From Eledone cirrhosa (lineage: Eukaryota): a stretch of 63,010 bases of DNA. The stretch is taken from NCBI GenBank assembly GCA_964016885.1, contig CAXHJY010000629.1, forward strand, positions 1 to 63,010. Direction: 5' to 3'. Below the pieces are notes generated by a model. That model did not search any database. It saw only the letters and a list, made by a program, of their open reading frames with translations, and had not been told where the DNA came from. Below, piece by piece: positions 1 through 63,010 of this stretch; position 1 is the stretch's first letter, and the number at the start of each line of letters is the position of its first letter. Both the position numbers and the translations under genes were made by a program.

Positions 1-746
1 ACAGACTGAGTTTGAATGTGTCAACAGTACAATTGGTGTGACATCTTCACGGATATACAGAGCAACCCCACCATGAGTTCTCTCCTTCCTGTCCGAACGA
101 AATACAGTATATTTCGGTATGTATTTCTGCATCTGCTATACTGCTTGTCAGGTGCGTTTCGGTTAGTGCCATGCATAGTGCTTGATTGCTTATGGCTAAG
201 TCTCCCAGGTAGGAAATTTTACTCATGTTGCTGAGTTTCACCAGGCCCCTGACATTCAGCAGCAGCACTGGTGTGACTTTTGGGGTGCCAGTAATGGCTG
301 TCGGTATGACACTTGGTCTGGGGTCAGCGGCGGCCACTCTGTGTCCCTTAACTGCGGTGGTCTCGAGTGCTAGTGTGGATGACCCTGGCTCTGGAGACGA
401 TGCAGCCAGGTCAGCTGTCCCACAATCTTCTCTGCCATCACTAAAAAAATTTTCTGATCTGCTGCTGCCATCTGTATCTCGTCGGCATGTGCGTGCCTTC
501 TCCTTGTTGGTGCAGCACGCGCGACATCAGCATACTTCTGGAGCGGCTTTTTTCGGCTTTGGCTGGGGCATGTTGCGCGAGTATGATGGGCATAGTTTGT
601 TTGAGACCTAGGGTGGGCGAATCTGCATCCCATCCCTGTCTCTCCATGCCAGCATGTCCCGTTCTTGAAAAACTTGCACATTACTTGGGGTTTTTTGCTC
701 CCAGTTTCTTGGTGCTTTCTGTTCTTTCTTTGAACAGTTGTCCACT
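1..746 (-). mobile_element. 5' part of a CR1/L2-like LINE: ORF1 remnant with a CCCH zinc finger, followed by the start of an APE endonuclease; degenerate and cut by the window edge
   Basis: Minus-strand ORFs give CKFFKNGTCWHGETGMGCRFAHP (C-x7-C-x8-C-x3-H), then VLLLNVRGL...ALTETHL, the N-terminal APE motifs. Frameshifts and stops are present. Confidence 0.8.
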
Positions 747-756
747 ATATATATAC

Positions 757-809
<53 letters not shown>

Positions 810-1184
810 CATATTATATATATATATATATTATATATATATATATATACATATTATATATATATATATATATACATATTATATATATATATATATATAT
901 ATACATATTATATATATATATATACATATTATATATATATATATATACATATTATATATATATATATATACATATTATATATATATATATATACATATTA
1001 TATATATATATATATACATATTATATATATATATATATACATATTATATATATATATATACATATTATATATATATATATATATACATATTATATATATA
1101 TATATATATACATATTATATATATATATATATACATATTATATATATATATATATACATATTATATATATATATATATACATAT

Positions 1185-1218
<34 letters not shown>

Positions 1219-1307
1219 ATATATATTATATATATATATATATATACATATTATATATATATATATATATACATTATATATATATATATATACATTATAT
1301 ATATATA

Positions 1308-1338
<31 letters not shown>

Positions 1339-1843
1339 CATATTATATATATATATATATACATTATATATATATATATACATATTATATATATATATAT
1401 ATATATACATATTATATATATATATATATATACATATTATATATATATATATATATACATATTATATATATATATATATACATATTATATATATATATAT
1501 ATATACATATTATATATATATATATATACATATTATATATATATATATATATACATATTATATATATATATATATACATATTATATATATATATATATAC
1601 ATATTATATATATATATATATACATATTATATATATATATATACATATTATATATATATATATACATATTATATATATATATATACATATTATATATATA
1701 TATATACATATTATATATATATATATATATATACATATTATATATATATATATACATATTATATATATATATATATATATACATATTATATATATATACA
1801 TATTATATATATATATATACATATTATATATATATATACATAT

Positions 1844-1881
<38 letters not shown>

Positions 1882-2312
1882 CATATTATATATATATTAT
1901 ATATATATACATATATATATTATATATATATATATATACATATTATATATATAAATATACATATATATATTATATATATATATATATATACATATTATAT
2001 ATATATATATATATATAATATATATATATATACATATTATATATATATATATATATTATATATATATATATACATATTATATATATATACATATATATAT
2101 TATATATATATACATATATTATATATATATATATACATATTATATATATATACATATATATATTATATATATATACATATATTATATATATATATATACA
2201 TATTATATATATATACATATATATATTATATATATATACATATATTATATATATATATATACATATTATATATATATACATATATATATTATATATATAT
2301 ACATATATATAT

Positions 2313-2346
<34 letters not shown>

Positions 2347-2358
2347 ACATATATATAT

Positions 2359-2400
<42 letters not shown>

Positions 2401-2796
2401 AATATTATATATATATATATATACAAATATTATATATATATATATATACATATTATATATATATATATATACATATTATATATATATATATATACATATT
2501 ATATATATATATATATACATATTATATATATATATATATACATATTATATATATATATATATACATATTATATATATATATATATAAATATTATATATAT
2601 ATATATATACATATAATATATATATATACATATAATATATATATATACATATAATATATATATATACATATAATATATATATATACATATAATATATATA
2701 TACATATAATATATATATATACATATAATATATATATATACATATATATATATATACATATAATATATATATATACATATATATATATATACATAG

Positions 2797-2828
<32 letters not shown>

Positions 2829-2868
2829 CATATAATATATATATATACATATATATATATATACATAG

Positions 2869-2900
<32 letters not shown>

Positions 2901-2907
2901 CATAGTA

Positions 2908-2939
<32 letters not shown>

Positions 2940-2964
2940 CATATATATATATATACATAGTATA

Positions 2965-3000
<36 letters not shown>

Positions 3001-3322
3001 CATAGTATATATATATATATATATACATATTATATATACATATACATACATATTATATATACATATACATACATATTATATATACATATACATACATATT
3101 ATATATATATATACATACATATTATATATATATATATACATACATATTATATATATATATACACATACATATTATATATATATATACATACATATTATAT
3201 ATATATACACATATTATATATACATATACATACATATTATATATACATATTATATATATATATACATATTATATATATATACACATATTATATATATATA
3301 CACATATTATATATATACATAT

Positions 3323-3353
<31 letters not shown>

Positions 3354-3366
3354 TATATATATATAC

Positions 3367-3438
<72 letters not shown>

Positions 3439-3651
3439 TATATATATATATATATATTCACACACATATATATATATACACATATATATATATATACACT
3501 TATATATATTCACACACATATATATATTTATACACACATATATATACACACACATATATATCTATACACACATATATATATATATACACACATATATATA
3601 TATATACACACATATATATATATATACACACATATATATATATATACACAC

Positions 3652-3725
<74 letters not shown>

Positions 3726-4065
3726 CACATATATATATATATACACATATATATATATATACACATATATATATATATATACATATATATATACACACAT
3801 ATATATCTATACACACATATATATACACACACATACACACACACATATATATATATACACATATATATATACACACATATATATACACACACACATATAT
3901 ATACACACATATATATATACACACACACATATATATATATACACATATATATACACACACACACATATACACACATATATACACACACACATATATACAC
4001 ATATATACACACACATATATACACATACATACACGCACACACACATATATACACATACATACACG

Positions 4066-4107
<42 letters not shown>

Positions 4108-4110
4108 TAG
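747..4110. repeat. Compound (TA)n microsatellite with successive variant interruptions (CATAT, CATATAA, CATAG, CACA)
   Basis: Read directly from the sequence. Confidence 0.98.
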
Positions 4111-4477
4111 ATATCTTTCATATAGATAGATAGATAAACACATAGAGAGAGAGAAGATATGATGAAGCTCTACAATATATTTGAGATGACTCATGATAGA
4201 TTCCAACCGAAGGTCATAAGGAGCTAAACCATCACACAAAAGATTACGCGTCCACACCACTCCACACAGCAGAATTAATTAAGGGTGTAAAGTGATATTT
4301 CCATTACCAACTGGATGGACTAAGCCCTACTTTTTAGTGAAAGTGATCTTACAGTCACGCGAATATATATATATATATAATAGTAGAGCACTGGTAGGTT
4401 ATATTCGTAGTAGTAGAGTACTCAGGCCATGGGACGAATTTGGTAGAAGTAGTTCCACAATAGTTAATTCACCATTT

Positions 4478-4518
4478 CCGAGAACAATTGTTTCACCTTA
4501 GTCGGATCATCAGCTCGA
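4478..4518 (-). ncRNA. Minimal type I hammerhead ribozyme (family A), GUU cleavage triplet
   Basis: Minus strand reads tcgag-CTGATGA-tccgactaaggt-GAAAC-aatt-GTT-ctcgg. Stem I is 5 bp and extends through cattt/aaatg; stem III is the palindrome aacaattgtt; stem II is weak (2 bp). Confidence 0.65.
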
Positions 4519-4769
4519 TTTAAATGAGATTGTACGGAAAAGGAAAAAGAATTGTACGAATACGCATGTGCAGAAGAAGTCACGTTAAATCGGTGGGAGG
4601 GAGATGACTATGGAAATTCGGAATAATAATAGATTATTGTTTTAATTGCAACATTTTCCACAAACACAGTAAAGTAAAATAAAGAAAACAACACAATAGC
4701 GGCAATAAAAAACACTTTTAAAACTCAGACCCGTTTAAAGCAATAAGTCGACAATTTACTATATTATCC

Positions 4770-5265
4770 TTCTACTTTGCTCAGTGTCTACCCCTGGGTT
4801 TCCTGCCGATTAGTTTTGCATCTAATATCCGTCCGGCGATTCTTTCCTGAGACATTCTAACCCAAAGCCCGTAAAATCGGACCTCTGATCTCTCAATGCG
4901 TAGTAGAAACGGCTCTGCCTGGAGTGACTGACTGATCTCCGAGTCACGCATTCAATTGAATAACGTCACCCCAAAGACCCTTCGGAGGAACCCCATTGTT
5001 GCCGGTTGTATTCGGGATCGTATTCTTTCGGTCATTAGCCAAGGTCCATGACCATAGGTAAGGGTTGGTAGGAAGACGGAATTGAAGATAGCCAGTTTGG
5101 CTTTTACAGCTACTTTCCTTCTGATTACTAAATGCCGAAGCTAACACATTCCTTCAATTCTTACACTTAATTCAGCCTCCTGCCTTTCAGCACTCATGAA
5201 CACGGCCCCGAGATACTTGAACTTCTCCACCTGCTTCAGTAGAACTCCATTCACATATAGAGTGC
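4770..5265 (-). mobile_element. RTE-clade (Expander-like) LINE 3' fragment, degenerate
   Basis: Minus strand encodes LYVNGVLLKQVEKFKYLG and aligns by eye with the plus-strand copy near 49450. Confidence 0.75.
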
Positions 5266-5774
5266 TATATTACTTTACTTGTTTTATTACGACAGAAGGA
5301 TAAAATCGAAGTCAATACTGATGCTATTTGACTTCAGAATAAAGGGATGTCGATTAGATATCGTAATACATTTAAATCCACCGTTCTATCAATTGTGCTT
5401 ATCCAACCTCCTTATCAACAATGAACATCCTATAAATGTTTTAGCAGAAAATATTTAAAAGCGGATTCAAATGTCTACAAGTAGAAAGATCGTTGTGAAA
5501 AACTACCGTAAAGACTTTGATTTTTAATTTGATGCAATCATAAGTGTCATTTTGTACGTTTCAAGAATGTCTTGCTAATGTGGTTTCATGATACATGACA
5601 ATAAGATATTTTATGATTAATAAATCAATTCACAGTTGTATGAATAACATTACAAATATTGATAGTAATATGAAAAAAGAAAAGAAAAAGAGGATAGAAA
5701 TAAAACCAAGTAAGAAGCAAAGGAGAAACGAGTGAAGAAGGGCAGATCTGACTGTATATCAAAGAAGGAGAATG

Positions 5775-5977
5775 GGCCTTTAGCATTTAAAATGGCCTTA
5801 TCCGGCCAGAATTATCACCTCTTTCTGTTCAAACCAGCTGTAACTGGTCGCTCATACTGATCTTAAGGTATTGCTCTCAAAATAAACGATATCAAAATCT
5901 CAGAATTATGTGAGGTAAAGCCTTTACCGTGAAAATACAATAGTAAATATAGAGTAATCTAAATGCTAAAGGGATAA
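5775..5977. mobile_element. Putative piggyBac-like MITE
   Basis: Terminal inverted repeats cctttagcattt / aaatgctaaagg; the TTAA ends are degraded. Confidence 0.45.
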
Positions 5978-6061
5978 AACATCAGAAATAAAACAAACAC
6001 AATCCGATGTTGGAAAAGAAAGAAACAATGCTGTAATTGTAAAATAATGTACATTCGTAGT

Positions 6062-6345
6062 GAAGGCACGTAGCATAATGGTTAAGGCGTTAGGTTCCAA
6101 GTCATGAGTTCGATTCTCGACGGCATGTTGTGTCTTTGAGCATAATGACTTATTTCAGGTTAGCCTAATTCAGACAGCAGGTAAAAATGAGTTGTACCTA
6201 TAATTTAAAGAGCCAATCTTGTCACGACATTAAAGATACACGACATTAAAGATATCTGTATAAATGCCATGCCAGGTGCACGTTAATTTCACGAATAGGC
6301 TGGTCCATGGATCAACCAACGAGAACACCCGTCATCGGAACCGGC
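6062..6345 (+). mobile_element. tRNA-derived CORE-like SINE
   Basis: A-box-like tagcataatgg, B-box gagttcgattc and CORE-like gtgtctttgagca...cttatttc. Related copies lie at about 19213-19378(-), 21975-22200(+), 25300-25405(-) and 44718-45030(+). Confidence 0.7.
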
Positions 6346-7020
6346 GCAGGTGCAATAATGCCCGTTCGTACAAAACTATTTGCTCAGCGTCCTAGCCAAG
6401 TCTAATATGTGTCATAATGCATACCTCCGGGCTTTTAGATTAAATATTTAACTTTTCATTGCTAATCGCCCGAAATATACTATATCGTAATCTATCAGGC
6501 CGCAGCTTTGACAATACATAATTGAAGCCAAGTATCATACATCCAAATACTTCTGTACTCGAGTAAATCATCTCTGGTACTTTATAATAATGAAGCAAGG
6601 CTTCCCTCATCACCACCACCTTTTTCTTCTGGCAAGCAATATTTAAAATCCTAATGAGTTGAAGCTGAAATAAGTCTGCAGGTATATTAGCGTAATTAAT
6701 TAGATCGAGATTCAAAAGCTTATTTCAGCCAAATGAAACAGTTCACCAACAGATACTTTTACTACCACTACTTCATCTACCTTGCAGCCCACCCCTTATA
6801 TATCACCAGCTCACTCCCCATACGTCATAATTCATCTTAACTTTCCAATTATCAATCCTCGCAATGAAAACATCAGTTTTAATCTGTCATTTGACAGTGT
6901 TTAGTTTGCATAAGCATAACCAAGAGCCGCCACACAACTCAGGCATCATAAATGAAAACAAGAGATTGTGGCTGGCATAAACATATATACACTCACACAT
7001 TACAGAAAGAGAGAGATGTG

Positions 7021-7094
<74 letters not shown>

Positions 7095-7303
7095 ATGGGT
7101 TTGCTAATCTTGAAAGCAAAGCATTATTATTATTATTCCTGTTTTATAATTATCAGGAAAGAAAATCTGTTTTCTTTAGTCGCTTCCATTAGTAAAATCA
7201 GAGCAAGTTAATGACAAACACACACTATGTGCCGCCTATGAAAAGTAATTGCATATAATGAAGTACGTGCGTGCGAGCGAGAGCGAGAGAGAGAGAGAGA
7301 GAG

Positions 7304-7339
<36 letters not shown>

Positions 7340-8452
7340 AGTATAAACATAGATTAATAAAGTTCAATCTTGCTTGTATTATATAATAGCAATAACTATG
7401 TGCTTTAATAAGCAAAGATTACGAAGCACCATACTTGCAGATTTGTGAAAAGATAACTCACTGTTGATTACTTTCTTACTCAGTGTATTTAATATGGATG
7501 TGGCTTAGTGGTTAGATTATATGACATATGACCATGATGTCGTGAGTTCGATTTCTAGGCTGGGTGTGGCATATAGTTGTCTTCTGCTAACAACAAATTG
7601 GCTTATGAATCTTAGACCCTCAAATTCCAACTTCTAGTCCCGTAGAAGCCATTTCTATATTACATTTGTTGCATACACTCTACTAATGTATTGAGAACCT
7701 TACTGTGGTTACCCCCGATTGAATCCGAGACACACACATATATACATATATATATGGGGAGGATTTGAGTGGGTTACTTACATTTCGAACCTGCTAGCCA
7801 CTCAGCATGCAAGGACTATCATGTTGTGGACACCGGAAGAAAGGCAGGTCGAGGTAAATCTGGCGACGAATATTTTAAGAGCACCCCAATTGAACAGTGT
7901 TTCGTGCGTCTTAAAACGCAGGAGGGATGAAGACAACATTTTATAGCAATAGAAATGTCATCTGCTTTGATAGACAGGATAGACATTTATTGATAATGTC
8001 GAGTAAATATGAACAGAAAAAGACAAGTTAGAAAACATTTAAACTGATTAAGCAAAGTACGTTTTAGATTTATGTTTATGATATACACCATCTCCCATCT
8101 CCACCCATCAACCGTATATATATAGATGACATGACATTTATGAAACTTAAAACGTAACCTTAAAACTATTCAACTTTGATTTACTTCTTAAACGAAAACA
8201 TCGACTTTTTCTCTTTCACAAAACCATGGGTGATGTTACTCCGAAACAAGTCTTCCTTCTCCAAAGACAGTTGTTATAGAAGAACTGACAAGATCCACCC
8301 TAACAAAATCTCTCTCCCGTGCTTGCTTGCTTGCTTTCACTCACCTGGACACCCTTAAAGGGAGTTTCGGTTTTGAAATTGCAAAGATATTGTCGGTTAA
8401 TTAATTATATTTTTGCTCCTGCATGCCATATTCAGACAGCGAGGCGACTATT

Positions 8453-8675
8453 CTCTCTCTCTCATATATATATATATATAAACATTGTATATATATAAAT
8501 ACATATATATATACATATATATAAATACATATATATATATATATATATATAAATACATATATATATATATATACATATATATAAATACATATAAATACAT
8601 ATATATATATATATATACATATATATAAATACATATATATAAATACATATATATATATATATATAAATACATATA

Positions 8676-8717
<42 letters not shown>

Positions 8718-8756
8718 CATATATATAAATACATATATATATATATATATATATAA

Positions 8757-8791
<35 letters not shown>

Positions 8792-9212
8792 CATATATAT
8801 ATATATATATATATAAATACATATATATATATATATATATACATATATATAAATACATATATATATATATATATATATACATATATATAAATACATATAT
8901 ATATATATATATAAATACATATATATAAATACATATATATATATATATATAAATACATATATATAAATACATATATATATATATATATAAATACATATAT
9001 ATAAATACATATATATATATATATATAAATACATATATATAAATACATATATATATATATATATAAATACATATATATAAATACATATATATATATATAT
9101 ATAAATACATATATATAAATACATATATATATATATATATAAATACATATATATAAATACATATATACATATATATATATATATAAATACATATATATAT
9201 ATATATATATAA

Positions 9213-9249
<37 letters not shown>

Positions 9250-9316
9250 CATATATATATATATATATATATATAAATACATATATATATATATATATAT
9301 ATATAAATACATATAT
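8453..9316. repeat. (TA)n microsatellite with AAATAC interruptions
   Basis: Read directly. The same motif resumes at 10659, after the HHR array. Confidence 0.97.
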
Positions 9317-9437
9317 ATATAGACATAGAATATTCGAAAATATTCTGTATGTTTATAATAAACATTTTGAAGACCTAATCGCTATAGAATAGAATACGTC
9401 ACGTATTACAATTAGATTCTCGATAAAAGCAAGGGAA

Positions 9438-9480
9438 GTAATCTACGCGTTTCATTCTTGTTAGAAATCATCAGGACTAC
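9438..9480 (-). ncRNA. Type I hammerhead ribozyme (family B), inverted copy
   Basis: Exact reverse complement of the motif at 9837-9879. Confidence 0.85.
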
Positions 9481-9836
9481 ATATCCAGTGCTTCTATCGA
9501 GAATGACACAGCTAGAGACTTATAGAATACTTAGCTGTGTACAGGACAAGAATGAAACGCGTAGATTACTTCCCTTGCTTTTATCGAGAATCTAATTGTA
9601 ATACGTGACGTATTCTATTCTATAGCGATTAGGTCTTCAAAATGTTTATTATAAACATACAGAATATTTTCGAATATTCTATGTCTATATTCACATATAT
9701 ATCGCTATTTCAGAGCATTTATTCCAATTTCTAATTTCTGCCGGACCGGCAACCGCTCTTTCAAACCAGTTCCTGTACACAGCTAAGTATTCTATAAGTC
9801 TCTAGCTGTGTCATTCTCGATAGAAGCACTGGATAT

Positions 9837-9879
9837 GTAGTCCTGATGATTTCTAACAAGAATGAAACGCGTAGATTAC
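9837..9879 (+). ncRNA. Type I hammerhead ribozyme (family B) copy 1; predicted cleavage after A9873 (GUA)
   Basis: gtagtc-CTGATGA-t-ttct-aaca-agaa-t-GAAAC-gc-GTA-gattac. Stem I is 6 bp, stem II 4 bp, stem III the palindrome acgcgt. A 16-bp distal helix attctcgatagaagca/tgcttttatcgagaat closes the motif. Confidence 0.88.
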
Positions 9880-10146
9880 TTCCCTTGCTTTTATCGAGAA
9901 TCTAATTGTAATACGTGACGTATTCTATTCTATAGCGATTAGGTCTTCAAAATGTTTATTATAAACATACAGAATATTTTCGAATATTCTATGTCTATAT
10001 TCACATATATATCGCTATTTCAGAGCATTTATTCCAATTTCTAATTTCTGCCGGACCGGCAACCGCTCTTTCAAACCAGTTCCTGTACACAGCTAAGTAT
10101 TCTATAAGTCTCTAGCTGTGTCATTCTCGATAGAAGCACTGGATAT

Positions 10147-10189
10147 GTAGTCCTGATGATTTCTAACAAGAATGAAACGCGTAGATTAC
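10147..10189 (+). ncRNA. Type I hammerhead ribozyme (family B) copy 2; cleavage after A10183
   Basis: Identical to 9837-9879. Confidence 0.88.
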
Positions 10190-10456
10190 TTCCCTTGCTT
10201 TTATCGAGAATCTAATTGTAATACGTGACGTATTCTATTCTATAGCGATTAGGTCTTCAAAATGTTTATTATAAACATACAGAATATTTTCGAATATTCT
10301 ATGTCTATATTCACATATATATCGCTATTTCAGAGCATTTATTCCAATTTCTAATTTCTGCCGGACCGGCAACCGCTCTTTCAAACCAGTTCCTGTACAC
10401 AGCTAAGTATTCTATAAGTCTCTAGCTGTGTCATTCTCGATAGAAGCACTGGATAT

Positions 10457-10499
10457 GTAGTCCTGATGATTTCTAACAAGAATGAAACGCGTAGATTAC
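10457..10499 (+). ncRNA. Type I hammerhead ribozyme (family B) copy 3; cleavage after A10493
   Basis: Identical to 9837-9879. Confidence 0.88.
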
Positions 10500-10656
10500 T
10501 TCCCTTGCTTTTATCGAGAATCTAATTGTAATACGTGACGTATTCTATTCTATAGCGATTAGGTCTTCAAAATGTTTATTATAAACATACAGAATATTTT
10601 CGAATATTCTATGTCTATATTCACATATATATCGCTATTTCAGAGCATTTATTCCA

Positions 10657-10658
<2 letters not shown>

Positions 10659-10691
<33 letters not shown>

Positions 10692-10892
10692 CATATATAT
10701 ATAAATACATATATATATATATATATAAATACATATATATATATATATATATAAATACATATATATATAAATACATATATATATATATATATAAATACAT
10801 ATATATATATATATATATAAATACATATATATATATACATATATATAAATACATACATATAAATACATACATATATATATATATATATATAA

Positions 10893-10971
<79 letters not shown>

Positions 10972-10976
10972 CATAT

Positions 10977-11007
<31 letters not shown>

Positions 11008-11016
11008 AATACATAT

Positions 11017-11047
<31 letters not shown>

Positions 11048-11056
11048 AATACATAT

Positions 11057-11087
<31 letters not shown>

Positions 11088-11096
11088 AATACATAT

Positions 11097-11127
<31 letters not shown>

Positions 11128-11166
11128 AATACATATATACATACATATATATATATATATATATAA

Positions 11167-11203
<37 letters not shown>

Positions 11204-11250
11204 AATACATATATACATACATATATATATATATATATATAAATACATAT

Positions 11251-11281
<31 letters not shown>

Positions 11282-11440
11282 AATACATATATACATACAT
11301 ATATATATATATATATATAAATACATATATACATACATATATATATATATATATAAATACATATATACATACATACATATATATATATATAAATACATAT
11401 ATACATACATACATATATACATACATAAATACATATATAC
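10659..11440. repeat. (TA)n / AAATAC / TACA compound microsatellite
   Basis: Read directly from the sequence. Confidence 0.97.
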
Positions 11441-11853
11441 ATGGTGGCTGCCAACTCGTTTTCGAGTACGGCCACTACTTTATATCCATGTAGGAGAACC
11501 CCTACCGATGCGCTGAACGAGTGTGACTTTTTAGTCCAGCCAGCGACTTGAAAACTCTGGTACAAACACTACACCTGTGACAATTATTGACACTTAGTGC
11601 TGGGCCCATGGTACCATGTGACGACAAGTGCAGGGAGATCTCCAGATATAAAGCAATGCCTGTGCCGTGAAGCTTTTATAGTGAGCAAAGGCACTGCACA
11701 AAGCCAGTCCCACTCTCTTAACCAAGATGATATTTACCAAAAAGAAGAACAAGTCAACATCATTGGATACCATCAGAGTTGCAGGTGTTATATCAGAGTT
11801 TTCCTTCTCCTAGAATTCTGCCTTGACAAAGGCTAAGGGGTCATCTCTCCCGG
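11441..11853 (-). mobile_element. About 413-bp non-autonomous RTE-derived element; left arm of an inverted pair
   Basis: Reverse complement of 12530-12940. Contains RTE 5'UTR-like ctaggagaaggaaaactctga and a C-terminal zinc-finger remnant. Confidence 0.7.
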
Positions 11854-11862
11854 TGATTTTGG

Positions 11863-12529
11863 ATATGTATGTATGTATGTATATGTATGTATGTGTATGT
11901 ATGTATGTATATGTATGTATGTGTATGTATGTATGTATATGTATGTATATGTGTATATATGTATGTATGTATATGTGTATGTATATGTATATGTGTATGT
12001 ATGTGTATATGTATGTATATGTATATATGTATGTATGTGTATATGTATGTATATGTGTGTATGTATATGTATGTATGTATGTATATGTGTGTATGTATAT
12101 GTATGTATATGTGTATATGTATGTGTATGTATGTATATGTATGTATGTATGTATGTATATGTATGTATGTATATGTGTGTATGTATATGTATATGTATGT
12201 ATGTATATGTGTATGTATGTGTATATGTATGTATGTATATATGTATGTATGTATATGTGTATGTATGTATATATGTATGTATGTGTATATGTATGTATGT
12301 GTGTGAATGTATATGTATATATGTATGTATATGTGTGTATGTATATATATGTGTGTATGTATGTATATGTGTGTGTATGTATGTGTGTGTGTGTGTGTGT
12401 GTATGTGTGTGTATGTATGTATATGTATGTATGTATGTATATATGTGTGTATGTGTGTGTATATATGTATATATGCGTGTATGTGTGTGTGTATGTGTAT
12501 GTACATGTATGTGTATATGCATGTATATG
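11863..12529. repeat. (TATG)n/(TG)n microsatellite spacer between the inverted elements
   Basis: Read directly from the sequence. Confidence 0.97.
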
Positions 12530-12940
12530 CCGGGAGAGATGACCCCTTAGCCTTTGTCAAGGCAGAATTCTAGGAGAAGGAAAACTCTGATATAACACCT
12601 GCAACCCTGATGGTATCCAATGATGTTGACCTGTTCTTCTTTTTGGTAAATATCATCTTGGTTAAGAGAGTGGGATTGGCTTTGTGCAGTGCCTTTGCTC
12701 ACTATAAAAGCTTCACAGCACAGGCATTGCTTTATATCTGGAGATCTCTCTGCACTTGTCATCACATGGTACCATGGGCCCTGCACTATGTGTCAATAAT
12801 GGTCACAAGTGTAGTCTTTGTGCCAGAGTTTTCAAGTCGCTGGCTGGACTAAAGTCACATTCGTTCAGCGCATCGGTAGGGGTTCTCCTACATGGATATA
12901 AAGTAGTGGCCGTACTCGAAAACGAGTTGGCAGCCACCAT
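12530..12940 (+). mobile_element. About 411-bp non-autonomous RTE-derived element; right arm of the inverted pair, with a (TATG)n tail running to about 13187
   Basis: Encodes [20 protein letters not shown], resembling the C-terminal zinc finger of RTE-BovB-type ORFs; it ends in gcagccaccat followed by the microsatellite. Confidence 0.7.
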
Positions 12941-13187
12941 GTATGTATATGTATATATATGTATATGTATGCATACATGTGCGTACATGCGTGCATATGT
13001 ATGTATGTGTATACATGCATGTGTGTGTGTGTGTATACATATGTATGTATATATATGCATACATGTGTATATGTATGTATGTATGTATGTATGTGTGTAT
13101 GTGTGTGTGTATGTGTATATATATGTATGTATGTGTGTATGTGTGTGTGTATGTGTGTATATATGTATGTATGTGTGTATATGTATG

Positions 13188-13377
13188 TCAGGTCACCAGT
13201 TGGTGCTAATGGTGACATGTATCCCAGTACAACCTGTCCCATGGTCGGGTCGTTGGCGACTAAACTGGCAACCCCACCCAGGTTTCTTGGTGAGGAGGGT
13301 GACTTTGGACATCCTGCAGGACTAAAAACAAAACCTGTCAAAGGGTAAAGGAGCTCTTAAGAGTCAATGGCCATCCA

Positions 13378-13380
<3 letters not shown>
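13188..13380 (+). mobile_element. Short RTE-related non-autonomous fragment
   Basis: ggcgactaaactggcaacccc...aaaacctgtcaaaggg resembles RTE 5'UTR sequence; it ends in gagtcaatggccatccac followed by microsatellite. Confidence 0.4.
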
Positions 13381-16410
<3,030 letters not shown>

Positions 16411-16648
16411 TGCAAAACACGTATATGTATGTATATATATATGTAAACTTTTATATATAATAATCTCCCATTAGGTTGAGATACAAATTTGGCTGTATTG
16501 TGCTGTGCTTTCGAGCAAAAAAGCCACCAGTCGTAAGCAACTACCACACCCCTTCCAAGCTGACCGCGACTACGTCACGATTCCTAGCCATTTTGAATGA
16601 ATTCTTGGCGCGATCACTTTGGAAAATTTAGTGTCTAGATCAGAGCAA

Positions 16649-16746
16649 ATCTCCTGATGAATCCGGTGCTAGAGTTATATAATTATTATATAATTATTAC
16701 ATAATTATTGGAAATCTCAAAATGCGGATGAAACCATGGTAGAGGT
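16649..16746 (+). ncRNA. Type I hammerhead ribozyme (family C) with a long loop II; cleavage after A16741
   Basis: atctc-CTGATGA-atccg-(59 nt)-cggat-GAAAC-catg-GTA-gaggt; stem III is the palindrome accatggt. Confidence 0.82.
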
Positions 16747-17316
16747 ATTTAAATGTATTCTATTTTGTCTTAGTTTATTTTACACCTAATTCTGTTTAGT
16801 TGACTGTATCTGGGCGATTACGCTGTAGAAATATTCGATAAATATTCCGTTGCGGCCGACGCGGAGGGCTAGTTACGGTTATTTGTTGGAGATTTCTTCA
16901 TAGAAGCCTCATTCTTATAACCTGGTCTATTTGATTTTTGATATAGTTAATTATGCTAATTGGGAGAGGAAATGGTATATATTTTATCTTGTGATTCTAT
17001 AGACATGCTTTATGATATATAGCTCTGATTATTTAATTTATTAAATTTTCATTGAGCCACAAAGTGACCCGTTGCAAAACATGTATATGTATATGTATGT
17101 ATATATATATGTAAACTTTTATATGTAATAATCTCCCATTAGGTTGAGATACAAATTTGGCTGTATTGTGCTGTGCTTTCTAGCAAAAAAGCCACCAGTC
17201 GTAAGCAACTACCACACCCCTTCCAACCTGACCGCGACTACGTCACGATTCTTAGCCATTTTGAATGAATTCTTGGCGCGATCACTTTGGAAAATTTCGT
17301 GTCTAGATCAGAGCAA

Positions 17317-17403
17317 ATCTCCTGATGAATCCGGTGCTCGAGTTATATAATTATTACGTAATTATTGGAAATATCAAAATGCGGATGAAACCATGGTAGA
17401 GGT
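17317..17403 (+). ncRNA. Type I hammerhead ribozyme (family C) copy 2; cleavage after A17398
   Basis: Same core and stems as 16649-16746; loop II is 11 nt shorter. Confidence 0.82.
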
Positions 17404-17671
17404 ATTTAAATGTATTCTATTTTCTCCTAGTTTATTTTACACCTAATTCTGTTTAGTTGACTGTATCTGGGCGATTACGCTGTCGAAATATTCGATAAAT
17501 ATTCCGTTGCGGCCGACGCGGAGGGCTAGTTTCGGTTATTTGTTGGAAATTTCTTCATAGAAGCCTCATTCTTATAGCCTGGTCTATTTGATTTTTTATA
17601 TAGTTAATTATGCTAATTGGGAGAGGAAATGGTATATATTTTATCTTGTGATTCTATAGACATGTATTATG

Positions 17672-17718
<47 letters not shown>

Positions 17719-17752
17719 TTACATGAAACAAAGTTCTGTTTAAATCATTTAT

Positions 17753-17801
17753 CTGCTTACAATTGTTTCTTCCAAACCGAGGTTTGGAGTCTTCGGAGCA
17801 A
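17753..17801 (-). ncRNA. Type I hammerhead ribozyme motif (family D) with a U4C core change (CCGAAGA)
   Basis: Minus strand reads ttgct-CCGAAGA-c-tccaaac-ctcg-gtttgga-a-GAAAC-aatt-GTA-agcag. It lies in a unique block of about 400 bp (17716-18110) bounded by TA tracts. Confidence 0.65.
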
Positions 17802-18109
17802 TTATTCAGTGATTTTTAACATACTTGACCTCCTTTTCAACACAAGAGACATATAGAAACATGTATATATTGACCCACAGTGGGTTGACACTCATCATAA
17901 TAATATAGCATGGTAATTTACATACAAAGATTACAGTCATATTAAAGGACAAAATTAAAATAAAACATTGGCAGTCTACTAAGATAAAGCAAAAGGAAAG
18001 TTTGGAGTAGCCAGTGTATGGAACAGTCACACGTGTGGCATGCACACGTGTCCTATTTATACAAGATTATAGTGCGGCAGATTGTTACAATTAAAACAAG
18101 CAGTCAAGC

Positions 18110-18115
18110 AAACAT

Positions 18116-18154
<39 letters not shown>

Positions 18155-18227
18155 ATTGCATATATATATATATATAAACATTGCATATATATATATATAA
18201 ACATTGCATATATATATATATAAACAT

Positions 18228-18266
<39 letters not shown>

Positions 18267-18293
18267 ATTGCATATATATATATATATAAACAT

Positions 18294-18335
<42 letters not shown>
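18110..18335. repeat. AAACATTGCA(TA)n microsatellite
   Basis: Same motif as 15935-16410. Confidence 0.95.
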
Positions 18336-18874
18336 CAATGTTTTTATTTATTCAAATTCGGAAGACATCCTACGAGAACATAAATTTATATATTCGGTGT
18401 TTTGCATTTATTTTTAATTAAAATAATTGGCGCTAATTAACTCAGTGAATGTGTTTGTTTTTATTTTATTTATTTCTTAGCTGAAACTGAATCAATATTT
18501 CATAGAAACAAATGCAGAAAATCAGAAATTCAACAAAACAAATGATTCGTAGAAATAAATTTATACATCATTGGAGTCGTCCGAAAGAGCGAATGTGAGA
18601 ATTTTAAAGACGATCCCATTCGTTATTTCGAAGGATTTAACTAATCCCATCTACATAATTGAATATTTTAAACCTCACACAAGCCACCCACTTCTCTCAC
18701 CATGTCTTACTTCCTCTACAAACTCCTTCCCAATATCACCTATCTCATTATTTTCAATTTAATAAGCCAATTTTTTATCAATTTTTATTTCAGCATTATT
18801 TCTAAAGATTCGAAAGAAGAAACCATGATAAAATACTATTCGTACACGTATTCATTTTTATTATTCGCTTCACT

Positions 18875-19045
18875 TGAGTCGGTAGAGTGTCAGACAATAT
18901 GCTTTGCGGCCCTTTACGTTCTGAGTTCAAATTCTGCCATGGTTAGCTTTGTCTTTCATCCTTCGATAAAATAAAGTGCCAGTAATGCGCTGGGGTCGAT
19001 TTCATCGACTTTCCCTCCCCCAAAATTGTTGGCCACAAAATATTA
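18875..19045 (+). mobile_element. tRNA-derived SINE with a Meta/MESC-like central domain
   Basis: gttctgagttcaaattctgcc...tttgtctttcatccttcgataaaataaagtgccag. Other copies lie at about 5270-5400(-), 19440-19625(-), 24845-25020(+), 41810-41950(-) and 47325-47530(-). Confidence 0.75.
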
Positions 19046-20436
19046 TTCACTTCATTCTTATTACTCTGCTTCTATTATTGAGTATTTTACAACCATTATT
19101 GCATGTTTGTACATTGTGTGTGTTGAAACTTGACCGCAAGGATTCCCGTTATTCGAACAACAAAATTGCCAATAAAATCAACGTGCAAATTCATGAACAA
19201 TCTAGACACGCGCACTCAGTATGTGACAAATCTGGCCTTTTGAATTAGAGGTAAAACTCATTTTGTCAGCTGACTGGAATGGAGCAGCGCGAAATAAGAT
19301 GTTCAAGGAAACAATGTACCGAAATCACTGCCTTACGTTTGTGAGCTAAACACCCTGGCCAGTAAGCCATGTGCCTTTGTTATTGTTATTGTGAATAGTA
19401 GGATTTCAAATGTGGAAGGGAAAATGCATCCATAGCAGAAATAATTGTTTCTACTTTTGACTCAAGGCCAGCAATAACCTAGTGCATTACTGGTACTTTA
19501 TTTTATCGACCTCGTAAGGATGAAAGGCAAAGTTAACCTCAGCGGGATTTGAACTCAGAATGGCAAGGGCCGTAACTCAATGCGTCAAAGCATGGCGTCC
19601 GACCCTCTACCGATACTATAGCAGAAATAATGGTTTCTCATTCTAAACATCTTCTGTTGTTGTTCCTAGCAGTTGAAAGGCGACGAACTGGCTGAGTCAT
19701 TAAAAGGTCAGATAAAATGATTTGTGGCATTTACTTAAGGTTCTTGATGTCGATAAATAAAGTCCAGTACTTGGATCAATTCTTCCTCTATAACTCTTTA
19801 TCTCTTCTCCCCGCCCTCTATTTCCAGAAGAGATCAGCTATAGATCAGACCTGGAGAGGTATGTGTCTTATAGGTTTTAAATGCCCGCGACACGTCGTAT
19901 GTCACGACGGTGTCCCTACAATCAAGGTTGCATTCAGACCTTGGAGGCCCCTCATGCACAAACGATTAGAATACACATCAAGTAATTGGAATTGAAAAGT
20001 TATACATACAAGTATTAAATTAAAAAAATATCTAACCAACCTAAAACTAAAAGCCCAGCTGAGGGACAAATAAATTGCTGCGGCCATCACTGGAGCACCC
20101 CCCCCCCCCGCACCTTACATCCCGCCCTGCCTACAATCCATGGTGATAGTCATATAACATAGTATGTTTCATTTTTCTTCCATTAGCAAACATATTTTAT
20201 TGCTGTACGAAAAACTTATCACGCGTTTAAATGAAAAGAAAAGACAAATCTGGTAGATTATCTTTAGATTAATTACTGAGATTTGAAAGTGACTTATGAA
20301 GAAAAATATATACTAACACGTTTACACATCTGATTTGACAAAGGAATCTAAGCTAAAAATCTGCTTGGTCATGGCTGATGACAAAATTCTTTAAAATAGC
20401 AAGTTTATTCTGTGTATATATATATATATATATATA

Positions 20437-20622
20437 TGATGGCTGCCCCCTCGTTATTGAGTATGGTCATTGCACGATATAACATTATTAATAATTATTA
20501 ATTAATTCTATCGTGCAATGCCTGTGCGTGAAAATACTTTTTTAAGTGAGGAAAGACTGTGCACTGAGCCAATCCCACTCTCTGAGCGACCCGAAGAGAA
20601 GAAAATATCAACATCATCGGTA
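20437..20622 (-). mobile_element. Diverged relative of the 11441-11853 RTE-derived element
   Basis: Shares caatgcctgtgc...gtgag...tgcac...gccaatcccactctc...tcaacatcatcgg with that element. Confidence 0.6.
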
Positions 20623-20663
20623 ACTACACACATATATATATATATATGTGTGTATATATATAT

Positions 20664-20694
<31 letters not shown>

Positions 20695-20804
20695 CATATA
20701 TACATACATACACACACACTCACATTCAGATAGATATATATATGTATATATATACACACATATTCAGATACATATATATATACACACATATATTATTCAG
20801 ATTA

Positions 20805-20836
<32 letters not shown>

Positions 20837-20879
20837 TCAGAGATATATGCATAAATATATATATACATATATATATATA

Positions 20880-21060
20880 GCTGTTTCTACTTTAGGCACA
20901 AGGCCAGCAATTACCCAGTGCATTACTGGTACTTTATTTTATCGACCCCGTAAGGATGAAAGGCAAAGTTAACCTCGGCGGGATTTGAACTCAGATCGTA
21001 AAGGGACGTAACTATGCTGGAAAGCATGGCGTCCGACCCTCTACCGATACTGCCAATCCA
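20880..21060 (-). mobile_element. Young Meta-like tRNA SINE copy
   Basis: Near-identical to the copies at 32305-32490 and 43345-43520. Confidence 0.8.
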
Positions 21061-21509
21061 TATATATATATAGCGCGTATATATATTATGTGTTTGTGTA
21101 AGGTTCACTAATCAGTAATCTGAGGACTCAGGCGACATGTCTATTGGAGTAAGCATATCAACAGGCTAATATTGTTTTTATTTCCCTCTCCCACAGCCGT
21201 TAAAATACATGACATGACAAGACCGTAGGTTGAAAAAACGAAAAAGCTGACCGACTGGCGCATAAAAAATTGTTTTTATAACGAAACATTCAAACGCATA
21301 GGAATATATCTGATACATCATTTTTTCAACACTTGTTAATTTAGTAACGAAAATTAATTTTTTTTTCTTCTTCCATTAGTCGTTCGGGTGCGTAAAAAGT
21401 CTCTTGAGTGCCTTTTATCAAGGTTTTACATTAGAAATATGAGCGTGATTGACATGTAATGTACATTTAGAGACTGTGATGGCACTTGGTTGAATGGACA
21501 AAGTGTTCG

Positions 21510-21765
21510 TCTCACGCGGTCGCTTTCCGGGTGGTTTACAGTCGAGCCCGTATCAGTGGAGACATCTGGTGTCCTTGGACTTAGGACCACCTTCCTATTC
21601 ACTACCATCGGCACGGAGTTGGCTACCCGCAGGTGTGAGCCTCGCAAGCCGGAATGGTTCTTCCAACGCGTCTCCCTCACCATCCTCCGTGGAAACACCT
21701 TCTCTGTTCTGTCTGCCGGGACCGCGGTGCGACCAGCGCGTGGCCTCCCATTTGCATATAATAGT
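21510..21765. promoter_or_regulatory. CpG-rich GC island with an octamer motif (ATTTGCAT, 21750-21757); function unknown
   Basis: About 20 CpG in about 250 bp against an AT-rich background; no similarity to other repeats in the window. Confidence 0.35.
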
Positions 21766-24700
21766 GAGAGGTGGGGGAGAGCGAGAGAGATGGAGGCAGT
21801 GAGTGAAAGAAAGAGAATATCAACACACACATGTACTAGAAGTCATATCTTTTGTCGTGTTAAATCTACCCCATCGGTCAAGACAAACACGAGGCGCGTG
21901 AACTGGCACGTACATACGCACACCATATAGGAAAGGAATACGGCACACCCACACTACATAGCCAGAACACCTCGGCATCACGCGATTGTGAATTCAATTC
22001 CCGACAGCGCATTGTGTCCTTGAGCAAGATACTTTATTTCACATCGATGTTCCCCAAGCAGGCAAAAATGAGTTGTACCTGTTTTTAGGGAGCCAAGATT
22101 GTCACCACGTTACACTGAATCTCCTTAAGAATTGCACTATACACAATTTTACAAGTAGGCTGTTCTGTTGTTCGAACAACTGTAACCGATGGAGATCCAG
22201 CATGCACACACACATTAACTTTCGCCCTTAATTACGCGTAAGACGTGACAACAAAGTCAGAGCTCATTTCGCGTGGGGCTTACAATAACAGGAACACGGG
22301 CACTCGTGAAAATAACTTCTTATAACAAAGAGATATTCCTTTTGTAAACATTGTCTTCATTGGTTCTAGACGTGTACAAAAGGGAAAAATAACGATCCCC
22401 ACACTTGTCAACATGGGAGTGTAAAAATACCGAGTCGAGTATCTTTATAGAAATCGATAAAATGAAATACCAGTCAAGTATTGTGATCGATGCAATCGAC
22501 TTTCTCCTCTTTCTACACATTGCACGCCTTGTGCCTAAATTCGAAACCAACATTATTATCAGTTTTAATTTCTTTTTGAATAATTAACCATTCTGCTACT
22601 AAATTGCCTGACACAATTGCCTCAAGTTCTTAGGGGTTAAAACTGCTCGTCATATAGTATTTATACTTACGAAAACCCTGCCATAATAATTTTATGAGAG
22701 AACTTTCTGTTAAGTATTTCTTCAGAAATCAGCTTAATGAGTTAATATTTTAGTATTGAAGTTAAATTCAAACGAATTTTTGAATATTTTCAAAATTAAT
22801 TAAACTTCGAAGGCAGCGTCTTCCATAGAAATGTTAACGAAAAAGAGCTATAAAGCAATACAAATCAAAAAGGAAGTTACGATATTTAAGCCTTTGTTGA
22901 AGGTTCTAAAGCATAAATTGAAACACCCTTAACCCGGAATCAGAACAAAATCGCGGGTTTGGTTGGTATCTATTTAGAACAATAACGATTTATATAAAAG
23001 ATTGAAATAGTATGTTGCCCCACTTAGACAACACAGATTCTTAACTCAAAGACATGATAATATAGATTATGTGTACTCGGATGAGATTCTGTCTGCATTA
23101 ATAAGTGAGCTGAAGTGTGTGTGTGTGAGCACGCGCACGTGTTTATGTACTTTGTAAGAATAGTTTAATGCTGAGCAAGCAGATCCCTGACTAACGGAAT
23201 GTGTGTGTGTGTATGTATAGACACATACATATATACATATATAAATACATACATATACACATACATATATATGAGGAAGTATGTATGTAGTAGATATATA
23301 ATCCATTCTCTAGAAAGAAAGTGTGCTTGTTTGTTAGTTGGGAGGAACTGTGTGTGTGCGTACAAGCGCCCATAGTTGTGTTTCACTCACACACCAACCA
23401 GAACACTATGTATTCTTCGTAGCTCGATATCAAATATCAAAAATATTGTCTTTGGGATTATATTATCGGATTTATTGTGGAGATACTTGGTAAGAGTAAA
23501 AGTAGTTTACTTTTGCTTCGCTTCAGAAAAACAAAGAACAGCCACTAGATAAATATATTGTTTCACTATTGTACTGTTTTTAGAGTAAATTATTTTAAGA
23601 CATGATTTGACGAGGAAAAAAATTACCCCAAATATGCGGTGTATAAAGTTGACATTTTAAGCCTGGAAAAATCTCTCCAATAGGGCTAGACTAATAGAGT
23701 GGGGATGTAATGTGAATCTTTTTAGCTACGTGGTAGACAAATTTCGCAATGGGTTGCATGTAGTTGGTGGTGCCACCAGCAGTTTGTTTACATGTCAAAC
23801 AGAAACAATGAATGCGGTTTTCTTTGAACGTCTTTTACTATATAACATACAGTGTGTATATTATAGTCGTCAGTTAAAACAATGCTTTGAAACCATCAAA
23901 GAGTGCGGTTGACTTAGGTATTTTTGTTGAAGGTGTGCAACTACGTTTTACTATAATATGTAATACATATATAAGCCAATCACTGCCCGCGACACACCTG
24001 GGAGGTCAATAGATCCGATTAAGTATATGTTTGGCCTGTGATGACACGTCGAACTCGTGCTAGCATGGGAGAAACTGACGATATATGATGATGAATGCTA
24101 TCAAGAAATAAAACAAAAGTGAATAAATAAATATATATATGTATATATATATATAGTGTGTGTGCGTTTATTTATTTATTTTATTTTTTTACACGACAAT
24201 CATCACTCTTCCGTAATGTAATTGCTAGTTTCTACATACTATATCACTGATTAAGTCACTCGCCAAGCAAATATAATTCCGAAAATGAATAATATTAGTA
24301 AGAAATAACTCTAAGAGGTTAGTTATCTGAATGTTGTTCACTTCATTTATGGAATAACATTGTAAATGTATCCATTACACCGGAGTTAATTAGGGACCTT
24401 GTGGACCGGTAATAAATTGTTAGTGATACAGGTTTAGTTAAGGGCCTTGATAACAAACGATTACCTTATCTCATATCACTTACATTACAGGTCACCTCCA
24501 GAAATGCATGAATGTCACACAATCTAATTTCATTTCATCTATAAAATACCAAGTCTCGTGTGTATACATGAGAGTAGTATTATATGGGGTGAGTGGTAGT
24601 GTGTATCATAGAGCTGTATTAATTTCGGTGATGAGGAAGAGGTAGTGTGAATACCATGGAGATGAGCGAAATTTTCACCGAATAAAATACCCGACTAGCT

Positions 24701-25769
24701 TTCGATTCCCATGTGTAGTCGTCACGTAGTTTATAGGTTTAATGTACCCCATCCTCAAATTCTATCTTCTCTACATATCTGAAGATTTCTGATTATTATG
24801 TAAGAAAGAAACAATACAACTATTATTATTATTTATTAGAAGAAATGCTTTAAGTATTTCACCTGGCTGTTTATATTCTGAGTTCAAATCCCACCGGAGT
24901 AGACTTTGCCTTTCAGTATCGAAAAAAAAAAAAAGTACGATTTACATATTGAGGTCGATATAATCGACTTGCCCCTATTCAAAAATTGCTGGCATTGTGC
25001 CTAAATCAGAAAAAATTATTACTATTATCATCATCAAAGTGTTAGTGTTTGTCCTAGAGCTTAATATTCATCAAACAAAATATCCGATCACGTTTCGAAT
25101 CCCAAATTAGCCATTTTATATCGTTTACATATCTAATGATCCGCTAATGTCACCCGAAAATTTCCAACCATTCTTTCGGCTTACTGGAAAAAACAAAAAC
25201 AAAATAAAATTTACAATTTACACCCATTAAGATCTACTCTGAGCTTTTATCTCAAAGGTTTCTTTTTTTTTTTTTAATGACAGGGATTCTAATACTATCG
25301 TAAAATGAAGTGTCTGGCTCAAAGACATGGCACCGCCCAGCCCAAGAATTGATACCACGACCGTATGATGATGGCCTGCAACATCTTCACCATTATGCTA
25401 TGCGCAATATGTAAGAGATAAATCAATATAATTATTATTAAGACGGCCTACGTAGAATATAACCAACTGTTTTTTTTATCTACGAGTTCTTGACTGATTA
25501 CTACAATCTTGATTATATATTTTGTAATCTTGGCAAATAAAAATGCTATCTTCTACAATCTCAAAAGAAACAAAACAACTAAATGACGACATTACAGCTG
25601 CGTATCGCAAGAGGAAAAATAGTTGGCTAATTCAGAAGGGTTTGACACCACCGTAGGATTAGTTTAGGGATTTCCTTCAAACCAGGTTTCTGAAGAATCA
25701 GAGATATCTAATAAAACGACTGCACAACAACAAGCAACAAAACTAGTAGCCTTATCGATGCCTGTTATT

Positions 25770-25915
25770 TTGGTGTGTGTTTAAGGAGTTCACTTCACAA
25801 CCACGTGGTTATTGGTCCTGCCCCGCTGTGTGATACATTGAGCAAGTGTCTTCTACTACATAGCCTCAGGTTCACCAAAGTTTTGCGAGTGGAATTTAGT
25901 AGACTATAAATGTAT
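25770..25915 (+). mobile_element. 5' half of a tRNA/CORE-like SINE split by the R4 insertion
   Basis: ttgagcaagtgtcttctacta...gagtggaatttagtagac followed by an internal TA tract; collinear with the intact relative at 47538-47870. Confidence 0.6.
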
Positions 25916-25938
25916 ATGTACATTATATATATATATAT

Positions 25939-28900
25939 AGGAAAATGTTCAAGACTCCGACGGCAGAGCTCAAGCCGTTTCTACGGCTATCTCTCTGTCT
26001 GTATATATGTATGTTATCTCTTTCTCTTAATTTCGAGTATATTTTTTTTTGACCGGCCACCTTCCTGGTGGCAAGGTTGTAAAAGAAAAGAAATTGTCAT
26101 CCCTTGAATCGCAAGAATGTTTTGCAAATTTTGAAGGTGCCAGCTATCGCAGCCATTTGTAGACTATGAATTAGGAAGCTGCGCTTTTTGTCCGCAAATC
26201 CAAGTTCAGTCATACTTTGGTCCAAGCGGGTTGGTATATAACCCGTAGCTCCAATAATGATGGGTATGAAGCTAAAGGTGTATCTTGGATACTGGATTTG
26301 TAAACTCCTCATCAACGGTCCGTAGATGTCCTGCTTCTCCTGTATTTTTCTGACAACGTTTACATCAAGTGGGCAGCTGATCTCCACAACAGAACACGTT
26401 TTCAATGTGTGGTCCCAAACAACAATATCAGGCCGGTTGTGCTTTAATTTGGTGGCAGTTTTTATTTTCAGGTTCCACCAGTATTCCTTGGTGCCATCTG
26501 TCTCAATATATTCTTCCTCGTTTGTTGTTAATTTTGTTTTCCGAAGTGCGTTCCAGATGGTTCTAGCTATCCCATCGTGTCTCATGGGGAGGTAGTAGCG
26601 AGATGACATTCTTTCGCAGCTGGCAACAATGTGGCTTACATCCTCGATCTTTGTTTTACATAGCCTACATTTATTGTCAGCTGCTGGCCCTCCTCTTTTG
26701 TGCAGCAGATATTTGGTAGGGAGCTCTTGTTCCTGTATTGCATAGAGATATCCCTCAAGGTGTGATGTCATAAACTTGTCGGAACTCCGTGCCAGGCTTT
26801 TTGAGTGGTTTATCCCCTCTATGGTCTGTGTTTTACGTCTCAAGTATCCATGCACTACTTTTTCTGTAAATTGGTCAATGTTTTTATCTTGTTTGAACAT
26901 TGAATAGGATCTTCCGATTTCTCTGGGTGAGAGATTTATATCGGGCTTTATTCCATATCTCTCCTCTAGATCAGTGGCTATTCTAATGATATTTTTTTTT
27001 TCATGCTCATAAACCTGGGCAAGATGGTTGCCAACCCTTTTCCTCTGTTGAAGGTGTTGCTTCAGTGTTACGATCCGGGTCTCATATGTTGTTAATATTG
27101 ATTTTAGACCCCGGCCACCTTCTTTGCGTGAGAAGTATAGCCTATCCACATCACCATTGATGTTAAAGTTCCCAGTAACACTGAGAAGTTTGCGAGTTCT
27201 AACATCCATCTCACTTAGTTCTTGCAATGACCAGTTCAGGAGGCCAAATGTTGGCGTTAGAATTGGCACAGCATAAGTACTGTGGGCAATGTATTTGTTG
27301 TACGCTGACAGTTCTGATGACCATATTTTCTTTACTCTTCTGAGGTATTCAGTTCTGGTTCTCTCCTTATTTATGGGTCCATTATATCTGACATTCTCAT
27401 CCTGTCCAAGATATCTGTAGTTGTCACCTCACTGTAGAGGTTGTATTGTCAGGCCGTTCATCTCTAGATTTCTAGAGGAGGGCACAGCTCTTCCACGTTT
27501 TACTGCCAAATATGCACACTTGGACTCACCAAATTTCATTTTGATATCGGTTGAAAATTGTGTAATGAGGTCCAATTGTTTCTTGATGTCATTGATATTT
27601 GGCCCATACAACTTCAGGTCATCAACAAAGAAAAGATGGGAGATACTTCTGGACCCACTTCTTTGTCCACCTTGTTTCCTGAGTAAGTAAGATAGTGAAT
27701 TCAGTGAGAGAACGAAGAGTAGCACTGACAAGCTATCACCCTGAAAGATGCCCTTCTGGTAATATATCTTATCAGTCTTAACTTGCTCCTTCTCACCTCT
27801 AAGGATCAAATTGGTGTACCAGTTCTTGGTCAGGCGTTCAACAGCAGCTACCAATGGTTGTGGGACTTTGGCTAACTGTAAAGCCTTAATAATCCACCCA
27901 TGAGGTACATTATCAAATGCTTTTTGATAGTCCAGCCACACCACAGTCATGTTTCTGCGATTCTTTGTTGTTTTTTCCTGAATCATTTTATTAGTTAGTA
28001 GGTGATCTATGCAACCCCACACCTCCCTCTTTCCACCAGCTTGCTCAGGTGTTATGATGTTGTTGGTAGCACAGTGATCCTGTAAGAACAGGTTAAGGCA
28101 CCCAGTATATAATTTATACATGATGTTTTGACAGGCTATTGGGCGGTAATTTTTAGCAAGGGTGGTTTGGCTATTTTGGGGAATGAGGAGAGTAGTGGCA
28201 GTTGATAACCATCTGGGCAGTTCTTGTGTGCCTTTAATGGTTTCTGTAAACAGCCGTATGAGATCTTGCCGATAGAAAGTGAAATTCTTCAACCAGTACC
28301 CTGTAATGAGGTCTGGGCCTGTCGATTTCCTATTCGACATTTTCTGTAGAGCTGTTTCCAGTATTGACCCATCTATGTTATATTGTTTTGTCTGGACATG
28401 TTGGCAGTAGTCCTGTTCCAGTTCTTTTAGCCAATTAGTTTGTCTGTTGAATCCGTCATCCGTTTCCCATACAGATCTCCAGTAGCTCTCAACCTGTTCT
28501 TTTGAAGGGGTGTCATTTACAGGGATTGAGCTTTTGCCACCGAAGCTGCGATAAACTGATTTAGGTTCTCTGGCAAACAATCTATTTAGCACTTGTCGTT
28601 TATGTGCTGTTGACTTATATTTTAGTCTTTCTGTTGTAGTTGTGAGTTGTTGTTTCAACTGGTGTAATTTGGAGTTCAAAGTTTTAAATTTTGTATCTCC
28701 AAATCGTCTCTCTAACTTTTTTTTTTTAGGTCTTCCTGGTGTAGTGTGAAGTTGCTCTCTATGTTGCATTTCATAACGACTGCGATGTATGAGATACTTC
28801 GTCTCAGGGACAAAATTTTGGTTTTTAAATTTCGCATCCACGCTGGTTCAGGCTTTCTGTTTGTATCTTGATTGCATGGTTTTAGATTTGTGTTATATGA

Positions 28901-30216
28901 TAGCAATGTGACAGCTGAAACATATAACAAAATATTAAGCGTTTCAAATGTCGTTTCTACACCTTTAGATCGTATAGCCTTCAGATAATTGCCAGCTATT
29001 TCGTTCACCGCTTCCAATTCCAATTTACTGGGTTCTTTACTGATTCTGGTGTTGTATGGTCTGTCACTCACATTAAGGCTGTGTATCTCTTGAAACATAT
29101 CGTTCCATATCACTTGTAAGGTGTCCACAAGTTTTTGGTGTTCTGTTTGTTCAGTAGAGTCATGAATTTCAGCCTCGTTGTTGATGTGGTGACAATTACT
29201 ACTAGAGTTAGCTGACCTTTCTCACTGTTCTTCAGTGGAAGTGGGATGGATTTCAGCAAAATTATTGGTGAGCTGTTCACTGTTAGATTTAGCTGGCCAT
29301 TCTCTTTGTCTGTCAGTGGCGGTGGGGTGGTTGTCTACAAGGGCTGTATTTGTAGTATCACTCAATTCCGTTAGATGTATCAATTTACATCTAATGATAC
29401 GTTTTGCCTGTTCATTTAAATGCGTTGGAGAAAAGTCTAATTCTGGGTGTTTGGAGTTCCATAAAGTTTTTAAAACTTTGCATAAAACCGAACTTTTAGG
29501 GTTCAGATTGTTTGTATGCTTCATATAATTCTTTGTTAAGCTCGTAGTTCCACTGTATACAACGGTTGTAGTTGCGATTTGGTCGAAGGAGACTTGTACT
29601 TTTTGCCATGATGAGTTCGTCTATTCACTAATATTTCGTATTTATTTTTCAAAATAGTCGATGATCTTCTTTAAAAGTTTCGACAAAGTTCTGTCAGAAT
29701 CAAATTTAAAGTTATTCACAGCTTGGGTAATATTTCTTTTCAGTTAGTTTTTAATTCTACAACTGTGTTTTAAACGTTGTTCTTGAATCGTTTGAATCGA
29801 GAACAAAAAGAACCGTGACTTAGTATATTTCTTTATGAATGTAATATAATATAACAACGCTGTATTTATATGTTAAAGTTTATGTATCATTCATATAAAT
29901 AGGTGTTCCACAACTTATTCACAACATATTCACAGTTCAAACACTTATGTTTTTGTTTCTGAATCGAAAACGTTACTTGTATATTTCTTTATAAATGTAA
30001 TATAACAACGTTGCATTTATATGTTAAAGTGTATGTATCGTTCATATAAATAGGTGTTTTACAACACACTTACAGTTCAAACACTTATGTAGAATTATTG
30101 TATGTAATCTTACCGCGTAATGTAGCTCAACTTTTTCCAATATATGGTATGTTGCCTTCATGTAAGCCGTAATTACACACGTCCGATTATCGGACACTGA
30201 CCACAACGGTCGCCAT
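25939..30216 (-). mobile_element. Near full-length R4/Dong-clade non-LTR retrotransposon (RT, CCHC and restriction-like endonuclease)
   Basis: NYRPIAC, WLDYQKAFD, GIFQGDSLS, FVDDLKLY, CRLC...H...C, RHD, RPDIV...VEISCP. Both ends abut TA tracts. Confidence 0.92.
26097..29609 (-). pseudogene. Disrupted single ORF (about 1170 aa) of the R4 element
   Basis: ATG at 29609 starts MAKSTSLL...QWNYELNKELYEAYKQSEP*. In-frame stops near 29497, 29222 and 27429; frameshifts near 29470 and in the 11-nt homopolymer at about 28717-28727. Confidence 0.85.
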
Positions 30217-30249
<33 letters not shown>

Positions 30250-30385
30250 GTATCATTGGCAGTGTTTACATTTATGTTCCGTAACGTAGCAGTTCAACAA
30301 AATTATATCAATAAAATAAGAATCAGACTTGAAAGAACTATCAAGACGGTGCTCCAGCATGACCGCCGTCTAATAACTGAAAATC
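30250..30385 (+). mobile_element. 3' half of the SINE interrupted by R4, ending in a CR1-like tail
   Basis: gtgtttacatt...ggtgctccagcatgaccgccgtctaataactgaaa. Confidence 0.6.
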
Positions 30386-32304
30386 ATTAGAGTAGGCCGA
30401 GATTTTGTTGTCGTTTTGTTTCTTCTCATTTTTTTAGCAATTTAAAATGAAAAGTCTAAATCGTTCTGAGGTAAAATGAGAATGAAATCGAACCTTTAAG
30501 GCTGCAAGAGTTCAGCATTTATTTAATGAAGCATACTGAAGCTAGCCATTAATTATTTATTCCAGCCATTTGACTACACACACTCACATAACTATATACC
30601 ATAACACACGAAGCAATGCACCACAGGAAGAAGAACTTTAGTAGTCCCTGTTCCAACTAATTTGATTAGATGTTAATCCAGCTAAATCCTCGGATAAGAT
30701 TGCATGCCCATCCTATCATTTTGACAGCTTGCAATTCCAATGACTTTAGAAGTGATGATATAAATAACATAGAAAATAAAAAGAAAGGGAATGTTTTTTT
30801 TTTTAAATCGTCATATACACAAGGATATAACGGATGACACCAGCTACAAACACCCCGCCTTTCTAACCGCTTCAAATATATCATTTCGACAAAAGACCCC
30901 AGGGGTTAATGGATGCCATTGTGATTGACATTTCTATATTTACTGCTCCTGCTTTACAGAAATTTCCACGTAATTCCTTCCACCAAACATTTGGCAACTA
31001 CCCCCCTATCCCCACCTGACAAAAATACCCTCCTTTTTCACTATTTCTTACAGAAAGTAACATTTTTAAATATCATCGTTTTATTACAAAACAACTCAAC
31101 TTGTGAAGGTTTATAAACACACAAAACAACACGTACGAACGATGTATGGGTGGGTACAATGCGGGTACATATACATGCGATGACATACTATGAACACAAT
31201 ACAACACAAATGTTATTATACACACCCCTATATAAACAACCATAAACCTTCGTATACACACAAGTAAATACATAAAACATACTTAAACCCAAATAAGATA
31301 TTTTAAAAAAATACAAATAACTCTCTCCGTCCCTCACACTCCTCTTCTCTCCCTTACTCATTATCTCTCTCTCCCACTCCTTCGTCCAATCGTTATATCC
31401 CCCCCCCCATTCTCTCTCGCCTTAATGAAAATTAAAAATTTAAACAAAGTCCGAACACTGCCAAAGGATACTCTCAAGAGTCTTACTTTGGGAGGGATTT
31501 TAACCTTTTTAAAATTTGGGTCATAATTAGAGGACATTTTTGGCATTCTAGACTAACAAACATTAATTTATGCCCTCACCTTTCTCCCCCTCAAATCGTT
31601 ATTTCTAAAATGTTTAAAAATTAAAATAAGTTGTCTTCGGTTATTCCCAGTGTTCAAATGGAGAGTTAGCCATAACAGCAGACAGACAGACAGGGGGAGG
31701 GAGAGAAATAGAAAAGGCAAGCGTTAGACGAGCTAGCATAGGCAATGCTAGTTGAATTAATATTTTACAAACATTTTTTATTGATAAACTGAAAAAAACT
31801 AAACTAAACTAAAGGGAAGAATGGCAAATTAAAATGAAAAATAAAAACAAAACATCATTTCATTTAACTATCCATGGGTCACAAATAAAGAGGAATCCAC
31901 TGGGTACAGGGTAAAAAGACTGGATGAAAATATTTTATATAATGAAACTCGAGTTGACAGTAGGGGGTGAGGAGCAGATAATACGAAGAAACAAGAGAAG
32001 AAAACAAATAAAAGTAAATAGGAAACTGGTAATGAAGAGAAACGAAGTAAAGAAGAAATAATGGAATAGTAAATGAGATTGTTGTTGAATTAAAATTTCA
32101 AACAATGACGAATATGGGAGATGAAGAATGTTGGACTAACAGGCAAAAATATGATTGATTAATCCCTAACTTTAGCCCCAGAGAGTCCCTGAAGTTTTCC
32201 TTGCCATGTCAGCTAGCTGATATGGTAAGGATAAGGATTATTTGCCTTGTGCTTTAAGTTCGAATTCCAGCTGATTATTCCTCAACCACACCTAAAAAGA
32301 AATC

Positions 32305-32900
32305 ATTGGCAGTATCGGTAGAGGGTCGGACACCATGCTTTGACGCATAGAGTTACGGCCCTTGCCATTCTGAGTTCAAATCCCGCCGAGGTTGACTTTG
32401 CCTTTCATCCTTACGGGTTCGATAAAATAAAGTACCAGTAATGTACTGGGTAATTGCTGGCCTTGTGCCAAAAGTAGAAACAATTATTATAAATCCTGTA
32501 AGGATGAAAGGCAAAGTTAACCTCGGCGGGATTTGAACGACCCTTTATGGTCCGAGTTCAAATCCCGCCGAGGTTAACTTTGCCTTTCATCCTTACGGAG
32601 TCGATAAAATAAAGTACCAGTAATGCACTGAGATAATTGCTGGCCTTGTGCCTAACGTAGAAACAATTATTATATGACAAAGGGCGGTGGATTTCGTTAG
32701 AGCATTGGACAATATTATTTGCAGCCTATAGTAAAGGCCCTTTACGTTCTGAATTCAAATCCTGCCGAGGTGAGCTTTGCCTTTCATCCTTACGGGATCG
32801 ATAAAATAAAGCACCAGTAATGCACAGGGAGTCGATTTAATCGAATGTCCCCCTCCCCAAAATTGCTGGCCTTGGGCCTAAATCAGAAACTATTAATATT
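32305..32900 (+). mobile_element. Cluster of three Meta-like SINE copies with an inverted 41-bp piece
   Basis: gttcaaatccc/tgccgagg...gcctttcatccttacgg recurs at about 32375, 32556 and 32755; the inverted piece is at 32498-32538. Confidence 0.8.
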
Positions 32901-33739
32901 GTTATCACAACATTATAGTTGTGGAATGGCAGGAACAATAATGTATTGGCTGGAGTGCCTAAAATTTACAGTAATTCGACTGGAGATGTCTAGCCTAGTA
33001 GGGGGTGGGAGGAAATTTACAGCTCACACATATGAATGCTAAGCTGTCCTCCGACAAGGATGCATTTCATAGGAGGTTTCTCTTGTGTTTTAATGATGAA
33101 GTATGAGTCCTAGTATGAAAAAGCAGCATGAAATGAAGCGTACTGCTCAAGATGCAATCATGCTGCCCACTCCAGAAATCGAACTGACGGAAGTGCATGG
33201 TCGCAGTTTAATAACTTATAGAAGTGTAAGACAAAAGATACATAGAAGAAAGAACATGAAGTATACAATGCAACCAGAGATTGAACTCGCTAACATCGTT
33301 TATGATCCTTACAGGTCATACTGACATAACTTTGAGAATATTTATTACAAACAAAGTCTTTGAAGTCCTTTTTCTTTTCTTTTTAAATTAAATTCCATAC
33401 GGAGACACAGGGAAAAAAATGTAGAGAGCTGTGCATGATGGAATTGCAACTGGAAAAAAAATCTCAAAAGTTAATAGGGGAAGCAAAAACCAGGCCTATA
33501 CTTATACTTGAGACAGAATTAGATTGAGTTGTTGACAGTGTTAAACTTAAACCTTGCAGCACACCTTTGGGCAAAGAGAAAGTGAAGGAACAAACAACAA
33601 CATCAATAATAATAATAAACAGCGAAGGGAGAGATGGCTGTATGGGGGCGGGGCGGGTGAGGATCACTGTTTACATTACTTTCTCTCTAGCTTCACCATT
33701 ACCGCTGGCAATATTACTAGTGCAAACAACAACAACAAA

Positions 33740-33772
<33 letters not shown>

Positions 33773-34095
33773 GGTTTCATTCCTATCTGCCAATGTCTGT
33801 CGTGAAGAAGGAAGAATGAAAAGACAAAAAAAAAACAAAAACAACTGCACCAGATAAGGAAGGTGCAGAGAGTAAGATTATGTTGTAAGAAATTAAAGCA
33901 AATATATAGGAGATATTAATGGCGAGAAGAGAAACAGCATTAAAAACTCACACATTGTCTGTGTTCATATATATATATATATTATATATATATATACACG
34001 TATATGTGTGTTTACTTATACATATATATACACAAATATATATATGTATATATATACGTATATGTGTGTATACTTATACATATATATACACATAC

Positions 34096-34138
<43 letters not shown>

Positions 34139-34405
34139 TATATGTGTGTATACTTATACATATATACACATACACAAATATATATATCATACACAAATAT
34201 ATATATATATACACACAATCACTTTGTATTTTTGATTTAGTGTCAGCTAGATAAACACAAACACATAAGTGTATGATATAAAACGATGAGAATTTACAAC
34301 ATGCCCCCAGCAAAGTTTTCTTATGCAAGTTGGACGTTTTATATTTTCTAAATTTTGTCTTATACCATTCAGGTTGTATTATTTAAACTTTTAAAAACCA
34401 TTGAG

Positions 34406-34453
<48 letters not shown>

Positions 34454-34799
34454 TATTGCTCAATATATATGAAAGAGAAGTTGAAAATGCCATTGGAATT
34501 TACAAGAAGGTTTACTAGAAAAACTTATAACTTTACCGATTTCATGGTTTTCAAAAGTTAAGAGAGATGTGTAACTCATATCTAACTGATATAGGAAATT
34601 CTTTCAATGCAATAAAAGTGGTTCAGATTGCTATATGTTTAACGTACAATTTGATCGGCTGAGGATGATCACGTTATTAGACACCGAATTTAGTGCAACG
34701 TTCTCCCTGACAATGTTTAGTGAATATGGACAGTGTTTTCTGTAGTCAGGGGAAGTTGGTATTGTCTTTGTGGCAATCACTGTCACAATGACAAGATAT

Positions 34800-34852
34800 T
34801 TTTACTCTTTTACCTGTTCCAGACATCTGGCTGAGGCCATGCTGGGGCACCC
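34800..34852 (-). mobile_element. Isolated CR1-like 3' tail
   Basis: Matches 59427-59478 (tactcttttacctgtt...ggctgaggccatgctggggcacc). Confidence 0.7.
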
Positions 34853-34984
34853 CATGTGATGATAATAATAATTATTGCTATTTTTTGTTTTTATTATTAT
34901 TATTCGGACGTAGCAGTGAACAAAAAGTTAGTTCTTCACACACACAAACACAACTCCTGTACTTTTGAATTTTGGGGATTTTCA

Positions 34985-35545
34985 TGAAGGAATCTTCTTC
35001 GCGTGAGTTATTAGTGCTTACTTCTGTGCATCTGCCACATACAAAGTCTAATTTTTCCGTTAATCTGCCTGCAATCCAACTACATCTTTTGTGCATCGAT
35101 ACATTTTACTGTGTGCACCTTATAGTATTTCTGCCCCCTTTCTGATATATCGAACAAAGCCATTTCCCCGATGGTATCGCCCTCCTGTCCTCTTTTCTAC
35201 TTATTAGCACTTTCGTTTTGCTTAGTTTAGTTTTAAGATTCCTTTTCCACATTTGAAAATTTGTCTAACTCTCCTACGGATTCAGTTATATGGACTAGGT
35301 TATCTGAATTTATATGCAGATAACCTAGTCCCACGGAATACCAGTTTTAAACTTGACAGAAGGGCAACATCAGTAGTACTTCTATCTGGCATAAATCCAA
35401 AATGCATCTCATCTAACTTGATTCTGTTCTTAATTATTTGTGCTATAACCGATCCAGCAATTCTCATGCCCTGGTCCATCAACTTGTTACCTCTGTAGTT
35501 ACTTATTTCTAGTGCATTTCATTTGCCCTTGAAGCATTTAACAAT
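34985..35545 (-). mobile_element. RTE LINE RT fragment, internally deleted, with a Cys/His finger remnant
   Basis: NYRG...LMDQ...LDEMHFGFMPDRSTTD and HKRCSWIAGRLTEKLDFVCGRC. Confidence 0.75.
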
Positions 35546-35769
35546 AATACTATTTTTATGGCTCTATCTACCTTATCATTCTACCTTCACGTCACCCTCC
35601 ATCTTGCTGAGACCTTGCTTCAGTCGCAGGCCTGGTTCGTGGCTTCTAGCTGATTGACCCACAGGAAACCCCAGTTTTCCCTTACGTTATACTTCTCCAT
35701 CTCCCCTTCCATAGTGTCAAAAGTGTCAAGTATTATTTCTCTGTATTTGTTACCTGTAACAAGTTCGCT

Positions 35770-36085
35770 TAGCTTCCAGGTTTTCCTTCGCCAGACTCGC
35801 TTTTGTCTGTCTGTTTAGCACGTTTTCTAAGGTCACTAACAACTAGTTTAGGTTGGGAGGTACATTCTTCCCTGGGAAAGGCTTTGGCATTTATAAACCT
35901 TTGCCTGTCCCGTTTCCTGGTGAGGCTGGTGTCTATTTGGTTTGTATGCCCTGCTGATCGGTAGGTAATCGGATGATTGGCTGGTTTCTTGAAGTTTGTG
36001 TTACAGATCATTAAGTCAAGAGCAAGACAGAACCCCAGAAGCCTAGTCCCTTCCTCATTTCTTGTGCCATAACTGTTGTGTCTAT
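35770..36085 (-). mobile_element. RTE LINE APE endonuclease fragment
   Basis: YGTRNEEGTRLLGFC...NTNFKK...ITYRSAGHTNQID. Confidence 0.8.
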
Positions 36086-37734
36086 GAATATATATATATA
36101 TAAGCATATACAAATACACACACACATTCTCATCATGATCCTTTACATCATTGTTTTTATATCAATTCTTCTATGTTGGCATGGGTTGGATGGGACTTTT
36201 TGAGGCAATATTTTTCAGCCAGATGCTCATTTCGTACAAATGACTTCTACAGGACTGAATCATTTTGACAGTTTTATACGCTTTCCATCTACCACATTTC
36301 TGTCCCAAGGCAGGGGTAAACCCAAAGCTACATTAGAAGATACTTGCCTAATGTGCTACACTGCAGGAATGATCCAAGAACCAGGTGGTTGTGAAGCAAT
36401 TTTCTTAACCACACAGTCATGCCTGAGGCTGTGCTTAGAGTGTATAAATATGAGCATCGATTATATTTTGTTTGGTAGTTAGGGGCATGATCATAAGGTC
36501 ATAAGTAATTCCCAGCAAGACACTTTTCACGTCATTCCAGTCCACTCAACTAATGTAAATGAGTTGAAACCTCACTGTATCAGTGTTTGCATGTTCAAAT
36601 CCAGTCAGAAATCAACTTTTCTTTTTATCCTTATAGTGGTGGAAGAGGTTTATAATATAATTACCAGTAATACACTATTACCAATTCAATTAACTATGCA
36701 TAAGAATCTGCCAAAATTGGACTTGCAACTATTCAAAAGAAATCATTATTACAAGTTTATACTATTATGCTAGTACGAGTTAAACATGTTTGACATAGGT
36801 TTCAAATGGTTTCGGAAACTAATTCAAAGCAATAATTGGTTTGTTCTCCTGAAAGAATGTTAAAAGAAAGAGAAAAAGAATACCAAATAAAATCAATAGC
36901 TTTTATCTATTTTAGATAAATAGTGAAATACTGGTGAATAGATATACATGCAAATATTGATTTCAAAGCAGAAGTGCTGGTTTAAACTGTGATTTCTTTA
37001 AACAACAGTCTGTGTAAACTCTATTGGCAACTACTTATCAGAGTTTTTGTAGTTGTTGATATTTATATCTGGCACTAAAATACAGTTCAAGATTATTCCC
37101 AGCAGAATTGGAAATATCAGTTTCCTTTTCAAAATCAAGTAATTAGATCCCTAAAAAAATAAAATACTAGGGAGAAAAATAAAAATAAAATACAATATTC
37201 AAATAAATAAAACTAGAGGTTTTGGATAAACCCTTCAAATTGTTTTAATATAAAAGATATAGATGTAGCTGATAAAAGATACTTTATGATAATAGCTGTT
37301 AAGTATATTAGCAATATGCAACCATTTTTATTTATTTATTTTTATTTATAAAAAATATAATTTAAGAAGCTTTCTTCTAAAACACTTTTTCATAAAAGTA
37401 AATGTAACCCTTTCATAATAAAAGACACTTCCTATGATTTTCAAATTAATCAAGGATTTGGAGGGCTTAATGAATATAACTAACTTCCAAATTATTTATC
37501 TCATTTTTGAAACATAACTTAAAGAGTTAGATAAATGTATGCACTTTAAAATGAGCAGTTTTGCATCACAGAACCAGGGCCAGCTTCAGGTGATTTTGTA
37601 TCGTCATGGTTGAGGAAAAGTATTTACTTTAAATGAAAGATTTCAAGAAAGTTAGATCCTAGATTTTAATAGAAAGCCCTTTGGTTATGAGATTATAAGA
37701 TAAGAATATTGTAAATATAAGTGATAAACCTTAC

Positions 37735-38000
37735 AGAATTTTTCAGGAGAATTTTATCAAGTCTCTGGGGTAGCCATGAGAAGCAGAATGGGCCCAAACT
37801 ATGCCAACTTGTTCATTGGCCGCGTTGAGGCACAGATCTTATCCCAGTACACTAAACACAACCCTGAACAGTCCTTATATCGATGAATGTATTGGCACCA
37901 CCTCTCTCTCCCATGAGCAGCTTGACTCCTTTTTTTCCCTCAACCAATCTTTTCATCCTGTTCTCCTCTTCACCACCTCCATCTCTGATCCTTTTGTCCC
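37735..38000 (+). mobile_element. Penelope-like RT fragment (central motifs), degenerate
   Basis: GVAMRSRMGPNYANLFIG...YIDECIG...FHPVLLFT. Confidence 0.75.
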
Positions 38001-38294
38001 AAATCCTACATTTTCTGATGCATGCAAACATATGTGTGCTTGCCTGTCCACACCACTGGCACACATCTAAGGGCACTCGAGTGTTTGTTTCTCTTACGGC
38101 TATACCACGAAATGTCATTTATATGATCATATTTGCTACCTCCTCCTTTTCTGTGCAGCCCCTTGTGATGGTTTCTACATATGCATATGCAGAATTTCAT
38201 ATGCATATTTATGCACACACCCTGTGTTGGTCAGTTCATATATGTATGTGTGTGTGTGTGTTTGTGTAAATATATATATATATATATATACACA

Positions 38295-38620
38295 TGGATG
38301 TGGGAGGGAGGTCAGTGACTAAGGAGGCAAGGAGGATATTGAGAAATTATATCAGTAGGGCAGGAAGGCCAGGATTATTGTTTCTGTATCTTGGGGAGGA
38401 AGCAGATGGTAAGTGTTTGAGAGGTTCATATAATAAGATTTGTGGCAGTGGGGATAGGAGAGAACAGATGAGTTGATGACTGGTGGAAGACACACGTTGT
38501 TGGTAACCTGGGGTAGAGACAGAAGATAAAGGGCAGTAAAATTGGGTGTTGTGAAACTAGCAGTCATGTAGAGGTTTGTGCAACACATCACCATGGCACC
38601 ACCTTTATCAGAGGTTAAGC
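38295..38620 (-). mobile_element. Penelope-like RT N-terminal fragment, degenerate
   Basis: SDKGGAMV and an LPKI...NPG remnant, resembling the DKG and LPKIHK-PGRP motifs of Penelope-like elements. Confidence 0.55.
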
Positions 38621-38751
38621 TACCCAAATTGTGATGCTGAGATTTACACAACTATATCTATGTATATATGCATGTCTCTCTCTCTCTCTCTAATAAACTC
38701 ATTATCATCATTTAACGTCCTGTTTCTCTCGTCAATGGTTGAACTATGTGC

Positions 38752-38786
<35 letters not shown>

Positions 38787-39273
38787 CACACACACATACA
38801 AATATAGTCCAACTTTTGACTATATATATAAAAAAATATATATATGTGTGTGTGTGCATAGTGTAAATAAAACAAAGAAAAAAAAAGATGCTAACACAGT
38901 TGAAAGTGAGATAAAAGAATTCCTTCCATTGAAAAATGAAAATGCAAAATGTGAAAAAGGACAAAAATAGGAAAAAATGGGGTGCAAAACAGCATTTACT
39001 TCATACACAAGACTACTGAGATGAAACAGCTACTACCAACACCATTACCACCGCCATCACTACCATATATACTTTTTCTCTTCTTTTCCCCTCATTAATT
39101 CTAAATAATAAGGAAGGTAACCTGTGTAGAAAATATAACCCTAAGGGATCTTTAAGCACACACACACATCTGTATATATACATATATGCACATTTATACA
39201 CACACATGGACACCTGTATATTACATATATATATACACACATATATATACATGCATATATACACATATAAATT

Positions 39274-39308
<35 letters not shown>

Positions 39309-41460
39309 GGGGAGAGAGAGAGAGGGGGAGAGAGAGAGAGCAATATTTCTATATACACACACAATTATTAATAAATAAATAAATAAGGTGATTGGTAGGG
39401 GTAGTTGGAAGCAAAAAGCAGCAGTAACATATAATGGGTTCTTCTCTCTCCTTGCTAATAACATGGAACTGCTACAAAGGGGGGAAGACACACTAACTGG
39501 TACAAGTAAAGAAGGTGGAAAATAAAGATTAAAGCACAACAACTGTAAGAAGAGAGGAGCAAAAATACAAACAACAATAGTAGCTGCTGATGTTGCTGCT
39601 GCTACACCTTCGAAAAAGTAAGATGGAAACAAAGTAGAAGAAGAACACAATGAAGGTTTCAACAACAAGAACAGCAACAACTGCAAGTAGAAAGAAAGCA
39701 AAGTCTCCCCAATTTTGAGTCAGTGGGATTAAGGGAAATTCTATTCCAGAATGAGTCATCAAAAGCTGCCCTTTGGGAAGTAGCGATATTCTCGAAAGAC
39801 AACAGCAGCAGATAGAGATGCAAAACAGGTGGTGGTGGTGGTGCTGATGTCGATATTGGTAACACAACACCAGCATCAAACATTGTTGGTGGCAATGGTG
39901 GCATGTAGGTAATGGTTGGGAGTTGGTTGGGAAGGGGATGCCCAACAACTTGTTGCCATATCTTTCTTCATGTTCGTTCTCTCGTTTCTAAGGAGATGTG
40001 TGAGTAAAGTAGTGAAAGAAAACAAGAAAAACATTTTTCTCCCTACAAAAATCAGCACAATGTCAACTTGTAGGATCTGTTAAGAGTGAAAAGCTAAGAG
40101 AATTTCCTCATTATCATTAGTCATAGTTGCTTTGTAAACAATATATGCATGTAATCAGTGCAAAGGAAATGAGAAAGGGTATATGGTTGGGTGGGGTGAG
40201 TGAGGATTTGAAAGTACTCATGTACTCCTCAACACCACAAGACCCTACCAATTATGGGCAGTGTCAAAAGTATTAAGACAAATGGTGGTGCAAGGTAGAA
40301 TACAAACCCAAATAATGTGCAAGTTCCTTCAGCACCACCAGCTAAACCATCTTTTCCATGTCCAAGGATGAAGAAATATTCTACATCTTCCTCGGTTCCT
40401 GAAGTCGATGATACCAAGTTACCTCCTCCTAAATTTGAGATAGTAGAGAATGCTACATCATGCCCGGACTAAGGATTAAAATATACTGAGGAACCCTCCT
40501 TATTCTGAGATAATAGAGAAATTTACATATTCAGTCTCAGAGATAAAAGATGCCTGAATTCCTCCTCCTAAGAGTACCACGCAATCAAATGGTAATTGCA
40601 AGGCCAAATCAGAAGGTGAGGGAGGCCGGCTGACTGTTGCATCAGTAGAAAACAAGAGAAGAAACAAAAATAAAATAATGTGTATATTGACTTAATAGAA
40701 GAAACAAAAATAAAACAATGTTGTGTGTTCTGACTTAACTAGTTGACTCTAAGCTGTGTGTGGGTTGCTAACCCTAAATGTTTTATGTTTTATGTCATAT
40801 CTTGTGTTAATTATTGTATTATATTTATTTGCTGTTTTAAATGGAAATGTCTGTTGAATAATGTCTTTGTTGCTACTGATGTTTTATAAAAGTTTGTCCA
40901 GCCCCACATATATTGTAAACAATATGTTTACTGTAATTTATACGCAGGCTCTTCTGGCTAATAAGGAAATCGTTATCAATACAGAGAAAGTGATTTTAGC
41001 ATCATTTTTAAATATCTTTCATTTTATAATATTATTGATAATAATAATCATAAAAACACTAATAATAATCCCCAGGAAAAGCATCATCATTATTATGATG
41101 AATATTCCATAACAATGAAGCAATATAAATGTATGTAGATTGCATTTATTTCTCACACTCTCTCATATATATATATGCATGTGTGTGTGTCTGTGTGTAT
41201 GTATTCATATGTACATGTATGAATATATGTGCACACACACTCACAAAATGCATGCAGCTCTATAAATGCTTATTGTAGTGGCATTTGCAGGTGTGTATAG
41301 AAGAATGATAATGTTAGTGAAACTTGATAGGTGATAACGGAAAGAGGTATACTTGAAGTAATACAAAGAGGCCATGTGTATGTATACAAGCACACATGGA
41401 CTCTCAGAATGTCTTCATTGCACACACACATAAATGTATGTGTATTATGTACATACACAG

Positions 41461-41491
<31 letters not shown>

Positions 41492-42109
41492 AACACACAC
41501 ATATATAAGGCAGTGAAAGGCAGTTTAGCAATGCATGTATACACATCTGACACTACATGCTTAAGATGTTCTGACAAAGAGTGCATTCATGTTAGGAATG
41601 CAAAAACTATTACATATTTCTGTTATAAGAATATATATACTTGAAACATCATCATCATTACCACCTAGTCCCTTACCCCCATCATCATTAATACATCCAC
41701 TCTCACCACCACCATCACTATCTTTTCTACTGCCCCTACCATTACCACCATTATCATCATTATCATTATAAATATAAACAGGTTCTCCATTATTCATGCA
41801 TTTGACAAATAATTGTTTCTACTTTTGGCACAAGGCCAGCAATTATCCCAGTGCATTACTGATACTTTATTTTATCAACCCCGTAAGGATGAAAGGCAAA
41901 GTTAACCTCGGCGGGATTTGAACTCAGTCTGTAAAGGGACATAACTATAGGTGTGGTATGGAAATAATAGATCATGGATATGAACAGGGGCTGGGCCTTT
42001 ATGCATTTGTTCAAAGAGATTGTGCGCATCCTTGAACATAAAAGATATTAGTGGTTTACTGAATTGTATGCACATAAACATCTGATGCTGATCTCCTGGT
42101 AACAAGACT

Positions 42110-42470
42110 GGCTTTTGGATGTGTAATGTTAGTGTCCACAAATGACAGAGTACAAATGGAGTGATGGTGAAACTGCATATAAGGAGAATCAGATGCCGTG
42201 TGCAAAAGAGAAAACTGAGCTGATATGGACATGTGATGTGTATGGAAGATGGCAGGTGAAAAATGAAGTGCCAAGTGATTCAAGTGGAAGGAATCAGCAG
42301 AAGAGGGAAACCCATAGAAGTCATGGAATGAAGAGTTGAAAGGTGATCTCAGGAGGCTGATCCTCATAAAGGAGATGACAAAGTACAGCAACAAGTGGCA
42401 GGATGGTGTGCTTGAGAAAACCAGATGTATGGAAAAATGTACATATGATGATGATGATGATGATGATGAT
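42110..42470 (+). mobile_element. RTE LINE 3' end with a (GAT)n tail
   Basis: Similar to 57000-57310 (tggatgtgtaat..., tatggacatgtgatg); ends in (gat)n. Confidence 0.7.
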
Positions 42471-42904
42471 GCTACATGCACTCAGATAAAATGCACATGT
42501 TTATTATGTTGAAATATAATATAAAAATGGGGAAAAAGCCATAGATGAGGTTTGCTTAGCATAGCTTTAGATTATATTATAATGATAACAATGATTATAG
42601 CTTGTAATTTTATGAATTATGTTATGAATATAATATAAATAATATTATAAATATAATATTATAATCATAATATCATATTCATTAACATTAATATTATTAG
42701 TGGTAGGGCTAGTGCCATGATAAAATGTATCCAGTATGCTCTATCAAGTGGTTGGTGTTAAGGAGACCATCCAGTCAAAGAAACCATGCTAAACTATGAT
42801 CAGTATGGTGTGGTCCTCTGTCTTGTCTAATCTAGGACCTTGAAAATTCATCTAACCCATGCCAGCGTGGAATGAGAACTTAATAGTATGATGATGATGA
42901 TAAT

Positions 42905-43520
42905 AATAATTGTTCCTACATTAGGCACAAGGCCAGCAATTTGAGATGAAAGTCTATTAAATCAACCCCAGTGTGTTAGTGGTGCTTTATTTATCAACCT
43001 CGTAAGGATGAAAAGCAAAGCTAACATCTGAATGATTTGAACTCAGAACGTAAAGGGACGTAACTCTCTGCCGCAAAGCAGGGTGTCTCATGCTCTACTG
43101 ATACTGCCAATCCAATGCCCTTGATGATAATAATTATTTCTACTTTTGCCACAACGCCAGCAATTATCTCAGTGCATTACTGGTCCTTTATTTCATAGAC
43201 CCCGTAAGGATGAAAGACAAAATTAACCTTGGCAGGATTTTAACTCAGATCAGAAAAGGCCGTAACTCTATGCTGCAAAGCATGGCATCTAACCCTCTAC
43301 CAATACTGCTAATCCACTGCCCCCACCCTTGATGATAATAATAATTGTTTCTACTTTTGGCACAAGGCCAGCAATTACCCAGTACATTACTGGTACTTTA
43401 TTTTATTGACCCCTTAAGGATGAAAGGCAAAGTGAACCTCGGCGGGATTTGAATTCAGACTGTAAAGGGAGGTAACTATGCTGGAAAGCATGGCGTCCGA
43501 CTCTCTACCGATACTGCCAT
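42905..43520 (-). mobile_element. Three tandem head-to-tail Meta-like SINEs
   Basis: taaggatgaaa occurs at about 43003, 43205 and 43415; the units are separated by (ATA)n tails. Confidence 0.8.
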
Positions 43521-43856
43521 AATATTCAACCATAGAATTTCTTCAATAAATATAGTTCCATGGTATAGAAGAAACAGTTTTGTTATCCTATATAATCTTA
43601 ATCTCTTCCATATTTTATATCAACTCTCACTATAAAATATTGTCATCTGTGATAGATGACATATTGAAAGTATTCTTGTTTAATATACTCAATCATTGAA
43701 GTCTTTCTTTAACATTACATTTCCTTTTGTTAAATAAGTAGTTGTTTGCATACAAACAATATATTGTATACATATGTATGAATGAATACATACATGTTTA
43801 CATACCCACACCTACACACATATGCACAGATACATAACTGAGCCTCAAAATGGGTA

Positions 43857-43901
<45 letters not shown>

Positions 43902-45049
43902 ACATAAACACATGTATACCATGAATGAATATATACATAGATATTTATGTACATATGAACACACAAATATATATGCACACATTGACCTACATACATGTGT
44001 ATCTCAAAATAAATATCTTATACATATATACATACACAAATACACATTATGGATTTATCTTGTTGCATAATAAGCAAAGTGGAAGTATCAGTTTTTCTTT
44101 GACCATAAATTAATGGAATATTGATATTGTATTGTGTTGTGTTGTGTTGTGTTGTGTTGTGTTGTGTTGCATTACAAAGGAGAATTCAATTCACTTGTGA
44201 GGTGATAAGAGGTTAAGTATAAAGTTGGAGGAAAGAGAGGAGAGTCCCAAAATATATGAGAGAGAGAGAGACAAAGAAAGAGAGAATAATACTGCACATC
44301 CACATACAAATATATACACACATATACATACTTATGTACAAACATATACATACACGCACATTAATACATGCTTGAGCATATTAATTTTTAACAATTATAG
44401 TAAGTTGATTATTAGGTTAGACTTATGGATGGCATTATAAAATTCATTAAGCTTTGTTGTTATAAAGTTATTATATCAGGTCATAGTTGATGACAGCTTA
44501 CAAAATGTATGTACAGAGAGAGAGGGGGAGAGAGAGAGAGAATCAGCTGAAAATGCACACAGAAAAACAATACATACATAAGATGAACAGGCAATTGCAT
44601 TTCTCCCTCATCAGCCAACTTCTGGTATGCAATTTCGCAAAATGAGAGAGCAACAAAGAAAGCACCTCAACACAACCACCATTATTTCAATTACTGCTTT
44701 GCCGTGGTACCATCAATATGTGTGGCTTATTGGTTAGCGTGTTCACCTCGCAATTGTAAGGTCATAAGTTCAGTTCTTGGCAATCTGTTGTGTCCTTGGG
44801 TAAGACACTTTATCTCCTGTTTCTCCTGTCCACTCAACTGGAAAAAATTAAGTGTACTTGTTATTGAAAAGGCAGCCTTTTCATAGAGTGCACCATGCTG
44901 AATCTCTCTGATAATAACATACACATGTCTGTAGAATATTCAGCCACATGCATATTAATTTCATAAGCTGGTTGTGATGTTGATCAAACAACTGGAACAC
45001 TTTTCATTGGAACCAAAGTTGGTCCAGCACAGACATGCCTGTAGGTGAC

Positions 45050-45450
45050 ACTTTTCTATGAGATTCATCTTCTTTATATCAGTCTTCACCTTCTTCCAAA
45101 CACTTGGCACTTCATTATACAGCTGACATCCTCCATACACACCACATGTCTGTATTAGTGCAATCCTTTCTCAGTTATACTACATATGATTCCTCTCGTA
45201 TTCAACATTTTTCTGATTTTCAGCTGGTGTGTGCTGTAATGCTAACATATTAACATTACCAATGTAGAAAGTAGGCTCATTTCATTCATTTCTAGCTATT
45301 GCTAATCATCAACCTTCAAGGCTCAGGTCTCTGTATAATTCAGCACTGCATTTCATACACAAGGAGCATTATACAATCTGCCCTTCACTCGGAGGGAAAA
45401 ACCTTGTATTCCTAGTAAGGGTTCCTGAGATAGTTGCACTCCATTTTTAC
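45050..45450 (-). mobile_element. Degenerate RTE 3' fragment
   Basis: Reverse similarity to 56870-57200 (gaagggcagattgt...; acatgtggtgtgtatggaggatg). Confidence 0.55.
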
Positions 45451-46313
45451 ACTGGTTAGTATGTTAGGATATGGACATTTAATGAATCTCTGATGGTTTT
45501 GATGAAGAGTATTCCAAATGTTTGATCAATGGAACAAACAAATTCTCAGGGATATTCACTGTAACTGTGCATGGCATGGCTAGGCCTTTGAATTACAAAT
45601 ACAGTCCATCTGATGGGTTTCAAACACACACACATTTACACAAATAATCATGTAGAGACATATTACAAGAAAGGAGGAAGCAATATTTCATGATATAGAA
45701 TTGTAGGAGTATATGTATATATATTGTTTTGTTTTTGCTTTAGGCATATGATAGTAGAAATCTTATTTTAAAAGCTGTATGTTTTTCTTTTCCGTCAACA
45801 GCTCCCTTTTTGATAAATTAGCCACAGCTGGATTTGGAAAGTAATGCTATTTTACTACACACACACACACACATTAAAAATATAAAAATATGCACAATGA
45901 GAAACTAAATAGAATGTAAAATAAAATATACAAATTAAAAAAAAACTGTTAAAATTGTTATAATCAAATCAATATCCAGCCACTCCATACAATCACACAC
46001 AAATATATGCATACATATAAACATCTGTACATATATATAAATATATATATATATATACACATACATATGTCTCAATACTTTAATTTTTTTCATTAAATTG
46101 CAGAATATTTTAAATAAATTAACATGATCTAATTAAATATACACACAAAGGAATTGTCGTTGATAACAATATTAGTATTATACAGGGCAAAAACCCATAA
46201 TGAGAGAGATTTGGTTATTAGGCAGGGTTAATTATTAATTACTAAAAATTATTTTAAAGCGGAAAGAAATGATTAATTAGGTAATCAGAAATCGGAATTT
46301 GACAGAAAAAAAC

Positions 46314-46563
46314 TTAACTCTTTCATTACCATATTTCTAATGAAAGACACTGTCTATAACATTAAATCATTTTGAAAATAATCAAGAATTTAGGGCAATT
46401 CAATAAAATAACTTATTATGAAGGTGGTGTTTGGAAGATAAAGATTTCTATATAAAATTAAGATTAATTTTTTTAGATAGATATAAACACTTTAAAATAA
46501 AACGTCTAATATTATGGAACCCAGGTGGGTTCCAGGTAGTTTAGTTGGTATCAAAAGGGTTAA
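46314..46563. mobile_element. TTAA-flanked piggyBac-like MITE
   Basis: ttaa-ctctttcattacc ... ggtatcaaaaggg-ttaa. Confidence 0.6.
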
Positions 46564-47537
46564 ATTGGTCAGGATTGGGTAAGACCTTTTTCATTCTAAA
46601 ATACTGAAACACAGGTTCAAATGGTTCTATTTGTTATAACATGTCAGATTGTTTTGTTTTCAATTTGTATTAAATGAATATATAAAAGGAATAATCATAC
46701 AAACAAACATATACACGCAATCTCACATACAAACTTATACACATGTATAAACATATACAAACCCAGGTACTTATGCAGGTACAGACTGACATACACATAT
46801 ACACACCAACACAGATGCATGCACATATACACAGAACATGTGCGCATATACAAACAGAGACACACACAGACATACACGAAACACATACATACACAGACAT
46901 ATGCAGGCAGATATATATTCACATACAAACAGACACACATATACAGATAGAGACATATACATGAAACACAGACATATAGACAAACATATATACATACCAA
47001 AAGACATACACAGCCAACACAAACTCACACAAACTCCAAAGGACCAAAATGTCAATAAGCACAATATTTGATCAACAAATGAAAACAAAATGATGAAAAA
47101 CTAGATTGACAGCTTACAGACAGTCTATATTAATTATACTTATTTGTTTCATCTTACATCAAATACAGATCTTTTCCTCAGAGGACATAATTTAGAAAAG
47201 AAAGGAAAAATACTCAAAAGTATCATAGATGAGACGGTTAGTGAAGTAGATTATAGATAAACCATGTTATCATCATCATCATTACAAAATTTCAAGACAA
47301 CACCCCTACTCCACAACAAAAAATAATGGTTTCTGATTTAGGCACAAGGCCAGTATTTTTTGTGGCAGAGGAAAATTGATTAAATTGATCCAGTATTTGA
47401 CAGGTACTTTATTTTATCGACAAAGAAGGTAAAAAGGCAAAATTGACATCAGCAATATATCAGTTCATGACTTAATGCCACAAAGAAGTTTGTCTGATGT
47501 TCTAACAGTTCTGCCATTCCACCACTAATGGTTAGAG

Positions 47538-47870
47538 ATATGGCTGTGTAGTTAAGAGGTTTACTTTGCAGCCAGGTGATTTCAGGTTCACTGGTACTAT
47601 GCAGCACGTTGAGAAAATGTTTTCCATGATAACCTTGTATTAAGGAGGAAAATTTGGTAGACAGAAGCTACAAAAGTCTGTCAAGTTTATGTGTGTAAAA
47701 TAAAGAGTGTGTGCATCCACATCTGTTTACATTTGTTTGTAATTGATAAGATAAATAACAGACTCGAAAAAATAAATACTGAAGTCAACATGATCAATTA
47801 AAAGCCCTATAAGGTGGTGCCCCAGCATAACCACAATCTAATAACTAGAACCAGTAAAGGAGTAATAATA
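47538..47870 (+). mobile_element. tRNA/CORE-like SINE with a CR1-like tail (uninterrupted relative of the 25770 / 30250 halves)
   Basis: tggctgtgtagttaag head and ggtggtgccccagcataaccac tail. Confidence 0.6.
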
Positions 47871-48659
47871 AAAAAGAATCTCAAAGTAGTTAATAAAAAT
47901 AAAATCTATTGAAGCATAAATCCAAACTGTTGAGAAGAAACCTGTGTTAAAAAAAAAAAGAGCTGTTCATCAGATCGGACCAAGGAAGTAATGCTTCCAT
48001 TGCTGGATCTATTTATCTGGCAGAGAAAAGCAGAATTTGAATTCAGAGTGCTCAGAGCCAGATGAGATATCAACCTGACCGCTTTTAAGTTCAATGAATG
48101 AAAACCACTCTTTTTAAAGAGTGGAAAGGTTATGGTGAATGTGTTAGCATCAATGATGAGAAAATGTGTGATGTATGATCCCCCTGGGGTTTCTTTAAAA
48201 GACAGAAAATGAAATCTCACCAAAACACACCTGTAGTACTTACTAATAGCAAGCAAATGAATGATTATTATGAAAAGTGAGGGGTTTGGGAGTAGGATGT
48301 AATTGTCACAAAAGTGTTCCTGTTTGTTTATGTAATTATCATCATTATTATCTATTTTATTTTACTTTTATCTGTGTATTACAGACACCTACAAACACAC
48401 ACACATCTATCATCTCCCTTGGTCCATCCACTGTTGTAGCAATTAGTGAAGTCTAAACATTGCAATGACAGCTTGTCAGGTACATTTTGATTGAGAATCA
48501 CAAAGCTGAGCAACTAAATCCATTTAACACACTGCCAGAGACTGCCTGCTGTCACACTTTTCAAGACTGAGGCATTTTGGTTTCATGTTTGGGTGAGGAA
48601 ACAGGGGAAGAGATTCAAATAACAATGAACAGAGTAAAGTAATTAACACAGAGAATTAT

Positions 48660-50040
48660 GTACCTCAGGCAGTGGGGAGGATGAAATTCGGCCAGAGATG
48701 TTAAAAGCCTTAGATAGAGAAGGTATTCACTGGTTGACCTGGATTTCTAGAGAAGCACCTATGCAATGGCAATAGGGATTGATAATCCCACTTTTCAAAA
48801 AGGGTGATGATAGATTACTCCAATTATTGAGGGAACTCCTTGCTAAGCCTCCGCTGTAAAGTCTATGCTAAGTGTCGGGAAAAATGAAGTAGGGAGATTG
48901 ATGAGTCCAAGCTAGCTGATGAACAGTATGGGTTCTCCCCCCCCCCCCGGATGCAGCACAGCTGGCCATATATTCACACTGTAGCATGTTTTGAGAATTC
49001 ATGGGAATACTGCCAAGAAAAGGTATACAACCAGATTCTACGGGATCTGCTGTGGAAAGTTCTGCAGGAATAGGGGATTGATGGAGAGCTTCTTGTGGCC
49101 CTTATGTCTCTATATGAATGCTCAAGTAGTTAAGTTCAAATAAATGGTGTTCAATCGAAATCATTCCATGTGAAATTTGGATTTCACCAAAGCTGCGTAC
49201 AGTCACCTTTCCTATTCATAATCTTCATGAATAGGATTGATACGCATAGCCAGGTTGGAAATAATATCATAACAGGTGGATGTAGGATCAGTCAGTTGGA
49301 ATTTGCAGACCACAGTGTATTACTTAACTTGTCAGAAGGTGATCTCCGACATGCACTTGATAGGTTTGATGCCAAGTGCTGCATGGTTGGAATGAAAATC
49401 AGTGCTACAAAGACTGATACAATTGTCCCTCAAGGAATCCTGTGCAGTGCACTTTACATGTGAATGGAGTTCCACTGAAGCAGGTGAAGAAGTTCAAGTA
49501 TCTTGGGGGAAATGTTCATGAGTGATGGAAGGCAAGAGGCTAAATTAAGTGCAAGAATTGCAGGAGCTGTGCAGTAATGTGCCAGCTTCAGCATTTGGTA
49601 ATCAGAAGAAGCAGGATAGGTGTAAAAACCAAATTTTCTATCTTCAACTCGGTATTTGTGCCAACCCTTACCTATCATCAGGATACTTGGGTAATGACTG
49701 AACAAAAATGACTGTGAATACAAGCAGACAAAATGGGGTTCTACTAAAAAGTCCTCAGAGTAACGTTACACAATAGAAGGCAGATATCAGAGAGATACTC
49801 ATGGTAGAGCCACTACTTCTCTGAATTGATAGATCACACCTCTGACATAACAAACATGTGCTTAGAATGTCTTAGGAAAGAATCGCTGGAAAGTTTTATG
49901 AGCAAAACCAACTGGCAGGAGACCAGGGGCTTCACCCCAAGCAATATGGCTGTTTCCATTTGTGGATCCAGCTGGATTAATTGGAGATGATTGCTTCTGA
50001 CAGGAACCATGACCCACTTTGGAATAAGTGGGCAAAGAAC
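48660..50040 (+). mobile_element. RTE (Expander-like) LINE RT and 3' region, heavily mutated
   Basis: DEIRPEMLK, SPFLFIIFMNRI, FADH (YADD equivalent), LHVNGVPLKQVKKFKYLG. Confidence 0.8.
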
Positions 50041-50046
50041 AACAAA

Positions 50047-50081
<35 letters not shown>

Positions 50082-50164
50082 TATATAAACATACACACGC
50101 ATACATATTCATATGTACATATAAGCATACACACACATACTGATAGAGATATCCAAGGTATAGA

Positions 50165-50418
50165 GCAAGTCATGCCTCATAATGTATGAAGTTGAAGTCA
50201 CTTCATTGAGTCAACATCACCATAGAAATCCTGGACATGTCAGTATGTCAGAGAGTCAGTTTAAAAACTGCTTCCTTAATCATGAAAAGACCTTCAGATA
50301 CCCAAATAAAAAGAACACAACAAATTTGTCAAATGAAATATTGCAACTCAGAGACAAGAACATAGACATCTCCCTAGAATGGAAGATACTGGAACAATCT
50401 TACCCGTATACAATAGGG
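50165..50418 (+). mobile_element. Penelope-like GIY-YIG endonuclease fragment
   Basis: IMYEVEVTS...MSESQFKNCFLNHEKTFRY...TTNLSNEILQLRDK...LEWKILEQSYPY. Confidence 0.75.
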
Positions 50419-50745
50419 AAGATGCCGAAGCTGATCAAATGGGTGCCCCACAATCTGACTGACCATAATCGTGAATGTCGGGCAGCAGCTGTGACTTCAC
50501 TATTCTCCTACCACTGCACAATCAGTAGGTTATTTTCTATGTTACTGGTGATGTAAATTACTCTCTCCATATTAATGTCAAGCACAAATGATCAAGAGCT
50601 GATAAAGAGTGTGTGCCACACTGGCAAGCAAAGGCTGGCATCTGGTGCAACTTGAAAGGTGTCATCCCCTACGAGCTGCTCCCAATGAACACCAGCATAA
50701 CTTCTGACATCTATTGCCAACAACTAGCCATATTAGCAGCGAAAA
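50419..50745 (+). mobile_element. mariner/Tc1 transposase relic
   Basis: KWVPHNLT, a VTGD remnant and IWCNLKGVIPYELLP...SITSDIYCQQL. Confidence 0.8.
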
Positions 50746-50854
50746 TCACACAAGAAATAGTGCTGTGACCCAACACATTGAACTTTCTTTCCCTTTTTCC
50801 ATATAAAGCATGAAACTAATAAAACATGTTGTATCTCTGTTTTGTTGTTTCCTT

Positions 50855-50890
<36 letters not shown>

Positions 50891-53282
50891 GCTAAATTGC
50901 CTTTCTCCATATAAGCATAACATGATTATGTCTGAAAATCAAATTTCTTATCTCCTTTCAAACCAACCCAACCAAACCTCCTCTAGTTCTATGAAACAAA
51001 ATCATTCTTTTAAAAAAGGTTCCTCTTTAAATTAAAATCTCCGAACATAATTTGATATAAGAGTAATATGTTAAGTTGCTATCTTAGTAATGAAATTATA
51101 ATTTGAATAAATCCTTAAAATTCTTCATTGATAAATTGAAATAGAATGCATTTCATCACAAATTTGGTCAGAAAAGAGTTAAAGTGTTTCTGGAGCCTCT
51201 GTTTTATAGAAAGACATCAGAACTAATTAATAAAATATTAAGATACATAATAATAATATAAGAAAGTAGTAAGTTTACAAGAAAGATAATCTCACCACAT
51301 AAATCTTACTCTTAGAATCTCATCTGATTCCTTGTTCTAGTTGCATCTAACTTGCATAAATCTTTCCATTAAAAGTTTTTAATTTGACAATTCCACTTAA
51401 CTAAGATACTAGCACCACTTTAGAAAAAGAAAAACCAAGAAGAAACAAACAAACATTAGTAATATTTTACTAGCAAAGAGCACTTTAAAAGAATTTCTAC
51501 TTTATCCAGAGCAACATATCAAACAAATCTCTTTCATCTACTACAAGTAACTATTTCTGCATTGTTAAGGTGCACAGCTTTCATATGTTTTATAGTACCT
51601 TTTTTATCTTTACTGTAGGTAAATAGATAGATAGATATTTCATACAACCAAAAGCATCAGATACTTAATTAGAAACTCACATCTTGCAAAGCTTTGTAAT
51701 GTCAGAGGCAGCTGGTTTGTAGTGGATTTCTGAAGTGAGAGCAACTATGTATGTGAAGAGAAATAGAATAAATAAATCAGAATCAGCCAAATGATGGAAG
51801 AAAAGGCTGAAGCTAATCTGATCAAGTCTTATTTTAGGTGATGTACATTTCTTTCATTGCAACAGAATTTAGAGATAGTGCGCTATAGTTATGAAAATAG
51901 AACTATATAAGATAGCTTACTAGCTCCTACATTTTATCTTTATAATTGCACAAGTTTCAAAAGATAGGCCTCACTTTGCAAAATTGCACCTCTAAATGAC
52001 CTTTAATTCGTCATCATTTTTACATCTGTTTTTGATTCTGTCAAGAGTTGGATGGGTTGTCATATTCCAAGACAAAACAGGTCAGATAAACATGTCTTGT
52101 TTATATGTTCCCTATTATGGCATGGTTTCTATAGCTGGATACCTTTCCTAATGGTAGCAATTTTACAGAATGTACTTGATACATTTTATCAAGGAACCGG
52201 CTGTTTGAGGCAACCCAATAACAGAAACTATAGAACTACATCGAACTTTCCAAGAATTTAATTTATAGAACATTTGAAACTAAATGAAAATTTCTTTCAA
52301 CACATTAAACAAATAGTTCTAAATAAAAAAAAAGTGATTCACTCTTTATTGCACTCTGCATAAAAAACTCTCTGTCCAGTAGATGAAATAAGGACTACAT
52401 TTTAAAAATAGGCTTCAAACAATTATTGAATATAATTGCTTCAGATCTTTCTTAAAATAGTTATAATCTGTCTTGCATGATATTTTGAAAGATGAAGATT
52501 AAGTTTGAGAAATCTTACTAATGGAGTTGTTATGCTAAAAGAAATCACCATCCATCTTAAACCACCCAAACAGCTTGTCTGTTATGCTGCTTCTACAAAT
52601 GTTTTCTACATTCAAATTGTTTATTGTTACCAATATTAAGTTGGCATGCTGAGGATTTCAATCTTCAAAAAAATTTCATTATCGTTTCTGTTTATTTCCC
52701 CTTTACCCACTCGTAATCATATTTCTAATGAAATACATTGTTATGCATTTCAAATGATTTTAGAATAAACAAGAATTTGACAATATTAAATTGGGGTTTA
52801 GAATGTAACAAAGTGTTTACATAAAATTATGATAGAAGGTTTTTAGATAGATATAAATAATTAAAAATGAGAGATTTTGTATCTTAGAATCAATGGTGGT
52901 TTTTAACAGTTTGATATCAAAAGTGATAAACAATAACATTGACTGTATAACTTTGAAAAAAAAGGCAGCAACTGACTTAATTTCCCATTTATCATTCAAG
53001 AATATTATCAAATTTTAGTAAACTATCAAACTACATAATATATAGAGGAAACATTTTAGCTATCTACATTAAATCATTAGAAGAAAGAGCCTTCTAAATA
53101 ATATAGGTTTTAAAATATCACATGCATATCAAATAATATATTTCAAATAAAAATGTCTAAAGTTTTTAGATCGGTTATACTTCTTGAAGTTTTAAAAGTA
53201 TATGTTATAAGATACTCCACATCTAATTCATTCACATCATGTCACTGAGAAAGAGAATTTTATAAGAACAAGATTTGTTTGT

Positions 53283-53584
53283 TTAACTCTTTTGTTGCCA
53301 TATTACAAATGAAATATAATTTATTTTGTTTGATGAAACCTTTTCATGCTAAGCCATCTGAAACATCTCAAGGTTCTACAATATTAGGATGCTTATTTTA
53401 AAGTATTTTATATTCATTTAAAAGCACTCAATTAATTTTATCTAAGAACCTTTATTAAGTTATGCTTTAAACATCTGCTTAATAAGAAAGCTATATTACA
53501 GAAATTCAAACTTATTTTCAAAATTACTTTTGAATAATAAATAGAAAATATCTTTCATTGGAAATATGTTAACAAAAAGGTTAA
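53283..53584. mobile_element. TTAA-flanked piggyBac-like MITE
   Basis: ttaa-ctcttttgttgccatatt ... aatatgttaacaaaaagg-ttaa. Confidence 0.6.
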
Positions 53585-54062
53585 TAAAGAATTTGGATGG
53601 ATTTACTAAAGTTATTATTTCTCGATAAAAATTTAATGAAAAATCTCCACGTATTTAAAACATGGGGCCCTTTTTGAGGCAACATTAAACATTGCCTCAA
53701 AAAGGATCCGATTCCTAGTACCATAGTGTAAAGAGTTAACATTTTCTAATACAGTTACTGTATTAACATAGATTTCATTCCATTATTCATGCTGGGTCAT
53801 CTGTTTTCAAGACTAGAAATGTAAACAACATATACAATGTACCATATATCTAGAATTGATGTTTTGTAACTCCAGTAGATAAATCAAATGCTGATTTTTG
53901 CAGGAAACCTATTTTAAGATGTGGTATTTTTATTTTTTATTTATTTATTAATTTTTTTTTTTTTGCTAAATATAGTCAGGAATTCTAAACAATATAGAAA
54001 AAAAGTATTTTAGAGTAAATAATAATGAAATTATTGTGTAAAGTGCTCAGGTGCACCACAAC

Positions 54063-54066
54063 AAAA
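54063..54066 (-). terminator. Putative Pol III terminator (T4) for tRNA-iMet
   Basis: TTTT 8 nt downstream of the discriminator base. Confidence 0.5.
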
Positions 54067-54074
54067 TAACTAGT

Positions 54075-54145
54075 TAGCAGAGCGTAGTTTCGATCTACGG
54101 ACCTTGGGTTATGGGCCCAGCACGCTTCCACTGCGCCACTCTGCT
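54075..54145 (-). tRNA. tRNA-iMet-CAT: Initiator tRNA-Met (CAT), 71 nt, 1 nt shorter than canonical
   Basis: AGCAGAG-TG-GCGC-AGTGGAA-GCGT-G-CTGGG-CCCATAA-CCCA-AGGTC-CGTAG-ATCGAAA-CTACG-CTCTGCT-A. Shows the initiator hallmarks A1:U72, three G:C anticodon-stem pairs and an ATCG T-loop. Confidence 0.92.
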
Positions 54146-54517
54146 CCCTAGGACTTAATAACTTCAATCTAATTGGTTGGTTAGTCCAATCAAACCCTCT
54201 TTGTGAAGACAACGGGTAAATTACTTCTATGTGAATCATTTCCCTTTTGTAACTTATACAACAAATGGTTGACACACTGAAATTCTTTAGTGATAATTGA
54301 AAATCTGTAGCAAGAGAAATGTATTTCTCACCCGACTTAGAAATATAGAAGACAATATGCAAATTGCAATGAAGAAAATGGATATATTTTAACAACATGT
54401 ATATCAAAAATATGTTTTGATATCTTGTGGATAAACATAGTATGAAAGATGTCTAGCGAACAATAAGTCAAAAGAAATTAACAAAAACAAAACATTTTAT
54501 ATGAGAGCTCTCTCTTT

Positions 54518-54562
<45 letters not shown>

Positions 54563-54679
54563 AACAGATTTTATATCTTACGTAAATAAACAATAATGTT
54601 GGAATGTACAGAGTTTTGAAAATAATTACAGACACAACAAACTGAAATGAATGCTACTATTCAACAAGACTTGTAATGA

Positions 54680-55002
54680 AATATATATATACATACACAC
54701 ATACATACATATATATATACACACATACATATATGCACACACACATACATACATATAGACACACACATACATATATATACATACATACATATATATATAC
54801 ATATATACACACACAGATATATATATACACACATATATATACACACACATATATATACACACATATATACACACATATATATATATATATACACACATAT
54901 ATACACACACATACATATATACACACACACATATACACACACACACATATATACACAGACACATATATATACACAGACACACACATATATACACACACAC
55001 AT
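54680..55002. repeat. (TA)/(CA) compound microsatellite
   Basis: Read directly from the sequence. Confidence 0.95.
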
Positions 55003-55250
55003 ATCTATCTATCTAGGGAGGGTAAAATTCTCGAGATCCATGGACGAGTTCTCTACAGCTGTCTCTGTCCCTCATTATCACTGCCATGTCCTGTGTCTCG
55101 AACAGGCCAGTGTCTGTCCTTAGGGCATCAACATACGTTAACCTTGGTCTTCTTCCAGTGTGTCCATGTAGGGGCTCCCACAGAAGCACTGAGTGCAATG
55201 TCAACTCTGGATGTCGGTGAGCATGTCCAGCTAACCTCAGTCTCTTCTGC
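55003..55250 (-). mobile_element. RTE/RTEX-like LINE 3' end with a (TAGA)n tail
   Basis: [13 protein letters not shown]...LLWEPLHG...[17 protein letters not shown]...MRDRDSC. Confidence 0.8.
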
Positions 55251-56040
55251 ATATATATATATATATATATACACAAATATATATATATACAAATATATAT
55301 ATATACAAATATATATATACACATATATATATATACATATATATACATATACAAATATATATATACACATATATATACATATACAAATATATATATACAC
55401 ATATATATACATATACAAATATATATATACACATATATATACATATACAAATATATATATACACATATATATACATATACAAATATATATATACACATAT
55501 ATATACATATACAAATATGTATATACACATATATATATACATATACAAATATATAGATGCACATACAACTATATATATACACATATATATATATACACAT
55601 ATATATATAAATATATATATACATATACAAATATATATATACACATATATATACATATATATACATATATATACACATATATATACATATATATACATAT
55701 ATATATACATATATATATATACACATATATACATATACAAATATATACATATACAAATATATACATATATATACATACAAATATATACATATATATATAT
55801 ACAAATATATACATATATATATATACAAATATATACATATATATACATACATATACATATATATACATATATATACATATATATATATATACAAATATAT
55901 ACATATATATATACATATATATATATACATATATATATACATATATATACATATACATATATATACATATACATATATATACATATACATATATTTACAT
56001 ATATATACATATACATATATATACATATACATATATATAC

Positions 56041-56121
<81 letters not shown>

Positions 56122-56156
56122 CATATATATATACATATATATATATACATATATAC

Positions 56157-56221
<65 letters not shown>

Positions 56222-56302
56222 CATATATATCTACATATACATATATATATATGTATACATATATATCTACATACACATATATATATATATACACATATAT
56301 AT
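55251..56302. repeat. (TA)n / TACA compound microsatellite
   Basis: Read directly from the sequence. Confidence 0.97.
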
Positions 56303-57706
56303 CTACTGTTTATTATTGCCCTTCAGGGTATAACGGTGGAGTTCGGGACCGGCTGCCCATGGGAGCTCCTGTACGCAGATGATCTAACACTCATAGCTGA
56401 GTCAATAGCCGAGCTGGAGGAGGAATTCCAAACATGGAAGCACGGCCTGCAATCAAAGGGCCTTAGAATTAACCTGGCTAAGACTAGGGTTCTAGTTTGT
56501 AGGAAAGAAATAGGTCCCTTCCGGGAAATGACCATGCTCAGTGTGTGGGAGGGGCATGGGTAGAAACTCCATTTTATGTCCCAAGTGCAAGGTATGGGTG
56601 CATAGGAGATGTAGTGGGATCACAGGTAAGCTGACTAAGAACATAGATTTTACATGTGGCTGGTGCTCTGGTGCAATAAGTAGCAGCAAGTGCCCACTAA
56701 ATACTAGCTATTTCAATTGTGCAGAGGGTTCTATAGAAATAGTGGACAGCTTCCGTTGACTGGCTGACAAAATCGGCAGCGGGGGAGGGTGTTCTGAAAG
56801 TACAGTAGCTGGAGTCAGAACTGGATTGAAGAAGTTCGGAGAGCTTATACCACTATTAGCCACTAGGGGGTTCTCCCTAAAATGAAGGGCAGGCTGTCTG
56901 GTGCCTGCATACGAACAGCAGTGTTGCATGGCAGTGAGACCTGGGCATTGTGTGCCGAGGATATACGCAGACTGGAGAGGAACGAAGCTTGCATGCTCTG
57001 TTGGATGTGTAATAGTAATGTGCGTGAGCGGCAAAGCATAAACGAACTGAGGGAAAAATTAGAAATAAGAGGGATCAGATGTTGTTTACTCGAGAGAAGG
57101 CTACGTTGGTATGGTCACGTGATGTGCGTGAGGGACGACAGCTGTATGAGGAGGTGCAGGGCAATAAAGATAGACGGTAGCCACTGAGTGGGCAGACCCA
57201 GAAAAACCTGGGACGACCTGATAAATTCCGACCTCGCACACTTGCACCTCTCCAAGGCAGTGCCACTGGACCGAGATCTTTGGCGGTACTCAGTAATAGA
57301 GAAGACCCGCCTTACCTCAATACAAAGTATAACTACTACAGTCAGTAGGCATGTCTAACAAAATACACCCCCGTCCAACCACCCCCACTCCATCCACACG
57401 GCCCCTTTCAATGTAAAGTTATGTTGGTGCCACAAGATCCAGGCCGAAACAAATGAGATCGTGTAGGTGTCACGACAAAAAAACACACAGTCCACGCTGT
57501 AATGTGGCCGTGTAGGCAACACGGTAAAAACCTCCCAGTCCCACACTGTAAATGTGGTTGGTGTTAGGAAGGGCATCCAGCTGTAGCAAACCGGCCAGAC
57601 AGTCCTATGCGAGCAAGACAACCACTCTTGCCTCAAGGGGGAAAACTCCCATCAAAACCCATGCAAGCGTGGAACATGGAGTTTAAACGATGATGATGAT
57701 GATGAT
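56303..57706 (+). mobile_element. 5'-truncated RTE LINE (RT with an embedded PHD-like finger), probable 3'UTR and (GAT)n tail
   Basis: LLFIIAL...[22 protein letters not shown]...FTCGWC, LHGSETW, RRLRWYGHV; several stops and frameshifts. Confidence 0.88.
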
Positions 57707-57866
57707 ATATGTACACATATATATCTACATATAAATATATACATATACATATACATACATACATATACATACATATACATATATATACATATACATATAC
57801 ATATATATACATATATATACATATATATACATATACATATATATACATATATATACATATACATAT

Positions 57867-58060
57867 ATCATCATCATCATCATCATCAACGTTTAACGTC
57901 CGTGTTCCACGCTTGCATGGGTTTGGACGGGGGTAGTCCCACTTGAGGCAAGAGTGATTGTCTTGCTCGCATAGGACTGTCTGGCAGGTTTTCTACAGTT
58001 GGATGCCCTTCCTAACACCAACCACATTTACAGTGTGGGTCTGGGAGGTTTTTACCGTGT
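57867..58060 (-). mobile_element. Short 3'-end copy of the same RTE, tail-to-tail with 57519-57706
   Basis: Reverse-complement match of about 92% by manual count. Confidence 0.8.
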
Positions 58061-58242
58061 ATACATATATATACATATATATATATATACATATATATAC
58101 ATATACATATATATACATATATATACATATACATATATATACATATATATACATATACATATATATACATATACATATATATACATATATATACATATAC
58201 ATATATATACATATACATATATATACATATATATACATATAC

Positions 58243-58276
<34 letters not shown>

Positions 58277-58442
58277 AGATATATATACATATACATATAT
58301 ATACATATATATACATATACATATATATACATATATATACATATACATATATATACATATATATACATATACATATATATATATACATATACATATATAT
58401 ATATACATATACATATATATAGATATATATACATATACATAT

Positions 58443-58500
<58 letters not shown>

Positions 58501-58550
58501 ATATACATATACATATACATATATATATATACATATACATATACATATAC

Positions 58551-58582
<32 letters not shown>

Positions 58583-58840
58583 ATATACATATACATACAC
58601 ATATATATATATACATATACATACATATACATATATATATATATATACATATACATAAATATATATATATACATATACATATATATATGTACATATACAT
58701 ACATATACATATATATACATATACATATATATATATATACATATACATATATATACATATACATATATATACATATACATATATATATATATACATATAT
58801 ATATATACATATATATATATATACATATACATATATATAC

Positions 58841-58871
<31 letters not shown>

Positions 58872-58880
58872 CATATATAC

Positions 58881-58911
<31 letters not shown>

Positions 58912-58952
58912 CATATATACATATATATATATATACATATACATATATATAC

Positions 58953-58983
<31 letters not shown>

Positions 58984-58992
58984 CATATATAC

Positions 58993-59024
<32 letters not shown>

Positions 59025-59065
59025 ACATATACATATATATACATATACATATATATACATATACA

Positions 59066-59099
<34 letters not shown>

Positions 59100-59422
59100 C
59101 ATATACATATATATACATATATATATATATACATATACATATATATATATATACATATATACATATATACATATATACATATACATATATATACATATAT
59201 ATATATACATATATATACATATACATATATATACATATATATATATATACATATATATACATATACATATATATACATATATATATATATATATACATAT
59301 ATATACATATATATATATATATATACATACATATACATATATATACATATATATACATATATATATATACATATATATACATATATATACATATATATAT
59401 ACATATATATATATATATACAT
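58061..59422. repeat. (TA)n / TACA compound microsatellite
   Basis: Read directly from the sequence. Confidence 0.97.
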
Positions 59423-61093
59423 ACTCTTTTACTCTTTTACCTGTTTCAGCCATCCGGCTGAGGCCATGCTGGGGCACCGCCCTTGTTGCTACACATTTTA
59501 TCTCCAGCCTGTATAGGTTGGCCACTGGTGTAGGAGGGAGTTTGTTGCTGCTGCCCTTAGGTTTCCCTCGTGTCTTGCTGTGGGCTCATCCGGGATCCTG
59601 GATAACAAGGTGTCGAGATGTTTCTTAAAGACATCCACCTCCACGTCATGCAAGTCTCGCAGATGCCTCGGCAGCCTGTTGAAGAGTTGAGGGCCCTTGA
59701 ATCCCAGGCTATTGCAATACCTGCTCCTTATTCTAGATGTGGAAGACGAGACTTTTGGCACCACACAGTGACGTCCTGTTCGACGGTTGGTCCAGCTCCC
59801 AATGCCAAAGTTTGGTGCTAGTCCCTCCAGGATTTTCCACATGTAGATCACTGCGTATCTCTCCCGTCTTCGCTCCAAGGAGTAGAGGTTCAGTTCCTTC
59901 AGCCTCTCCCAGTAGCTTGTCTCCCTCATCTTGGTAATCCTCTTGGTGTAGCTTCGCTGGATTGCCTCAAGCTCTGTGGTTAGTTAGACACTATGGGGTG
60001 ACCACAGCTGGGAGCAGTAGTCCAGGCGGCTTAGGACAAAAGTCCTCCACAGTGTCAACATGGTGTCTCGATCTCTTGTAAGGAAAGTCCTCAAGATCCA
60101 GCCAGCGAATCATGATGTGTGAAGAAAAAGATGCATCATCGCTCATGTCTATGCCCAGGTCTCGTATCGATTTTGACACGGGGATATCGGTCCCTCCTGG
60201 TCCTGTGTAGCTGTGTTCCGCTATATTTGTGTTTGTGTTTGCAGGTTTGTATTGTAGGGCTTGGAATTTGCCAGCATTAAACTGCATGTTGTTTTCTTCC
60301 GCCCATCTGTATATGGCATCCAGATCCTGCTGTAAGAGGACAGCGTCAGCCGGGTTTTTGATTGCCTGTGCTACCTTAGTGTCATCAGCATAGCTAGTGA
60401 GGGATGTTGTTGCATGCACCACAGAGGGCATGTCCGAGAGAGCCACCAAAAGCAGTAGTGGTCCCAGGACTGTCCCCTGAGGCACCCCACTTGTTATCGG
60501 TGTTTCCCTCGAGAGGGCCCCATTTTCTGCGACTGCCTGGCTTCTGTCCCTTAGGAAGCCATGCAGCCACTCACCTACTTTTCCAGTTATGCCGAGTCCG
60601 TGTAGTTTGTGACATATCATTCCGTGGTCGACCTTGTCAAAGGCCTTCGCAAAGTCAAGATATATCACGTCTACATGTGAGCTGTCTAGTAGTTGTCTCA
60701 GTACCCAGTCGTAGTGATGTAGCAGCTGTGTAAGGCAGCTTCTTCCTGGGCGGAAGCCATGTTGCGTGCTAGTCAGGCGGTCATTTTCTTCGATGAAAGT
60801 GATTAGTTTCTTTCTGACGACTCGCTCCATGACCTTACTGATATGCTCTACTACCTCCTTTATGGATAGGGCATATTGTGCCTTCTTTCAGCTCCCTGGG
60901 TAGGACACCGCTAGCCAAGGAGCTTCTGAAGAGCATCTTCAGTGGAGTTGCTAAGGCCCGCTTACATATTTTTAGGAGAACTGCTGGGAATCCTTCAGGT
61001 CCAGCAGCCGAGTCTGTTCTAATTTCATCAATGGCGTACACCACATCCTCCTCCGTTATGTCTATGTGGTTGATGGTTGCCATTTCTTGATGT
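59423..61093 (-). mobile_element. 5'-truncated CR1-like LINE (RT and 3'UTR) with small internal deletions
   Basis: QHGFRPGRSCLTQL, YLDFAKAFDKVDH, SGVPQGTVLGP, YADDTK, LYSLERRRER; tail (gtaaaaga)n. Confidence 0.92.

Positions 61094-63010
<1,917 letters not shown>

What the first reader, a model, noticed from the sequence alone, without database searches (positions are those of the whole stretch)
16411..17676. About 660-bp tandem dimer carrying hammerheads with a large, length-variable loop II
Seen: both copies keep a perfect core, the 5-bp atccg/cggat stem II, stem I and the ACCATGGT stem III. Loop II is 59 nt in one copy and 48 nt in the other and is built from palindromic ataattat repeats. 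The roughly 17 substitutions and the 11-nt indel all fall outside the core and stems. Inferred: a second, larger self-cleaving repeat that would release a 657-nt RNA (16742-17398). With so few changes, sparing of the core may be chance.
Basis: partly seen in the sequence, partly recalled or inferred. Interest (0 to 1): 0.75.

Follow-up and report, generated by a model that had tools for sequence, protein, structure and literature searches.

The report
Knotted hammerhead in a jumping repeat
The two repeats are one copy of a protein-free jumping element found in hundreds of places in this animal genome, likely pasted in by Penelope-type retrotransposon enzymes, and its predicted self-cutting RNA motif has an oversized loop that likely folds into a knot plus an extra hairpin, a form that the standard RNA library misses.

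Summary
The dimer, both hammerhead cores, the 59/48-nt loops and the 657-nt spacing are real. It is one insertion of a dispersed non-coding retrozyme family (1,596 pattern hits, 0 in the control). The insertions have Penelope-like (PLE) anatomy: (TA)n targets, inverted arms, and two fixed 3' ends 106 nt apart, each just before a bulged hairpin. 18 of 19 two-armed insertions use one end of each kind. The loop is not variable filler. It is 48-49 nt in this subfamily; 59 nt is a private slippage. Its 5' part pairs with the five bases upstream of stem I (a pseudoknot), with compensatory changes and the same layout in a distant family, followed by an inserted hairpin. Core sparing between the two copies is chance: genomic copies decay evenly (core 2.5%, flanks 2.3%). 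Cleavage, transcription and circles are untested, and no partner PLE was found among seven families sampled. The scan had already noted PLE-type ends and twin hairpins on other retrozyme families of this genome; I found no note on this unit or its pseudoknot. Verdict: new variant of a known kind.

The parts
16411..17678 (+). One insertion of the ~657-bp element: 5'-truncated partial unit, one full monomer, 280-nt 3' part ending at fixed end T1
13379..16410 (.). (TA)n-type microsatellite at the 5' flank; short microhomology with the truncated 5' end
17672..17716 (.). (TA)n target tract directly after the 3' end T1
16643..16747 (+). Type I hammerhead, copy 1 (core 16654-16660 and 16730-16733; stem I 16648-16653 with 16742-16747; stem II 16661-16665 with 16725-16729; palindromic stem III 16733-16740; predicted cut after 16741)
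17311..17404 (+). Type I hammerhead, copy 2 (core 17322-17328 and 17387-17390; stem II 17329-17333 with 17382-17386; stem III 17390-17397; predicted cut after 17398)
16643..16671 (+). Predicted pseudoknot, copy 1: 16643-16647 pairs with 16667-16671; end pair broken by a private change at 16671
17311..17339 (+). Predicted pseudoknot, copy 2: 17311-17315 pairs with 17335-17339 (5 bp, intact)
16672..16718 (+). Hairpin inserted in loop II, copy 1, lengthened by a private 11-nt slippage duplication
17340..17375 (+). Hairpin inserted in loop II, copy 2, followed by a conserved A-rich linker (17376-17381)
16742..17398 (+). 657-nt monomer that double cleavage would release (predicted)
   Evidence: circular fold z=-2.2 against 60 shuffles
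17016..17127 (+). PLE-type 'tail' between the two fixed 3' ends T1 (monomer position 280) and T2 (386)
17022..17057 (+). Bulged hairpin H1 just after T1; shared with the distant ACTGCAGT family and further families
17131..17150 (+). Bulged hairpin H2 just after T2 (also 16463-16482); stem constant, loop variable across subfamilies
17273..17280 (+). TTGGCGCG, conserved across subfamilies about 45 nt upstream of the core (also 16605-16612); resembles an E2F site (label recalled, untested)

Best explanation
This is one decaying copy of a non-coding repeat family whose insertions carry the two-end 'tail' and inverted-arm pattern of Penelope-like elements (PLEs), so it is likely a non-autonomous retrozyme copied by a PLE reverse transcriptase, and its hammerhead likely uses a 5-bp pseudoknot between loop II and the bases upstream of stem I, with an extra hairpin inserted in that loop. 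Shown: dispersed family, (TA)n targets, two fixed 3' ends each followed by a bulged hairpin, copies running across the cleavage site, covarying stems and pseudoknot. Inferred: tandem copies are transcribed; the pseudoknot docks stems I and II in place of the usual loop-loop contact; the weak palindromic stem III makes cleavage better as a double hammerhead; 657-nt monomers are released and probably circularised; a PLE enzyme nicks (TA)n and starts reverse transcription inside the RNA at T1 or T2, placed by the hairpins, copying more than one unit length.
For: Family size: 3,071 first-look candidates (40 scored); 1,596 motif hits vs 0 control; only 15 with a short loop. Ends: of 54 loci, 19 have two opposite arms and 18 of these end in one T1 and one T2 (p=4e-5 against 0.5). 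This matches the PLE tail (PMC8557442) and the two internal RT start sites shown in vitro for a PLE (PMC11167929). Coding Neptune-like PLEs in this genome also end at two sites before (TA)n. 29 of 30 anchor-selected copies continue 5' of the cleavage site. Units within a locus share lineage variants (6.6% vs 32.4% differences at 51 diagnostic sites). Structure: on 48 rows 90.4% of cells pair, 0/500 shuffles reach that; pseudoknot 92.7%; one pair U-A 32 / C-G 13. Next pair G-C 17, A-U 8, mismatch 1 of 26 scorable rows (read by eye). Best flank-loop helix averages 4.7 (n=80) and 4.9 (n=31) Watson-Crick pairs with its own partner vs 3.1 across clans and 3.2 shuffled. The distant ACTGCAGT family has the same layout with other letters, in two sub-variants. 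Pseudoknots between stems I and II are known to raise hammerhead activity (PMC3088659).
Against: No cleavage, transcript or circle was observed. No coding PLE carrying this unit or its hairpins was found among seven families sampled. The pseudoknot changes in clan 1 are only about three events on the tree, one of them of CpG-decay type, and three of its five pairs are near-invariant. Random partners within a clan still give 4.2-4.4 pairs. In clan 2, 6 of 31 copies have fewer than 4 Watson-Crick pairs. The closing pair of stem II is often mismatched (9 of 48 rows). Energy folding does not favour the hammerhead (z +0.4 to +0.8 for the window copies; absent from the circular MFE). In the PLE tested in vitro, hammerhead cleavage was not needed for insertion, and 8 of 9 Xenopus retrozyme dimers did not cleave.
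Confidence: 0.7

Rival explanations
1. Same element and same PLE machinery, but the template is the uncleaved multimeric transcript; the hammerhead is slow, protein-assisted or not needed for mobility, and no 657-nt circle forms.
For: PMC11167929: hammerhead mutants insert normally and unprocessed RNA is the main substrate. Most insertions hold only 1-3 units. A head-to-tail array of 30 or more units exists as a possible source for a sister subfamily. Read-through of the cut site and shared variants within a locus fit this equally well.
Against: Stems and pseudoknot covary between source lineages, so the fold is under selection. Circles are shown for coral, mussel and axolotl retrozymes (PMC7229834).
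Confidence: 0.3
2. The unit is the pseudo-LTR of a coding PLE that I did not sample or that is extinct, and the copies are its 5'-truncated remains.
For: PLE pLTRs carry such hammerheads (PMC4209133); Xenopus retrozymes resemble pLTRs; two loci have the unit next to a PLE end (L111, L130).
Against: Units join head-to-tail to themselves in every multi-unit locus examined. In L111 and L130 the PLE has its own different 3' end and sister copies lack the unit. A tblastn of about 235 loci, most of them retrozyme loci, gave PLE-locus hits in 18, with no shared position.
Confidence: 0.12
3. The 5' part of loop II is not an activating pseudoknot but part of an off-switch: the same three bases could pair with the strand 3' of the cut site, or the 5' flank could close a small hairpin on the 5' strand of stem I.
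For: The flank self-hairpin appears in the MFE of window copy 2; the short repeated words make these pairings possible in clan 1.
Against: The compensatory changes link flank and loop, not loop and 3' strand. Clan 2, L132 and L143 keep flank-loop pairing with other letters.
Confidence: 0.12
4. A local tandem duplication of ordinary satellite DNA with a chance hammerhead-like motif.
For: AT-rich, microsatellite-rich surroundings; Rfam reports no hammerhead.
Against: 1,596 dispersed motif hits vs 0 control; covarying stems; fixed 3' ends at (TA)n.
Confidence: 0.01

Closest known systems
Metazoan non-LTR retrozymes (Cervera and de la Pena 2020, PMC7229834, results read; Li, Clavereau, Pollet 2026, bioRxiv 10.64898/2026.07.22.740005, abstract to discussion read)
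   Same: Non-coding head-to-tail units, one type I hammerhead each, GC below 50%, short palindromic stem III, co-occurrence with PLEs; 657 bp lies inside the 51-972 bp range of the preprint.
   Different: Longer than the 170-400 nt invertebrate examples. Loop II is 37-49 nt with a Watson-Crick pseudoknot strand and an inserted hairpin; the described ones use non-canonical loop 1/loop 2 contacts or lack them. Circular RNA not shown here.
PLE insertion anatomy and internal RT initiation (Craig et al. 2021, PMC8557442, section 6 and passages; Frangieh et al. 2024, PMC11167929, main text)
   Same: 5' truncation, partial tandems, inverted arm, (TA)n target, tail on one end only, two start sites downstream of the hammerhead near a stem-loop.
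   Different: No ORF; tail is 106 nt rather than 30-40 nt; each end has its own bulged hairpin; the helper element is not identified.
Pseudoknot-stabilised hammerheads, including the human C10orf118 ribozyme (Perreault et al. 2011, PMC3088659, passages and section 10; figures not seen)
   Same: A helix of 4 or more base pairs links the stem I and stem II regions; reported for all three types, about 40% of representatives; 5 bp in C10.
   Different: Here it sits in a high-copy animal retrozyme, is combined with a dimer-type palindromic stem III, and loop II also holds a hairpin. I could not compare the exact wiring with their type I figures.
PLE hammerhead variants with palindromic helix III (Cervera and de la Pena 2014, PMC4209133, results and discussion read)
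   Same: Short palindromic stem III, predicted dimer cleavage, variable base of stem II.
   Different: Those have a long plain helix II and poorly defined tertiary contacts; no pseudoknot or multi-part loop II is described there.

Membership tests
Type I hammerhead ribozyme | Core CUGANGA, GAAA and NUH in type I order with stems I-III | tested here: met
   GUA triplet; position 7 varies U/A between lineages
Type I hammerhead ribozyme | Covarying stems I and II | tested here: met
   stem I 89.6%, stem II 92.1% paired, changes on both sides in 3 of 6 and 4 of 5 pairs
Type I hammerhead ribozyme | Match to an Rfam hammerhead model | tested here: not met
   Searches (150 of 249 rows shown; all 9 rows): no hammerhead family; the long loop is the likely cause
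Type I hammerhead ribozyme | Self-cleavage | not testable with these tools
   needs a bench assay
Pseudoknot-type hammerhead | Helix of at least 4 bp between loop II and the stem I extension, with compensatory changes | tested here: met
   about three independent events in clan 1 plus other letters in clan 2
Pseudoknot-type hammerhead | Pseudoknot needed for fast cleavage | not testable with these tools
   mutation and rescue assay
Metazoan non-LTR retrozyme | Non-coding head-to-tail units, one type I hammerhead each, at least two consecutive intact motifs | tested here: met
Metazoan non-LTR retrozyme | Dispersed multi-copy family in a genome with coding PLEs | tested here: met
Metazoan non-LTR retrozyme | Highly self-paired monomer | tested here: inconclusive
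   62% paired, z=-2.2 against 60 shuffles for one decayed copy
Metazoan non-LTR retrozyme | Expressed as linear and circular monomer RNA | not testable with these tools
   needs RNA data or northern blot
Non-autonomous PLE | Tail, inverted 5'-truncated arm, partial tandems, microsatellite target | tested here: met
Non-autonomous PLE | 3' end or pLTR shared with a coding PLE family | tested here: not met
   none in seven families sampled; the sample is partial, so I file it as working like one, helper unknown

The most novel reading that the evidence does not exclude
An animal retrozyme lineage uses an undescribed hammerhead build, with a Watson-Crick pseudoknot docking loop II on the 5' flank of stem I, a swappable hairpin inside loop II and a dimer-only stem III. 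It carries twin bulged hairpins that tell a PLE reverse transcriptase where to start on a 657-nt circle. Long-loop hammerheads of this kind would be a large class missed by current descriptors.
Probability: 0.35. Interest if true: 0.7.

Novelty: new variant of a known kind. Interest (0 to 1): 0.48.

Why it matters
If it cleaves, it adds a hammerhead architecture that Rfam and short-loop descriptors miss, present in at least 1,600 places of one genome, so retrozyme counts in animals may be too low. A natural tolerated hairpin slot in loop II beside a simple pseudoknot is useful for ribozyme design. The strict one-T1, one-T2 rule and the hairpin behind each end give a direct test of the long-proposed PLE-retrozyme partnership, using the published in vitro PLE assay. 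The element class, the pseudoknot principle and the PLE tail are each already known, which caps the score.

Tried and rejected
Rfam gave no hammerhead. Sequencing runs: no RNA holder listed; three unlabelled runs of one study hold about 0.4 of the words; no reads were laid, so there is no read evidence either way. Metagenome pattern scan: 10 hits, none with a stem I above 2 bp, rejected as chance. Viral contigs: 0. Core sparing as evidence of selection: rejected. Pile-up of 5' ends at the cut site: 1 of 30, with microhomology, rejected. Helper search: 30 GIY-YIG loci, 20 extended regions (9 of them extensions of the former), 30 loci of a sixth family and 12 of a Hydra-like seventh; none carries the unit or its hairpins as its own end. 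L111 and L130 are nested insertions. L276 joins a Neptune arm head-to-head to a unit, but the PLE's 3' end was not found within 20 kb, so it is suggestive only. An unguided column scan for covariation was dominated by phylogeny and not used. Alignment A2 had two rows on the wrong strand and was dropped. A3 (21 of 31 clan 2 rows) was not pair-counted because its sub-variants differ in register. The tree includes 5'-truncated rows with inflated branches; only its topology was used. The bacterial promoter scan is not informative. Core invariance across subfamilies is built into my search patterns and is not counted as evidence. Literature searches for this architecture or family found no description. 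Lunse et al. 2017 is not held (known only through PMC6765202 passages). Figures, the preprint's supplements and the supplements of PMC7229834 and PMC4209133 were not seen and could hold a similar fold.

Full report
Observation. The stretch 16411-17678 holds two direct copies, 95.3% identical, with one 11-nt indel. Each has a full type I hammerhead core, a 5-bp stem II, a palindromic stem III and a GUA site. The predicted cuts after 16741 and 17398 are 657 nt apart. The array lies between a 3-kb (TA)n-type tract and a short (TA)n tract. Rfam does not report a hammerhead.

It is a mobile family. The window lies in a 3.0-Gb animal genome; earlier scan notes call it octopus-like, which I did not test. 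A DNA search gave 3,071 candidates, of which 40 were scored. The exact motif has 206 hits and a looser one 1,596, both against 0 for the reversed control. Only 15 hits have a loop short enough for usual descriptors. A 25-nt anchor specific to the window's subfamily has 517 hits. Sister subfamilies are about 70-80% identical, with the same unit length. One forms an array of 30 or more units.

Loop II. It is 48-49 nt in the window's subfamily (37 of 37 sampled) and 37-41 nt in the others (43 of 43, which left out the window's 59-nt copy by its length limit). None of the 100 listed hits has 59 nt, so that loop is a private slippage. The loop has three parts: a short strand, a hairpin, and an A-rich linker. 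The short strand is complementary to the five bases just upstream of stem I. On 48 aligned rows the whole structure pairs in 90.4% of cells (0 of 500 shuffles), the pseudoknot in 92.7%, with U-A in 32 and C-G in 13 rows at one pair. The next pair is G-C in 17, A-U in 8 and mismatched in 1 of 26 scorable rows of an anchor-selected sample of 30 (read by eye; some rows share an insertion). On a tree of 42 units these are about three events, one of CpG-decay type. A distant family with stem III ACTGCAGT (58 hits) has the same layout with different letters, in two sub-variants; single loci L132 and L143 show it again, L132 without the inserted hairpin. The best flank-loop helix averages 4.7 and 4.9 Watson-Crick pairs with its own partner, 4.2-4.4 with a random partner of the same clan, 3.1 across clans and 3.2 shuffled. 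Such pseudoknots activate hammerheads in published tests (PMC3088659, passages). Against: energy folding does not favour the hammerhead, and the base pair closing stem II is mismatched in 9 of 48 rows.

Core sparing. The chance that 14 substitutions miss 41 core and stem bases is 0.33. Across 58 segments from 28 loci the core differs at 2.5% and the flanks at 2.3%. All 14 differences between the window copies are private, so the two units were alike at insertion and decayed on their own. One change (16671) breaks the pseudoknot end pair of copy 1.

Insertion anatomy. Copies are 5'-truncated at scattered points, form partial tandems, and often have an inverted arm. They end at one of two fixed points, T1 (monomer position 280) or T2 (386), nearly always followed by (TA)n. 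Of 54 loci, 19 have two opposite arms and 18 of these use one T1 and one T2; one of the 18 also had a spurious extra T1 match. This is the PLE tail (PMC8557442, section 6), which in vitro is the gap between two internal start sites of reverse transcription (PMC11167929, main text). A bulged hairpin starts 7 nt after T1 and is shared with the distant family. After earlier scan notes mentioned twin hairpins, I looked behind T2 and found a second one of the same shape, with constant stem and variable loop. 29 of 30 copies run across the cleavage site, and units of one locus share lineage variants (6.6% against 32.4%). The template was therefore a circle or an uncleaved multimer; the data do not separate these.

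Helper. Coding PLEs with RT and GIY-YIG domains are abundant, end at (TA)n, and show their own tails. None of seven families sampled carries this unit or its hairpins. L111 and L130 are nested insertions; L276 is a head-to-head join with a Neptune arm that could be a hybrid insertion but is incomplete.

Mechanism. Shown: family, targets, ends, hairpins, covariation. Inferred: transcription of tandems; pseudoknot-assisted, probably dimeric cleavage, as for other short palindromic stems III (PMC4209133, PMC7229834); release and likely circularisation of 657-nt RNA; internal priming by a PLE enzyme at T1 and T2. I put the PLE-mobilised retrozyme reading at about 0.85, the pseudoknot at 0.8 and the circle at 0.5. 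The main rival is an uncleaved multimer as template, as in the one PLE tested. 8 of 9 Xenopus retrozyme dimers did not cleave in vitro, so activity cannot be assumed.

Comparison and novelty. It meets the testable features of a non-LTR retrozyme, works like a non-autonomous PLE, and lacks an identified partner. Pseudoknot hammerheads are known since 2011. I found no description of one with a hairpin inserted in loop II in an animal retrozyme, but figures, several supplements and Lunse et al. 2017 were not seen. PMC6765202 and PMC7761336 were read as passages. The scan has noted PLE-type ends, twin hairpins and another oversized hammerhead on other DNA of this genome; look-ups by sequence found nothing for this unit. 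Verdict: new variant of a known kind, interest 0.48.

Noticed in passing
window 9307-10658: 310-bp retrozyme: 3.6 identical direct units plus an inverted arm, compact hammerhead with a U.U pair at the base of stem II and a 6-nt palindromic stem III; 14,689 motif hits genome-wide, many in two-armed arrays; circular fold z=-3.8.
   Followed up: partly
window 11444-11863 and 12527-13378: About 420-bp element in inverted arrangement around a (TATG)n tract; seen, not analysed.
   Followed up: no
G000:C1:92986000-93015000 (L110, L282): Array of 30 or more ~660-bp units of a sister subfamily with a six-unit higher-order repeat; many units have a damaged stem II.
   Followed up: partly
L276:2690-4700: 5'-truncated Neptune-like PLE arm joined head-to-head to a 657-family arm that ends at T2; possible hybrid insertion, PLE 3' end not found.
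   Followed up: partly
L122, L062, L123 (3' UTRs): Coding Neptune-like PLEs carry hammerheads with palindromic stem III; two families appear to use the U3-A8 core variant.
   Followed up: partly
L146-L175 (most rows): Another abundant family with a ~48-nt stretch between the core halves and a GUC site, making up most of the listed rows of the 1,128 hits; its fold was not worked out.
   Followed up: no
L320, L325, L328: Abundant young PLE family (18,759 candidates) with a C-terminal endonuclease that looks Hydra-like by eye, a short hammerhead and its own tail; clade not tested.
   Followed up: partly
window 26097-29620 (-) and 59498-60887 (-): Broken non-LTR retrotransposon reading frames with RVT_1 and zf-RVT matches.
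   Followed up: partly
window 54075-54145 (-): tRNA-like match above the Rfam gathering score (48.7 bits); may be a SINE head.
   Followed up: no
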